Shown piece after piece: positions 1-64,000 of a DNA stretch of 64,000 bases (position 1 is its first letter; each line of letters opens with the position of its first letter). A program made the position numbers and the translations under genes. The DNA is from an uncultured Bacteroidota bacterium (lineage in GTDB: Bacteria; Bacteroidota; Bacteroidia; Bacteroidales; JAAUTT01), in the NCBI GenBank assembly GCA_963766305.1, contig CAVYAE010000066.1, positions 42,966-106,965 of the forward strand, read 5' to 3'. The notes under the pieces are model-generated. The model did not search any database. It saw nothing but the letters and a program-made list of their open reading frames with translations, and had not been told where the DNA came from.

Positions 1-1
1 T

Positions 2-2848
2 TCATTATGTGCGGCAGAGTTATTTAATGCTGACGCAGAAAGCCGTCTTGAAAACTTCATATCTTCAAACCCTTCAAACAGTAAGGTAAATGATGCTTAT
101 TTCAGCCTGGCACATTATCTGTATAATAACAAGAAGTATAATAAGGCAGTTGAGTGGTTTGAGAAAGTTGATATTCATAAATTAACCGGCGATCAGCTGC
201 CACAGTACCATTTTGAAACAGGGTATTGTTATTTTATGACTAAAAACCTGGATAAAGCGAAATTACATTTTTATGAAATAAAGGATATTGACACAAAATA
301 TACATCAGCTGCATTATATTATTATTCTCATATTGCCTATGAACAAAAAAATTATGAAACAGCTCTGGAAGGATTTTTAAGACTTAAGGATGATGATACA
401 TTTGCTTCAATAGTTCCATATTATATTTCTCAAATATACTTTTTACAAAAAAAATATGATAAAGTAGTGGAATATGCACCTCCATTGCTTGATTCAGTTG
501 TTGAAAAGAGGGTGGCTGAAATGTCAAGAATAATTGGAGAATCGTACTATCGTCTTGGTAAATATACTGAGGCTTTACCCTACCTTGAAAAATATTCAGA
601 AAAAGTTAAGTCAATGACTCCGGAGGATCGATATCAGCTTGCTTTTGCATATTATAAAGCCACTGATTATGATAATGCAATAAAGAATTTCGAACCTATA
701 ACTCTTGTCAACTCTTCACTTAGTCAAAATGCCCTGTACCATCTGGCTGATTGTTATATTCAGAAAAACGACAAACAAAAAGCCCGTCTGGCATTTTATT
801 CAGCTTCCTCAATGGATTTTGACCCGGTAATAAAGGAAAATTCATTATATTATTATGCTGTGGCAACATATGAGCTGTCATTATCCCCATTTAATGAAGC
901 TGTTAAAGCTTTTAACGATTATCTGAAGCTGTATCCCAATTCGGGAAGAAGTGATGTGGCATATAATTACCTTATGTTGGCATATATGACTACAAAGAAT
1001 TACAGGGCAGCTCTTGAATCGCTTAACAAAATAAAGATAAGGGATAACAATGTAAGAAAAGCATATCAGCATATAGCTTTTTTCAGAGGATTAGAACTAT
1101 TTAATAACCAGAAGTTTGACTCATCCATTATTTATTTCGATAAGTCATTGGAATATCAGCAGTTTGATAAAACGATTGCTGCAAGGTCATATTACTGGAA
1201 AGGAGAGGCTAATTACAGGTTACATAATTATGAAGAAGCTAATGATTTGTATAACCGATTCATATCTTTCCCGGAAGCTGCAGGGCTTAATGAATATGAC
1301 CTTATAAACTATAATATAGGGTATACTTATTTCAATTTGAAGAAATATGATGAATCGCTCGATTGGTTCAAACGTTATACTGAATCTCAGAAAAAAGCAA
1401 ATAAAAAAAATATTGCCGATGCGTATAACAGGCTGGGTGATTGTTATTTCATGAAACAGTCCTATTGGGTGGCAATTGAAAATTATGAAAAGGCAATAGA
1501 CCTAAAAGCTGCGGATTCGGATTATTCTCTTTTTCAAAAAGCATTTTCTCTTGGTTTGGTTAATAGGCCAGAGAAAAAAGTATTATTTCTTAATCAGTTG
1601 CTAAAAGATTATTCAAAATCTTCCTATGTGGATGAGGCATTATTTGAACTTGGCAGGGCTTATATAACCCTAAATTCAAATGATCAGGCAATTAAATCCT
1701 TTAATGTTATCATAAATGACTATCAAACCAGCAGCTATGTTCCAAAGGCATTGCTGCAACTGGGTTTGATTTATTTTAATCAGGATAAGTCATCCGATGC
1801 AATTACTGCATATAAAAGAGTGATAGACCAGTATCCGGGATCGCCGGAATCGCGTGATGCCTATTTAGGATTAAAATCTGTGTATGTTGATAAAAATGAT
1901 GTAGATACCTATTTTGCATATCTTGAAAGCAAGGGCCAAAGTTCAAATGTAAGGGTTTCAGAACAGGATTCCTTAACATATGCTTCAGCCGAAAATATAT
2001 ATATGAATGGTGACTGTGATAAATCAGTCCAGCAATTTTCCAGATACCTTGAGAAATATAAAAACGGGAATTTTATTATAAATGCCAATTATTATATTGC
2101 CGACTGCAATAATAAAAACCAGAATCAGGATGAGGCATTAAAGGGATATGAGTTTGTCATCGGTGCTTCCAGAAATATGTTTACTGAACAATCCCTGCTT
2201 GCCGCTGCAAAAATTTACTTCATTAAGGAAAACTATTCCAGGGCACTACAGGATTATAAACAACTGGAAACCGTTGCTGAAATTAAGAGCAACGTTATGG
2301 AAGCCAGAATAGGGCAGATGCGGTGTTATTATAAACTGGCAGACTATGACAATTCCATATCTGCTGCCAGGGTACTTCTGAATTATGGAAATCTTCCCGA
2401 TGAAATAAGCAGGGAATCACATTATGTTTTGGCAAAGTCGTTTCTGGAAACCAATAACCAGGCATCTGCGGCCGATGAACTGAGACTGGTAGCAAAGGAT
2501 ATAAAAAGCAAAGAAGGATCTGAATGCAAATATTTGCTGGCTAAATTGTATTATGATCAAAATAAGAAAGACGAAGCCATGAAAGAGATAATGAATTTCA
2601 TAGATAAAAACACACCATATCAATACTGGCTGGGTAAGAGTTTTATATTATTGAGTGATATATATGTAGACAAAAACGATGAATTTCAGGCTGTTAACAC
2701 TTTGCAAAGCATTCTTGATTATTATGAAAATACTGAAGATGGTATAAAGAATGAAGCCAAAGAAAAACATGACAAACTTGTTTCCCAATATGCAGGATCG
2801 CAGGTAAAAGATAAGCAACAGGATGTAGAAGTACAGGTAAAAAAATAA
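2..2848 (+). CDS. Large tetratricopeptide-repeat (TPR) protein, 5'-truncated by the window edge
   Basis: The frame of the 236..2848 ORF is open back to position 2. Continuous TPR-like helices (e.g. AYNRLGDCYF, ALFELGRAY, ALLQLGLIYF). Paired with the downstream outer-membrane barrel. Confidence 0.85.
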   Translation, partial: SLCAAELFNADAESRLENFISSNPSNSKVNDAYFSLAHYLYNNKKYNKAVEWFEKVDIHKLTGDQLPQYHFETGYCYFMTKNLDKAKLHFYEIKDIDTKYTSAALYYYSHIAYEQKNYETALEGFLRLKDDDTFASIVPYYISQIYFLQKKYDKVVEYAPPLLDSVVEKRVAEMSRIIGESYYRLGKYTEALPYLEKYSEKVKSMTPEDRYQLAFAYYKATDYDNAIKNFEPITLVNSSLSQNALYHLADCYIQKNDKQKARLAFYSASSMDFDPVIKENSLYYYAVATYELSLSPFNEAVKAFNDYLKLYPNSGRSDVAYNYLMLAYMTTKNYRAALESLNKIKIRDNNVRKAYQHIAFFRGLELFNNQKFDSSIIYFDKSLEYQQFDKTIAARSYYWKGEANYRLHNYEEANDLYNRFISFPEAAGLNEYDLINYNIGYTYFNLKKYDESLDWFKRYTESQKKANKKNIADAYNRLGDCYFMKQSYWVAIENYEKAIDLKAADSDYSLFQKAFSLGLVNRPEKKVLFLNQLLKDYSKSSYVDEALFELGRAYITLNSNDQAIKSFNVIINDYQTSSYVPKALLQLGLIYFNQDKSSDAITAYKRVIDQYPGSPESRDAYLGLKSVYVDKNDVDTYFAYLESKGQSSNVRVSEQDSLTYASAENIYMNGDCDKSVQQFSRYLEKYKNGNFIINANYYIADCNNKNQNQDEALKGYEFVIGASRNMFTEQSLLAAAKIYFIKENYSRALQDYKQLETVAEIKSNVMEARIGQMRCYYKLADYDNSISAARVLLNYGNLPDEISRESHYVLAKSFLETNNQASAADELRLVAKDIKSKEGSECKYLLAKLYYDQNKKDEAMKEIMNFIDKNTPYQYWLGKSFILLSDIYVDKNDEFQAVNTLQSILDYYENTEDGIKNEAKEKHDKLVSQYAGSQVKDKQQDVEVQVKK

Positions 2849-2897
2849 GGTTCAATGTATTGTATTAATTACACAGTAAATTAGTAATTTATAAATT

Positions 2898-4604
2898 ATG
2901 ATTATTCAAAAAAATATTATCCTTGTTCTGACTGGTATTTTAAGTTTATTAAGTTATGAACAAGCTTTTTCACAGGCAACTATTAAAAAAGAGGTTGAAG
3001 TAGTACAGCCTTACAAACCTGAAGTTGCCGATGCAAAAAAGTTGGATTTATTGCCTGTCATTAATGATTCAACTACCATTAAGCCAGCATTCCAATACAA
3101 TGTAACACCTGTAATGATAAATACCGAATACCAGGTTTCTCAGATTAATGCAGCCAAAATGCTTAATATGCCATATTCAAAACTTTACAATGGTTACCTG
3201 TTATTAGGTTACGGTAATTATAACACACCTGATGCTGAATTATATCTCAATACGCTAAGATCCAGAAAATATAGTGCAGGAGCCAGGTTTGACTATCAAT
3301 CTTCATCGGGGAATTTGACACTTGACAATAATGCAAGTGTATTTGCAGGATATTCCAATGCTTCTGCAGAAATTTTCGGTAAAAGTTTCATAAACGATGA
3401 TTTTTTACTTTATGCAGATGGTGAAGTTAAAGGAAATACAGTATATGATTATGGATATAACCCTTTAGTTGACACTTTATTACAAAATAATACCATTAAA
3501 CAGAGTTACTTATACACCGGAATCAAAGCCGGATTACAATCCTTTAATTCTGATTCATCCAGACTCAGGTACAATGCTCTTATTAAATACAGCTATTTTC
3601 AGGACAGGTTTAATCATACAGAAAATAATTTTTACCTGGTTGGAAATTTATCCAAAATATATAATAATAAAACACTGGCACTTGATTTTAGTTTTGATCG
3701 TTTAGATCACAATAAAACTCTTGATTCTGCACAAGAAGTAAATTCATTGTTTACATTATATCCTTCTGTCTGTTTCTCAAACAGGGAATACAGGCTTCAG
3801 CTTGGATTTAATGTAATTATTCAACATCAGCTTAACCTTGTTACACCATGGTTGTTTCCAATGGCTGATTTTCAGTTTGTTGTTGTAAAGGATGTATTAA
3901 TTCCATTTGTAGGTGTGTATGGAAAAGTTTACAATCACAGCTATCAGGATATTGCTGCTGAGAACCCGTACATAAAACCAAACCTTCTGGTTTATGATTC
4001 AAATGACAAACAATTATCAGCGTTTTATGGAGGAATAAAAGGCAGCCTTGGGTCAAAAGCATCTTATATTTTAAAATTTAATTATTCACAACTTGAAAAT
4101 GATTATTTTTTTGTAAACGATTATTCTTCAGTTTTAGGCAATCAATTCACAGTAGTATATGATAACGTTAACCTGTTTACATATTCAGCTGATGTTAGTT
4201 ATGATATTACAACCGAATGGTCTTTTGCAGCCAAAGTTAATTTTTATGAGTATCAGATGACTAATCAGCTTTATGCGTGGGAAAAACCAAAATCAGATGC
4301 CACATTTTCTTTAAAATATAACCTTAGTAATAAAATCCTTGTCAACTTCGATGTTTTAGAAATGGGGAAACGATATACAACCTTATATTCCAATCCTGAA
4401 TTATATCAATATTATCGGCCAGGGTATCCAAACAGGGTAATTCCTTCAACTCTTGATTTTAACCTGGGTGCAGAATACAGGTATACAAAAATATTATCGT
4501 TCTGGATTTATTTTAATAATTTCACAGCTGCTAAATATTATATGTGGAACCAGTATCCTGCACAGAGGTTTAATATGATGGCGGGGATAAGCTATTCTTT
4601 GTAA
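2898..4604 (+). CDS. Outer-membrane beta-barrel protein, TonB-dependent-receptor-like but short with no obvious plug
   Basis: Signal peptide (AFS-Q), amphipathic beta strands, C-terminal GISYSL barrel signature; follows the TPR gene. Confidence 0.7.
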   Translation: MIIQKNIILVLTGILSLLSYEQAFSQATIKKEVEVVQPYKPEVADAKKLDLLPVINDSTTIKPAFQYNVTPVMINTEYQVSQINAAKMLNMPYSKLYNGYLLLGYGNYNTPDAELYLNTLRSRKYSAGARFDYQSSSGNLTLDNNASVFAGYSNASAEIFGKSFINDDFLLYADGEVKGNTVYDYGYNPLVDTLLQNNTIKQSYLYTGIKAGLQSFNSDSSRLRYNALIKYSYFQDRFNHTENNFYLVGNLSKIYNNKTLALDFSFDRLDHNKTLDSAQEVNSLFTLYPSVCFSNREYRLQLGFNVIIQHQLNLVTPWLFPMADFQFVVVKDVLIPFVGVYGKVYNHSYQDIAAENPYIKPNLLVYDSNDKQLSAFYGGIKGSLGSKASYILKFNYSQLENDYFFVNDYSSVLGNQFTVVYDNVNLFTYSADVSYDITTEWSFAAKVNFYEYQMTNQLYAWEKPKSDATFSLKYNLSNKILVNFDVLEMGKRYTTLYSNPELYQYYRPGYPNRVIPSTLDFNLGAEYRYTKILSFWIYFNNFTAAKYYMWNQYPAQRFNMMAGISYSL

Positions 4605-4628
4605 AATTGTATTAAATAACTATCGCGC

Positions 4629-5018
4629 TCACTTTCCCGATACTTTTATCTCAGCGAATTTTGGTCTATGTCCTTCTATTTCCACTTCATTTATTACATA
4701 TGACTTCGGATCTAAAATAATATTAATAAAATGGCCGTTCAGTGAACTTAATGTTTTAGCATTAAGTTTTAAATAGAATTTGTTATAGCCTACACTTGAA
4801 AATAATACGGTAACGGTATCAAAATTACCCCTGAAGTCAATTTTAAAATTGCCATTCTTATCAGATGTAGTAATTGTATTGTAACCCAAAGTTAATATAT
4901 TGGCTAAAGGTACAGGTTTGCCTGTTTCACTGTTGATTATCCTGCCGGTTAATTGCTGTGCGCTTGCAAAAATTGAAGCCATGGTTAAAAGGATAAGAAT
5001 TAAAGATGTACTTTTCAT
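4629..5018 (-). CDS. Small secreted protein made of a single carboxypeptidase-regulatory-like (CarbopepD_reg_2-type) domain
   Basis: Likely start at 5018 (MKSTSLIL...ASA-QQ signal peptide). LTGRIINSETGKPVPLANI...TTSDKNGNF...FSSVGY pattern. Confidence 0.7.
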   Translation of the reverse strand: MKSTSLILILLTMASIFASAQQLTGRIINSETGKPVPLANILTLGYNTITTSDKNGNFKIDFRGNFDTVTVLFSSVGYNKFYLKLNAKTLSSLNGHFINIILDPKSYVINEVEIEGHRPKFAEIKVSGK

Positions 5019-5317
5019 AATTTTAATTTTTATAAAGTTTATAATATGTTTAATTAATTTACTCACTATGTTGCCATTATATATTGTACAATTACTTTAA
5101 TAGTTATTTATATAAATAGTGTACTAGATAACTAGTGATGTGCAAATGTAAATATAATTATTTAGGATCTCCAAATATTTTTTAAGAAATTTGACTAACG
5201 TCAGTAAATTTTATTTGAAAAAAAAAGTACTTTCAGAACGGATTGGTATTATGGGTAATTTATTTAACTTGTACAGGCATATGAAACAACTATATACAAT
5301 TATTTAAATGAAATAAA

Positions 5318-6436
5318 ATGAAGAGCAGATTTTTAATAATGAACATACTCTTAATGGTTGTCGGAAGTTTCAAAAACAATGATGCTGTTAAGGTAGAAAA
5401 GTCACAGGAGGCAAAGGATTTATTATCCTTTCTTTCACAAATAAAAGGCAGATATATACTGGCAGGTCAGCACAATTTTATTGCCAATCCCACAGAGTAT
5501 GATGATACGGTTAAGAAAATCACATCCAGGGAACCTGCTGTGTGGGGCTGCGATTTCAGCTTCAGTGTTGAAGGTGAATCGGCCGGGAAATATCATCATT
5601 GTGGACCACTTAATACAAATGACCCTATGCGGCCACTGGAGTTTCATGGAATAAGTCCCTCAACATTAAGGGATAACATGGTTAAAGAAGCTATAAAACA
5701 GCATCAGTCAGGAAAAATAGTCACACTAATGTGGCATCACTGCTTTCCCACTGCAGGTGATTCCTGTGACGGATCGTCAGTATGGGCTATGGAAAACCGC
5801 CCTGATGGAGCCACCTTTGATTCTTTGGTCACAGAAGGCACCAGCCTTAATAATGCATGGAAAAGACAGGCTGATATGGTTGCAGAATACCTGGTGAAGC
5901 TCAGGGATGCCAACGTCCCCGTCCTGTGGAGACCATATCATGAAATGAATGGTGTATGGTTCTGGTGGTGCAATCAAAAAGGCGACAATGGCTTTAAACG
6001 TCTGTGGATTATGATGTACAATTATTATACGTTTAAATATAAGCTAAACAATCTTATCTGGGTCTGGGATACCAATGCTCCACGTGATATACCGGGAGAT
6101 GAAGCATATGCATATGACCTGTTTTATCCGGGTGATGATTATGTTGATATTTTGGCGGCTGATGTTTACCATAATGATTATAAACAAAGTCACCAGGACG
6201 ACCTGGTTAACCTCGGAGGTGATAAACCTGTTGCATTGGGCGAAGTAGGCCAGTTACCTTCAGATATCGTCCTTAAGGATCAAAAAGAATGGACATGGTT
6301 TATGGTTTGGGGTTATTTTGTAAATCATTATGGAAACAGCAATCAGGATCTTATTCGCTTATACAATAATCCAAGGGTATTGACAGCAGATAAAATAAAA
6401 AGGGATAAGAACGGGAAGTGGGAAATTCTGAATTAA
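5318..6436 (+). CDS. Glycoside hydrolase family 26 (beta-mannanase-like)
   Basis: WRPYHEMNGVWFWW acid/base motif, YPGDDYVDI, ALGEVG nucleophile motif; N-terminal signal-like segment. Confidence 0.88.
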   Translation: MKSRFLIMNILLMVVGSFKNNDAVKVEKSQEAKDLLSFLSQIKGRYILAGQHNFIANPTEYDDTVKKITSREPAVWGCDFSFSVEGESAGKYHHCGPLNTNDPMRPLEFHGISPSTLRDNMVKEAIKQHQSGKIVTLMWHHCFPTAGDSCDGSSVWAMENRPDGATFDSLVTEGTSLNNAWKRQADMVAEYLVKLRDANVPVLWRPYHEMNGVWFWWCNQKGDNGFKRLWIMMYNYYTFKYKLNNLIWVWDTNAPRDIPGDEAYAYDLFYPGDDYVDILAADVYHNDYKQSHQDDLVNLGGDKPVALGEVGQLPSDIVLKDQKEWTWFMVWGYFVNHYGNSNQDLIRLYNNPRVLTADKIKRDKNGKWEILN

Positions 6437-6756
6437 TCTGCTGATTAGTAAATGTGCTATGGTGCAGATGAGTAAATAGATGATTACTAATTCGTAATAT
6501 TTATTATATTTTCAGTAATCAGTTATTAGTCATCATTCAAAAGTCATCTGATATTTGTTAATAAATTCAATGAATTAAACCAATAAAATAAGTCAATTAC
6601 ATGGCTTATTTTGCTATATTTACGTTGCTTTAAAAAAAAGCGGTTTTGTGCAATTAATTTATTGAAATATAAAGACTTAAATGCTTTAATTTAGATGGCT
6701 TTTCTATATAAAAGTACGGGAAGAGGATTACTTTTATCAGAAATGTTATTTTATAA

Positions 6757-8757
<2,001 letters not shown>

Positions 8758-8861
8758 CCCCCTCAGTTAAATAATGTTAATTAAAAGCTAAATGTAAAAT
8801 ATGGCAGTTATTTTGTAGTTCTCCTATAAAAATTCATAAGTTGTAATTTAAATTAATAAAG

Positions 8862-10343
8862 ATGAAAACTTCAATTTTAAACAACAGGAAAACTCAAAAA
8901 CTTGCAGGCTTATTTTTTTTGATTGCCGCTACCAGTTTAATCACAGTTTTTCTATATGCACGGTTTGATCATAAAAATATAGTCATATCGGCCGAACAGC
9001 CCCAATATGCTCATTTAACCCAGTTAACTCAGAGCAGCAATGGTAATTGTCTTGATTTTACATATGCTGCAGAAAAAACAGTCCATGCCGTAGTACATGT
9101 TAAAACAACCTCAGTTCAGAGTGCTCCATCGGGAGGAACTTTTTACGATTTTTTCTTCGGCGACCGCAATTTTGAAGAAAAACCACAACCTGTAGCTGGT
9201 TTTGGATCAGGAGTTATCATTTCCAGTGACGGATACATTATAACAAACAACCATGTTATTGATGAGGCTGATAAAGTTGAAGTTACTCTTAATAATAAAC
9301 ATACATATACAGCCAAAGTTATTGGAAGGGATCCTGATACGGACATAGCAATAATAAAGATAGATGAAAAAGACCTTCCATTTATTACATATGGAAATTC
9401 TGATGATATGAAAGTAGGAGAATGGGTTCTTGCTGTAGGTAATCCCTATAACCTTACCTCGACAGTTACAGCAGGAATAATTAGTGCCAAGGCCAGAAAC
9501 CTGAATATTCTCAGTGAAAGAAATGATAAACGCGGGAACTATGCAATTGAATCATTTATTCAGACAGATGCTGCAGTAAACCCGGGGAACAGCGGTGGAG
9601 CGCTGGTAAACACAAATGGCGAACTTATTGGAATTAATACAGCCATAGCATCACCAACAGGAAGTTACATTGGAAACTCTTTTGCAATTCCTGTTACCAT
9701 TGTAAAGAAAGTTGCTTCTGATATTATAGAATTTGGTAAGGTTCAAAGGGCATTACTGGGTGTATCAATCAGGGACATTGACGAGGAACTCTCGAAGGAT
9801 AAAAAGCTGGATAAAATGGAGGGGGTATACGTTGCAGGGATATCCAAGGATGGAGCTGCTGAAGCTGCAGGAATAAAAGAAGGTGATGTAATATTGTCAG
9901 TTAACAATGTAACTGTTAACAGTACTTCAGAATTACAGGAACAGATTAGCAGGTACAGACCCAAAGATAAAGTTGATCTGGTTATCAGCCGCGAAAATAA
10001 TAAGAAACAAATTTCAGTAATCCTTCGTAATATGGAAGGAACGACAAAGATAATAACAGCAAAAGATGAAGATATATCCATCTTAGGAGCTCAGTTGAGT
10101 GAAGTACCTGCTGTTGAAAAACATAAACTTGGTATTAAGTCCGGGGTTAAAGTGTTAAGTTTGTCGCAGGGTAAACTTAAAGATGAAGGTGTTCAAAAAG
10201 GATTTATAATTACTCAAATTAATAACCATCCTGTATATTCAATTGATGATGTACAGCATGAATTATCAGGTTTTAAAGGCGGAGTTTTAATTGAAGGTAT
10301 TTATCCAAATGGAGTTGTTGCCTATTATGCTTTTGGAATGTAA
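8862..10343 (+). CDS. degP: DegP/HtrA (Do family) serine protease with two PDZ domains
   Basis: TNNHVI (His), DTDIA (Asp), NPGNSGG (Ser); N-terminal membrane segment. Confidence 0.92.
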   Translation: MKTSILNNRKTQKLAGLFFLIAATSLITVFLYARFDHKNIVISAEQPQYAHLTQLTQSSNGNCLDFTYAAEKTVHAVVHVKTTSVQSAPSGGTFYDFFFGDRNFEEKPQPVAGFGSGVIISSDGYIITNNHVIDEADKVEVTLNNKHTYTAKVIGRDPDTDIAIIKIDEKDLPFITYGNSDDMKVGEWVLAVGNPYNLTSTVTAGIISAKARNLNILSERNDKRGNYAIESFIQTDAAVNPGNSGGALVNTNGELIGINTAIASPTGSYIGNSFAIPVTIVKKVASDIIEFGKVQRALLGVSIRDIDEELSKDKKLDKMEGVYVAGISKDGAAEAAGIKEGDVILSVNNVTVNSTSELQEQISRYRPKDKVDLVISRENNKKQISVILRNMEGTTKIITAKDEDISILGAQLSEVPAVEKHKLGIKSGVKVLSLSQGKLKDEGVQKGFIITQINNHPVYSIDDVQHELSGFKGGVLIEGIYPNGVVAYYAFGM

Positions 10344-10396
10344 TTAAACGAATCTTTTGAAAAGTAATTAAACGAATCTTTTGAAAAGTAATTAAA
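10340..10396 (+). repeat. 24-bp tandem duplication GTAATTAAACGAATCTTTTGAAAA, about 2.4 copies, overlapping the degP stop codon
   Basis: Identical copies at 10340-10363 and 10364-10387, partial copy at 10388-10396. Confidence 0.9.
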
Positions 10397-10441
10397 GAGT
10401 AAATTAATATTGTATAATTTAAAAATAACAACAATAAAATG

Positions 10442-10466
10442 GGCTTGCCTGTGCAAGCCTTTTTTT
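10442..10466 (+). terminator. Rho-independent terminator after degP
   Basis: GGCTTGC-CTGT-GCAAGCC hairpin followed by a T7 tract. Confidence 0.8.
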
Positions 10467-10514
10467 ATCGAACTTATTTGTTAAATATATGTTGAATTAT
10501 ATATTAAATTAACA

Positions 10515-10522
10515 TAAATTCG
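10515..10522 (+). promoter_or_regulatory. Candidate Bacteroidota -7 promoter element for rpoD
   Basis: TAAATTCG, one mismatch from TAnnTTTG, 22 bp upstream of the ATG; a TTG lies about 21 bp further upstream. Confidence 0.4.
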
Positions 10523-10544
10523 CACAAAATTCTGATAAGGGGAA

Positions 10545-11405
10545 ATGAGACAATTAAAAATCACAAAATCAATCACAAATAGAGAAAGTGCCTCTCTTGA
10601 TAAGTATCTTCAGGAAATTGGTAAGGAAGAATTAATTACTGTAGAAGAAGAAGTTGAGCTGGCTCAGCGTATTAAGAAAGGAGACAGGGCAGCACTTGAA
10701 AAATTAACAAGAGCTAATTTACGTTTTGTGGTTTCCGTAGCTAAACAATATCAAAATCAAGGCCTTAGTTTACCGGATTTAATAAATGAAGGTAACCTGG
10801 GATTAATTAAAGCTGCAGAAAAATTTGATGAAACACGTGGATTTAAGTTTATCTCGTATGCTGTATGGTGGATACGTCAATCTATTTTACAAGCCCTGGC
10901 CGAACAATCCCGAATAGTTCGCCTTCCATTAAATCAGGTAGGTTCCCTTAATAAAATAAATAAGGCATTTTCCAAATTTGAACAGGAAAATGAACGCACC
11001 CCTTCTCCTGAGGAACTTGCTGAAGTACTCGAAATTCCAAAGGAAAAAGTGGCCGATACATTAAGAGTGTCGGGTAGACACGTTTCTGTTGATGCTCCTT
11101 TTGTTGAAGGTGAAGATAACAGTTTACTGGATGTATTGATAAACAGTGATTCTCCCAATGCAGACAGGCGTCTTATAAATGAATCGCTCAGCAGGGAAAT
11201 TGACAGAGCATTAGCCACCCTTACTGAACGGGAACGTGATATAATAAAATTATTTTTTGGAATAGGAATTCAGGAAATGACTCTTGAAGAAATAGGTGAA
11301 AAATTTGGATTAACACGTGAAAGGGTTCGTCAGATTAAAGAAAAGGCAATTCGTCGCCTGCGCCATACTTCAAGAAGTAAGTTGTTAAAAGGATATTTAG
11401 GATAA
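10545..11405 (+). CDS. rpoD: Primary RNA polymerase sigma factor (Bacteroidota RpoD/SigA, lacks region 1.1)
   Basis: [42 protein letters not shown]; 286 aa. Confidence 0.95.
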
Positions 11406-11415
11406 TTACAAATAT

Positions 11416-11787
11416 TTAACCTACGTTTGAATATTCGTAAAAGTCAAACGGAATATTAGTTTGTGATTCCAGAGTCTTACCCAGATCAAAGTGGTCTTCG
11501 TCGCCGGTTTCAAAATACCAGTTTACATAAACATGTTTAATACAGTAATTTTCTTTAATTAACTCTAACAGATTGTAGAATTGTTTCACACTTCCGGTGT
11601 TGGCATAATCTATACGGAATTCAATTTTCACGGTATTAAATGTACAGATCTTTATCCATCTGAAAATTGGATTAAAAAATCCAACAGTATCTTCTAAAAT
11701 GCATTTTCCATTTATAGAAATTATCCCTTCGGGGTTTAATTCAACTCTTGGGGAAAGTTGACACTGGTCAATTACTAAGTGTTTCAT
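11416..11787 (-). CDS. SiaC/DUF1987-family regulatory phosphoprotein
   Basis: SPRVEL...ISINGKCILED..GFFNPIFRWI, DYANTGS (YxNTSS-like, Thr retained), VNWYFETGDED; likely start MKHL at 11787. Confidence 0.72.
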   Translation of the reverse strand: MKHLVIDQCQLSPRVELNPEGIISINGKCILEDTVGFFNPIFRWIKICTFNTVKIEFRIDYANTGSVKQFYNLLELIKENYCIKHVYVNWYFETGDEDHFDLGKTLESQTNIPFDFYEYSNVG

Positions 11788-11971
11788 AGGAGCGTCAAAG
11801 TTAGAAATTAATTCTAATGCTGAAATTTGTAAAATGATACGTTTGACCAAATGAATAAGTGAAATTAGTTGACTTATAGGTCAAATATTTTGACTAAACG
11901 ATGATTTTCTTTGACCAATTGTTAAATTTATATTTATTTTGTTGAATTTAATTTGTTACTGACGTAACATT

Positions 11972-13504
11972 CTAGAACTGGAAATAAATAAATGGTTGCA
12001 GCACAGAAGATTTTACCTGTACTATAACAATAACAAGAATAAGCAGTAAAATTGCCTTAAGGTAAATGCTTGATTTAATGAACCATCCTCTGTATTTTTC
12101 TTTAATTGACCAGGGTAACCATTGCGTTAAATACCCTGCAATTAAAATAGTAAATATCGAGGAATAGCTTATAAATATTTCAGGAATATGCTGAAATTGA
12201 AAATGATAAACTATTTGATCAATTATTTGAAATGCATAGGTAATATTCTGACTTCTGAAGAATATCCAGGCAAAGGCCACAAAATGAAAAGTTATAAGCT
12301 GAAAGATAATTTTTCTGATGCCACCGATGTATTTCCTTGTCCCAAAAATACTTAACCATAATTTATTTACTATTAATCCTATTCCGTGAATGGCACCCCA
12401 AACTAAAAACCTTATATTCGCACCGTGCCATAAGCCACCTATCAGCATAGTAATAAACAAGTTTAAGCTTGTTGAAATTTTGCCTTTTCTATTACCTCCA
12501 AGTGGAATATAAAGGTAATCGCGAAACCATGATGATAATGAAATGTGCCATCTTCTCCAGAAATCCTCCGGATTGACTGCTTTGTAAGGTGAATTGAAAT
12601 TAATGGGGATCCGGAATCCCAATAATAAGGCAATACCAATTGCAATATCTGTATATCCTGAAAAATCGCAATAGATTTGAATAGAGTACCCATATACCCC
12701 GGCTAAATTCTCAAATCCTGAATAACTTAACGGACTGTCAAATATTCTGTCCACAAAGTTTAAAGACAAATAATCAGAAATAATCATTTTCTTAATTAAT
12801 CCATTAATTATTAAGAATAAAGCTTGTCCCATTTCTCTTTTTGAAAGATCATAGTTTTTGTTGATTTGAGGAACAAACTCGGAGGCTCTAACTATCGGAC
12901 CTGAAACTATCTGGGGGAAAAATGATTTATAAAATGCAAAATCAATTATATTATATAAAGGTTTAGTTTTTTGCCTGTATAAATCAATAATGTAACTTAA
13001 GGCCTGAAATGAATAAAAAGAAATGCCAACGGGTAAAATAATTGAGCTGATGTCGGGTCCCTGCGAGTGTGTTATCCTGTCTGCTAAAATGCCAAGATAG
13101 TTTTTTAAGTCGTAATGAGTACGAAATACATAATTCCAAAATTCTATAAATAATCCCGAGTATTTGAAATAAGACAACAAGGTTATGCAAAATATAACTG
13201 CGATAGTTACATAAATACGTTTAAGCCATATTTTTGCAGTACAGGCTATACCAATTCCCAATAAATAATTAACTATTATGGATATTACAAGTAACCAAAT
13301 AAATATACCGCCGCATTTATAATAAAAATAAAGACTTACAAAAAGAAGGTAGGAGTTTCTTAAGGGAATATTCTTATATACAAACGAATATCCAAACAAA
13401 ACAATAATAAAAAACAACCAGAATGACATTTGTGTGAAAACCATCGGAGACGACGGGTCGTAATATAAATTTTTATATAGGTCATTTATAATACTATTTA
13501 TCAT
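11972..13504 (-). CDS. MBOAT O-acyltransferase (AlgI/PatA/DltB-like)
   Basis: LPVGISFYSFQ, FFPQIVSGPI, FWRRWHISLSSWFRDYLYIPLGG, GLWHGA catalytic His. Confidence 0.93.
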   Translation of the reverse strand: MINSIINDLYKNLYYDPSSPMVFTQMSFWLFFIIVLFGYSFVYKNIPLRNSYLLFVSLYFYYKCGGIFIWLLVISIIVNYLLGIGIACTAKIWLKRIYVTIAVIFCITLLSYFKYSGLFIEFWNYVFRTHYDLKNYLGILADRITHSQGPDISSIILPVGISFYSFQALSYIIDLYRQKTKPLYNIIDFAFYKSFFPQIVSGPIVRASEFVPQINKNYDLSKREMGQALFLIINGLIKKMIISDYLSLNFVDRIFDSPLSYSGFENLAGVYGYSIQIYCDFSGYTDIAIGIALLLGFRIPINFNSPYKAVNPEDFWRRWHISLSSWFRDYLYIPLGGNRKGKISTSLNLFITMLIGGLWHGANIRFLVWGAIHGIGLIVNKLWLSIFGTRKYIGGIRKIIFQLITFHFVAFAWIFFRSQNITYAFQIIDQIVYHFQFQHIPEIFISYSSIFTILIAGYLTQWLPWSIKEKYRGWFIKSSIYLKAILLLILVIVIVQVKSSVLQPFIYFQF

Positions 13505-15011
13505 TCAGCATCACCTCATCTTTTATATTTAAAGTATTTGCAAATTTATCATATTCCCTGATAAAGGATCTATAAAACATTTCACCTATAATTTTAGCAC
13601 CTAATGGATTAAAATGAATAAAATCTTTCTGTGCAAGAGGCGGGTTGGCAAGAACCCAACTTGGCATTGAATTTTGACCACCCATGGCTTCAAAAATATC
13701 CCAAAATGCACAACCAGTTTCAAATGCCGCTTTTTTCTGAACATCTCTTATTTTTTCTATATTAGGATACGACTCAAATCCGTTTTTACCTGCCCTTGAT
13801 ACATCACTTACTCCGATAACAATTATAGCAAGTCCGGGATTATAATCTTTGAGCAATTTCAACTGCTCAATAAACTCCCTGTAGTAATAATTATAATTAT
13901 CGGTCACATTAGGGACAATGTTCACTCCAAACTGAAGGATAAGTAATTTAACATTCAATAAATTATAGAAGTTATGTAAAAAAGCCATGTCCATCTTTGT
14001 AAATTCAAGTCCGGAGCTACCCCTTAAAGGGATGTTATCTACTGCAACACCCTGACTTGCATCCAGAGCAATTCCATATACATAAGGAGAACTGTTACCT
14101 TTAATCTCAATAACCAAATCATTAACCGGCCACTTTACATTCCATTGCTTAACCCTGATTTCAGAAGAAGGCGGAAGGAAATCTGCATCTATAATCTGTT
14201 TATGACGTTTAAGTTGAATTAAAACCGGTGTTTTATTAAATCCGTAGTAAAACTGGCAAAGCTGAAAATATTGAGTAAGAGGGTATGAAAGGTTTGAATG
14301 TTTAAGTTCTATTGAACCATCCAATTCAATTTCTTTATCCTGGATATCATGCCCATCTCCCAGGAAAGCAAAATTAATAAGGGCTCCATATTTTTTATGG
14401 TTTTGCATTATAGTTTTAGACGCATACAGGGATACTTTTGTCCAGTTTCCGGAAGTAGAGTACACATATGACATAGATGCAGGACTAAACGATATAACAG
14501 GCAAGAGACCTATACCGCTTCCACCAAATTTAGTTTGTAGCTGGTTTCTGAAATAGGAAGTAATTCGGTCTCCTTCTATTTGAGAATCACCGTAATGCAG
14601 TATTCTAATTAATTTATTTTCATTTTTTAAATTTTGCAGAATTCTAAAGAAAGGAAATAAGAGTGTATCCATACCTTGAGGAAATTCAACGGGACGAATA
14701 AGGAAACGGATACTGTCGGCATTGATTCCGGGCTTTACACGTTTGAATTTTGTTTTATTTAACTGAGATGTCTTAGTTTCAGGTAAGGCTGAACCGGTAT
14801 TATCTTTTAAGGTTGTATCCGATATAATCCTTGAGAGTTTAATTATTTGGGAAATGTCCTTGTATTTAACTTTATTTTCGTTAGATGAAAAAGCAGGTAC
14901 AATAAAGGTATAACCTAATAATTTTGGTGGATTATTTCGAAAATACAAGGATAGTAAGGCTATTAAAATTACTATGCAAAAGCCAAAAATGAAAACATTA
15001 AAAGGCTTCAT
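13494..15011 (-). CDS. Membrane-anchored SGNH/GDSL O-acetyltransferase/esterase (PatB-like)
   Basis: SGNH blocks: GDS (YGDSQ), RGSSG, QFGVN, DFIH. N-terminal TM helix. Overlaps the MBOAT gene by 11 bp. Confidence 0.8.
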   Translation of the reverse strand: MKPFNVFIFGFCIVILIALLSLYFRNNPPKLLGYTFIVPAFSSNENKVKYKDISQIIKLSRIISDTTLKDNTGSALPETKTSQLNKTKFKRVKPGINADSIRFLIRPVEFPQGMDTLLFPFFRILQNLKNENKLIRILHYGDSQIEGDRITSYFRNQLQTKFGGSGIGLLPVISFSPASMSYVYSTSGNWTKVSLYASKTIMQNHKKYGALINFAFLGDGHDIQDKEIELDGSIELKHSNLSYPLTQYFQLCQFYYGFNKTPVLIQLKRHKQIIDADFLPPSSEIRVKQWNVKWPVNDLVIEIKGNSSPYVYGIALDASQGVAVDNIPLRGSSGLEFTKMDMAFLHNFYNLLNVKLLILQFGVNIVPNVTDNYNYYYREFIEQLKLLKDYNPGLAIIVIGVSDVSRAGKNGFESYPNIEKIRDVQKKAAFETGCAFWDIFEAMGGQNSMPSWVLANPPLAQKDFIHFNPLGAKIIGEMFYRSFIREYDKFANTLNIKDEVMLNDK

Positions 15012-15034
15012 ATTAGCAGTAGTTGAAAAGCTTA

Positions 15035-16564
15035 TTAATTTGTTTTCTTAATTTTAATTGTTTGTCCTACTTTTATATTATTTGGTTTTGATAAATTGTT
15101 CCATTTTATAATATCCTGATCAGATACACCTGGAAATTGATTTGCTATTTTCCAAATGCTGTCACCATTTTTAACCTGATAATAAATATATCCATCAACC
15201 ACGTTAATATTTCCTTTATCCGGGATAGTAGTGTCAACAGATGATCTTACACCCGGAACTGTTTTTTCAACAATTTGTATTTTAGGAATAAATACAATTA
15301 ATCGTTGGCCAACCCTAATTTTATTTCGTGAAATATCATTCCAAAACCTTAAATCATTAGTTCTGACTTTATATGCAGCAGCAATAGCTGCAAGATTATC
15401 CCCTGATTTAACAGTGTAAATAACTTTTAACATATTCTTAGGGGTAACGGCAGACGCATAACTGTAAGATCTGTAATTGGAGGGATTAACTATTTTGAAA
15501 TCTCCAGCAAAAAAGACATCATGCTTATATTTTAATATAGAATCCTGTAAATCAATAAATCTGTTTGTTAAATCATTCGGGAGACGTAAAGGACAGGAGG
15601 AATACCTTCCGGGTATGATGTTTAACCTGTATTGTGGATTAAGTTCAATCAATTGTTGCAGGGGAATATGCATAACATCTGCTATCTGTTGCAGATGTAG
15701 ATTTTCGTTTATCATAATCGTATCAGTTTCAGTCGGTAAATCTGAAGGGTAAGGATATAAACCATGGTCCTTATAGTATGTCATAGAATATGCGGCTGCT
15801 ATAAAAGCTGGTACATAACCTCTTGTTTCACGTGGTAGAAAAGGATAGATATCCCAGTAATTTGTTTTTCCTCCTGAACGGTGGATGGCTCTGTTTACAT
15901 TACCTGCACCGCAATTATATGCAGCAATGGCTAGTAACCAGTCATTATAAACGCAATATGCATCTTTTAGATATTTTGCTGCAGCACGCGTTGCCAAATA
16001 AGGGTCCCGGCGTTCATCTACAAAAGAATTAATCGCGAGATTATATAAACGACCTGTATGGTACATAAACTGCCATAATCCTGTGGCACCGGCACGGGAA
16101 ACAGCTCTGGGATTTAAAGCTGATTCTATTACAGACAAATACTTTAATTCAAGAGGTAAACCATAAGAATCGAGAATTTCTTCTATCATTGGGAAATAAT
16201 AATCTTTTAAACCTAACATTTCCTGAAGCTTTTCTCTTTTTCGCAAGGTGTATACCTCTATATAACGCTTGACTACTTCGTTATATGTAAAGCTTATTGC
16301 CGAAGGAATGCGTTTTATCCTGTATATGTAAATCGAATCCGGTATATCAGTTACAATGTTCTGGGAAGTATCGATTATAACAGGAAGAGCCGTATCACCC
16401 GGAACAGGTTCCTGTGCAAACATATTCCTGATTAAACTGTCTACATTCCGGTCAGCATTATAAAAAGGTATATTGTTTACCGTTGAATCATTAATCTGTG
16501 CAGTTAATGTGAGACCATACATCCCAAAAATTAATAATACAAAGGAAAATCTTATCATATTCAT
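15035..16564 (-). CDS. mltD: MltD-like lytic transglycosylase with two LysM domains
   Basis: VIESALNP, AGATGLWQFM, AAYNCG, LPRETRGYVP; LysM repeats YTVKSGD and YQVKNGD. Confidence 0.9.
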   Translation of the reverse strand: MNMIRFSFVLLIFGMYGLTLTAQINDSTVNNIPFYNADRNVDSLIRNMFAQEPVPGDTALPVIIDTSQNIVTDIPDSIYIYRIKRIPSAISFTYNEVVKRYIEVYTLRKREKLQEMLGLKDYYFPMIEEILDSYGLPLELKYLSVIESALNPRAVSRAGATGLWQFMYHTGRLYNLAINSFVDERRDPYLATRAAAKYLKDAYCVYNDWLLAIAAYNCGAGNVNRAIHRSGGKTNYWDIYPFLPRETRGYVPAFIAAAYSMTYYKDHGLYPYPSDLPTETDTIMINENLHLQQIADVMHIPLQQLIELNPQYRLNIIPGRYSSCPLRLPNDLTNRFIDLQDSILKYKHDVFFAGDFKIVNPSNYRSYSYASAVTPKNMLKVIYTVKSGDNLAAIAAAYKVRTNDLRFWNDISRNKIRVGQRLIVFIPKIQIVEKTVPGVRSSVDTTIPDKGNINVVDGYIYYQVKNGDSIWKIANQFPGVSDQDIIKWNNLSKPNNIKVGQTIKIKKTN

Positions 16565-16571
16565 AATTTGT

Positions 16572-17273
16572 TTATTTGCGTAGGTTAAACGAAATTTTTA
16601 ACCCCAGGGTTCCAAAATTCGTAATTGAATTATTAAGTAAAGTGGGACTTATTTTAAATGCGAGATCGTCAGTTATATTATAATCAAAGAAATATGCAGT
16701 TACAGTTGCATCAATAATATTTATAAAATATATACCGGCCATTAAAATAACATTAAAATCAAGCCATTGTTTAAAATAGTCGTTTGAACTTTTAAGACCT
16801 GATATTACAATGCTGTAATTATTCCCAAAATAACTTAAATAATATGGATTTATGAGTCCTCCAAGCATTTTATTTACATAGCTGTAGTTATAAGTTTTAC
16901 TCCCAAGGTTATTAATGTAATTTGTATAATTGACGTAACCGGTATGCCAGCTCTGGTATTGACTATTCAGATAGGAAATAAAATACACTTCAAAAGAAAT
17001 TCCTGCATATAAAATTGGTAAGCGCCAAAACAATCCTTTTCCATTATAAATCTGACCAAGACCGGGCACTACAGCTGAAAGGAAAGCTGCCCTGGCAGGA
17101 TTATGTTTGTAAATAATTGAACTCGTATCGATGCCACCATTGGTAGTATCGCTTTCTGAAATACTCGCAGTGTCTTTGGAAGCCTGATCGTTTTGCTGAC
17201 CATTAACTGGCCGTTCTGTAATCAATATGTAAATAAGAATTACCAGTAAATATTTTATAGTATTAATCAGCAA
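16572..17273 (-). CDS. DUF5683-like protein, in its usual place between parB and mltD in Bacteroidota
   Basis: PARAAFLSAVVPGLGQIYN and NIIDATVTAYFFDY motifs; gene order. Confidence 0.75.
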   Translation of the reverse strand: MLINTIKYLLVILIYILITERPVNGQQNDQASKDTASISESDTTNGGIDTSSIIYKHNPARAAFLSAVVPGLGQIYNGKGLFWRLPILYAGISFEVYFISYLNSQYQSWHTGYVNYTNYINNLGSKTYNYSYVNKMLGGLINPYYLSYFGNNYSIVISGLKSSNDYFKQWLDFNVILMAGIYFINIIDATVTAYFFDYNITDDLAFKISPTLLNNSITNFGTLGLKISFNLRK

Positions 17274-17306
17274 AGCTAAAATTTATTTATATTTCCTTAC
17301 TAATCA

Positions 17307-18284
17307 CTAATTATTTGATTCAAGAATATTAATAATATTTGCCAGTTCATCATCAGAATGGAATGGAATCACTATTTTACCCGATCCACTATTGTTGTGC
17401 ACAACCTCTACCTTTACATTAAAATGATTTCTCAGTTTGCTTTGATAATTACTATAATCCTTACCAATAACTCCAGGATATTTTTTCGCCTGTAACGATA
17501 TATTTAAATTATCAGGTTCAACGGCAGCTTCTGCTGTTGAAGAGTTATTTTCAGTTATGTCTCCCGAAAAATCCTTGTTTTGAGCTAAAGAACCATTTTC
17601 TTTCGTATTTGAAATTGCACTTACAATTTTCTCAACTTCTCTGACAGTCAATTCCTTATCCAGGATCTGATTAAAAAGGTTTTTTTGATCTTCAGCGGAC
17701 TCCACGCTTATAATAGCACGGGCATGGCCCATTGTCATTTTATGATCCTTAATGGCTACCTGCATCTCAGCAGGTAGTTTTAACAGGCGTAAATAATTGG
17801 TAACTGTAGCTCTTTTCTTACCTACACGTTCACTCAGTTCTTCCTGAGTAAGATTAAATTCTTCAATCAGCCGCTGAAAACTTATAGCTATTTCTATGGC
17901 ATTAAGGTCGTCGCGCAGGATATTTTCCACAAGCGCCATTTCCACCATATCCTGATCATTGGCTATTCTAACGTAAGCAGGAATGGAAGTCAATCCGGCG
18001 ATTTTTGAGGCACGAAACCGCCGTTCACCGGATATAAGCTGGAATTTATTATTTTCTAATTTTCTAACTGTAATAGGCTGCACTATTCCAACTTTTCCGA
18101 TAGAAGAAGCAAGTTCAAACAAGGACTCTTCATCAAATGTTTTTCGTGGCTGGAAAGGATTAACCTCAATAAGGTTAATATCTATTTCGTTAGTAGAGGT
18201 ATTGCTATCATTTTTATTGCCATCACCGGCTTCTTCTATTAAAGCACTCAAACCTCTTCCCAAAGCACTTTTTTTAACCGCCAT
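17307..18284 (-). CDS. parB: Chromosome partitioning protein ParB/Spo0J
   Basis: ALGRGLSALI, NPFQPR, GERRFRA box, HTH segment TQEELSERVGKKRATVTNYLRLL. Confidence 0.95.
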   Translation of the reverse strand: MAVKKSALGRGLSALIEEAGDGNKNDSNTSTNEIDINLIEVNPFQPRKTFDEESLFELASSIGKVGIVQPITVRKLENNKFQLISGERRFRASKIAGLTSIPAYVRIANDQDMVEMALVENILRDDLNAIEIAISFQRLIEEFNLTQEELSERVGKKRATVTNYLRLLKLPAEMQVAIKDHKMTMGHARAIISVESAEDQKNLFNQILDKELTVREVEKIVSAISNTKENGSLAQNKDFSGDITENNSSTAEAAVEPDNLNISLQAKKYPGVIGKDYSNYQSKLRNHFNVKVEVVHNNSGSGKIVIPFHSDDELANIINILESNN

Positions 18285-18302
18285 TATGAATTTTGCGTAT
18301 TT

Positions 18303-19103
18303 TTATAAATTTAAAACTTTTTCGGAACTGGGTACATATTCCTCATTCTTTTGCAGGAATTCCTTTGCCATGTTAAGGTAATTAATTGAACCTGTTGAGC
18401 TGGCATCATACAAAATCACCGGTTTCCCAAAACTGGGTGATTCACTCAGCTTAATATTTCTTTGTATCAAGGTTTTAAACACCATTTGCTGAAAATGCTT
18501 TGTAACTTCGTCAACTACCTGATTACTTAAACGCAGCCTGGCATCATACATGGTTAAAAGAAATCCTTCAATTTCAAGAGCTGTATTTAACCTGGTCTGT
18601 ATAAATTTAATTGTATTAAGTAGCTTGCCTAAACCTTCAAGTGCAAAATATTCACACTGTACCGGAATAATAACTGAATTTGCGGCGCTCAGGGCATTTA
18701 CAGTTATAAGTCCCAAAGATGGAGAACAGTCAATTAATACATAATCATATTTGTCTTTAATTTTCTCAATTACCCCTTTAAGAATTTTTTCACGGTCAGG
18801 TAAATTTACCATTTCAATTTCAGCTCCAACCAGGTCAATATGTGAGGGAATAAGGTCAAGACCAGGTACTTCAGATTTAAGTACTATTTCATTTGGATCT
18901 ACCCCGTCTATAAGACAATCATATATGCTTGTCTTTATTGATCTGATATCAAAGCCCAGGCCTGATGTTGCATTAGCCTGCGGATCCGCATCTATGAGCA
19001 ATATTTTTTTTTCCAGTACAGCCAAACTTGCTGACAGGTTAATTGCAGTAGTTGTTTTTCCAACACCACCTTTTTGATTTGCTAATGCGATTACTTTTGA
19101 CAT
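18303..19103 (-). CDS. parA: ParA/Soj ATPase
   Basis: [11 protein letters not shown] deviant Walker [27 protein letters not shown]. Confidence 0.96.
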
Positions 19104-19349
19104 TTTATTAAATTTCTGGTTTATAATATTTTAAATTTAAATTATTTATGACACAAAATTAACATGCATTACTTAATAATGCCGGAAGTTCCTGTGTCAA
19201 TTATAAACAATAAAATTAGAGTTATTAACAACTTTTCAACAACAAGGTAGTAAAGTTATCAAAAATACCTGATCAACCTACATTCATTTTGATAAACTTG
19301 AAAGTATAATTGAATTGAGTGTATTATTAGTTTATTAACAATATGTTAT

Positions 19350-19397
19350 AGTAGAAAAGTAAGAAAGTAGGAAAGTAGGAGATTAGGAGAGTAGGAG
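19350..19397 (+). repeat. Degenerate purine-rich 8-mer tandem repeat (AGTAGGAA-like)
   Basis: agtagaaa agtaagaa agtaggaa agtaggag attaggag agtaggag. Confidence 0.75.
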
Positions 19398-19410
19398 TTT
19401 AAAGTTTAAT

Positions 19411-20520
19411 TCATTTAAATACAGAGATTTCAAAAAGCTTTGGCCAGTTTTTTCCTGTTACAATAAAATGCTTTGACGTTGATATATAAGCAATACCATT
19501 CAATACATCAGTATTGGGGAGTTTATCATTTGGCTTTAATAATCCGCTAAGGTCAAGTTTGCCTGTTACTTCACCATTTTTTGGATTAATTTTAATAATA
19601 TAATCGCTTTGCCATACATTTGCCCATACATTGCCATCAATATATTCAAGTTCGTTGAGATTTTTCACCGGTCCTTTATCATCACAAACTTCAACCCTGT
19701 CTGATTCCGACAGGTCTTCCTTATTAAGAAAATAAAGATAACTCGAACCATCACTCATAATTAAATTTTTACCATTATAGGTAATACCCCACCCTTCACC
19801 TATTGAATAATGTATTTTGTTGATTAAATTAAAATTAGCCTTATTAAAAATAAAAGCGGTTTGTTCTTTCCATGTCACTTGAATAATCTTATCATCAAAT
19901 ACTGTTACACCTTCTCCGAATACCTCAGAAGGTAAATTAACCGAAAGAATAATTTCTCCATTATTAAGTTTTTCTTTTCTCAGTGATGACTGATTATATT
20001 CTCCTGTGCCTTCAAAAAGATAACCATCTTCGTATATCAGACCCTGAGTAAATGCATTTATATCATGAGGGTAAACTTTAACAATTTTATAATTATAGTT
20101 ATAAGGAGGGGATGAGGCAAGTAATTTAAATACAATATTTGCATATTCTTTGTGTTTGTCTTTAAAAAAAGCTACTGCTTCTGCATTTCTTGATCCCATT
20201 TTCATATTTTCAGAGGATATCTGAAATTGTCCTTTTGTACTTTTAATTGACCCGCTTGTTATGCCGTCAATCAATAAAACTATGGAATCAGGAGCCAATG
20301 CTTCATTGTCATTCTTCACTTCAAAGATTATTTCTTTCCCCGATGTGAACGATTCATTATTATGGGGTATTTTAAAATGAATTTCAGATTTGGAAAAGGT
20401 CTTGCCGGAATCGACATTACTGTTATTTAATGCATGATCTGAGGAATTCCTGTTGCACGATGAACCTAAGGATAAAACAAATATAACAATACATATAGGT
20501 CTGATTAAATACGTCTTCAA
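19411..20520 (-). CDS. Glutaminyl-peptide cyclotransferase (plant-type beta-propeller), lipoprotein
   Basis: YPHD..AFTQGL, FGEG, GEGWG, LNELEY, VLNGIA, TGKNWP; lipobox-like GSSC. Confidence 0.9.
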   Translation of the reverse strand: MKTYLIRPICIVIFVLSLGSSCNRNSSDHALNNSNVDSGKTFSKSEIHFKIPHNNESFTSGKEIIFEVKNDNEALAPDSIVLLIDGITSGSIKSTKGQFQISSENMKMGSRNAEAVAFFKDKHKEYANIVFKLLASSPPYNYNYKIVKVYPHDINAFTQGLIYEDGYLFEGTGEYNQSSLRKEKLNNGEIILSVNLPSEVFGEGVTVFDDKIIQVTWKEQTAFIFNKANFNLINKIHYSIGEGWGITYNGKNLIMSDGSSYLYFLNKEDLSESDRVEVCDDKGPVKNLNELEYIDGNVWANVWQSDYIIKINPKNGEVTGKLDLSGLLKPNDKLPNTDVLNGIAYISTSKHFIVTGKNWPKLFEISVFK

Positions 20521-20605
20521 TGGAATTATTTTGGTTTATTCGTTAATTTGTTTATTTGAAAGCAGATCAATAATTTATTATCATAATTTGCACATTATCA
20601 TGGAT

Positions 20606-21025
20606 CTATTGATTAAATAAACCTTTAAACAGACCGGAAAAAGGTTTCCTTTTATCCGTTATTTCTTTTTGGTATGGCTCCAGTGATACTCCGTTCTGAA
20701 CCATTTCAAATACTATGCCCCAACCTGGAAATCCCCCCAGGTTTCTATCATCAATATATAAATCAGCATTAATTTTCCGGCTTATATTTTCATCAAAAAT
20801 TTCTTCAGGAAAGTTTTTATTTACGGCATAAAACTCTAAACCCCTGTTGCTGCAATATTCAACAGCTTCGTCCAGTTCCTTGTTTGATCGGAATGTCCAA
20901 AGGATAATCTGATGTTGCTGACGTTGAAGTTCTTTTAGAGTTTCTATTGCGAAAAGTAATTCTTCACCAATTGCAGGGTATTTGTGTTCAACAATGGTTC
21001 CATCAAAATCGACGGCAATCTTCAT
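20606..21025 (-). CDS. BT0820-like small HAD-superfamily phosphatase
   Basis: IAVDFDGTIV motif I, ILWTFR, KINADLYIDDRN motifs III/IV. Confidence 0.85.
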   Translation of the reverse strand: MKIAVDFDGTIVEHKYPAIGEELLFAIETLKELQRQQHQIILWTFRSNKELDEAVEYCSNRGLEFYAVNKNFPEEIFDENISRKINADLYIDDRNLGGFPGWGIVFEMVQNGVSLEPYQKEITDKRKPFSGLFKGLFNQ

Positions 21026-21144
21026 AATTTTATGATAGTTATGCTATTAAAAAATCATTTAAATATAAGGATTTAATTTAAAATTGATTATTAAAAACTG
21101 TTAAATTTATATTATGCGTAATATGTATATAAATTAATTTAATT

Positions 21145-21936
21145 TTGAAAAATTTTTATAACATGAGAGCTATACAATTAATAATAAGACAAATACCAAA
21201 TTTGATAACTTGTTTAAATCTTTTCTCAGGATGTTTAGCAGTTGTTTTTGCTTTCAGTAGTGATTTGCTTACTGCATCGGTTTTAATATTTGTGGCCGGG
21301 TTGTTTGATTTTTTCGATGGTTTTGTTGCCCGTTTGCTAAAAGTACATTCTGAATTTGGAAAATCAATGGATTCACTTTCCGATATTGTCAGTTTTGGTC
21401 TTGCTCCTTCCTGTATTCTCTTTCAATTGATGGTCATATCTGTTAAAAATTCAGATCCCGGCTTTCAGTTTGCCTCAGGTCATTATTATGAAACTATCCT
21501 TGTAAGCAGTTCTTTTCTAATTGCCATATTTTCAGGAATACGACTTGCACGTTTTAATACCGACACTCGACAGATACACTCATTCATAGGAATACCAACT
21601 CCGGCAAATGCTTTTTTAATTGCTTCCATACCATATATTATCATAAATAACAGTTTTATTGCCTTCCATATTTTAAATATATGGGTATTAGTAATAATTT
21701 CAGTAATTCTTTCATATTTATTGATTTGTGAGCTACCAATGATATCATTGAAATTCAATAATTTTTCAATCAGGGAAAATATTTATAAATATGTACTACT
21801 TGCAGGTTCGTTGATCTTAATAATTGTATGCAGGGTTTCAGCCATACCATTAATTTTTATCTTCTATATAGCAGTTTCTCTGCTGGAAGGTAAGAAAGGC
21901 AATTTTAAAAATGAGGAATTTAAAATTAAGGAATAG
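21145..21936 (+). CDS. pssA: CDP-alcohol phosphatidyltransferase (phosphatidylserine synthase type)
   Basis: PNLIT, DFFDGFVARLL...GKSMDSLSDIVSFG signature, RLARFN; the start may be the ATG at 21163. Confidence 0.85.
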   Translation: MKNFYNMRAIQLIIRQIPNLITCLNLFSGCLAVVFAFSSDLLTASVLIFVAGLFDFFDGFVARLLKVHSEFGKSMDSLSDIVSFGLAPSCILFQLMVISVKNSDPGFQFASGHYYETILVSSSFLIAIFSGIRLARFNTDTRQIHSFIGIPTPANAFLIASIPYIIINNSFIAFHILNIWVLVIISVILSYLLICELPMISLKFNNFSIRENIYKYVLLAGSLILIIVCRVSAIPLIFIFYIAVSLLEGKKGNFKNEEFKIKE

Positions 21937-21956
21937 CTAATAAAATGAGATAATTT

Positions 21957-22538
21957 TTATAGGTAGAAAACGTAGAAAAACCCTTTCTTTGAAATAGGAA
22001 TTGACGTTCCTACTCCTTCAATTACGTAATAATATATACCGGCAGAAACCTGGTCACCTGATTCAAGTCTTCCATCCCAGGTAATATTTTGACCTTCCGT
22101 ACTTAATATCATTATACCGTACCTGGTAAATACCTTGAATGAAATTAATCCGTCACCACGATATATAATTTTCAATTCATTATGCGCAGCATTGCCATTT
22201 GGTGTAAATACATTTGGTACTTCCAGACAAGGTAATACTTTAACCGTCGTTACACCTGTAAGGCTGTTATTTATTTTCACTTTAACAGTATCAATTCCTC
22301 CGTTAAGATATTCTACCGTTGGTGAAATGCCGCTGTCATTAGGAGCAATGCCTGATCCAAAATTCCAGCGTACTGAAGTTATGTTTGCAGGCAGCGGGGT
22401 AACGGTAAATGATAAATTGAAAACACCGTGATCACACTTATTACTTACTGTATCAACGTTAATAGTGACATCCTGAGCAATTAAGGCTGAATTAATACCT
22501 ATAAAAAAAAATATAATCAACAATCCCGGATGCTTCAT
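21957..22538 (-). CDS. Small T9SS substrate: PKD-like domain plus type B (gliding-motility-associated) C-terminal domain
   Basis: Signal peptide (LIA-Q), WNFGSG PKD-like motif, VPNVFTPNG...FTRYG...WDG...GIYYYVI...KKG CTD. Confidence 0.8.
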   Translation of the reverse strand: MKHPGLLIIFFFIGINSALIAQDVTINVDTVSNKCDHGVFNLSFTVTPLPANITSVRWNFGSGIAPNDSGISPTVEYLNGGIDTVKVKINNSLTGVTTVKVLPCLEVPNVFTPNGNAAHNELKIIYRGDGLISFKVFTRYGIMILSTEGQNITWDGRLESGDQVSAGIYYYVIEGVGTSIPISKKGFFYVFYL

Positions 22539-22745
22539 TGCTATAATAATTCCCTCAAATATAAAACTTTGATGGTTTAAACATTAATTTTTTAACGATA
22601 ATTTTTTAACAATTTATTGAATTAATTGGCAACCATCTGATTTTTTTCAGTGTAATATATGATATTTGTTTAATAAATGATAGAAATATTAATTATTAAA
22701 AGGTTACTATGTAACGATCTTTTTTAAATAAAACCCCAAAACACT

Positions 22746-23318
22746 ATGTTTATTTTCCGGTCAAATTACTCTCATGTGCAATACACCAGTAAAACATTAA
22801 AAATCTTTACCCCTCTGTATCTTTATTTTATGTGCTTATTTATCTTTGAAGGTTGTATGACCTGCCATTTGCAGGTAGTTCCGGTTTCAGATACGGTTCC
22901 GGTAATGAAGGCTCAATTAGTCCAGTATCCATTTTCTTATGAACCAACAGTTAAAAATTTCACTTATTATTTAAAGCCTTGTTATAAATTAAAGGTATTT
23001 ACCTCTCCCAACAGACTTATTCCATCGAGAACTGACACTATTTTCAGGTTTTACAGGAACAAATCCGAGTTATTTATTTACAAAGCCTATGAACGGGAAA
23101 TTTTCATTGCCGGGAATATTTACGATAAAAGGATTATAATGAGAAACGGTATCAGAGTTGGAATAAGCCGGAAGGATTTTATTAAATGTTTTACGGATTT
23201 ACCGGTTGACAAGGAAGATACAATTCGTCTTACTTCCCGCAAGGCTTTAAATTCTATGTATTTTGTTTTCAGGAAGGATAAACTTAAAGCTATAAGAATT
23301 GACAATCATTTTAAATAG
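22746..23318 (+). CDS. Hypothetical basic protein, possible lipoprotein (start uncertain)
   Basis: 190-aa ORF filling the gap upstream of thyA; hydrophobic stretch followed by FEGC. Confidence 0.5.
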   Translation: MFIFRSNYSHVQYTSKTLKIFTPLYLYFMCLFIFEGCMTCHLQVVPVSDTVPVMKAQLVQYPFSYEPTVKNFTYYLKPCYKLKVFTSPNRLIPSRTDTIFRFYRNKSELFIYKAYEREIFIAGNIYDKRIIMRNGIRVGISRKDFIKCFTDLPVDKEDTIRLTSRKALNSMYFVFRKDKLKAIRIDNHFK

Positions 23319-23405
23319 GGACTTATCTTATTTTTATTAATAAAAATAAGTCGCAAAAATTTATTTAATTTACAGCTTGGTTAATAATGATAACTAATTA
23401 AATTC

Positions 23406-24200
23406 ATGAAGCAATATCTTGATTTACTTGACCATGTACTTGCAAGAGGTACAAAAAAACCTGATAGGACCGGTACAGGTACAATCAGTGTATTTGGATA
23501 CCAGATGAGGTTCGATTTATCAAAAGGATTTCCACTCTTAACTACAAAAAAACTTCATGTTAAATCGATTATACATGAATTAATATGGTTTATGCAAGGT
23601 TCCACCAATACTGCCTATCTTAAGCAAAATGGGGTTACCATTTGGGATGAGTGGGCTGATGAGGACGGCAACCTTGGTCCGGTATACGGATACCAGTGGA
23701 GATCGTGGCCTGCAGCTAACGGACAGCATATTGACCAGATCTCAAAAGTTATTGAATCCATTAAAAAAAATCCTGATTCACGAAGACATATTGTAAGTGC
23801 ATGGAATGTTTCTGATCTGGATAAAATGGCTCTGCCCCCTTGTCATCTTATATTTCAGTTTTATGTTGCAGATGGAAAATTATCATGCCAAATGTACCAG
23901 AGAAGTGCTGACGTATTTTTAGGTGTACCATTTAATATTGCATCTTATGCCTTTCTTTTACATATGGTTGCCCAGGCCACAAATCTGCAGCCCGGAGAAC
24001 TGATTCACACTTTGGGTGATGCACACATATACCTTAATCATGTAGAACAGGTTATACTCCAGTTGACCCGCGATCCTCGTCCTTTAGCCAAACTTAAACT
24101 AAATCCTGACAGACATTCGGTTTTTGATTTCAAATACGAAGATTTCGTAATTGAAAATTATAACCCACATCCGCATATAAAGGGGGAGATATCAATTTAA
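23406..24200 (+). CDS. thyA: Thymidylate synthase
   Basis: [37 protein letters not shown]. Confidence 0.97.
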
Positions 24201-24694
24201 TGAAGCAGATATCCATAATAGTAGCTATTGATGAAAATTACGCAATAGGGAAGAATAATAAATTATTGTGGCATCTGCCTGAAGATTTAAAGCGCTTTAA
24301 AAAGATTACCGACGGTCATACCGTTATAATGGGTAAAAACACTTATTATTCGCTGCCGCACAGACCACTTCCCGGACGGATAAACATTGTACTTACTGAC
24401 CTGGGCGGAGAACAGATTGATAATTGTCTGATGGCTTATTCCATTGATGATGTTATTTGTAAATGTGATAATGACAAAGAAAATTTTATAATTGGAGGTG
24501 CCTCAGTTTACAAGCAATTTTTTTCATATGCCCAAAAACTTTATATAACCAAAGTACACTCATCATTTGAAGCTGATACCTGGTTCCCCGTAATTGACAG
24601 CTCAACATGGAAATTAATTGAATCGGAAGGACATCCGATTGATGAAAGGCACCCGTATTCGTATACTTTTGAGACCTATCAGAGAATAATATAA
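24200..24694 (+). CDS. folA: Dihydrofolate reductase
   Basis: AIGKNNKLLWHLPEDLKRFK, RPLPGRIN, IIGGA; TAATG stop/start overlap with thyA. Confidence 0.96.
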   Translation: MKQISIIVAIDENYAIGKNNKLLWHLPEDLKRFKKITDGHTVIMGKNTYYSLPHRPLPGRINIVLTDLGGEQIDNCLMAYSIDDVICKCDNDKENFIIGGASVYKQFFSYAQKLYITKVHSSFEADTWFPVIDSSTWKLIESEGHPIDERHPYSYTFETYQRII

Positions 24695-24750
24695 ATTTTT
24701 TTTGTAACTCAAAACTTATGTAAATATATGTTAACCAATCATATATAGAT

Positions 24751-26538
24751 ATGAAGAAGTTATTTTCCATTTTAATTATATCATTAATGATTTCATCCTG
24801 CGGAAAAAAAACCGTTTCAAAAAACGGGCTAACTGATATTTTAAATAATTATTATACAGAAAGCCTTGATTTAAATCCCATGTCAGCCACTTATTATGGA
24901 GATAAAGGGTATAATGGTTTACTGCGAAACAACCTAACCCAATCATTCAAACTGGAAGAAAAAGCTTTTTACACAAAATACCTTGATTTGCTAAAATCAT
25001 GTGATTCAAGTAATTTTTCAGAATTGGACAGGTTAAATTATGAAGTACTTAAATGGCAGTGCAATATAATGCTTGAAGGTTTAAAATTTCATCAGGAGCT
25101 TATGCCGGTTAGCCAGATAGCTGCTGATGATTGTACTACTTCCCTGCATATTACTATTGGACAGCTTGCAACTGGTACAGGAGCCCAGCCATTTAATACT
25201 GTTAAGGATTACTACGATTGGCTGTCGCGCCTGGATGGGTTTGTTGTATGGTGTGATACTGCTGTAGAAAATATGAAAACAGGCATTAAAAAAGGTTATG
25301 TACTTCCTCGGGTACTGGCTGAAAGAGTGATACCACAACTGGAAGAGTTGATTAAAGGCTCATATAGTGAGAACTTGTTTTATAAACCTCTGCTGTCTTT
25401 TCCTGCCAAATTTAGTGAGACTGAAAAAGTAAAACTGAAAAAAGCATATTCAGAAAAAATTCAGACCAAAATAATCCCTGTACTTACAAGGCTTTATTTG
25501 TTTTTTAAAAACGATTACCTTCCACATTGCAGGGAATCATCAGGAATAGCCGATTTGCCGGATGGCAAAGAATTTTATTCCTATCTAATAAAACTGCATA
25601 CTACTGCCACTCTCGGTGCCGATGAAATATTCGATCTTGGTAATAAAGAAGTTGAGAGAATTACAAAGGAAATGGAACATGTTAAGGAGCAGGCCGGATA
25701 TAATGGAAGCCTTATTTCTTTTTTCGATTTTGTAAGAAAAAACAAAAATCTAATGCCTTACAAGACACCTGAAGAAGTAATTGATCACTTCAAAAATATT
25801 CATGAAATAGTTGAATCGAATATTAAAAACCTGTTTGATTTTGTTCCGCGTACTCGTTTTGAAATAAGGCGGACGGAGGCTTTCCGGGAAAAATCGGCAT
25901 CCGCGGAATATATACCTGCCTCCCTGGACGGCAGTCGCCCCGGTATTTTTTATGTCCCTGTTCCGGATGCACCACAGTATAATATTTTTTATGATGAATC
26001 CCTTTTTTTGCACGAAGCCATTCCCGGCCATCATTTTCAGGGGTCAATTCAGCAGGAAGATACTACTCAGACAAAATTCCACAGGACTTTGTGGTACGAT
26101 GCCTACGGTGAAGGCTGGGCATTATATTCCGAATCACTGGGTAAGGACCTGGGTTTGTATAAAGATCCTTACCTGTACTTTGGAATGCTTAGTGAAGAGA
26201 TGCACCGTGCCATCCGTCTTGTAGTGGATGTAGGCATCCATAGTAAAGGATGGACCAGGGAACAGGCTATAAAATATTCACTTGAACATGAAGCAGAAAC
26301 TGAAAGTTCAATTACCGCCGAAATTGAAAGATATATGGCCTGGCCGGGGCAGGCCTTGTCATATAAGTTAGGGCAGCTAAAAATTACTGAACTGCGTGGC
26401 AAGACTCAACAAGTTTTGGGTGACAAGTTCGATATCCGCAAATTTCACCACCAAATACTTGAATCGGGTAACCTTCCATTGGTACTGCTTGAAAATAAAA
26501 TCAACAGGTGGATTGAACAAGAAAAAAAATCCAAATAA
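24751..26538 (+). CDS. DUF885-family lipoprotein (putative metallopeptidase)
   Basis: Lipobox ISSC; HEAIPGHH, EGWALYSE, RLVVDVGIH, PGQALSYKLG. Confidence 0.88.
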   Translation: MKKLFSILIISLMISSCGKKTVSKNGLTDILNNYYTESLDLNPMSATYYGDKGYNGLLRNNLTQSFKLEEKAFYTKYLDLLKSCDSSNFSELDRLNYEVLKWQCNIMLEGLKFHQELMPVSQIAADDCTTSLHITIGQLATGTGAQPFNTVKDYYDWLSRLDGFVVWCDTAVENMKTGIKKGYVLPRVLAERVIPQLEELIKGSYSENLFYKPLLSFPAKFSETEKVKLKKAYSEKIQTKIIPVLTRLYLFFKNDYLPHCRESSGIADLPDGKEFYSYLIKLHTTATLGADEIFDLGNKEVERITKEMEHVKEQAGYNGSLISFFDFVRKNKNLMPYKTPEEVIDHFKNIHEIVESNIKNLFDFVPRTRFEIRRTEAFREKSASAEYIPASLDGSRPGIFYVPVPDAPQYNIFYDESLFLHEAIPGHHFQGSIQQEDTTQTKFHRTLWYDAYGEGWALYSESLGKDLGLYKDPYLYFGMLSEEMHRAIRLVVDVGIHSKGWTREQAIKYSLEHEAETESSITAEIERYMAWPGQALSYKLGQLKITELRGKTQQVLGDKFDIRKFHHQILESGNLPLVLLENKINRWIEQEKKSK

Positions 26539-26649
26539 CTTGACTGGAGTTCATATTTGATTTAAATTGTTCATAATTGGATAAATATTAATGTTATTTA
26601 TAATATTGATATCCAGTTATTTTTCAATTTTAAACTAAAAGCTACACCT

Positions 26650-28827
26650 ATGAAATCTAAAGATTTAATTATCATTGTATTGTGTTTAGTTTTGATCAGT
26701 TGTCACAAAAAAGCTGAAGTTCAAAAGCCTCCTTTGGCAGAAGTAAAACCGGTAACAGAAACCTATTTTGGGAAGACTATTACAGATCCATACCGATATA
26801 TGGAAGATACAAAGGATTCAGCTGCTCTTAAATGGATTAAAGCCCAATCGGTATATGCCCGTAATACGTTGAACGGCATAACCGGGCGGCAGGGATTAAT
26901 TGATAAAATGGTTGAATTCGATAAACGTAAACCTGAAAGAAATTATAGCCTCTATATCACTGAAAACGATCATTATTTTTACTTAAAGCAAACACCAAAG
27001 GACGAAACCGGTAAGTTATATCACCGTATTGGCCTGAAAGGATCAGAAGAATTATTGTTTGATCCTCAAACCTACGGTACGGATACTACCCAAAAATATA
27101 CTATATCGGCTATGTATCCATCATTTGATGGCAAGCTTCTTGGATTGGAAGTTGCTGCAAATGGTTCTGAAAGTGCTGTACTTCAAATAATGGATGTTGC
27201 AGGAAAAAAAATCTATCCGGAGAAAATTGATCGTATTTGGGATGCTTCTGTTTCCTGGTTACCTGATGGAAAATCAATGCTTTATTTACGACTTCAAAAT
27301 GGAAACGTTCATGATCCGAACCATGAAAAAGATGCTAAAACTTACCTGCACGTGTTGGGTACTGACCCTTCAAAGGATAAAGAATTTTTTTCCAGGGCTA
27401 AAAACCCGGATTTAAAAATAAAGGAAGAGGAATTTCCTGTAGCTGTATATGATAAGGATAGTAAAAGTATATTCGGGCTGATAGCAACTGTGAACCGGAA
27501 CTTAAAAGTTTATATGGCTCCGTTATCTGAGTTAAACAAGGATCAGATTAATTGGAAATTAATAGTTAAAGAAAGTGACCAGGTGTATAATTTTGTTTCT
27601 ACAGAAAAAGATCTTTACTTATATACACCTAAAGGAGCTCCCAATTTCAAAATTTTAAAAACATCAATTGAAAACCCTGATGTATCAAAGGCTGAAACGG
27701 TAATTCCCGAATTTAAGGATGAATCGATTACCAATTTCAAGCTGAATAAGGAAGGTTTATACTATACGACTACAAAAAATGGTGTTGATGCCAAATTGTA
27801 TATGCTTCCATATCAAAGTAAAAACAGTATGTCCATTACATTGCCAAAACAGGCAGGAGAATTATATTTGGATACTAAAGGACTAAAATTCAGCGATATA
27901 TGGGTTTATGTTGTTGGTTGGACAAGTGATTACCTGCGATATAAATACAATGCAGGAACGAAAGAATTTAAGGAAGAAAATTTAAGCCCTCCGGCACAAT
28001 ATCCGGAATTTAATGATTTAACAGTTGAAGAAATCGAAATACCTGGCTGGGATGGGGAAAAAGTTCCGCTTTCTTTAATATACAATAAATCTTTAAAAAA
28101 AGATGGCTCTAATCCTGTTTTTATCTTTGGATATGGTGCATATGGGTATTCTCAGAACCCTTTCTTTTATCCCCCTCTGATGTTATGGACCACATACGGG
28201 GGAATATTGGCTATCGCCCATGTGAGAGGAGGTGCTGAAAAGGGTGATAGCTGGTATAAGGCCGGATATAAGACTACAAAACCCAATACCTGGAAAGACC
28301 TTATTTCGACTGCTGAATATCTGATTAGGGAAAAATACACAAGTAATCAAAAAATTGCTATCAATAGTGCCAGTGCAGGTGGTATATTAATTGGACGGGC
28401 AATGACTGAGCGGCCGGATTTATTTGCAGTTGCCATACCCGAGGTAGGATGTTTAAACCCCACAAGAATGGAATTTTCACCAAACGGTCCCATTAATGTA
28501 CCGGAATTCGGAACTATGAAAGATTCAGCAGAAGCAATGGCTCTTATTGAAATGGACTCATACCTTCATGTTAAAGATGGCGTCAGCTATCCGGCAACAT
28601 TAATAACCGCCGGGATGAACGATCCAAGGGTAATTTATTGGCAACCTGCTAAATTTGCTGCCAGACTTTTAGCAGCCAATAAATCGGACAAACCAATATT
28701 GTTTTTCACAAACTTTGAAGCCGGCCATGGCATGGGGAACACTAAAACAAAGCAATTTAGCAAAATGGCTGATGCATTGAGTTTTGCTTTATGGCAAACC
28801 GGTAACCCGGCATTTCAGTTAAAGTAA
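26650..28827 (+). CDS. Prolyl oligopeptidase (S9A), lipoprotein
   Basis: DPYRYME, YGYGAYG, VRGG, SASAGG nucleophile, NDPRV Asp, AGHG His; lipobox LISC. Confidence 0.9.
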   Translation: MKSKDLIIIVLCLVLISCHKKAEVQKPPLAEVKPVTETYFGKTITDPYRYMEDTKDSAALKWIKAQSVYARNTLNGITGRQGLIDKMVEFDKRKPERNYSLYITENDHYFYLKQTPKDETGKLYHRIGLKGSEELLFDPQTYGTDTTQKYTISAMYPSFDGKLLGLEVAANGSESAVLQIMDVAGKKIYPEKIDRIWDASVSWLPDGKSMLYLRLQNGNVHDPNHEKDAKTYLHVLGTDPSKDKEFFSRAKNPDLKIKEEEFPVAVYDKDSKSIFGLIATVNRNLKVYMAPLSELNKDQINWKLIVKESDQVYNFVSTEKDLYLYTPKGAPNFKILKTSIENPDVSKAETVIPEFKDESITNFKLNKEGLYYTTTKNGVDAKLYMLPYQSKNSMSITLPKQAGELYLDTKGLKFSDIWVYVVGWTSDYLRYKYNAGTKEFKEENLSPPAQYPEFNDLTVEEIEIPGWDGEKVPLSLIYNKSLKKDGSNPVFIFGYGAYGYSQNPFFYPPLMLWTTYGGILAIAHVRGGAEKGDSWYKAGYKTTKPNTWKDLISTAEYLIREKYTSNQKIAINSASAGGILIGRAMTERPDLFAVAIPEVGCLNPTRMEFSPNGPINVPEFGTMKDSAEAMALIEMDSYLHVKDGVSYPATLITAGMNDPRVIYWQPAKFAARLLAANKSDKPILFFTNFEAGHGMGNTKTKQFSKMADALSFALWQTGNPAFQLK

Positions 28828-28841
28828 TTCATAAAGTTAAT

Positions 28842-28872
28842 ACCTTCGGCAAACCTGAATTGCCGAAGGTTT
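28842..28872 (+). terminator. Terminator-like hairpin after the prolyl oligopeptidase gene
   Basis: 11-bp stem ACCTTCGGCAA/TTGCCGAAGGT with only a short T tail. Confidence 0.65.
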
Positions 28873-29094
28873 GAATTAACCAAACCAATAAATGATTTGA
28901 AAAATAGATAAGACCGGCCGGTATGTAAAAAATAAATATAAATTCTTTCCAAAATTATTAAATATCTCTTATCTTTAAAGTTAAAGCAATATACCCATTA
29001 ATTCATTCTCCTGTTATAAAATGGAAGAATCTAAACTATCTCTTTTGAAGTTCAGCTTTTATATCAGGTCTGTTAAATATTTATATCTGTCAAA

Positions 29095-30339
29095 ATGAAA
29101 CATTTTTTTCTTATCCCATCATTGCTACTTTTTTTAAATGGCGTCACCTTTTCCCAATCGGGCATGAAAAGTATCCGCGATTTTGGAGTTAAACCTGAGA
29201 ACAGCGCTTCGGAGAACAAAATAAACCTGCAAAAAGCTATCGACTGGGCCACATTAAGCGGTGCCGCCTTGTTTGTCGATCCGTCCGGTGAACCTTACCA
29301 TGTTGATGGAGGTATTATTCTTAAGAAAAATGTTTCCCTTATTGGTGTTAATGGTCCCACTCCCAGAGGAACATCGCATCCTTCCAAAAAACAACCGGTA
29401 GGAAGCGTATTTAAAATTACCGACAGGGATAATGTTTTCATTACAGTCGAGTCAGCTACCCAAATCAAAGGAATTCAATTCTGGTATTCCGAACAGACAA
29501 TTAATAACCCCAATGCCATAATCCCTTATCCTGCAACGATACAAACTTCAAAAACAAGTACTACCGAAGGTGTGTTTTTATCTTGCCTTACTTTTTACGG
29601 AGAATACCTGGCTATGGACTTTAATGCAGACCCTAAATATCCAAGCGAATTGATGGTTTTCGAGTATTGCTTCGGCTATCCCCTGAGTGGTGAGTTTATC
29701 AGGATTGATTATTGTTATGATATACCGCGTATTTTGCATTGCCATGTTAACCCGGCCATTCAACGTTTTATTGGAGGGCAAATTGCGGTACCGGTTGTCG
29801 ATGCTGTTATTGCTAAAAAAACATATGCTTATACAATAAACCATACAGATAATGCCCAGATAATGGACATATTTACTGCTTGCACATACGGTGGAATATT
29901 GCTTGGTGGCCAAACCTACGGTCAAATGACCAACTTTAATTTCGATTGTGTTGCCGTAGGAATACATAAATATGGTGAAAATACCAAAAACCGTAACTGG
30001 CAGATTGCACAAGGTTCAATAATTGCCAATTGCGGCGAAAAAATTGGAGATATCCATCCAATCATTGTTGAAGGAGAAGGCCACACCTCCCTGTGCAATG
30101 TTGAGTCTTTTTCGGGTCATAACGATGCCCTCACCTGTGTACCTGAAAATCAATCGTATGATTATTTGTTGGTTAAAGGTGACCAAAAGTTAACTATTTC
30201 ATTGATAGGCTGTCGCATGAGAACCTACATTTCAGATAATCCCCTTACAATTCAAAACAAATATGCAATTATTCAGGCATCCGCTTGTTTTGACAAATCC
30301 GATAACCCTTATAACCTTATAATTCCAAACCCCCATTAA
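29095..30339 (+). CDS. Secreted right-handed beta-helix protein (pectate-lyase-3/GH28-like N-terminus)
   Basis: Signal peptide (TFS-Q); SIRDFGV...NLQKAID...GAALFV...Y...I.LK.NVSLIG N-terminal pattern. Confidence 0.6.
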   Translation: MKHFFLIPSLLLFLNGVTFSQSGMKSIRDFGVKPENSASENKINLQKAIDWATLSGAALFVDPSGEPYHVDGGIILKKNVSLIGVNGPTPRGTSHPSKKQPVGSVFKITDRDNVFITVESATQIKGIQFWYSEQTINNPNAIIPYPATIQTSKTSTTEGVFLSCLTFYGEYLAMDFNADPKYPSELMVFEYCFGYPLSGEFIRIDYCYDIPRILHCHVNPAIQRFIGGQIAVPVVDAVIAKKTYAYTINHTDNAQIMDIFTACTYGGILLGGQTYGQMTNFNFDCVAVGIHKYGENTKNRNWQIAQGSIIANCGEKIGDIHPIIVEGEGHTSLCNVESFSGHNDALTCVPENQSYDYLLVKGDQKLTISLIGCRMRTYISDNPLTIQNKYAIIQASACFDKSDNPYNLIIPNPH

Positions 30340-30411
30340 CCAAAATTTTTTATTTTTATTGAAATACATCCTTTACAATTTTCAGAACTTTTCCCAATTA
30401 GTCATCCGTAA

Positions 30412-30513
30412 TCCGTCATCTGTAATTAGTAATCCAATTTGCACATCTGCATATTGTCACATTCTTTTCCATCTGTTTTCCGTCATCTGTAATCAGTAAT
30501 CCAATTTGTACAT
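30412..30513. repeat. 35-bp imperfect direct repeat built from degenerate 7/8-mers, between convergent genes
   Basis: TCCGTCATCTGTAATTAGTAATCCAATTTGCACAT (30412-30446) versus 30479-30513, two mismatches. Confidence 0.8.
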
Positions 30514-32222
30514 TATTTAATATCCCTGAGCCTCAGTTGCAGTTTGGTAATCCCCCTGTATGAATTCTCTTCTAAAGAATAGCAAATATCAAAAGGGTCC
30601 CCTTTTTTAATGTAGCTGAAATGTTCCGACATTTGAAATCCTATAGCCGGGTATGCCTGAAATGGATCCGACTCGCTAATGATTTCAAGCTTCAGATGTT
30701 CCGCTGCTGTACCAATTATTCTTCCATTTCCATTGTCAGCAACATTCCTGGTTAAAAATACAGGGACTGCGTTACCAGGTCCAAAAGGCTGAAACTGCTT
30801 TAATAAACGGTAAAATTTTGGCGTTATTTCCTTAAGTTCTATTTCATCATCAATTTCAATGCTTGGAGAAACCTGATCCCACCGTATACTTTTTGATACC
30901 ACTTCTTCAAATTTTTGTTTAAATGCCGGTACATTTTCTATTTTAAGCGTCAGCCCGGCAGCAAACATATGTCCACCAAAATTTTCGAGTAAGTTACTAC
31001 ATTCACTTATAGCCTTGTACAAATCAAAACCTTCCACGGAACGGGCCGATCCGGTAGCCATGCCGTTCGATTCAGTAAGTATAACTGTTGGTCTGTAATA
31101 GGTTTCAATTAACCTGGATGCAACAATACCAATTACACCTTTATGCCATTTGGGGTTAAACAAAACCAAGGAATTGGATTCCTTTAAATCCGGATCCGCG
31201 GCAATTAAATGCTGGGCTTCACTTGTAATATTACTATCTATATTTTTACGGGTATTGTTGTAATTATCTATATTCTCTACCAGTGACAAAGCCTGCTCCG
31301 CATCATCCGCTACAAGCAGTTCCACAGCTTTAATTCCGTTTTCTATCCTTCCGGCAGCATTAATACGAGGTCCTATTTTATAAACTATATCATCTATTAC
31401 TATTTCTTTATTTTCAAGTCCGGCTATTTTTATTATAGATTTTAAGCCCGGGCAGGGGGAAGTGGTAAGCTGTTTTAAACCAAAATATGCCAAAATTCTG
31501 TTTTCTCCGTTTATAGGCACTATGTCCGAGGCTATGCTCACTGCCACCAGATCGAGATAACATTCAAGGTAATCAGGTGAAATATTATTATTGGTACAAT
31601 AAGCCTGAAGCAGTTTAAAACCTACACCACAACCTGTAAGTTCTTTATACGGATATGAGCAATCGTTACGTTTCGGGTCCAGTACTGCAACGGCTGCCGG
31701 TAAAGTATCACCCGGGTAATGGTGATCGCATATTATAAAATCAATATTTTTATCATTTGCATATCTTATTTTGTCTGTTGCTTTAATGCCACAATCAAGC
31801 GCTATAATCAATTCAACCTTATTATTAAAAGCAAAGTCGATTCCTTTGAATGATATTCCATAACCTTCCGTGTCGCGGTTAGGGATATAATACAGTATTT
31901 CATTTGTAAATTTTTTCAGAAAGGAATAAACCATAGCAACTGATGTAGTACCATCCACATCATAATCACCGTAAACAAGTATTTTCTCACTGTTGAGAAT
32001 AGCGTTTTGAATCTTTTGCACTGCCCTGTCCATATCTTTCATAAGGAAAGGATCGTGAAGTAAAGAAATGTCGGGACGGAAAAAAGCTTTCGCCTCCTCA
32101 AAAGAATTAATGTCCCTTTGTACCAGCAAATTTGCAATCGGTTTTTCTACTCCAAGAACATCCATAAGTAGTTCAACAGTTGCAGTATTCCCCGGAGTTT
32201 TAATTTTCCAATTCTTATTCAT
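30513..32222 (-). CDS. recJ: ssDNA exonuclease RecJ
   Basis: YGDYDVDG, DCG, DHH, PRINAAGR, GSARS, GGHMFAAG. Confidence 0.96.
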   Translation of the reverse strand: MNKNWKIKTPGNTATVELLMDVLGVEKPIANLLVQRDINSFEEAKAFFRPDISLLHDPFLMKDMDRAVQKIQNAILNSEKILVYGDYDVDGTTSVAMVYSFLKKFTNEILYYIPNRDTEGYGISFKGIDFAFNNKVELIIALDCGIKATDKIRYANDKNIDFIICDHHYPGDTLPAAVAVLDPKRNDCSYPYKELTGCGVGFKLLQAYCTNNNISPDYLECYLDLVAVSIASDIVPINGENRILAYFGLKQLTTSPCPGLKSIIKIAGLENKEIVIDDIVYKIGPRINAAGRIENGIKAVELLVADDAEQALSLVENIDNYNNTRKNIDSNITSEAQHLIAADPDLKESNSLVLFNPKWHKGVIGIVASRLIETYYRPTVILTESNGMATGSARSVEGFDLYKAISECSNLLENFGGHMFAAGLTLKIENVPAFKQKFEEVVSKSIRWDQVSPSIEIDDEIELKEITPKFYRLLKQFQPFGPGNAVPVFLTRNVADNGNGRIIGTAAEHLKLEIISESDPFQAYPAIGFQMSEHFSYIKKGDPFDICYSLEENSYRGITKLQLRLRDIK

Positions 32223-32263
32223 ATGGCTATAAAAATAATCAGAATTGGTACAGGAAATTAAAA

Positions 32264-33904
32264 TCAGGCAGTTATTATTTGAGCGGCATCCTGAAGTCCA
32301 AGTTCTTTAATTGATATTTCACGCATTTCCCCCTTTCGTACCTTACCACTTATAGTCATCGGAAAATTATCAGTAAATTTCCAGTATTTTGGTATTTTGA
32401 ATGTGGCAATCTGCCCATGGCAGTACTCACGCAATTCTGTGGATGTAACATCAAAACCTGCCCTCAGCTGCACCCATGCCATAACTTCTTCACCGTATTT
32501 AACATCAGGTACTCCTATTACCTGAACATCAGATATAGCCTGATGTGTCATCAAAAATTCTTCAATTTCACGTGGAGCAATGTTTTCACCACCCCGAATA
32601 ATTATATCTTTAGCCCTTCCAACAATTTTAACATAGCCTTCCTCGTCCATTACAGCCAAATCCCCTGTATGCATCCACCGGTTAGCATCAATGGCATGCG
32701 CAGTCTCTTCAGGCATATCCCAATATCCAATCATAACTGAATAACCGCGTGTGCATATTTCTCCTCTTTCTCCACAAGGAACTATATATCCTGTCTCAGG
32801 ATCAATTATTTTTATTTCCAGATGTGGATGAACTTTCCCAACTGTTGAAACTCTTTTATCAATATTATCATCAGCAAAGCTTTGAGTTGAAACAGGTGAT
32901 GTTTCTGTCATCCCGTAACATACGGTTACTTCTCTGATATTCATTTTACTTATCACAAGTTTCATCGTTTCAACAGGGCATGGTGATCCAGCCATTATTC
33001 CTGTACGAAGTGATGAATAATTATATTTGTCGAATTCAGGATTTGCAAGCTCGGCAATGAACATTGTAGGTACCCCGTATAAAGCAGTACATTGCTCTGA
33101 TTCAACTGTTTTTAAAACAGCCTCAGGTTCAAAGAATTCACCTGGAATTACCATACATGCCCCATGGGTAATACATGCCATATTCCCCAAAACCATTCCA
33201 AAACAATGATAAAATGGCACCGGAATGCATACCCGGTCAAATTCACTGAAAAACATCCTTTCTCCAATAAAAAAGCCATTGTTAAGTATATTATGATGCG
33301 ATAAGGTAGCCCCTTTTGGATAACCGGTTGTACCTGAAGTATACTGAATATTTATAGGGTCATCAAATTGTAAATGCTTTTCACGTTCCTTAAGTTCATC
33401 TTCAGAAATTTTTGTGCCTGCCTGTATAAATTTTTCCCAATCTTTTTCAAGAATAATAGTTCTGTGAGGATATTCACATTCAGGCATAATGTGATTTAAA
33501 ATCTCTACATAATCAGTTTTTCGGAAATAATGGGAAGCAATCAAAAGATTAATCCTGCTTTGTTCAAGTGTATATTTTAAATCAGTGGATTTATAGGCAG
33601 GATTAATATTAACCATTATTGCACCTATGCGGGCAGTGGCAAATTGCACCAAAACCCATTCAAACCGGTTTGGGGACCATATCCCAACCCTGTCTCCTCT
33701 TTTTATTCCATAAGCCAGCAGGCCTTTGGCTACTTCTTCAATTTGTTTCCATAGTTCCTTATATGTTGCCCGGTAGCCTTGTGAAACCACGACAAGTCCT
33801 TCCCTGTGTCCATATTTTTCTACAATATTTCTTAAACATTCCCCGATAGTTTCTCCCTTTAAAGGAATTGAACTAATTCCATTAGAATATGAAAGTTTAC
33901 TCAT
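32264..33904 (-). CDS. AMP-binding acyl-CoA synthetase (YngI/ACSF2-like)
   Basis: [43 protein letters not shown]. Confidence 0.9.
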
Positions 33905-33963
33905 AGATTATTAAGATTAACTTTAGTTGTATGTGGTTAGTAATTATAAAAATTATATGTATT

Positions 33964-34872
33964 TTATTCCCATAGGTTTCCCGGATAAACACCAGCTTTC
34001 ACCAAACTCTTTATTTTATCAACGACAAGAGGTTTATCTTCTTTATAGGTCACACCGAACCAAAGATCTGAGCTGCGTAAAACTTTTACTTTAGCCTGAT
34101 TTGATTTTATGAGTTCATCCATAACAAAAGGAAGATATAGTTCAGCTTTAGGATTGTTTATATTTTGCGTGATAAAAGAATGAAATCTATCTTTAAGCTG
34201 GGAAAAAAACAAAGGTGTAAATCCCCAATAGTTCATTGAGGCAATTGATTTCTCATCCACATAAATATTTTTGCCGGTTTCATCCTGGAAAGCCACACCA
34301 TTTTTATCACGGCCTATTTTAGTGCGCTCGGTGACTTTCTTTAAATAATAATTTTCATCTACTTCACAAATGCCCCGTGACACCAAACCATGTTCAGATA
34401 GAGTGTTGTTAAGATCAAATCCTATCATGGAATATGTTGAATCTGTATTAGTGCAACCTGAAAGAAACCCTGACATTTGTTTAAAGGCATCAACACCGTA
34501 ATAATCATCTGCATTTAATGCAGCGAAAGGTGCGTTTATTACAGGAGCTGCAACTAAAACGGCATGTCCTGTACCCCAAGGCTTTACCCTGTCGGCAGGC
34601 ACTTTTAGACCTTCGGGTATCATGTCTAATTCCTGAAAAACATAATCTATATCTATGTGCTTTTGTAATTTATTGATAAAAATTTCCTGAAAATCCTTTT
34701 CCAAATCTTTCCTGATCACAAATACCACTTTCCCAAAACCAGCTCTTATAGCATCGAAAACTGAATATTCAAGAATTGTTTCTCCCGACGGCCCTACCGG
34801 ATCGACCTGTTTCAGGCTTCCGTACCTGCTTCCCATTCCGGCAGCGAGTATTAATAAAGTTGGTTTTGTCAT
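33964..34872 (-). CDS. Sugar-phosphate nucleotidyltransferase-family protein
   Basis: LAAGMGSRYGSLKQ, KPWGTGHA, NADDYYG. Confidence 0.85.
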   Translation of the reverse strand: MTKPTLLILAAGMGSRYGSLKQVDPVGPSGETILEYSVFDAIRAGFGKVVFVIRKDLEKDFQEIFINKLQKHIDIDYVFQELDMIPEGLKVPADRVKPWGTGHAVLVAAPVINAPFAALNADDYYGVDAFKQMSGFLSGCTNTDSTYSMIGFDLNNTLSEHGLVSRGICEVDENYYLKKVTERTKIGRDKNGVAFQDETGKNIYVDEKSIASMNYWGFTPLFFSQLKDRFHSFITQNINNPKAELYLPFVMDELIKSNQAKVKVLRSSDLWFGVTYKEDKPLVVDKIKSLVKAGVYPGNLWE

Positions 34873-35070
34873 TTTTGTATATTATTAACTTTGTTTAACG
34901 CAAATCTTCAAAAATAAAAAAGTTTATTGAAATAGCCAGAAAGTTCTTTAACCTTTATATGATTATTTTTTTTAAAAAGTATCCATAATTAGGTATTAAT
35001 GAAAATGTTTAATATTAAATTTGTGATGTAAAAATGATTGACATTATTGTTTAACTAATATTTTACAATT

Positions 35071-35982
35071 ATGAAAAAACATTTTATCCAAAATTATCCA
35101 AAAATACTTACCCAAAATCAAAATTTTAACTTTCCTTTTCTTATTTTTCACAAAAGCATTAATAATTCATTTTTAGCTTTCAAAGATACAACCACCCAGG
35201 TTAAACCAGCCCGGGAACATTTGGTAAAAATTTTAATATCATCGGTTCTAATAATTAGCATTCATGCAGGTGCATTTTCTCAAGCCCATTCAGACAGCAC
35301 TGGAAGAAGATTTACCCTGGGCATATTGGGAGGGATTAATATTCCTGACCTGAGTGGTGGTAACAGCAACCCTTTAAGTAGTGATTATTCCTCACGTACA
35401 GGCGAGGCCTTTGGGCTTACATATTCCTATTTATTTGGGAACCACATTGCCTTGCGTGTTGATGCCTTGTATTCAAGCGAGGGTGGTAAACGAAACGGAG
35501 CACAGGCTTTCGAATTAAATCCTATAGCACAGGCCCCGGGGTCTTATTTGTATGCCACCTTTGACAATGAATCCATTTTGAATTACTTTGAAGTACCTGT
35601 AATGCTTATGTATAGGGTTAACATAGGAAACTCCTCAAAATGTTATATAGATTTTGGACCTATGATTGGATTTTTATTGAACGCCACTCAGAAAACAACC
35701 GGTACTAGTGCTATCTTTGCTGACAGCGGAGAAACAATTGTTGCAGAACCTGCCCAACCAAATGATTTTAATGCAAATACAAATATTACAAGTAAAATTA
35801 GTCCGGTTAATTTTGGATTAACGGGAGGTATTGGTTTCAGACAGGGAGTCGGGTTTGGCGAAATTATTCTGGACCTTCGCGGAGCATATGGATTAACTTA
35901 TGCTCAAAAAAATACATCAGTGGATGGTAACAATCATATCGGGAATTTATTAATTGCTGTGGGCTATTCAATTCCCATTTAA
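35071..35982 (+). CDS. Small outer-membrane beta-barrel (porin-family/OMP_b-brl_2-like); true start may be downstream
   Basis: Hydrophobic signal ending AFS-Q at about residue 70; GILGGIN, LNYFEVP, GPMIGFLL; C-terminal VGYSIPI. Confidence 0.7.
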   Translation: MKKHFIQNYPKILTQNQNFNFPFLIFHKSINNSFLAFKDTTTQVKPAREHLVKILISSVLIISIHAGAFSQAHSDSTGRRFTLGILGGINIPDLSGGNSNPLSSDYSSRTGEAFGLTYSYLFGNHIALRVDALYSSEGGKRNGAQAFELNPIAQAPGSYLYATFDNESILNYFEVPVMLMYRVNIGNSSKCYIDFGPMIGFLLNATQKTTGTSAIFADSGETIVAEPAQPNDFNANTNITSKISPVNFGLTGGIGFRQGVGFGEIILDLRGAYGLTYAQKNTSVDGNNHIGNLLIAVGYSIPI

Positions 35983-36020
35983 ATGTTGATGTTGAACCAT
36001 AATCAATAAAACATGTTCTG

Positions 36021-36788
36021 TTATATGTGGTCCTGTACAAGGTTTGTTAATGTAACAAATTCATTAACTGATAATTGTTCAGGCCTTTTCGTGAATAAGG
36101 TATTATCAGTATGAGTACTGATAATACTTTTCAGAGAATTATGAATAGTTTTCCTCCTTTGATTAAAGGTTGTTTTAACAACTTTAAAAAATAATTTCTC
36201 ATCGCAACCCAACAAACTGGTGTTGTTTCTTATAAGACGAATGACAGCCGACTTAACTTTAGGAGGAGGATTAAAAACTTTTTCGTTTACTGTAAAAAGA
36301 TATTCAATACTATAAAATGCCTGCAATAAAACACTCAATATCCCGTATGTTTTTGACGAGGGTTTAGCAGCAATTCGTTCAGCAACTTCTTTCTGTAGCA
36401 TACAAATTACCTGATTTACATTATTTTTATTTTCAAGAATTTTAAATAAAATTTGTGACCCTATGTTATAAGGAAAATTACCAATTATTATCAATGGGGA
36501 ATTGAAAAATTCATTAATATTAAAGTCCAGAAAATCACCTGCAATAATCCTGTTTTTTAATAGAGGAAATTTAACAGATAGGTATTCAACTGATTCCCTG
36601 TCAATTTCTATAACATAGGTTGTAAATGACTTATTATCAAGAAGATATTCTGTCAGTATGCCCATGCCCGGACCTATTTCCAACACTGAAGCATTGGGAT
36701 AAGGATTTATGCAGGATACAATTTTTTGAGCAATATTACGGTCCTTTAAAAAATGCTGGCCAAGACTTTTTTTAGCAGTGACAATCAT
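36021..36788 (-). CDS. rsmA: 16S rRNA dimethyladenosine transferase
   Basis: AKKSLGQHFL, EIGPGMG, GNFPYNI, PPPKVKS, FNQRRK; likely start MIVT at 36788. Confidence 0.95.
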   Translation of the reverse strand: MIVTAKKSLGQHFLKDRNIAQKIVSCINPYPNASVLEIGPGMGILTEYLLDNKSFTTYVIEIDRESVEYLSVKFPLLKNRIIAGDFLDFNINEFFNSPLIIIGNFPYNIGSQILFKILENKNNVNQVICMLQKEVAERIAAKPSSKTYGILSVLLQAFYSIEYLFTVNEKVFNPPPKVKSAVIRLIRNNTSLLGCDEKLFFKVVKTTFNQRRKTIHNSLKSIISTHTDNTLFTKRPEQLSVNEFVTLTNLVQDHI

Positions 36789-36847
36789 TTGGTAAAACTG
36801 CAATTTTTTTTTCAATTACATTTGTGTTTAATGAAAAAAGGAAAAAC

Positions 36848-38020
36848 ATGATATACAACTTTGATGAGATTGTAAGACGTGATGGCACTAATTCTCTTAA
36901 ATACGATGGCAGATCCGGGTATTTTGGGGTGAGTGATATTTTACCATTATGGGTTGCTGATATGGATTTCAAAACGCCTGATTTTGTAATGAAGGCCATT
37001 CGACAGCGAGCCGAACATGAAATATTGGGATATTCAATTAAATCAGAAGGTTTTGATAAATCAGTTATAAACTGGATGCAAAGAAGGTTTGAATGGACAG
37101 TTAAACCGGAATGGATTTCTTTCACCCCGGGTGTTGTAGCAGCAATTAATTTTGCCGTTCTTGGCTTTTCTGAACCAGGTGATAAAATAATAATACAACC
37201 ACCTGTATATTTCCCGTTTTTTACTGCAGTAAAGGATCATAACAGGCAATTGGTTGTTAATCAACTTAAAAATATAGATGGACATTATACTATGGATCTG
37301 GATCATCTCGAATCCATAATAGATGATAAAACCAAACTATTCATTTTATGTAATCCTCATAATCCGGTTGGGAGGGTTTGGAAAAGGAAAGAATTAGAAG
37401 ATCTTGGAAATATTTGTGTTAAACATAAATTAACTGTGTTTTCAGATGAAATTCATTCCGACATTATTTTGAATGGTCACGAACATATTCCCTTTGCTAA
37501 AGTTTCAAAGGAATTTGACAATATTACAGTTACAAGTATGGCTCCCAGTAAAACATTTAATATTGCAGGGTTATCCAGTTCAGTTGCAATAATTTCCAAT
37601 TATAATCTTAAGAAAAAATTTGAACATATCCCCAAAAGCCTGCACCTTACAGGTGGTAACATTTTTGGTAATGTTGCCCTGGAAGCCGCATATAGGGAAG
37701 GGGAGGAGTGGCTGCTGCAAATGCTGGCTTACCTTGACAAAAACTTCCGGTTTGTAAAATCATTTATAAATGAAAACATAAAGGAAATAAAAGTTATAGA
37801 TTTGGAAGGCACTTATTTAGTATGGCTGGATTGTACCTCAATTAAAGCCAGGGCAGGAAACCTGAATAAGTTTTTTGTGGAAAAAGCAAAAACAGGCTTA
37901 TCAGGGGGCAATGACTTTGGACCCGGCGGCGATGGTTTCATGCGGTTAAATATAGGATGTCCCTTGTCAGTTTTAAAAGAAGCTTTGCAAAGGATTAAGA
38001 ACGCTGTGGACAAATTGTAG
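36848..38020 (+). CDS. MalY/PatB-family PLP-dependent C-S lyase (cystathionine beta-lyase-like)
   Basis: LWVADMDF, LCNPHNPVGRVW, SDEIH, APSKTFNIAG; likely start MIYNF. Confidence 0.9.
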   Translation: MIYNFDEIVRRDGTNSLKYDGRSGYFGVSDILPLWVADMDFKTPDFVMKAIRQRAEHEILGYSIKSEGFDKSVINWMQRRFEWTVKPEWISFTPGVVAAINFAVLGFSEPGDKIIIQPPVYFPFFTAVKDHNRQLVVNQLKNIDGHYTMDLDHLESIIDDKTKLFILCNPHNPVGRVWKRKELEDLGNICVKHKLTVFSDEIHSDIILNGHEHIPFAKVSKEFDNITVTSMAPSKTFNIAGLSSSVAIISNYNLKKKFEHIPKSLHLTGGNIFGNVALEAAYREGEEWLLQMLAYLDKNFRFVKSFINENIKEIKVIDLEGTYLVWLDCTSIKARAGNLNKFFVEKAKTGLSGGNDFGPGGDGFMRLNIGCPLSVLKEALQRIKNAVDKL

Positions 38021-38032
38021 GTTATAATTTGT

Positions 38033-38560
38033 TTACGTGGTATCCAAATCATAATGATCAAACAGATCTGATTGAAATATTGTCACAGGTGTAGCTTCGT
38101 ACCATTGTTCAAATTCTTGGATATTCAGAAGTTTAAAGTATGCATATGTAACCCACTCGCCACAAATGACCTTTTTTAGTGGTTCGGAAGTATTATCGTC
38201 TAAAATCCACAGGTGAAATATCTGCCATATAGCCTGCACTATTATAAGCCTGAAAAAACCATATCTGTGTTTTCCAAGGTTAGAAGCTACAAATTGAGAA
38301 AGAGCATGTGGACTAAATGCAAATTTGGGACGCAGGACCAGCATTTTACATCCGACAACAGATGAAGGCACAGTATTTGCGATTAAGCCCTGCTGTTCTG
38401 CCTCAGAGGTTAAAAGTTCACCATATACGTCAAATATTAAAGAGGCATGTGACCAGGGTGATTTTTCAAACCATTCTATTGCTCTGGAAATCCATTGATG
38501 TCCTGAATACAAAAGAACATCCCCCGGTCTTAAATTTGAGATTTTAAGGATGGTATTCAT
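38033..38560 (-). CDS. Permuted papain-like NlpC/P60 protein (YiiX/YebB-like)
   Basis: LRPGDVLL, WSHASL (His near the N-terminus), ICGEWV (Cys near the C-terminus): permuted order. Confidence 0.75.
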   Translation of the reverse strand: MNTILKISNLRPGDVLLYSGHQWISRAIEWFEKSPWSHASLIFDVYGELLTSEAEQQGLIANTVPSSVVGCKMLVLRPKFAFSPHALSQFVASNLGKHRYGFFRLIIVQAIWQIFHLWILDDNTSEPLKKVICGEWVTYAYFKLLNIQEFEQWYEATPVTIFQSDLFDHYDLDTT

Positions 38561-38677
38561 AAGTTTATTTATGATTGGGTTAATACTTAATAAAACCTTA
38601 ATATAATTATTTTAGAATAATATGAAAGGATTTATAAAAATCTATTAAATTTAATAATTATTAAATAATAGATTATT

Positions 38678-40327
38678 ATGAACATATTTAACATAAAAAT
38701 TTCTGCTAAAATTAGTTTGGGATTCGGGTTTATTACCCTTGCCCTGATAATAAATGCAGTTATAATTAGTAATGTGTTAGATAAAACAAGACTTATTAAT
38801 GATAAGATTAATAATGTTTATCAACCTTCCCGGATTTTACTGATTAAAATTGAGGATGAAATATTAAATTCAAAACTGCTGGTACAAAATTTTATTTTGT
38901 CCGAAAAAAAAATTGATAATACAGATTCGCAGGCAATTAATTATCTGCATACTACAACATTCCCGGGTTTAAAAAAGGATTTAACAGATATTGCAGAAGA
39001 CTGGGATCAGGTTAACAGGAAGGAACTGCATCAAATATTAAGTATTATAACTGATTCATTATTTAAATACCAAAATAAAGTAATTGATAATAAAATTGCC
39101 TATTCAAAAGAAGATGTTCAGTTCCAAAATGTTAATTTAACCGATTTAGCTTCTGATTACGGAAAAATAGGGCTGGTCACTGCTCAAATTAAAACATTGC
39201 TTGATCAATTGATTGATATTGAACATAAAAATGTTATTTCTTCAATATCCGGGATAGATAGTTATTTTATTCAGCTAAAGAAGAATATAATTTACACCTG
39301 CATTGCCTTGATTATTATTTCCCTGATTACAGCAAATATTACAATCAGAGGATTGGTTGTTCCTATCACTTATATTAAAAATATTCTGCTTTCAATGAGC
39401 AGGGGAGTTTTACCAAAGGACAAAATCAAGGAAGGCAGTGATGAGATAGGTGAAATGTCCAAGGCTTTGAACCAACTGGTGTACGGGTTAAAAAATTTAT
39501 CTTCTTTTGCCCTTGAAATAGGACGGGGAAATTACAACAGTAAGTTTAATCCTCTCAGTGAAGATGATGTAATTGGCAATTCGCTGTTGAGGATGCGTGA
39601 TGACCTTAAATCAGCCGCTATTGAAGAAGCTAAAAGGAAACTTGAAGATGAACACAGAAACTGGGCATCATCAGGTATTGCTAAATTCAGTGATATTTTG
39701 AGGAAGAACAATGATCAGCTGGATATTTTATCTTACAATATTATCAGTAATCTGGTTCAATACCTTGAAGCTAACCAGGGTGGTATATTTATTATAAATG
39801 ACAATGACATTGGTCATATATATATTGAAATGCTTGCCTGTTATGCCTATAACCACAAAAAATATTTGCAGAAAAACCTTGAAATGGGCGAAGGTTTGGT
39901 AGGAAGGTGTATCAAGGAGCGTGAAACTATATACCTGACTGATATTCCAAATGACTATATTAAAATTAAATCCGGATTGGGCAAAGCCAATCCCAAAAGT
40001 TTATTGCTGGTTCCTCTTGCAATGAATGAATATGTTTTTGGAGTTATAGAATTAGCTTCATTTTTGGAAATTCAGCCTTACCAGATTGAATTCGTTGAGA
40101 AAATTGCCGATAGTATTGCAAGCACCTTGTCTACAGTAAAAATAAATATTCAAACTACCAAACTTCTCGAACAATCACGTATTCAGGCTGAAGAACTTGC
40201 TTCCCAGGAAGAAGAAATGCGTCAGAATATGGAAGAACTCAGGGCCACCCAGGAACAATCGTCAAGAAAGGAAGAAGAGCTGAGGCATGCCCTGGAAGCA
40301 ATGCAAAAGCAAATTAATGAACAATAG
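38678..40327 (+). CDS. Membrane sensor: TM, periplasmic helical bundle, TM, HAMP, GAF, coiled coil; no output domain
   Basis: DEIGEMSKALN HAMP; GEGLVG...SLLLVPL...GVIELAS GAF; C-terminal EEEMRQNMEELRATQE coil. Confidence 0.8.
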   Translation: MNIFNIKISAKISLGFGFITLALIINAVIISNVLDKTRLINDKINNVYQPSRILLIKIEDEILNSKLLVQNFILSEKKIDNTDSQAINYLHTTTFPGLKKDLTDIAEDWDQVNRKELHQILSIITDSLFKYQNKVIDNKIAYSKEDVQFQNVNLTDLASDYGKIGLVTAQIKTLLDQLIDIEHKNVISSISGIDSYFIQLKKNIIYTCIALIIISLITANITIRGLVVPITYIKNILLSMSRGVLPKDKIKEGSDEIGEMSKALNQLVYGLKNLSSFALEIGRGNYNSKFNPLSEDDVIGNSLLRMRDDLKSAAIEEAKRKLEDEHRNWASSGIAKFSDILRKNNDQLDILSYNIISNLVQYLEANQGGIFIINDNDIGHIYIEMLACYAYNHKKYLQKNLEMGEGLVGRCIKERETIYLTDIPNDYIKIKSGLGKANPKSLLLVPLAMNEYVFGVIELASFLEIQPYQIEFVEKIADSIASTLSTVKINIQTTKLLEQSRIQAEELASQEEEMRQNMEELRATQEQSSRKEEELRHALEAMQKQINEQ

Positions 40328-40342
40328 TTGCAGCCAATCGGA

Positions 40343-41287
40343 TTATAGTTCCAGCCATATTATTTTATATCCGGTATTTTGAAAAAAATTGCCTGTATTA
40401 TATTTATCTTTTGTACATCCTAAAAAAAATCCTCCACCACCTGCCCCTGTGAGTTTCAGATAAAACAATCCGGAATTAAGGCCGGTTGTCCATAATTTAT
40501 TAATTTCTGAAGGGATCATTTTATGAAAAATTTTCAATTGATAGAGGGATAATTTTTCCCATAAATTAAAGAAAACTTCTTCATTAATCTTGTCATAATC
40601 AACCGGGCTGTTATTATTTACGATTTTATCAACCAGCGAGTCAACATAAGGTAAATACTCACTATCAAACAGGCTTTTATATTCAATACCCTTATAATCA
40701 TCAACAAATAATGTAACAAATGGCCTGCTGTTTCTTGAAATATTTGAATCTATTAAAAACCAATTTTTTGCAGGGATATTAACTTTATCTGCAACCTTTA
40801 CAGATTCATTATTTATAAGTAATACCTTATTGCAATAAATAGCTAAGGGATCGAGGCCTGAACTTTTGCCATGAAAATATGATTCCATTAAGGAAAAAAC
40901 AGATTTTAGATTAATTAATTCATTAGGTGTTGTTTCTTCATGGAATATTTGTTTTGAATACGATTTCAAAATAGCGGCACACACAGCACCGGAACTGCCT
41001 ATTCCATAGCCTGTTGGAATAGTTGACTTTAAAAAAAGCCCTTCATTAATATTTGCTTTTAATTTGGAAATGTCTATAACTTCATTAAAAAACTTGTTAC
41101 CTTCAAGGTAATGAGTAAATTCTTTTAATTCATTATTTGATTTAATTGCTTCATAAGTTGCTGAGGCAACATTAAAGAAATTTAATCGTGCGGAAAATAT
41201 TCTCAAAGGTATTATAAGGCCATTACCACCTTCCAGGATACTGTATTCCCCCAGTAAAAGCAACTTGGGATAAACTTCTTTAAACAT
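40343..41287 (-). CDS. GHMP kinase of the mevalonate pathway (mevalonate or phosphomevalonate kinase)
   Basis: KLLLLGEYS, IPTGYGIGSSGA, HGKSSGLDP, KLTGAGGGGF; overlaps the mvaD stop by 8 bp. Confidence 0.85.
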   Translation of the reverse strand: MFKEVYPKLLLLGEYSILEGGNGLIIPLRIFSARLNFFNVASATYEAIKSNNELKEFTHYLEGNKFFNEVIDISKLKANINEGLFLKSTIPTGYGIGSSGAVCAAILKSYSKQIFHEETTPNELINLKSVFSLMESYFHGKSSGLDPLAIYCNKVLLINNESVKVADKVNIPAKNWFLIDSNISRNSRPFVTLFVDDYKGIEYKSLFDSEYLPYVDSLVDKIVNNNSPVDYDKINEEVFFNLWEKLSLYQLKIFHKMIPSEINKLWTTGLNSGLFYLKLTGAGGGGFFLGCTKDKYNTGNFFQNTGYKIIWLEL

Positions 41288-42369
41288 TGTCTATTTGTTC
41301 AGGTCCATTACCAATATGATCATCTATATATTTTGAATCTTCACAGTAATATAATAATTCATTGCTTATAAATTCTGTAACCTTATTTTTAAATATCAAA
41401 GGATAAATTAAATGAATATTTGGACCTGCATCGATAGTAAAACAAACAGGTATATCTGTTGCACGTCTGAATTGCACTACCTTATTGATAATCTCCAGAC
41501 TCGCCGGTTTGAGTAAAATGTTACCGCCTGAAGATGAAAATAAAAGTCCATGTAAGCTAAGAGCTTCATTCTCAACAATACTTATAAACTTATCAATATC
41601 CCCGTTTTGTAAGGATTTCATCAATATTGAAAAATTGTGCCTGGCCTGTTCATATCTGCCAATAGCATATGGATGAGATTTCATTAGATTATGACCCTCC
41701 CTGCTTGATAACTTTTTTTTCCCTGATGAAACAATTAATATTGTGTCCTGTAAATTTTTAAAAACAGGATCTATTTGAAATGAAACAGGTTGTGCAAATA
41801 AATTTGAAAAACCTGGGTTACCCTCTGCTTCCCCCCAAACTACAAAACCACCATAAATGGACCTACACGCACTTCCTGAACCAAGCCGTGCCATATAGGA
41901 TGCATTTTGAAAAAAAATCATCGGATAAGTTAAGATGTCCTGTTAATTTTGATTTTATTGAACATAAACATAAAGCTAAAGCACCGAAAGCTGAAGCAGA
42001 AGAGGCAATTCCGGCAGAATGCGGGAAATTATTGCCTGAGTGAATATTAAGACTCATTTTTTGTAATTCAGGTATCCCGGTAAGCAATTTTTCAATATAT
42101 GATTTTACTCTTTTTTCAAAGCTACTTTCATTGGTGTCTGCTGATGTAAAAATAATCTTTGGGGCAGTTAAAGAATCAATATATTCATATTCAATGGATG
42201 TTTCAGTATAAGCATTGGATAAGGTGATACTTAATGACGGATTTGAAGGTAATTGGTTGTCATGTTTACCCCAGTACTTTACCAGGGCAATATTTGATGG
42301 ACATCTCCAGGCAATCTTACCTTTATTTTTTCCGGGAGAATATTTCATATCAGGTGAATCTGCAGACAT
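41280..42369 (-). pseudogene. mvaD: Diphosphomevalonate decarboxylase split by a +1 frameshift (real lesion or sequencing error)
   Basis: The N-terminal part has PSNIALVKYWGK and NNFPHSAGIASSAS. The C-terminal part has ARLGSGSACRS and FTIDAGPNIH. The frames switch at an A8 run (41910-41917; T8 on the coding strand). Confidence 0.88.
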
Positions 42370-42460
42370 TTATTTGTTATAGGGTTAATAGGTTTTAAAG
42401 GTTTTACAGGGTTTATATATTAATGTGTTTATTCGTTTATATGTTTATTTGTTTAAGTGT

Positions 42461-43402
42461 TTATTCGTTTAAAAGTATCATCTCCCTAAATGGGATTACT
42501 ACCGGGAAACCTTTAGATTTAAAGTAATTATCAACAAAAATCTTATCTAACGCAGTAACTGCCATTATAAAATCACCTCCCCAGGCACCAAGGGATTTTA
42601 TCGCGCCCGGGAAATCAGGGAATAAGGAATTTTGAACAGGGGTCATATTTACAACAGAACTTATTAGTTTTTCATGTTCTTTAATTAGAGGTATTATTTC
42701 TTCTATAGATTTAGCCTCTGTAAATTTACCGGTAAGCATTGATATTATCTCAATCTCAGCTGAGTATGAGTTATCTTGTTGACTTAAAAATTCTATGCCT
42801 GCTTTTGAATCCTGTTTTTTCTCAAGGTATATAAAGTACATTTTATTATGATATTCAGGATAATATGTAACATGTTTTATAAATGGTTCTTTATTATTTA
42901 AATTGTAAATTATAGGAGAAGAAGATAGAGCACAGGCTATATCAAATCCTGATCCATTGGTTATTTTATTATTTAAGAGGAAAGGATCTATGGCCGCCCA
43001 GGCAGCACAATTTGCAATTAAAGTGGAACTTGTACCGAGCCCCCAGTTTCTGTCAAAGTTTATATCAGTCTCAATTTCATATCCTGAATTTTGATTAATA
43101 AATCCAGGGTTCATCAGTTTAATTTCATTGAGTAACTTAAACAAACGTTCACCAATTACTTCATTTGAAGATTCTTCCAAAATTAATGTCTTACAGGACA
43201 GTACAGCTTTAAACCATTCTTTTCCATGTTCTTTGGCGGTCCATATTAATTTATTTTCATTTGAATATTCTCTGATATTCATTGATTGACCATATTTAAC
43301 AGGTATTGCCAATGCTTTTGCTCCCAATATAACAAGATATTCACCTGTCAATAGTAGTTTTCCATTCGAATAATATGACTTTGAGGAAACAATCACATTC
43401 AC
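42461..43402 (-). CDS. GYDIA-like GHMP kinase (Bacteroidota mevalonate-pathway kinase)
   Basis: GKLLLTGEY, WGLGTSST, GSGFDIACA, KSLGAWGGDF; directly downstream of HMG-CoA reductase. Confidence 0.85.
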   Translation of the reverse strand: MNVIVSSKSYYSNGKLLLTGEYLVILGAKALAIPVKYGQSMNIREYSNENKLIWTAKEHGKEWFKAVLSCKTLILEESSNEVIGERLFKLLNEIKLMNPGFINQNSGYEIETDINFDRNWGLGTSSTLIANCAAWAAIDPFLLNNKITNGSGFDIACALSSSPIIYNLNNKEPFIKHVTYYPEYHNKMYFIYLEKKQDSKAGIEFLSQQDNSYSAEIEIISMLTGKFTEAKSIEEIIPLIKEHEKLISSVVNMTPVQNSLFPDFPGAIKSLGAWGGDFIMAVTALDKIFVDNYFKSKGFPVVIPFREMILLNE

Positions 43403-43454
43403 AAAATGAGGTAAGGGTAATTAATTATGAAAATATAAGGTTTCATTATCACAG

Positions 43455-44744
43455 CTATCCTTTGGAACGTATCTTATTTAAAAATAAACTTACTTCATTG
43501 AAGGAAACGGTTTTGTCCTTGAACCATCTTACAATTTCTGTTTTTTCTATTTCAGAGGCATTTAGCTGTTGTAAAATATTTGAAAGGTGCATTCTCATAT
43601 GTCCTTTCTGAATACCATCTGTAATAAGAGCCTTTATGGCTGAGAAATGAGAAGCAAGTCCGGCAGATGCAATAATCATCATTAATTGCCTGGCAGAAGG
43701 GTTCCCGAGTATATCCAGTGAAACGGAAGCCAAAGGATGATGCGTTGTCACTCCTCCGACAGTACCCACAGTTAAAGGTAATTCTACAGTAAGGTTAAAA
43801 ATGCCGTCAGTTACAGACACTTCAGACAAAGATGTATATTTGCCCTCACTCGATGCATATGCATGAACATCAGCCTCAACTGCTCTGAAATCATTTCCTG
43901 TTGCCAACAGGACAGCATCGATACCATTCATAATACCTTTGTTATGTGTTACACATCTGTATATATCCGATTTGGCAACACTTACTGCTAATACAAATTT
44001 TTCAGCCAAACCCGGGATATTATTAAATACCGAAACCGGAGCTTCAACACTGCATTTTACCTTACACTCAGGCGAATAATTTGAAAGAATAGACATTAAG
44101 ATTTCACAGTTTGCCTGGTTATGTAAATTTCGGGAGCAATAATCCGTTAAAGTCACAGCTGTTTGTTCAAGTATGGTATTGATAAAATTAGCTCCCATGG
44201 AATCTATGGTATCAAAGACTATGCTAATCTGATAATAATCTCTTATCAGGCTTGTACAATCTTTTAAATGGATATCCAAAACACCGCCTCCACGTGATTC
44301 CATATTTGAATTTATAGATTTGATATTATTGTAAATAAATCGCTTAATTTCGCTCCAGTGGCCAAAAATTATTTCTTTGTGACCATTAAAGAAAAAATGA
44401 ACCTGTCCGGATTTTTTTGCAGAAATCACTTCTGCATGAAATCCCCCATTCTGAAACCAAAACTTCGCTGCTGCTGAAGCCGCAGCTACTACTGAACTTT
44501 CTTCGGTGACAAAAGGTATATGATAAATTTTATTATTCACCAGGAAATTGGGAGCAATACTGAATGGCAGATAATAATTAGATAAAGTGTTTTCACTAAA
44601 TTCATCAAAAAGTTGCTGATCAGACATATGCCAGAAAGACGCCAACAATTCAGATAGGTTTGTATACCCTGTACTTTTAGAAAGAGCTTCAATTTTTTGC
44701 TGCTTTGTCAATTTAGAAAACCCGTCTATAAAGTCATCTTCCAT
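43455..44744 (-). CDS. mvaA: HMG-CoA reductase, class II
   Basis: SEN, TEESSVVAA, DSMGAN, THNKGIMNG, GNDFRA, GIQKGHMRMH. Confidence 0.93.
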   Translation of the reverse strand: MEDDFIDGFSKLTKQQKIEALSKSTGYTNLSELLASFWHMSDQQLFDEFSENTLSNYYLPFSIAPNFLVNNKIYHIPFVTEESSVVAAASAAAKFWFQNGGFHAEVISAKKSGQVHFFFNGHKEIIFGHWSEIKRFIYNNIKSINSNMESRGGGVLDIHLKDCTSLIRDYYQISIVFDTIDSMGANFINTILEQTAVTLTDYCSRNLHNQANCEILMSILSNYSPECKVKCSVEAPVSVFNNIPGLAEKFVLAVSVAKSDIYRCVTHNKGIMNGIDAVLLATGNDFRAVEADVHAYASSEGKYTSLSEVSVTDGIFNLTVELPLTVGTVGGVTTHHPLASVSLDILGNPSARQLMMIIASAGLASHFSAIKALITDGIQKGHMRMHLSNILQQLNASEIEKTEIVRWFKDKTVSFNEVSLFLNKIRSKG

Positions 44745-44767
44745 AAATTTATTTAATTAACTTCTTA

Positions 44768-45763
44768 TTACCGGTCTTTAATATTTAAAAATGCATAAGC
44801 CATTTCTAAGCCTTTTAATTGTTGTGCAACAAAGGATTGTAGTTGAGAATAATCTTCCCTTGCATATTTAAGCATAGCAGATGCCTGACCATATACAGCC
44901 GGTATAACTGATTTTTTAATCAGATAGTAACCATCAATAAATGAGTTTATACCTCCACTAATTATTATTTGGTTACAAATGTTTTTGTTATTCAAGGCAA
45001 TATTATTAACTAATTCCAGCATTTCTACGGCATCCAATCCCACTCTGGTAAGTGGTTCAAAAATTTCATTTTTTTGACTGGCATCACGTAAAATTTCAAG
45101 CTTTGAAAAGTTGGTTCCTCCATAGGCAGCAAATTCAATAGCTGCCAGGGGTAATTCCAGTAAAGATCTCAGGCTGGAAGGTCCCATTCCTTGTCCTACT
45201 TCCTTAACAATCAGAGGCATATCTATTTTGTCCAGTAATTTTTTAATTGTGTCTATAGGCGGGAATTGAAGAATATCTCCCTCAGGCTGAAACCATTCCT
45301 GCATAGGATTGACGTGAATTATAAGTCCGTCCGCTCTTAAACGCTCCTGTAATTTAATTATTTTATCTGTGTGGCCTTCATAAACAAGTTGTTCTATCTG
45401 GCTTATGCCAAGGTTGGCAAATAAAGGTAATTCATTACCGATTATATCTCTTACATTAAAATCATCAAAATATTTATTTTCATCTAAAATAATTCTGCAT
45501 GATCCCAGACCCATCCCAAAACCAAATTCCCTGCAGGCCATTGCCAGATTTTTGTTAATGTTTCCTGCTTCCTGAGTTCCTCCGGTCATACTGGACACCC
45601 ACAGTGGTGCCCTGAAAGTTTTTCCAAGAAAGGTAAAAGAAGGTAAACCGTTTTTTGGATGAGCAGAAAGCAAAGGCTCATAATTGAACCTTATATCTAA
45701 ACCATTTTTGTTGGTTTGCGACTGCAGTGCAAGTTCAATATGATCCTTTTTTCTGTCCGGCAT
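44768..45763 (-). CDS. fni: Type 2 FMN-dependent isopentenyl-diphosphate isomerase
   Basis: RKKDHI, SSMTGG, GMGLGS, HVNPMQE, IVKEVGQG, GGTNF, SGG; likely start MPDRKK at 45763. Confidence 0.92.
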   Translation of the reverse strand: MPDRKKDHIELALQSQTNKNGLDIRFNYEPLLSAHPKNGLPSFTFLGKTFRAPLWVSSMTGGTQEAGNINKNLAMACREFGFGMGLGSCRIILDENKYFDDFNVRDIIGNELPLFANLGISQIEQLVYEGHTDKIIKLQERLRADGLIIHVNPMQEWFQPEGDILQFPPIDTIKKLLDKIDMPLIVKEVGQGMGPSSLRSLLELPLAAIEFAAYGGTNFSKLEILRDASQKNEIFEPLTRVGLDAVEMLELVNNIALNNKNICNQIIISGGINSFIDGYYLIKKSVIPAVYGQASAMLKYAREDYSQLQSFVAQQLKGLEMAYAFLNIKDR

Positions 45764-45828
45764 TGAATATTTTTTGTTTGTTGCTGGTTGCTGGTTGCAA
45801 ATATATATTTGCCATTGCAATATACCTG

Positions 45829-46974
45829 TCAGATTCCAAGATACTTTGCTATGACTACTTTAAGTATTTCAGAAGTACCTTCACCAATCTGCAGTAATCT
45901 TTGGTCACGGTAAAACCGTTCAATATCATATTCTCTCATTAAACCATATGCCCCATGAATTTGTAACGATTCGTCAGCTACTTCCTTTGCAATCTCCGAG
46001 CAATATAATTTTGCCATGGCAGCTTCTTTACCGAAAGCTTGCTTGGTATCCTTCAGCCAACAGGCTTTATAAAGTATATTTCTTGCCAGTTCTATTTTTG
46101 TAGCCATTTCTGATAATTTGAATCTGATAGCCTGAAATTTAGCTATAGGTTTTCCAAATTGTACTCTTTTACCTGAATAGTCTGCGGCCATTTCAAAAGC
46201 ACCCCGGGCTAAACCCAGGCCCATGGCGGCAATAGATAATCTTCCTGAATCAAGGGTCTCCAGCATTATTTCCGAGCCTTTACCCAAACCACCAAGCAAA
46301 TTATTCTTAGGTACAATTACATTATCGAAGTATAAACGTGCTGTATCTATGGCCCGCCACATCATTTTTCCATTGATCTTTTCAGCAGAATATCCTTTAG
46401 TGCCATTCTCCACGATAATAGTTGAGAGCTCTTTTTGGCCATTCTTAATACCAGTGATAACTTGTATGGTTACTCCGGCAGATATAGGTGTAGAGGCGTT
46501 AGAAATAAAAAGTTTTGATCCATTTATAATCCAGGAGTTTCCTTCAAGCACAGCAGTAGATTCTGTTCCTCTTGAATCGGATCCTGCATTTTTTTCAGTA
46601 AGCCCAAAGGCCCAAAGTGATTTTCCTGTGCACAGCCCTGGTAAATATTTCTGACGTTGCTGCTCAGTGCCGTAATTATAAATAGGACAAATTCCAAGAG
46701 AATTATGTGATGCTAAAACAGCTGCCTGTGAACTATCTACACGTGCGAGCTCTTCTACAGCAATTATTAATGACATGTAATCGCGACCCTGACCACCATA
46801 AATTTCAGGTATTGTGAGGCCAAATAATCCTAATTGTCCCATTCTGAGACTTAGTTCAGGAGAAAATTGCTCTTTTTCGTCTAATTCCCTGGCTAATGGC
46901 CGCACTTCTTTTTCTGCAAATTCCCTTACTTTTAACCTTAACGCCTCATGATCACCATTCAAATATATATCCAT
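45829..46974 (-). CDS. Acyl-CoA dehydrogenase, probably isovaleryl/branched-chain by context
   Basis: FGLTEKNAGSD, INGSKLFISNA, RVQFGKPI, QIHGAYG, QIGEGTSEI. Confidence 0.88.
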   Translation of the reverse strand: MDIYLNGDHEALRLKVREFAEKEVRPLARELDEKEQFSPELSLRMGQLGLFGLTIPEIYGGQGRDYMSLIIAVEELARVDSSQAAVLASHNSLGICPIYNYGTEQQRQKYLPGLCTGKSLWAFGLTEKNAGSDSRGTESTAVLEGNSWIINGSKLFISNASTPISAGVTIQVITGIKNGQKELSTIIVENGTKGYSAEKINGKMMWRAIDTARLYFDNVIVPKNNLLGGLGKGSEIMLETLDSGRLSIAAMGLGLARGAFEMAADYSGKRVQFGKPIAKFQAIRFKLSEMATKIELARNILYKACWLKDTKQAFGKEAAMAKLYCSEIAKEVADESLQIHGAYGLMREYDIERFYRDQRLLQIGEGTSEILKVVIAKYLGI

Positions 46975-47015
46975 TTCTATGTTGTTGGTATTTATAAATT
47001 ATAATTTAATAAATT

Positions 47016-49004
47016 TTATGACAATACTGCCAACACATCCTTACCGTTTACCAAATCACCATTTTTGACAAAAATTTCAGTAATCTCTCCATTTCGGGAC
47101 GCAATTATATGATTTTCCATTTTCATTGATTCAAGAACCATTAATATATCACCTTTGTTTACTTTTTCGTTTATTTTTATATTCATTTTTATAATCTTAC
47201 CATTTAATGGGGCCAACACCTTATTTTGTTGGTTAAATAAATTAAGTGTATTTTGAATTGAGCTATTGCTTCTGTAATTGTTTAAATATTTAAATGTAAA
47301 TGTAAAACCTGAAAGAGTCATATAATAATCTTCAGCTACTGATGAAACATAAATTAAATTTTTCTTCCCGTTATATACAAAATTAACTTTTGATACATCC
47401 TTTTTTCCGGTCACATAAAAGGGGCCACCGTCATTTATCCAAAAAACGAAATTATCGTCATCAGGTTTTTTAAATTCTACCTTGTAATTATCATTGAATA
47501 TTTCAAGTTCCGCAAGCATTATGTTTCTCCAATACCCAAGGCTTTGCCATACTGATTTATTGTAATTGTCAGTTGAATTGTTCTGAAAGGTATATATAAA
47601 AAATGCGGATATTATCAATTCTACAGATAAATTCCTGTATCTGTGCTGAAATGATGACAATATTATATTTTTTGAGTCATCACAAAAAGAAGTTGAATAA
47701 TTTTTATTGACAAATTCTTTATTGTTTAAAAGTTCTGAAAGGTATGAAATATTAGTTTCTATGCCATGAATAACATATTGTTGTAAAGATTTAACAAGTT
47801 TTATTCTCGATTTTTCCCTGTTATCCTCATTTACAATTACTTTTGCAATCATAGGGTCAAATTTTGAGGATATCAATGCCGGACCAGTTATGGCAGAATC
47901 AATTCTTATTGATTCATCTGCAGGTTCAAAATAGGTAACTACAGTACCCGCAGAAGGCATAAATTCATTTAAGGGGTTCTCGGCGTAAATCCTGGCTTCT
48001 AAAGCATATCCATGAATTGAAATATCTTCCTGCCTTATCTCAATTGGTAAACCCTGAGCTATTTGAATTTGTTCCTTAACTATATCAATTCCGGTTATTT
48101 GTTCAGTCACCCCGTGTTCAACCTGTATCCTTGTATTCATTTCAAGGAAATAGAAATTCATGTTCTCATCAAGTAAGAATTCTAATGTACCGGCGCTTAC
48201 ATAATTCATTTCCCGGGCTATTTTTAAAGAAGAGTTTACTATTCCATTACGTATTTCTTCTGTAAGGCCGTAAGCAGGGGCTTCTTCAATAATCTTCTGG
48301 TGCCTTCGCTGAATAGTACATTCCCTGTCAAACAGATGTATAAGGTTCCCATATTGGTCTCCAATAACCTGAACTTCTATATGACGTGATGATATTAAAT
48401 ATTCTTCAATGTAAACATTGGCATCTCCGAAATAAGCTAAAGCCTCACGACGGGCTGTTTCAACAGTGTTTTTAAGTTGTTTTGGGTCATAAACAATGTG
48501 CATTCCTTTGCCTCCTCCGCCGGAATCAGCTTTTACGATAACAGGAAATTTAAGTTTATGCGCTTGTAATAACAATTCTTCAGGGTTATTTCCTTTTACG
48601 GATTCCAAAAGTTTAATACCTAATGATTTTACAAATTCTCTGGCCACACTTTTTTGGCTCATTAATTTTATATTATCACTTGTTGGTCCTATAAACACCA
48701 GGTTTTTTCCTTCACATTCCCTAGCAAATTCGTAATTTTCTGATAAAAACCCATATCCCGGATGTATTGCCTCTATACCATTATTGATGGCAATATCTGT
48801 AATTTTTTTAATGTTAAGATAGGTATCTGTTATATCCCCGTCACCTAAACAGTATGCCTCATCAGCGTCGTTAACAAAATCTGAATTTATTTCTTCGTTT
48901 GTGTAAATAACAGCACAGGTATAATCCATGTTATGCGCTGTTTTAATAATTCTGCGTGCAATTTCTCCACGGTTTGCTACTAATATTTTATTAAAATTAA
49001 CCAT
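47016..49004 (-). CDS. Biotin carboxylase fused to BCCP (3-methylcrotonyl-CoA carboxylase alpha-like)
   Basis: ILVANRGEIA, HPGYGFLSEN, GGGGKGM, EMNTRIQVEH; C-terminal ESMKME biotinylation site. Confidence 0.9.
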   Translation of the reverse strand: MVNFNKILVANRGEIARRIIKTAHNMDYTCAVIYTNEEINSDFVNDADEAYCLGDGDITDTYLNIKKITDIAINNGIEAIHPGYGFLSENYEFARECEGKNLVFIGPTSDNIKLMSQKSVAREFVKSLGIKLLESVKGNNPEELLLQAHKLKFPVIVKADSGGGGKGMHIVYDPKQLKNTVETARREALAYFGDANVYIEEYLISSRHIEVQVIGDQYGNLIHLFDRECTIQRRHQKIIEEAPAYGLTEEIRNGIVNSSLKIAREMNYVSAGTLEFLLDENMNFYFLEMNTRIQVEHGVTEQITGIDIVKEQIQIAQGLPIEIRQEDISIHGYALEARIYAENPLNEFMPSAGTVVTYFEPADESIRIDSAITGPALISSKFDPMIAKVIVNEDNREKSRIKLVKSLQQYVIHGIETNISYLSELLNNKEFVNKNYSTSFCDDSKNIILSSFQHRYRNLSVELIISAFFIYTFQNNSTDNYNKSVWQSLGYWRNIMLAELEIFNDNYKVEFKKPDDDNFVFWINDGGPFYVTGKKDVSKVNFVYNGKKNLIYVSSVAEDYYMTLSGFTFTFKYLNNYRSNSSIQNTLNLFNQQNKVLAPLNGKIIKMNIKINEKVNKGDILMVLESMKMENHIIASRNGEITEIFVKNGDLVNGKDVLAVLS

Positions 49005-49059
49005 TTAATATATTCATAGTTATCAACTGAACAAGAGTATAGACAATTAGTTCATTCTA

Positions 49060-49842
49060 CTACCATACTGGTTTTCTTTTTTCAATAAATGCTTTCATAC
49101 CTTCCTGACCATCCTTTGAAATTCTTGCTTTTGATATTAAATCGGCCGATTCGCGCAAAAATTCATCTTCTGTATTAAACAAAGGGCTTTTATTTAAAAA
49201 TGCTTTGATACTCCTTAACGATAGGGGGCTGTTTTTAATCAATTTATGAATGAAGGAATCAATGAATTCTTCTGCCTGCACTTCATCTACAGCATAGTTA
49301 ACCAGTCCCCAGCGTTCCGCTTCAATACCACTGAATTGCTGGCCGGTGAGCATTAATTCTTTTGTTTTGCTTAACCCCATACGCCGGGCTATAAACATGG
49401 AAATCACTGCAGGTACCAGTCCTATGGTTACCTCAGAAAATCTAAAAACAGTATTACTTATACTTACAGCAATGTCGGCTGCAGCTGTTAACCCACATCC
49501 ACCCCCAATGACTGACCCGTGTACAAAAGAAATTACGGGTAAAGGAAAATGATAGAGGCATTGCAAACAATTTGCCATTAAAAGACTTTCCTTATAGTTT
49601 TTTTCAAAATCAAATTCCGCAACTTCCTTCATCCAGTTTATGTCTGCTCCTGAACAAAAAGACCTGCCATTGCCACGTAATAATAGTACACGCAAATCAG
49701 AATCATTTTCAAGGAATTTAAGCAAGGATGTTAATTCATTTACCATAAGAGGGTTGAAAGCATTATGGACTTCTGGCCTGTTTAAATAAATTGTTGCAAC
49801 CTGCCCTTTAATATCTACCTGAATAGTTTCGTAAGTGTTCAT
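49060..49842 (-). CDS. Crotonase-family hydratase, methylglutaconyl-CoA hydratase (LiuC)-like
   Basis: LNRPEVHNAF, FCSGADINWM, GGGCGL, FSEVTIGLVPAVIS; lies between the two carboxylase subunit genes. Confidence 0.85.
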   Translation of the reverse strand: MNTYETIQVDIKGQVATIYLNRPEVHNAFNPLMVNELTSLLKFLENDSDLRVLLLRGNGRSFCSGADINWMKEVAEFDFEKNYKESLLMANCLQCLYHFPLPVISFVHGSVIGGGCGLTAAADIAVSISNTVFRFSEVTIGLVPAVISMFIARRMGLSKTKELMLTGQQFSGIEAERWGLVNYAVDEVQAEEFIDSFIHKLIKNSPLSLRSIKAFLNKSPLFNTEDEFLRESADLISKARISKDGQEGMKAFIEKRKPVW

Positions 49843-49948
49843 CTTGTATGTAAATGATGGTTTATTTGTTTATTTGAAATTGGGTCAGTAGGATAGTAGG
49901 GTCTACATCGTTTATTTTCCTTGTTATTACCTTCATTTGTCATCCTTA

Positions 49949-49990
49949 ATTTGTCATTTGTCATTTGTCATTTGTCATTCGTCATTTGTC
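49949..49990 (+). repeat. Heptamer tandem repeat (ATTTGTC)x6
   Basis: atttgtc x4, attcgtc, atttgtc in the gap between the carboxyltransferase and hydratase genes. Confidence 0.9.
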
Positions 49991-50011
49991 TCGTCATCAG
50001 TAATATTTTTT

Positions 50012-51619
50012 TTACATTCTGTATACTCCTGTTTTAGGGGCTTCAAACTTATGATTTAAAGTCAATTCTATACATAATGCAAGTATTTTGCGGGTATCGG
50101 CCGGGTCTATGATTCCATCGTCCCAAATTCTTGAAGAACTGTAGTAAGAAGAACTTTCTTCATTGTATTTTAAAAGGATATTATTATGTAATTTTTGTAA
50201 TTCGTCATTATCAGGTATTTTACCTTCGGATTTTATCTGATCTTCTTTTACTGTAACTAAAACATTTGCAGCTTGTTCACCTCCCATTACCGATATTCTT
50301 GCATTCGGCCACATGAACAAAAATGATGGATCAAATGACCTTCCCGACATTGCATAATTGCCGGCCCCAAAAGATCCTCCGCAAATAATAGTTAATTTGG
50401 GGACTGTAGCTGTTGCAACCGCATGAACAAATTTGGCACCATCACGTGCGATACCATTTCTTTCGTATTGTTTACCTACAATAAATCCTGTTATATTTTG
50501 TAAAAAAACAATAGGTATTTTCCTGAAATTGCATAGCTCAACAAAATGAGTTCCTTTTAAAGAAGATTCTGAAAACAAAACGCCATTATTAGCTATTATC
50601 CCAACAGGATAACCTTTAATTTTTGCAAATCCTGTCACCAGCGTTGTTCCGTATAAACTTTTAAATTCCGAAAATCTGCTTCCATCTACAATTCTTGCTA
50701 TAATTTCATGCGGATCAACAGGTCTTCGAAGATCCAAACCAGCTATTCCGTATAATTCTTCAGAGGGATAAACGGGATTTTCATCTTCGGTCCTGCCTAT
50801 ATTAAATTTTTCTGTTCTGGGTAAGGTTTCAAATATATTCCTGCAAATTGCCAGGGCGTGCTGATCATTTTCAGCCATATGATCAGCAACGCCTGAATAA
50901 TAAGTATGTATTTCAGCTCCTCCCAGATCTTCTGCTGTAACAATTTCTCCGGTAGCAGCTTTAACAAGAGGAGGACCTCCTAAAAATATGGTCCCCTGAT
51001 TCCGGACTATAATTGTCTCATCGCTCATAGCAGGTATATATGCTCCTCCTGCAGTGCAGGAACCCATAACTATAGCAATTTGTGGTATTCCTGACGCTGA
51101 TAACTGTGCCTGGTTGTAGAAGATTCGTCCAAAATCAAATCTGTCCGGAAATACCTTTGCCTGCTCCGGAAGAAATATGCCACCCGAATCGACAAGATAA
51201 ACACAGGGTAATTTGTTTTCAAGTGCAATTTCCTGGGCACGTATATGTTTTCTTATTGTTTCTTTAATGTATGTCCCCCCCTTTACAGTAGAATCGTTTG
51301 CAACTATTACTGTTTCACGTCCGTGTATAATACCTATTCCGGTAATTATTCCAGCTGCCGGAAATTGTCCGCTATATTGTCCAAAGGCAGCAAAACTGGA
51401 AAGTTCAAGGAAGGGGGTATTATTATCCACCAATAAATTAATACGTTCCCGGGCCAAAAGTTTATTGCGCGATTTGTGTTTTTTGACAGCATGTATGCCT
51501 CCTGCAGAATGTATTTCATTCAAATGCTGATAATAAGTATTAAGAACTTTCTTATATTCAACAGCATTATTTATAAATTCCTTTGAATCAATATTTATGT
51601 TAGATTTAATAGTTTCCAT
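50012..51619 (-). CDS. 3-methylcrotonyl-CoA carboxylase beta subunit (carboxyltransferase, LiuB/MccB-like)
   Basis: [71 protein letters not shown]-terminal GVYRM. Confidence 0.9.
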
Positions 51620-51676
51620 TCAGTACTTTGTTAAATATTTTCAGTCATATTCTTAACAAATCCTTAATTATTGTGT

Positions 51677-53086
51677 TCACTTTCTAATTTCCAGTCCCAG
51701 GGTTTTTGCTTTGTCGATCATAAACTTATAAGCATCATCAAAGTTATTTGAAATTTCTCCGTCCAGGATAGCATCTTTTATTGCATTCTTAATAATTCCA
51801 ATTTCCCTGCAGGGCTTAATATCAAAATATTTTATAATGTCATCTCCGGTAATTGGAGGTTGAAAGTTCCTTATGCTATCGTTTTCTTCAAGTTCTTTAA
51901 GCTTTTGACGTACAATTTCAAAATTTGCCATATACTTTTTAACAGTTTCTCTGTTACCCGAAGTTATATCGGCCTGGCACAGTTGCATAAGATCATTTAT
52001 ATCTTCCCCGGCATCGAATAATAATCTGCGAACAGCAGAATCTGTTACCTCTTCATTGGAAAGTACTATAGGTCTCAAATGCAATAACACCATTTTTTGA
52101 ACGTATTTCATTTTTTCATTGAGAGGTAATTTTAATTCTTTGAAGATTTCCGGAATCATCTTTGCACCAAGGTATTCATGCCCATGAAATGACCAGCCCT
52201 GCAGAGGACTGTACTTTTTGGTAAGTGGTTTTGCAATATCATGAAGTAAGGCGGCCCATCGCAGCCATACATTATCCGTGAGCCCGCATATATTGTCGAG
52301 TACTTTTAAACTGTGTTTAAAATTATCCTTGTGTGATTGTCCGTTGACAATTTCTACTCCCTTTAAATTATATAACAATGGAAAAATAATTTTTAACAAT
52401 CCGCTTTCATCCAGTAAATAAAAACCTGTAGAAGGTTTTTGGGAAAGTAATATTTTTTGTAATTCATCAGAAATTCGTTCCCTGGAAACTATATCAATCC
52501 TTGATTTATTTCTTTCAATTGATTCCATAGTCTCTTTTTCAATGGTAAAACCCAACTGTGTTGCAAACCGAATGGCTCTGATCATGCGAAGAGGGTCGTC
52601 TGAAAAGGTAATGTCAGGTGCCATTGGGGTTCTGATTATTTTCTTTTTCAGATCTTCCACACCGCCAAAAGGGTCAATCAGTTCTCCTGTATTTTCCTTT
52701 CCAAGGCTTATAGCCAGTGCGTTAATGGTAAAATCCCTTCTGTCCTGGTCATCCTTAAGGGTTCCATTTTCCACAATAGGCTTACGTGAATTTATCCTGT
52801 ACGATTCTTTTCTGGCTCCGACAAATTCTACCTCGCAGCCCATATATTTAAGCATTGCCGTTCCAAAGTTCTTAAATACTGCCACATTTGTGTTATCTCC
52901 TATACTATTTGCAACCATTTCAGCTAACCTGATACCATTACCAACCACAGTGATATCAATATCATTTGAAGCTCTGTCAAGCAGCGCATCCCGGACATAT
53001 CCTCCTATGACATATACTTCAAGATTTTCCGCAGCAGCTATTTCAGAAATAATTTTAAATATGGGGTGCTTTAAATGTTTGTGCAT
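51677..53086 (-). CDS. cca: CCA tRNA nucleotidyltransferase (class II, HD domain)
   Basis: VIGGYVRD, DIDI, RRDFTINA, DDPLRMIRA, LLHDIAK. Confidence 0.88.
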   Translation of the reverse strand: MHKHLKHPIFKIISEIAAAENLEVYVIGGYVRDALLDRASNDIDITVVGNGIRLAEMVANSIGDNTNVAVFKNFGTAMLKYMGCEVEFVGARKESYRINSRKPIVENGTLKDDQDRRDFTINALAISLGKENTGELIDPFGGVEDLKKKIIRTPMAPDITFSDDPLRMIRAIRFATQLGFTIEKETMESIERNKSRIDIVSRERISDELQKILLSQKPSTGFYLLDESGLLKIIFPLLYNLKGVEIVNGQSHKDNFKHSLKVLDNICGLTDNVWLRWAALLHDIAKPLTKKYSPLQGWSFHGHEYLGAKMIPEIFKELKLPLNEKMKYVQKMVLLHLRPIVLSNEEVTDSAVRRLLFDAGEDINDLMQLCQADITSGNRETVKKYMANFEIVRQKLKELEENDSIRNFQPPITGDDIIKYFDIKPCREIGIIKNAIKDAILDGEISNNFDDAYKFMIDKAKTLGLEIRK

Positions 53087-53231
53087 ATTTAAAATTTAAT
53101 TTTAGAGAATGTCCTGATATTAATTTAAGATTATAGAGCTGCTTAATTGGGACAAAATTATAAAAGATTAAATGTAAATGAAAAGGGTATAGTTTAAATT
53201 ATATATATTAGTGTAGATTATCAGGTAATAT

Positions 53232-54881
53232 ATGAAATTGTTTAAGCTTTTTATAATTTTTATTTGTATATCCTGCAGTAATAATATAAATCACAAGGAT
53301 AAACGTACTGTTTTCCGTTATAATGAATCCCAGGGTATAAATTCCCTGGATCCTGCCTTTGCAAATAATGAAAGGCATACTCGCATGGCCTCCCAGTTGT
53401 ATAACCGCCTTTTCGAAATTGACGATTCTTTAAGATTAATACCATCCCTGGCAAAACGTTATGAAATTTCAAAAGATGGAAGAAAATATAAATTTTTTTT
53501 AAGGGACGATGTTTTTTTTCATGATAATAAGGTTTTTCCTTCAGGCACCGGAAGAAAATTAACTGCCAGCGACGTGGCTTACAGTTTAGGGAGACTTACC
53601 GATCCGGATGTGGCTTCTCCCGGTTCATGGATTCTTGCGGATATAAATAAGTATATTGACAATAAAGGATTTGAAGTATTAAATGACTCAGTGCTGATAA
53701 TCAATTTACTGTCACCATTCTCAGCTTTCCCGGAGTTGCTTTCAACTCCTTACACATCCATAGTACCTCATGAGGCAGTTGAGTATTACGGACATGATTT
53801 CAGAAATCACCCTGTGGGTACCGGACCTTTTATGTTTAAAGTCTGGAAGGAAGGTGAGAAATTAGTTCTGGTCAAAAACCCCAGGTATTTTGAAAAAGAC
53901 TCGACAGGTAAAAGATTACCTTATCTGGATGCCATATCTGTAACATTCATTAAAGACAAACAATCCGAATTTCTTGAATTTATGAAGGGAAACCTTGACT
54001 TTTTATCCGGAGTTCAAACTGTGTACAAAGATGAATTAATTACCCGTAATGGCAGGCTTAACCCTAAATATGAAGACAGGTTTCAGATGATCAAATCCCC
54101 TTTTTTAAATACTGAATACCTGGGATTCATGTTAGATACAACTAAAATAAAAACTAACCCACTAATTATAAAAAATATAAGAACAGCAATTAATTTTAGT
54201 TTTGACAGGGTAAAAATGTTAAAATACCTGAGAAATAATACAGGAATTCCGGCTTTGTGGGGAATTATACCCAAAGGGATGCCCGGTTACACAGAACAAC
54301 TTGACGGATATAGCTATAATCCTGATAAAGCCATGCATTTATTGGCAGAATGCGGATTCCCAAACGGGAAAGGACTACCAGAAATAATCCTTCATACAAC
54401 ATCCGATTATCTTGATCTTTGCGAATTTATTCAACACGATCTTCAGAAGGCAGGCATTAGACTAAAAATAGAAGTTAGTGTGGGGGCAACATTCAGACAA
54501 ATGGTTACAAATTCAAGAATTGCTTTTTTCAGAGGATCCTGGATAGCAGATTATCCTGATGCTGAAAACTACCTTGCCTTATTTTACAGTCATAATTTTA
54601 GTCCGAATGGACCAAATAACACTCATTTTAAAAATGTATTATACGACAAATATTTTGAACAGGCTGCTACTTGTCAAAATCAGGAAGACCGGATTGACCT
54701 GTACAGAAAAATGAACGAAATTATTGTCAGGGAATCACCTGTAGTGCCCTTATATTACGATGAGGCCCTGAGGTTTTGTCCTGTTTCATTAAAAGGGTTT
54801 TCAGGGAATCCACTTAATATCTTAAAGTTGAAATATGTTTATAAAACCAATAATGCAGGTATTGATCAAGATCAACAATAA
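53232..54881 (+). CDS. Family 5 (peptide/nickel-type) ABC substrate-binding lipoprotein with no adjacent permease
   Basis: Lipobox CISC; SLDPAFA, LRDDVFFHD, PVGTGPF, WIADYPD. Confidence 0.85.
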   Translation: MKLFKLFIIFICISCSNNINHKDKRTVFRYNESQGINSLDPAFANNERHTRMASQLYNRLFEIDDSLRLIPSLAKRYEISKDGRKYKFFLRDDVFFHDNKVFPSGTGRKLTASDVAYSLGRLTDPDVASPGSWILADINKYIDNKGFEVLNDSVLIINLLSPFSAFPELLSTPYTSIVPHEAVEYYGHDFRNHPVGTGPFMFKVWKEGEKLVLVKNPRYFEKDSTGKRLPYLDAISVTFIKDKQSEFLEFMKGNLDFLSGVQTVYKDELITRNGRLNPKYEDRFQMIKSPFLNTEYLGFMLDTTKIKTNPLIIKNIRTAINFSFDRVKMLKYLRNNTGIPALWGIIPKGMPGYTEQLDGYSYNPDKAMHLLAECGFPNGKGLPEIILHTTSDYLDLCEFIQHDLQKAGIRLKIEVSVGATFRQMVTNSRIAFFRGSWIADYPDAENYLALFYSHNFSPNGPNNTHFKNVLYDKYFEQAATCQNQEDRIDLYRKMNEIIVRESPVVPLYYDEALRFCPVSLKGFSGNPLNILKLKYVYKTNNAGIDQDQQ

Positions 54882-54934
54882 TTACAAATAGATAGAGTTA
54901 TAAAATTTAACTAATTTTGTCACAACAGTTATTT

Positions 54935-55909
54935 ATGATACAAACAAACCTTAAATTAGCTTTATTTGTAATCGTTTCATTGGTCGCAACTTGTTGCACC
55001 AAACCTCAGGTTTCTTCATGGCCGTCATATACCACTGGTAACGGATTGTCCGGCAATACTGTCAATGCTATTTCCATTGATGGTAATAATAATAAATGGT
55101 TTGCAACAAATTATGGTGTTACAGAATTTAATGGAACCAGCTGGACAATTTATAACACCACAAATACAAATAATGGATTGGTTAATAATGTTGTTCATGC
55201 CATTGCAATAGATGGAAGCGGAAATATCTGGTTTGGAACCGCGCATGGTATTTCTGAATTATCAGGAACAAACTGGATTCCATTTAAAAATTATGACTCC
55301 GGGAACATGAGAGATACTTTAGTTTATGCCATAGCTCTCGACAGGCAGGGTGTCAGGTGGTTTGGCACAAATCAGGGAGTGGAAAAATTTGATGGAACCA
55401 AATGGACATCTTTTTTAGATACTATATACGGAGATACCATACCAACCTATGCTATTGCAGCAGACAGCCTGAATCAAAAATGGATAGGTACCCCATATGG
55501 AGTTGCATTGGCAAAATATCAAAATCCCGGCGATACAATTTTAGCATTATACACGACAAATGACAGCCTGATAAATAACGGGATCAGTTGTATAGCTATA
55601 GATACCAGGGGAGACAAGTGGTTTGGCACTGGTGGTGGAGTTTCTGAACTCAATAAATTCAATCACTGGAAAAATTATACTGTGGCAAATGGTCTCGCCG
55701 GAAGCTGGGTACCATCCATAGCTTTCGATTCAAATGGAAGTATCTGGTTTGGAACCGGGGCAGGCTTAAGTAATTTCAACGGGTCGCAATGGACGACGTA
55801 CACTATAGATAATGGCCTGGCCGGGACATTAATATTATCAATAGCAATAGATAAATTTGGAAATAAATGGGTCGGCACTAAACTGGGGGTAACAGAAGTA
55901 TTGCAATAA
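54935..55909 (+). CDS. Beta-propeller lipoprotein made of two-component-regulator-propeller repeats
   Basis: Repeats of the form GL..N.V.AIAID..GNKWFGT..GV; lipobox ATCC; likely ATG at 54935. Confidence 0.8.
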   Translation: MIQTNLKLALFVIVSLVATCCTKPQVSSWPSYTTGNGLSGNTVNAISIDGNNNKWFATNYGVTEFNGTSWTIYNTTNTNNGLVNNVVHAIAIDGSGNIWFGTAHGISELSGTNWIPFKNYDSGNMRDTLVYAIALDRQGVRWFGTNQGVEKFDGTKWTSFLDTIYGDTIPTYAIAADSLNQKWIGTPYGVALAKYQNPGDTILALYTTNDSLINNGISCIAIDTRGDKWFGTGGGVSELNKFNHWKNYTVANGLAGSWVPSIAFDSNGSIWFGTGAGLSNFNGSQWTTYTIDNGLAGTLILSIAIDKFGNKWVGTKLGVTEVLQ

Positions 55910-56049
55910 TCTGAAAATTTGAAAAATTGAAGATAAGTAGATGTGGAGAGGTGCGTATTACTAATTACGAATTAAAGGTGTAGGATTACAGATTAAAAAT
56001 GATATTTTCATAAAAGATTGAATTTAAATAGGTTTAGACAAAATATATA

Positions 56050-57102
56050 ATGAAATTTTTGAAAATTAAATATATAGTTGTTTTTTCACTTGTAGTTATT
56101 ATTGTCACTAATTATTCCTGTAAAAAAGATAATAATACAGTTTCAGCTAATGGCCTCAAATGGAATTCGTATTCTGCAAATAATATTAATGTTACAGGTC
56201 TCACAAGATTTTGGGTAAATAGTATAACACTGGATTCACTGGGAAGGTTATGGTTCGGAACAGGTAATGGTGTACTTCTGGATTCGGTTCCAGCTACAGG
56301 TAATAAATGGTTGTTATATTCCAGGAATGATTCCAGCGCTTCATCAAATTATTCCATTACGGAAATAGCTTTTGATAAACAAGGTAATGCCTGGGTAGCA
56401 ACTTTTGGGGATGGGGTTTTATTGTTAAATTTTACTGATGCCGCTTTCCAACCTGCAAAGGATACTTTAGTTTGGACCGATTTTACAATAGCCAACGGTC
56501 TGGCCGGAGACACAGTAAGGGCTGTTGCAATAGATACCTCAGGAAATAAATGGTTTAGTACTTCCGGCGGAATAGCAGAACGAAAGAAGAATGATACTTT
56601 ATGGTATAAATATAATAATTTGGGTCTGACCAATGATACCATTACATGCATATCATTATTTAATAAAGCTTTATGGATTGGAACTTTTCGGGAAGGTATA
56701 TTTAAATTTGATAGCACCATACATCAGGAATATAATGCAGGGAATGTTAAGGGAAATGTTATATATGCCTCGGCTGTTGATGGACAAGGTAATATTTGGT
56801 ATGGAACAGCCAATGGAGTATTGAAGTTTGACGGTAGTACATGGACTACATACCCTGCAGCCATTACAAACGGTCTGATAAATAACAGTGTCTTTTCTGT
56901 CGCTGTGGATCATTACGGTAATAAATGGTTTGGAACAGCTGCAGGTGTTTCTGAATTTGATGGTAAAAACTGGACAAGCTATACTACAAATAACGGATTA
57001 CAGTCCAATACTGTATTGGCAATCCTTGCCGATAAGCAAAATAATATATGGTTTGGAACAAATGAAGGTATTTCTGAACTTTTGTGGAGTTCGGTGAAAT
57101 GA
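56050..57102 (+). CDS. Second, paralogous beta-propeller lipoprotein
   Basis: Same repeat type; lipobox NYSCKKD. Confidence 0.8.
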   Translation: MKFLKIKYIVVFSLVVIIVTNYSCKKDNNTVSANGLKWNSYSANNINVTGLTRFWVNSITLDSLGRLWFGTGNGVLLDSVPATGNKWLLYSRNDSSASSNYSITEIAFDKQGNAWVATFGDGVLLLNFTDAAFQPAKDTLVWTDFTIANGLAGDTVRAVAIDTSGNKWFSTSGGIAERKKNDTLWYKYNNLGLTNDTITCISLFNKALWIGTFREGIFKFDSTIHQEYNAGNVKGNVIYASAVDGQGNIWYGTANGVLKFDGSTWTTYPAAITNGLINNSVFSVAVDHYGNKWFGTAAGVSEFDGKNWTSYTTNNGLQSNTVLAILADKQNNIWFGTNEGISELLWSSVK

Positions 57103-57155
57103 TAATTTTAATAAATAATGTTATTTTGTAAGTTTGTATAATAATATGTTACCGA

Positions 57156-57938
57156 ATGAATTTTATCGATACGCACACACATTTATACCTTTCAGATTTT
57201 CAAGAGGATCTTTCAGAAACTATTCGAAGGGCCTTTTCCTGTGGCGTAGACAAATTTTTATTGCCAAATCTTGATAATTCCACACTGGGGACAGTATTGG
57301 ATTTATGTGGACAGTTTCCAGGGAATTGCTATCCTATGATAGGATTACATCCTACTTATGTAAATGATGATTATTTAAATATTCTTGATGATTTATATAA
57401 AAACATAAACATATCCAAATTTATAGCTATTGGTGAGATTGGAATTGATTTATATAGGGATACAACATTTATTACCCAGCAAAAAGAAGCTTTCTCAAGG
57501 CAACTGGATTGGGCATATGAATTATCCGTACCTGTAGTAATTCATTGCCGGGAGGCTTTTAAACAAATTATTGAAGTATTGTCAGAAAAGATAAAACGTA
57601 AACCACTCACAGGTGTGTTTCACAGTTTTGCAGGTACAGTGGATGATGCTAAAACAGTGATAGACCTGGGGTTTTTAATTGGAATAAACGGGATAGTCAC
57701 TTTTAAAAACTCTAATATAGGAGAGGTGATAAAACAAATACCTTTAGGCAAAATCCTTCTGGAGACAGATGCACCTTATCTTGCTCCTGTACCTTACAGA
57801 GGCAGGAGGAATGAAAGTTCCTACATTCCTTTGATTGCAAAGAAAGTTGCCGAATTGTATGATATAGAAATAGAAGAAGTTGCTAAAATAACAACATTCT
57901 CTGCAAACAATTTATTTAGTCTTAAGCAGAATGGATAA
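57156..57938 (+). CDS. tatD: TatD-family nuclease
   Basis: IDTHTH, GLHP, IGEIGID, IHCR, HSF, LETDAPYLAP. Confidence 0.93.
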   Translation: MNFIDTHTHLYLSDFQEDLSETIRRAFSCGVDKFLLPNLDNSTLGTVLDLCGQFPGNCYPMIGLHPTYVNDDYLNILDDLYKNINISKFIAIGEIGIDLYRDTTFITQQKEAFSRQLDWAYELSVPVVIHCREAFKQIIEVLSEKIKRKPLTGVFHSFAGTVDDAKTVIDLGFLIGINGIVTFKNSNIGEVIKQIPLGKILLETDAPYLAPVPYRGRRNESSYIPLIAKKVAELYDIEIEEVAKITTFSANNLFSLKQNG

Positions 57939-57982
57939 ATCCTGGTTTACGACTCTGAAAAAATATCTTAAATAATAATTTG

Positions 57983-59023
57983 ATGAAACCGGAAAAACCG
58001 AAATCGATCCTAATAATATATACTGGCGGAACTATAGGTATGGTCCAGAATAGTGAAACAGGTACATACGAGCCATTTAATTTCAAGCAGATAGAAGCCA
58101 AAGTTCCTGAACTTAAGCGTTTTGATTGTAAAATATCTACTATTCAATTTGATGTTCCACTTGATTCTTCTGACATAACGCCGGCAGAATGGATTATTAT
58201 GGCAAATATTATAGGAGATAATTATAAAAAATACAACGGGTTTGTTATTTTACATGGTACGGACACCATGGCTTATTCAGCATCGGCGCTGAGCTTTATG
58301 CTCGAGAATCTTCATAAACCGGTTATATTTACCGGGGCCCAGTTACCTATTGGTACACGACGCTCAGACGGCAGGGAAAATCTGTTAACTGCAATTGAAA
58401 TTGCTTGTGCGGAGCAAAACCATGAACCAGTGGTACCGGAAGTAACTGTATATTTTGAAAACAGGTTATACAGGGGAAACAGGGTAATTAAAAACAGTGC
58501 TGAATTTTTTAATGCTTTTCATTCCCATAACCACCCGCCACTTGCACAGGTAGGAGTGCACATAAAATTTAACTTTGGTGCAATAAGTTATGTCCCTTTA
58601 ACCAGACCATTCAAGGTTCATACAAATTTAGACAATAATATAGCCATTCTTAAAATATTCCCGGGTATTTCAAAAGAAACTGTTGTGTCTGTCTTAAATA
58701 CTCCAGGTTTAAAAGGGCTTATTTTCGAAACTTTCGGGGCCGGAAATGCACCTAATCAGCCCTGGCTGATAGAGGAAATAGCCAAAGCAATTAATAAAGG
58801 GCTTATAGTGTTGAATGCAACACAATGTAATACCGGTAGCGTGGAAATGGGCAGGTACAAAACAAGTGAAGCCTTGTTGAAAACCGGCGTGGTGGGAGGC
58901 TATGATATTACAACTGAGGCAGCCATAACAAAAATGATGTTTCTGCTGGGACAAAATTTGCCACGCGAAAAAATTATTGAAAAGTTAAACACATCCATTT
59001 GCGGAGAAATTACAATCCTCTGA
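57983..59023 (+). CDS. ansA: L-asparaginase type I (cytoplasmic)
   Basis: IYTGGTIGM and LHGTDTMAY motifs; no signal peptide. Confidence 0.92.
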   Translation: MKPEKPKSILIIYTGGTIGMVQNSETGTYEPFNFKQIEAKVPELKRFDCKISTIQFDVPLDSSDITPAEWIIMANIIGDNYKKYNGFVILHGTDTMAYSASALSFMLENLHKPVIFTGAQLPIGTRRSDGRENLLTAIEIACAEQNHEPVVPEVTVYFENRLYRGNRVIKNSAEFFNAFHSHNHPPLAQVGVHIKFNFGAISYVPLTRPFKVHTNLDNNIAILKIFPGISKETVVSVLNTPGLKGLIFETFGAGNAPNQPWLIEEIAKAINKGLIVLNATQCNTGSVEMGRYKTSEALLKTGVVGGYDITTEAAITKMMFLLGQNLPREKIIEKLNTSICGEITIL

Positions 59024-59062
59024 CATGTAAAATAAAATAATTTAGTAATTTCGCGGCACCCT

Positions 59063-59150
59063 GGAGAGTTGGCCGAGTGGTCTAAGGCGCACGCCTGGAA
59101 AGTGTGTAAGCTTCAAAAGGGCTTCTAGAGTTCGAATCTCTAACTCTCCG
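59063..59150 (+). tRNA. tRNA-Ser(GGA), long variable arm, CCA not encoded
   Basis: Acceptor stem GGAGAGT/ACTCTCC plus discriminator G; anticodon arm CACGC-CTGGAAA-GTGTG; T arm TAGAG-TTCGAAT-CTCTA. Confidence 0.96.
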
Positions 59151-59151
59151 C

Positions 59152-59266
59152 AAATAGAAAAGCAACCCCACTTTAGTGGGGTTTGGCATTTTAAGCAAGC
59201 GTTGAAAGTTTACTTTCAAAAGTGAAGCTTAGAATGCCAAAAAACCGTCAGGTTGCTTTTCTATTT
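59152..59266. other. Multi-stem inverted-repeat element abutting the tRNA 3' end (candidate structured RNA or MITE-like element)
   Basis: Perfect 16-bp outer stem AAATAGAAAAGCAACC/GGTTGCTTTTCTATTT enclosing three inner stems. Confidence 0.75.
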
Positions 59267-59880
59267 TAGCATCCCCCAAACGAGATCGCCGCAGGCAGAA
59301 TTGGCTGCGGCAATCTCGCTCACCAAAGGGATCGTTTCTATTTTAGCATCCCCCAAACGAGATCGCCGCAGGCAGAATTGGCTGCGGCAATCTCGCTCAC
59401 CAAAGGGATCGTTTCTATTTTAGCATCCCCCAAACGAGATCGCCGCAGGCAGAATTGGCTGCGGCAATCTCGCTCACCAAAGGGATCGTTTCTATTTTAG
59501 CATCCCCCAAACGAGATCGCCGCAGGCAGAAGGCTGCGGCAATCGATGCGTGTTATTTTAGCATCCCCCAAACGAGATTGCCGCAGGCAGAATGGCTGCG
59601 GCAATCGATGCGTGTTATTTTAGCTTCCCCAAACGAGATCGCCGCAGGCAGAAGGCTGCGGCAATCGATGTCAGTTATTTTAGCTTCCCCCAAACGAGAT
59701 CGCCGCAGGCAGAATTGGCTGCGGCAATCGATGTCAGTTATTTTAGCATCCCCCAAACGAGATCGCCGCAGGCAGAATTGGCTGCGGCAATCGATGTCAG
59801 TTATTTTAGCTTCCCCCAAACGAGATCGCCGCAGGCAGAATTGGCTGCGGCAATCTCGCTCACCAAAGGGATCGTTTCTA
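59264..59880. repeat. Tandem array of 9 GC-rich hairpin repeats (77,77,77,61,62,60,63,63,77 bp)
   Basis: Units start at 59264, 59341, 59418, 59495, 59556, 59618, 59678, 59741, 59804. Shared core of about 52 bp: TTTTAGC(A/T)TCCCCCAAACGAGATCGCCGCAGGCAGAA(TT)GGCTGCGGCAATC. Confidence 0.95.
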
Positions 59881-59903
59881 TTGAAAATTCGTAATATTTG
59901 CAG

Positions 59904-60485
59904 TTATAATATCCCCGGTATTAATTTTTTAGTCCGGTTTGTATATTCTTTATAAGTATCACCAAATGTTTCAATTAACATATTTTCTTCACTTTTAATT
60001 CTGTAATTGTAAACTATAAAAGTTGTCAATGCAATAAGAAATAATACTATTAAATTATCAGATGCTATTGCTGCTCCCAACCATTGTAAAATGCTGCCAA
60101 GGTACCCGGGATGTCGGATATACTTATATATTCCTGTATCCACTACTTCCTGTCCGGACTGAATCTTTAAAGTTCTTGTGTAATATTCTTTTAATGTTTT
60201 AATTGCTATAACTCTGACTAGGAATCCTGCGATCATTATAAGTATCCCCAGAAGAGGAATGTATAAATGGCTAAATAAAATAAAGACCGTAAAATGATTA
60301 AAAAGGAATGTGGATAAAAGTAATAATAAATTGATAATGTTTAGAATACCTAACAGGGTTGTAGAATTTTTATCATTTTCAGTTCTTTTTATGCTTTTTG
60401 CTTCACTACCGTAACGGATTAAAGGGTCTAGAAAACGCGAAATAAGAATGAAAAAAATAGCAAAGATTAGTGGTATCGTTGTCAT
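59904..60485 (-). CDS. Isoprenylcysteine carboxyl methyltransferase (ICMT/PEMT)-family membrane protein
   Basis: VVDTGIYKYIRHPGYLG, RIKSEENMLIETFGDTYKEY...KLIP; multiple TM helices. Confidence 0.88.
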   Translation of the reverse strand: MTTIPLIFAIFFILISRFLDPLIRYGSEAKSIKRTENDKNSTTLLGILNIINLLLLLSTFLFNHFTVFILFSHLYIPLLGILIMIAGFLVRVIAIKTLKEYYTRTLKIQSGQEVVDTGIYKYIRHPGYLGSILQWLGAAIASDNLIVLFLIALTTFIVYNYRIKSEENMLIETFGDTYKEYTNRTKKLIPGIL

Positions 60486-60519
60486 GATAAATATTGTTCA
60501 CTTAATGATATAGTTAATA

Positions 60520-61377
60520 TTAACTTAATAGAGAGTTTACGACTTTTTCAAGTCCATCAAGATTTCGCTTCAACACAACTTTAACATCTTCACCGGCAGT
60601 ATGGCCTAAAATCCCTATTAAACCGTTGTATTCAGATTCCTGTATTATTTTCATCATTTCCTGTTCCCTGTCCCCATCTCCAATCGTAACAATATAAGGA
60701 GGTCCCAAAGCCTCATCGTCGTTCCATGTCTCTGGACCATCACCTATTAACCCATTCAGGTTTATGATTTTAAGATAAGGCAACATATTTTTTAATAATA
60801 ATTTAAATTTCTGTGGGTCATGCACTCCTCTGAAAAAATTATATGCTATGCCAATATCTTCGAAGCCGGAAGTCTTAATAATCTTTATCTGGTTTTCTAA
60901 ATCTCCGTACCATCCTCCATGATTGTACAATGAAATACTACAGCCAATGGCAGCGGCACTTTCATGAATCCGGGAAATAGCCTTCACTGCTTTAGTCAAT
61001 TTTTCATCATCAGATAATTCCTGAAAAAAATGTTCAGGGAAAGAAACCCATAGATTAGTTTTTAACCCTTCATTTTTAATAGTTTCCAAAATTGTGATAT
61101 TATTTTGATCCAGTAATGATACGTCATTTCCTTCATTCCAGAACCAAACGCTGCAAATATCTATATTATGAATACGCATAGTTCTTATTTCATCTGTCAG
61201 GTAAGGCAGATGCCAGGTACGCCAGTCATAAGCTAACTTTGTAATACCCAATTCATTTAACATCTGAGCTCTTTCTGTTGCGTTGCGGTTTAGTTTATCA
61301 TATGGTATTATACACCATGCACATAAATTATCCTTCCTGAAAATGCTTTTGCTTTGTATTGATTGTTTATTATTCAT
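60520..61377 (-). CDS. Xylose isomerase/AP-endonuclease-2-like TIM-barrel protein
   Basis: AWCIIPYD...ERAQMLNELG, AYDWR, SLYNHGGW, INLNG, IGILGH. Confidence 0.65.
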   Translation of the reverse strand: MNNKQSIQSKSIFRKDNLCAWCIIPYDKLNRNATERAQMLNELGITKLAYDWRTWHLPYLTDEIRTMRIHNIDICSVWFWNEGNDVSLLDQNNITILETIKNEGLKTNLWVSFPEHFFQELSDDEKLTKAVKAISRIHESAAAIGCSISLYNHGGWYGDLENQIKIIKTSGFEDIGIAYNFFRGVHDPQKFKLLLKNMLPYLKIINLNGLIGDGPETWNDDEALGPPYIVTIGDGDREQEMMKIIQESEYNGLIGILGHTAGEDVKVVLKRNLDGLEKVVNSLLS

Positions 61378-61531
61378 TCCTGATTTACCTTTTAAGGTAA
61401 ATTTAATAATTAAATTACTGTTTACTTTTCATTAATATAATTATTGTGATTCCATTTAAAAATTTAAAATGACTAAACTTTTATAAATTAAATTTGTTTC
61501 ACATTTATTTATACAACTTAGACAAAAATTT

Positions 61532-63901
61532 ATGATTAATAATTTTGGCAGATTGAATTTTTTAATTATTTCATGTATAATAATTTATAATATTAATATT
61601 TATTCCCAACAGGGTAACGGAAGTATTAAAGGGAAGATTATAAGCATAAAAAATAATGAGCCGGTACCTTATGTAACAATTAATGTCATAGGCACTAACA
61701 TTGGAGTTATAAGTGATAGTACAGGTAACTTTTTAATTAAAGGACTCAGTCCGGGTTATGTCCGTTTAAAAGTTACATCGGTGGGATACAAGGCCTTTAT
61801 AACTGACAACTTATTTGTAACCAATGTAAGACCAACTGAAACTGAAATTGAAATTGAGGAAGATGTAACACAGGTAGGAGAAGTAGTTGTAAAAGGATCT
61901 GCGATAATGCATAAAGATGATATTCCTGTTTCTTTGCAATCACTTAGCAGTGCTGAAATTGAGAAAAGTCCCGGATCAAACAGGGATATATCAAAAGTAA
62001 TGCAAACATTACCCGGAGTTTCTTCTACTCCGGCATATAGAAATGATATTATTGTCAGGGGAGGAGGTACCAGTGAAAACAGGTTTTATTTGGATGGCAT
62101 AGAAATACCGGTAATAAATCACTTTTCTACACAGGGGGCTTCAGGTGGTCCGGTTGGGATTATTAATCTTGATTTTATTCAGGATGTCAATTTTTATTCA
62201 GGTGCATTTCCTTCAGACCGTGAAGATGCACTCAGTTCGGTAATTGAATTTAAGCAAACTGACGGAAATAAAGAAAGGATAAAATTTAAAGGAGATATAG
62301 GTGCCACAGATATTGGTGTTTCACTTGACGGACCAATTTCAAAAAATTCCACTTTTCTGTTCTCAGCAAGAAGATCATATCTGCAACTTGAATTTGCGGC
62401 ACTTCAGCTTCCTTTTTTACCTACATATAATGATGCACAAACCAAAATAAAAATAAAATTAAACGATAAAAATATTATTTCTATAATAGGATTAGGGGCA
62501 TATGATATATCTACGCTGAACCTAAGTGCCAACTCCACTGAAGATGAGAGATATATTCTTGGTTATCTGCCTGTAATTGAGGAGTTGAGTTATACAGTAG
62601 GGGCTGTTTATAAACATTTTGAACAAAACAGTAATCAAATAATTGCTTTAAGCCGAAATTATCTTTACAATTACAATTACAAGTACCTGGATAATAATGT
62701 AGACTCGGCTAAAATACTGGATTATAAGTCCTATGAAGCAGATAACCGTTTTCGGTTTGAAAATAATTTTGATTTTGAAAACGGGTTAAAGCTAAATATG
62801 GGATTAAATTTTGATGTAGCCCAGTTTCATAATTCAACTGCTGCTACCCTGTCTTCATATGGTTTTGTTTCTGATCTTACTTTTCTTAAATATGGTTTAT
62901 TTATACAGGGTAGTGACCATATTATTGATAATAAACTGGGAATATCTGCCGGTATTCGTGTTGATGCCAATAATTATTCAAGTACAATGACCAATCCACT
63001 AAATCAGTTTTCACCACACCTTTCACTTTCCTGGTCATTAACCGACAGGTTATTTTTAAATGGTAATATCGGAAGGTATTTCGAGCTTCCGCCTTCCACT
63101 TCTCTGGGGTTTAAGAACCAGCAGGGAGTGCTTATAAATAAACAGAATGGAATGTTATATATTCAGTCCGATCATTATGTGGGGGGAATTGAATATCATC
63201 CAAATGAACATAGCAAACTTTCCCTGGAAGGTTTCTACAAATACTATACTCATTATCCATTTTCCGTAGCTGACTCAGAATCTATAGCCAGTGAAGGAGC
63301 TGATTATGTAGTCTTTGGAGATGAGGAGATACGTTCCACAGGCATTGGCAGAGCTTATGGGGCCGAGTTATTTTATCAGGATAAAGGCCTGAAGAATAAT
63401 AGCTTGCTGTTAGCTTTAACATTAGTGAGAAGTGAATTTCAAAATCTTCATGGGACATATATCCCTACAGCCTGGGATAACAAAATTATTTTTAATATTA
63501 CCGATACAAGGAGTTTGCCGCGAAACTGGAGGGCAGGTTTTAAATGGAGGTATGTAGGAGGGGCACCATACACTCCTTATAATATTCCATATTCGTCAAT
63601 TATAACGAATTGGAATGCACAGGGAAGAGGGTACCTTGACTACAGTAAATTCAACCAGGACAGATTACAGGGTTTTCAGGAACTGGACATCAGGATTGAT
63701 AAGGAATATTTCTTTAAAAAATGGACTCTGAATCTTTACCTGGATATACAAAATGTATATGATTTTCAGGCTCAACAGCCACCCCTTCTAGTAATTAACG
63801 AGACAGACCCCATTAAAGATGCAACTCATTACAATTTGTTACTTATAAATAATACTGCAGGTACTATTATTCCTTCTGTAGGTGCGTTTTTCATTTTTTA
63901 A
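61532..63901 (+). CDS. TonB-dependent receptor
   Basis: Signal peptide, carboxypeptidase-like N-domain, plug LPGV...IIVRGG...EN.FYLDGIEIP, GRAYGAEL, terminal Phe. Confidence 0.9.
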   Translation: MINNFGRLNFLIISCIIIYNINIYSQQGNGSIKGKIISIKNNEPVPYVTINVIGTNIGVISDSTGNFLIKGLSPGYVRLKVTSVGYKAFITDNLFVTNVRPTETEIEIEEDVTQVGEVVVKGSAIMHKDDIPVSLQSLSSAEIEKSPGSNRDISKVMQTLPGVSSTPAYRNDIIVRGGGTSENRFYLDGIEIPVINHFSTQGASGGPVGIINLDFIQDVNFYSGAFPSDREDALSSVIEFKQTDGNKERIKFKGDIGATDIGVSLDGPISKNSTFLFSARRSYLQLEFAALQLPFLPTYNDAQTKIKIKLNDKNIISIIGLGAYDISTLNLSANSTEDERYILGYLPVIEELSYTVGAVYKHFEQNSNQIIALSRNYLYNYNYKYLDNNVDSAKILDYKSYEADNRFRFENNFDFENGLKLNMGLNFDVAQFHNSTAATLSSYGFVSDLTFLKYGLFIQGSDHIIDNKLGISAGIRVDANNYSSTMTNPLNQFSPHLSLSWSLTDRLFLNGNIGRYFELPPSTSLGFKNQQGVLINKQNGMLYIQSDHYVGGIEYHPNEHSKLSLEGFYKYYTHYPFSVADSESIASEGADYVVFGDEEIRSTGIGRAYGAELFYQDKGLKNNSLLLALTLVRSEFQNLHGTYIPTAWDNKIIFNITDTRSLPRNWRAGFKWRYVGGAPYTPYNIPYSSIITNWNAQGRGYLDYSKFNQDRLQGFQELDIRIDKEYFFKKWTLNLYLDIQNVYDFQAQQPPLLVINETDPIKDATHYNLLLINNTAGTIIPSVGAFFIF

Positions 63902-64000
63902 TTGGGAAATTTGTTAATAATTTAGTGTTTTTTGTCTCTTGGCTTTTTGACTCAAAGTCATAATTTTTTGTTTATAAATTATTATTAATATAAAAGAAAT

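Follow-up and report, generated by a model that had tools for sequence, protein, structure and literature searches.

Nine co-directional genes on the minus strand at positions 40343–51619 of the window (the 64,000-nucleotide stretch of DNA analysed here, from an uncultured Bacteroidales bacterium) appear to constitute a single operon that would convert isovaleryl-CoA to IPP and DMAPP. In order, the genes encode an MCC β subunit, a hydratase, an MCC α subunit, an acyl-CoA dehydrogenase (ACAD), a type 2 IDI (IDI-2), a class II HMG-CoA reductase (HMGR), a GYDIA kinase, diphosphomevalonate decarboxylase (mvaD) and a second GHMP kinase. The ORF listing agrees with the preliminary description of this DNA, which had reported a co-directional series with short gaps: the spacers are, in gene order, 169, 55, 41, 8, 23, 52 and 91 bp, the last two genes overlap by 8 bp, and the eight genes other than mvaD are intact. 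None of the spacers contains a terminator-like site on the strand of the cluster. Chance adjacency is ruled out because the arrangement recurs in dozens of species at 45–85% protein identity. We think it probable that the cluster specifies a second route to IPP, beside the MEP pathway, that runs from isovaleryl-CoA through HMG-CoA and mevalonate. These analyses support the earlier proposal that HMG-CoA would be made from the carbon of leucine or isovalerate without a synthase and then be converted to IPP and DMAPP.

Gene content of the cluster

The liu-type half of the cluster begins with the 535-aa MCC β (carboxyltransferase) subunit (50012..51619; Pfam Carboxyl_trans, 494.8 bits), whose orthologues in relatives are 61–85% identical and occupy the same position. 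Its top PDB match, 9tps_A (685.3 bits), bears the deposition name propionyl-CoA carboxylase beta; human MCCB (8j4z_J, 683.8 bits) and P. aeruginosa MCC β (3u9r_B, 675.6 bits) score well above geranyl-CoA carboxylase β (5ikl_B, 447.8 bits) and above the chains of the propionyl-/methylmalonyl-CoA carboxyltransferase group listed lower (at most 284 bits). The 662-aa MCC α subunit (47016..49004) comprises the biotin carboxylase and the biotinyl carrier (Pfam Biotin_carb_N, CPSase_L_D2, Biotin_carb_C and Biotin_lipoyl) and, among PDB chains deposited with a substrate name, is nearest to human MCCA (8j4z_E, 437.4 bits over the full length, compared with 403 bits for PCC α). The carboxylase is, as had been claimed, of the MCC type and not of the geranyl- or propionyl-CoA type. 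Between the two subunits lies a 260-aa crotonase-family enoyl-CoA hydratase (49060..49842; Pfam ECH_1, 182.3 bits), and it is from this position that we infer a 3-methylglutaconyl-CoA hydratase. The protein falls below every curated NCBIfam cut-off, its best match being the γ-carboxygeranoyl-CoA hydratase family PRK05674 (210 bits, cut-off 426); in the PDB it is closest to 4kpk and 3i47 (about 173 bits), the AtuE-like 4zu2 scores 130 bits, and no AUH or LiuC structure was matched at an E value of 1e-30.

The 381-aa ACAD (45829..46974) has all four ACAD Pfam domains and is among the best-conserved proteins of the cluster (orthologues in relatives are 64–85% identical). The preliminary description had proposed a dehydrogenase for isovaleryl-CoA; the family assignment holds, but the enzyme is of the Bcd/SCAD type and not IVD-like, scoring 345 bits against 5ol2_C (the Bcd of a Bcd–Etf complex) and 312 bits against 4l1f, as opposed to 227 and 199 bits against the IVD chains 4o5m and 1ivh. 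Near its C terminus is the sequence QIGEGTSE, which presumably marks the position of the MCAD/Bcd catalytic Glu. The enzyme is a candidate isovaleryl-CoA dehydrogenase, although it is nearer to butyryl-CoA dehydrogenases that act as reductases in anaerobes than to IVD, a point against the route favoured here.

The mevalonate half follows directly, the start of IDI-2 (350 aa; 44768..45820) lying 8 bp past the ACAD stop. This IDI-2 is divergent, with 200.8 bits against TIGR02151 (E 2.8e-59; cut-off 281.3) and no Pfam match, and all five of its PDB matches are type 2 IDIs (best 1vcf, E 4.9e-33). The 429-aa class II HMGR (43455..44744) matches Pfam HMG-CoA_red (275.5 bits) and exceeds the cut-off of TIGR00532 (266.6 bits, cut-off 259.95), and it is 46–54% identical to HMGRs from other orders in the class. 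The 313-aa GYDIA-family GHMP kinase (42461..43402; NF040656, 359 bits, cut-off 225), which has no PDB relative at an E value of 0.01, is by sequence one of the two Bacteroidota-type mevalonate/phosphomevalonate kinases, enzymes whose identification in Bacteroidetes dates, according to the cited part of PMC6107057, from no earlier than 2017. The last gene, in the window as in relatives, encodes a 314-aa mevalonate-kinase-like GHMP kinase (40343..41287; GHMP_kinases_N; TIGR00549, 75.5 bits, below the cut-off of 163). Between the two kinase genes, mvaD (41280..42369) is split by one base into two frames (41863–42369 and 41280–41921) that meet at a run of eight T residues at 41910–41917, with the MVD-like_N and MDD_C domains divided over both ORFs; together the ORFs tile the intact 362–363-aa MVDs of the relatives L086 and L105. 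An 8-base homopolymer is a typical site of assembly error. A contig of run X4 is one letter shorter at 41910, so that both parts of mvaD fall in a single frame; as this form is found in a single contig of depth 4.6, it may itself be an error.

Putative route from isovaleryl-CoA to IPP

In the route that we propose, isovaleryl-CoA would derive from leucine via 2-ketoisocaproate, for which four fused E1_dh loci in the genome are candidate branched-chain 2-oxoacid dehydrogenases, or from activated environmental isovalerate. The Bcd-like dehydrogenase would oxidize it to 3-methylcrotonyl-CoA, passing electrons to the EtfAB encoded by the single etfB–etfA pair of the genome; MCC α/β, using bicarbonate and ATP, would carboxylate 3-methylcrotonyl-CoA to 3-methylglutaconyl-CoA, which the crotonase would hydrate to HMG-CoA. 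Class II HMGR would then form mevalonate, both Bacteroidota-type GHMP kinases, together with the decarboxylase, would take this on to IPP, and IDI-2 would equilibrate IPP and DMAPP. Such a route would be redox-neutral, would keep the carbon skeleton and would fit an anoxic habitat rich in peptides or isovalerate.

Profile searches, together with Pfam scans of 30 ORFs in the case of thiolase, bear out that HMG-CoA synthase, HMG-CoA lyase and thiolase are missing from the window. In the whole assembly we likewise found no synthase (TIGR01835 best 32 bits, to a FabH-sized 333-aa ORF; no match to PF08540) and no lyase (no match to PF01154; NF004283 best 49.7 bits, to a 510-aa ORF). The assembly is 93.4% complete, so that absence there is no proof, and the argument is carried by the closed genome of a relative, G301 (one contig, 100% complete), in which neither synthase nor lyase was found and all nine genes are contiguous, with stops and starts that overlap or abut. 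With no synthase and no lyase encoded, the genome specifies a single source and a single sink of HMG-CoA, both of them in the putative operon. The genome also has Dxr, IspG and IspH, and Dxr is present in 15 of 17 and in 5 of 5 carriers of the cluster. The earlier idea of a route to IPP thus stands, but not as the only one: the MEP pathway is complete as far as tested, and therefore the operon route would be dispensable in principle and auxiliary.

Conservation and co-occurrence in Bacteroidales

MCC β is present in 59 of the 59 HMGR-bearing Bacteroidales genomes examined (17 and 41 genomes plus G301), with one copy degraded. In 38 of the 41 genomes, MCC β and HMGR lie on one contig and strand, 4.9–5.4 kb apart, and liu genes are directly upstream of HMGR at 10 of the 13 loci of relatives with at least 5 kb available on that side, so that the predicted synteny is indeed conserved. 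The spacer between ACAD and IDI-2, 8 bp in the window, is a 4-bp overlap in G301 and 14–15 bp in L037 and L086. Within the genus of the window organism, ten of twelve genomes have both modules and two have neither; both are missing from all three genomes in which IDI-2 occurs as an orphan. The two modules are apart in G023, G034, G076 and G015. The reverse co-occurrence does not hold, in that MCC β occurs in 5 of 24 genomes without HMGR, and where examined these HMGR-less clusters have a lyase-like gene or an HMG-CoA synthase (HMGS) trio instead.

The anticipated association with absence of mvaS was also observed: synthase-like genes (at least 100 bits) occur in just two carriers, G001 and G073, and in none of the other 57, including G301. 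Lyase-like genes are likewise confined to two of the 59, G015 and G076, and in each of these there is no linkage between the liu and mva modules. Of the computational results named beforehand as telling against the proposal, namely mvaS and lyase elsewhere in the genome with no conserved linkage, or a carboxylase for another substrate, none was obtained.

Alternative explanations

A thiolase/HMGS/DUF35 trio, which we take to be an archaeal-type complex, lies inside the liu part in two relatives. In G073 it accompanies the full cluster, mevalonate genes included; G033, with the order MCC β, hydratase, MCC α, HMGS-like, thiolase, DUF35 and ACAD, has no mevalonate genes, a form that makes no sense unless the module is able to operate in the direction from HMG-CoA to isovaleryl-CoA. 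In L086 and L106 the trio, made up of an HMGS-like protein (348 aa), a thiolase (385 aa) and an OB_ChsH2_C/zf-ChsH2 protein (132 aa), is encoded between MCC α and ACAD. These rare variants raise the possibility that the liu module may be reversible. It could then be that the module is a valve between HMG-CoA and isovaleryl-CoA that adjoins the mevalonate genes by ancestry and mainly makes isovaleryl-CoA as a primer for iso-branched fatty acids, with the HMG-CoA of the window organism coming from an unrecognised synthase. Kinship of the ACAD to the Bcd enzymes that anaerobes use for enoyl-CoA reduction and the myxobacterial precedent of the aib route (cited part of PMC7321100) would fit. We nevertheless consider this unlikely, since the backward direction would have no encoded source of HMG-CoA in the 57 carriers without a synthase-like gene, the carboxylase retains a full ATP-grasp biotin carboxylase subunit, unlike known decarboxylating systems, and the mevalonate module is accompanied by MCC β in all 59 HMGR-bearing genomes.

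The split mvaD and the presence of MEP genes might instead mean that the cluster of the window genome is silent or in decay, the frameshift marking loss of function and the MEP pathway making all IPP; decay does occur in relatives, MCC β of G051 having three stops and HMGR of G061 lacking its first 73 residues. Given that only one base in a homopolymer causes the break, that the run X4 contig has the in-frame length (28 of 29 X4 pieces are at least 99% identical) and that the other eight genes are intact, this is quite unlikely. Use of exogenous mevalonate, part of it going through the kinases and decarboxylase to IPP and the rest through an oxidative HMGR via HMG-CoA to isovaleryl-CoA, would accord with the naming of TIGR00532 after a degradative NAD-dependent enzyme and with a reductive final step by the Bcd-like ACAD. 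However, that family presumably also includes biosynthetic class II HMGRs, the Pfam and NCBIfam searches reveal no transporter gene in the cluster, free mevalonate is not known as an abundant substrate, and decarboxylation by an ATP-dependent carboxylase as a physiological route is without known precedent, all of which makes this reading very doubtful. The order MCC, hydratase, HMGR would also serve a mevalonate shunt or prenyl-recycling loop, as suggested in the preliminary description, in which dimethylallyl or prenyl units from turnover reach IPP through 3-methylcrotonyl-CoA. That is highly improbable: the same searches detect no prenol/prenal dehydrogenase or 3-methylcrotonate-CoA ligase in the cluster, and the ACAD would be needless despite its conservation and its abutting IDI-2.

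Comparison with known systems

The chemistry of the favoured route, from leucine through isovaleryl-CoA, 3-methylcrotonyl-CoA, 3-methylglutaconyl-CoA and HMG-CoA to mevalonate, is already known as the leucine shunt; what is new is the operon form without a synthase. The earlier statement that leucine carbon enters isoprenoids in trypanosomatids is correct but too narrow, as the cited parts of the literature document the shunt in Halobacterium salinarum and myxobacteria as well as in Leishmania/Trypanosoma, and propose it for the archaeon Calditenuis (PMC8791446 section 3.1.2, PMC7321100, PMC12979851, PMC5993337). In these cases the shunt supplements an acetyl-CoA-fed pathway, and its genes are not reported to share an operon with the mevalonate genes. 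In contrast, the window has both halves in one putative operon, its anaerobe-type Bacteroidales host also has the MEP pathway, and the absence of synthase and lyase leaves the shunt as the only encoded entry.

Like Pseudomonas liu (liuABCDE) and Bacillus yng, the cluster has co-directional genes for MCC α and β, a crotonase between them and an ACAD; unlike them, it runs straight into mevalonate genes, its dehydrogenase is Bcd/SCAD-like rather than IVD-like, and no lyase was found anywhere in the genome. Class II HMGR, GYDIA and a second divergent GHMP kinase, MVD and IDI-2 are shared with the Bacteroidota mevalonate pathway of the Flavobacterium johnsoniae type, whose lineages depend on that pathway, whereas the window genome keeps MEP and has liu genes joined upstream. 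F. johnsoniae has HMGS. Some Flavobacterium species are reported to be without HMGCS, for which the cited part of PMC12016392 offers no explanation. The archaeal thiolase/HMGS/DUF35 complex has its counterpart in the trio of L086 and L106 and none in the window genome. The aib operon of Myxococcus xanthus serves alternative isovaleryl-CoA biosynthesis by means of a CoA-transferase-like decarboxylase, AibA/B, and a reductase, AibC. The window cluster likewise brings isovaleryl-CoA and HMG-CoA metabolism together within a single set of genes, albeit with an ATP-dependent MCC plus an ACAD, and it has no synthase; the clusters of G033 and G073, which do include HMGS, follow a logic similar to that of aib.

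A nine-gene cluster joins a liu-type module to mevalonate genes

A conserved and widespread nine-gene cluster occupies the minus strand of the window at 40343-51619, within contig C66 of an assembly of 4.55 Mb in 100 contigs (completeness 93.4%). The preliminary description had claimed a co-directional layout of nine genes, and this was borne out as written by the ORF listing, by Pfam and NCBIfam searches and by a check of the flanks: the ORFs form an unbroken series with gaps of 169, 55, 41, 8, 23, 52 and 91 bp and an 8-bp overlap between the final pair. In the 5' to 3' direction of the transcript, the Pfam and NCBIfam matches identify a carboxyltransferase (MCC beta), a crotonase, a biotin carboxylase with a biotinyl domain (MCC alpha) and an acyl-CoA dehydrogenase (ACAD), here called the liu module, followed by a divergent type-2 IPP isomerase (IDI-2), a class II HMG-CoA reductase (HMGR), a GYDIA-family GHMP kinase, a diphosphomevalonate decarboxylase in two frames (mvaD) and a mevalonate-kinase-like GHMP kinase, here called the mevalonate module. 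Ordinary chromosomal genes flank the cluster: upstream, and co-directional with it, is a CCA-adding/poly(A) polymerase-like gene, and farther out are gyrB, recJ, an HtrA-like protease gene and others. G+C is level across the region. A scan for sigma-70 promoters returned 54 sites against 60.9 expected; as this is no more than expected, the scan is uninformative, and Bacteroidota promoters are not covered by its consensus.

Enzymes of the liu module

In a search of PDB chains, MCC beta matched its human counterpart at 684 bits and that of P. aeruginosa at 676 bits; geranyl-CoA carboxylase beta reached 448 bits, and chains of the propionyl-/methylmalonyl-CoA carboxyltransferase group no more than 284 bits. 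On these scores a geranyl-CoA or propionyl-CoA carboxylase was rejected; the preliminary description had allowed that the carboxylase might serve another substrate, and judged by its PDB scores the enzyme is MCC-type. The top match, at 685 bits, was 9tps_A, whose deposited name is propionyl-CoA carboxylase beta. MCC alpha has all four Pfam domains, biotin carboxylase plus biotinyl, and is nearest human MCCA over its full length (437 bits, versus 403 bits for PCCA, in the PDB search).

The hydratase belongs to the crotonase family and falls under every curated NCBIfam cut-off (best model PRK05674, 210 bits against a cut-off of 426), and no AUH or LiuC chain was among its 11 PDB matches at E 1e-30. 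We infer from the position of its gene, between the two MCC genes, that it acts on 3-methylglutaconyl-CoA. ACAD scored 283-350 bits against Bcd/SCAD chains (345 for 5ol2_C) versus 199-227 bits against IVD chains, and so by PDB scores resembles butyryl-CoA dehydrogenases from anaerobes more than isovaleryl-CoA dehydrogenases and is not of the IVD type (LiuA). It contains a GEGT motif, a site that we take to be the position of the catalytic glutamate in MCAD and Bcd, unlike in IVD. With the substrates of the hydratase and ACAD taken as proposed here, the Pfam, NCBIfam and PDB matches account for all steps from isovaleryl-CoA to mevalonate.

The window genome has one etfB-etfA pair, adjoining a long ACAD, and four loci with fused E1_dh proteins. 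EtfAB is a plausible electron acceptor and the E1_dh proteins are plausible candidates for the conversion of 2-ketoisocaproate to isovaleryl-CoA. The etfB-etfA pair, the only one in the genome, lies on contig C16 (locus L104, 1717-9211) and is followed by a 569-aa ACAD with an AcylCoA_dehyd_C domain; before it, on the opposite strand, is a gene for a 1039-aa fusion of NuoF-like and pyridine-nucleotide-disulphide oxidoreductase parts.

Enzymes of the mevalonate module

HMGR scored 266.6 bits against TIGR00532, above the cut-off of 259.95, and the GYDIA-family kinase scored 359 bits, above its NCBIfam cut-off. The second GHMP kinase reached 75.5 bits against TIGR00549 versus a cut-off of 163; both mevalonate and phosphomevalonate kinase have been identified in Bacteroidetes, as cited in the excerpted text of PMC6107057. 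IDI-2 matched TIGR02151 at E 2.8e-59, under the cut-off, and had no Pfam match; each of the five PDB chains that it matched is an IDI-2.

mvaD is frameshifted in the assembly. Its two ORFs together account for the protein that is intact (362-363 aa) in two relatives, and they meet in a stretch of eight T, 41910-41917. We compared the contigs of four public sequencing runs with the cluster. At least 99% likeness to the cluster was found for 28 of the 29 pieces from one run, X4. A contig of this run is shorter by a single letter at 41910, so that the mvaD frames join; given its depth of 4.6, this in-frame contig is possibly itself an error. At the same homopolymer, run X1 has no cover and the contigs of run X3 end on either side. 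The break in mvaD is probably an assembly or strain-level homopolymer slip.

HMG-CoA synthase, HMG-CoA lyase and the MEP route in the window genome

The preliminary description had noted that the window holds neither mvaS, the gene for HMG-CoA synthase (HMGS), nor a gene for HMG-CoA lyase, and the same proved true of the whole assembly. In this 93.4%-complete genome, the HMGS model TIGR01835 reached at best 32 bits, on a FabH-sized ORF, and PF08540 and PF01154 had no match; the lyase (LiuE) model NF004283, whose cut-off is 246, gave no more than 49.7 bits, on ORFs of about 500 aa. The closed genome of a member of the same order (G301) was likewise negative for both. Dxr, IspH and IspG are each above their cut-offs in the window genome, so the MEP route to IPP is present. 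The proposed synthase-less mevalonate route would thus be a second way to IPP and not the sole one.

Linkage of the two modules in relatives

In a first set of 41 genomes (40 relatives and the window genome), HMGR was found in 17, including ten of the 12 other genomes of the genus and six of the 28 from other families of the order; G020, with a match of 25% identity, was left out of this count. An MCC beta orthologue is present in all 17, and five further genomes have MCC beta without HMGR. The mvaS cut-off was reached in none of the 41, the sole substantial match being one of 242 bits in G001. Five genomes of this set, none of them among the 12 other members of the genus, have lyase-like genes (170-193 bits); in G015 and G036 these are on the contig of MCC beta, 4-11 kb away and adjoining, respectively. 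Dxr passes its cut-off in 38 genomes of the set of 41; the three in which it does not are 77-85% complete.

When 16 fetched loci were searched by tblastn with the window proteins, the full nine-gene order was recovered in seven (L006, L007, L010, L014, L015, L016 and L021), and eight of the nine genes were recovered up to the contig end in L011. L008 and L018 keep the order without MCC alpha, L018 also without IDI-2, and L012, L013 and L017 lack liu genes in the 8-9 kb that precede their mevalonate module. The contigs of three of the 16 were too short to score.

A second set came from an IDI-2 scan of 185,579 species genomes, which gave 451 related stretches; the best 80 of these are all from uncultured Bacteroidales or Bacteroidota MAGs. 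We scored 44 of the 80, picked for long flanks (36 short or duplicate loci were left out), with coordinates from whole-genome searches. HMGR is present in 41 of these genomes and MCC beta in the same 41. The other three loci (L024, L030 and L064) were dismissed as orphan IDI-2 genes, with no HMGR-sized neighbour and in genomes without HMGR or MCC beta. In 38 of the 41, MCC beta and HMGR share a contig and a strand at a distance of 4.9-5.4 kb (5.3 kb in the window), and in one of these 38 MCC beta is interrupted by three stops. In G049 the two genes are separated by a contig break, and hydratase-, MCC alpha- and ACAD-sized ORFs, assigned by size only, precede IDI-2; in G076 the modules are on separate contigs; and in G073 MCC beta and HMGR are 8.0 kb apart. 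No genome of the 44 reached the mvaS cut-off, and the sole match (113 bits) was in G073. The synteny survey that the preliminary description had proposed, along with a check for absence of mvaS, mostly favours its reading. Within this set lyase-like genes were found only in G076, where they share a contig with the MCC beta that is apart from HMGR. Signs of decay were seen in two relatives: the MCC beta of G051 (contig C24, 105614-106717) has two TGA and one TAG codons and covers residues 169-535 only, and the HMGR of G061 (contig C12, 59092-60165) matches from residue 74 on, in a 367-aa frame.

The closed genome, G301, consists of one contig with a completeness rating of 100%; its nine genes are on one strand with ends that overlap or abut, and it has no HMGS by two models and no lyase. 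Dxr is present in G301, and the same search found it in five of five carriers. MCC beta accompanies the mevalonate module in each of the genomes in which the latter was found (59 of 59), and in the genus of the window genome the two modules are jointly present or jointly absent. Where an MCC module without mevalonate genes was examined, another HMG-CoA partner was found, either a lyase-like gene or a synthase trio. Among genomes with fused modules none encodes a lyase and, bar one exception, none encodes a synthase; both carriers with lyase-like genes belong to the few with unlinked modules. This asymmetric co-occurrence fits the expectation for mevalonate genes that rely on the liu module to supply HMG-CoA.

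Variants that carry a synthase trio

Two relatives have a different form of the cluster. G073, a Bacteroidales MAG (bin64, CP070687.1), has a twelve-gene version (L086, 1416-16499) in which genes for an archaeal-type 348-aa HMGS-like protein, a 385-aa thiolase and a 132-aa DUF35-type protein lie between MCC alpha and ACAD, and in which a UbiA prenyltransferase gene (311 aa) follows the last kinase. G033 (L106, 4026-15170) has the same trio within its liu genes and no mevalonate genes, with a DDE transposase (IS element) between hydratase and MCC alpha and ffh after ACAD. With liu genes and a synthase but neither reductase nor lyase, the G033 cluster is intelligible mainly as a pathway leading from acetyl-CoA to isovaleryl-CoA, and it looks like one. 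Its logic is that of the myxobacterial aib operon, which leads from acetyl-CoA to isovaleryl-CoA.

We considered whether the window cluster could run in this direction too. The aib cluster contains HMGS and a CoA-transferase-like decarboxylase, whereas the window cluster has neither and its genome has no synthase; the decarboxylase domain was absent from all 10 cluster ORFs in Pfam and NCBIfam searches. (The aib operon is cited in excerpts of PMC7321100.) The presence of the trio inside the liu genes of G073 and G033 indicates that the liu module may be reversible, which fits the Bcd-like nature of ACAD, and the twelve-gene form may be ancestral. The trio lowers our confidence in a purely one-way picture, but it does not rescue the backward reading for the window, whose genome lacks a synthase. 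A polyketide-type HMGS cassette was ruled out, as Pfam and NCBIfam searches of the cluster revealed no ACP, KS or second ECH.

A proposed leucine-fed mevalonate pathway

We consider it reasonably probable that the cluster encodes a mevalonate pathway that is fed by leucine or isovalerate, runs without HMG-CoA synthase and operates beside the MEP route. In the window genome HMG-CoA would have a single encoded source and a single encoded sink, both in the same operon, and the sole closed pathway would be that from isovaleryl-CoA to IPP. Starting from leucine, such a pathway would, by our arithmetic, cost about four ATP, be redox-neutral and keep the branched C5 skeleton; bicarbonate would be put in and CO2 later released. 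It would fit anoxic habitats rich in peptides or isovalerate.

The chemistry is already known, since a leucine shunt has been established or proposed in several lineages. The name is used in a review, seen in excerpt, for Halobacterium salinarum and Leishmania, with an E. coli version described there as not yet built (PMC8791446). In the portions of the respective papers available, such a shunt explains labelling in myxobacteria (PMC7321100), is proposed from omics data for the archaeon Calditenuis (PMC12979851) and is shown for Trypanosoma brucei (PMC5993337). The preliminary description knew of no bacterial operon of this form, and our search of the literature outside subscription journals and supplements found no description of an operon joining both halves, of a synthase-less mevalonate pathway fed by the leucine shunt or of its presence in MEP-bearing Bacteroidales. 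In the broad survey of mevalonate-pathway genes by Hoshino & Gaucher (2018) the word 'leucine' does not occur.

The wider class and significance

The class was sampled evenly with 300 genomes, and HMGR was found, besides in the window genome, in 46 genomes of other orders. An HMGS match at E 1e-15 was obtained in 12 of the 46, and the remaining 34 had none; among the latter are four complete genomes of other orders in which PF01154 had no match either and a lyase-like gene was present. A search with MCC beta at E 1e-120 matched 262 of 301 genomes (a tally that includes G263 and G178, two genomes flagged as unpublished on which none of our conclusions depends), mostly at 44-49% identity; at so lax a threshold and at such identities these matches represent a different or distant carboxyltransferase, and they yield no argument from co-occurrence. 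A 2025 paper, in the part accessible, states that HMGCS is missing from some Flavobacterium species that use the mevalonate pathway and calls for a non-homologous enzyme (PMC12016392). The HMGS-negative genomes of the class sample match that published note, as excerpted, and the Bacteroidales operon suggests where the missing substitute could be sought, making it a candidate answer to the gap reported in Flavobacterium. We put forward only tentatively, as something rather doubtful, the joint reading that MCC, hydratase and ACAD are the only source of HMG-CoA in a large Bacteroidales clade, that this explains synthase-less mevalonate pathways in other Bacteroidia and that a sizeable part of the phylum builds isoprenoids from the leucine skeleton. 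Were it true, the leucine skeleton, or 2-ketoisocaproate synthesised de novo, would supply the carbon in place of three acetyl-CoA. On this reading the module may in addition be reversible and serve as a valve that connects the isoprenoid pool with that of iso-fatty-acid primers.

If the proposed pathway operates, this would be the first bacterial operon devoted to a leucine shunt, and it would provide a natural example of a mevalonate pathway that needs neither thiolase nor HMG-CoA synthase. Amino acids and fixed bicarbonate, not sugars, could then be the source of isoprenoid carbon, and the carbon-isotope signatures of bacterial menaquinones and polyprenols in peat, soil and sediment would need another reading. 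MEP and mevalonate routes would coexist stably in many free-living Bacteroidales, and metabolic engineering would gain a compact nine-gene template.

Neighbouring genes and minor features

In the 169-bp spacer between MCC beta and the hydratase gene, a tandem heptamer, ATGACAA in the minus-strand reading, occupies 49949-49990. Contigs pile up at this repeat, to a depth of 89 in X1 and with many loose ends, and one X4 contig is 5 letters shorter at 49988; the run is probably a simple repeat common to many organisms. The public runs with near-identical sequence are labelled as bog and soil metagenomes.

Downstream of the cluster and convergent with it is the gene for a 549-aa HAMP-GAF protein (38678-40327, plus strand), also a neighbour of the cluster in four relatives of the genus, loci L006-L009 (54-75% identity). 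Farther along, 2.3 kb past the cluster end, is a gene for a 398-aa class I/II aminotransferase (36824-38020, plus strand), a candidate leucine transaminase, and 6.4 kb past the cluster end is one for a 546-aa AMP-binding acyl-CoA synthetase (32264-33904, minus strand), a candidate isovalerate activator.
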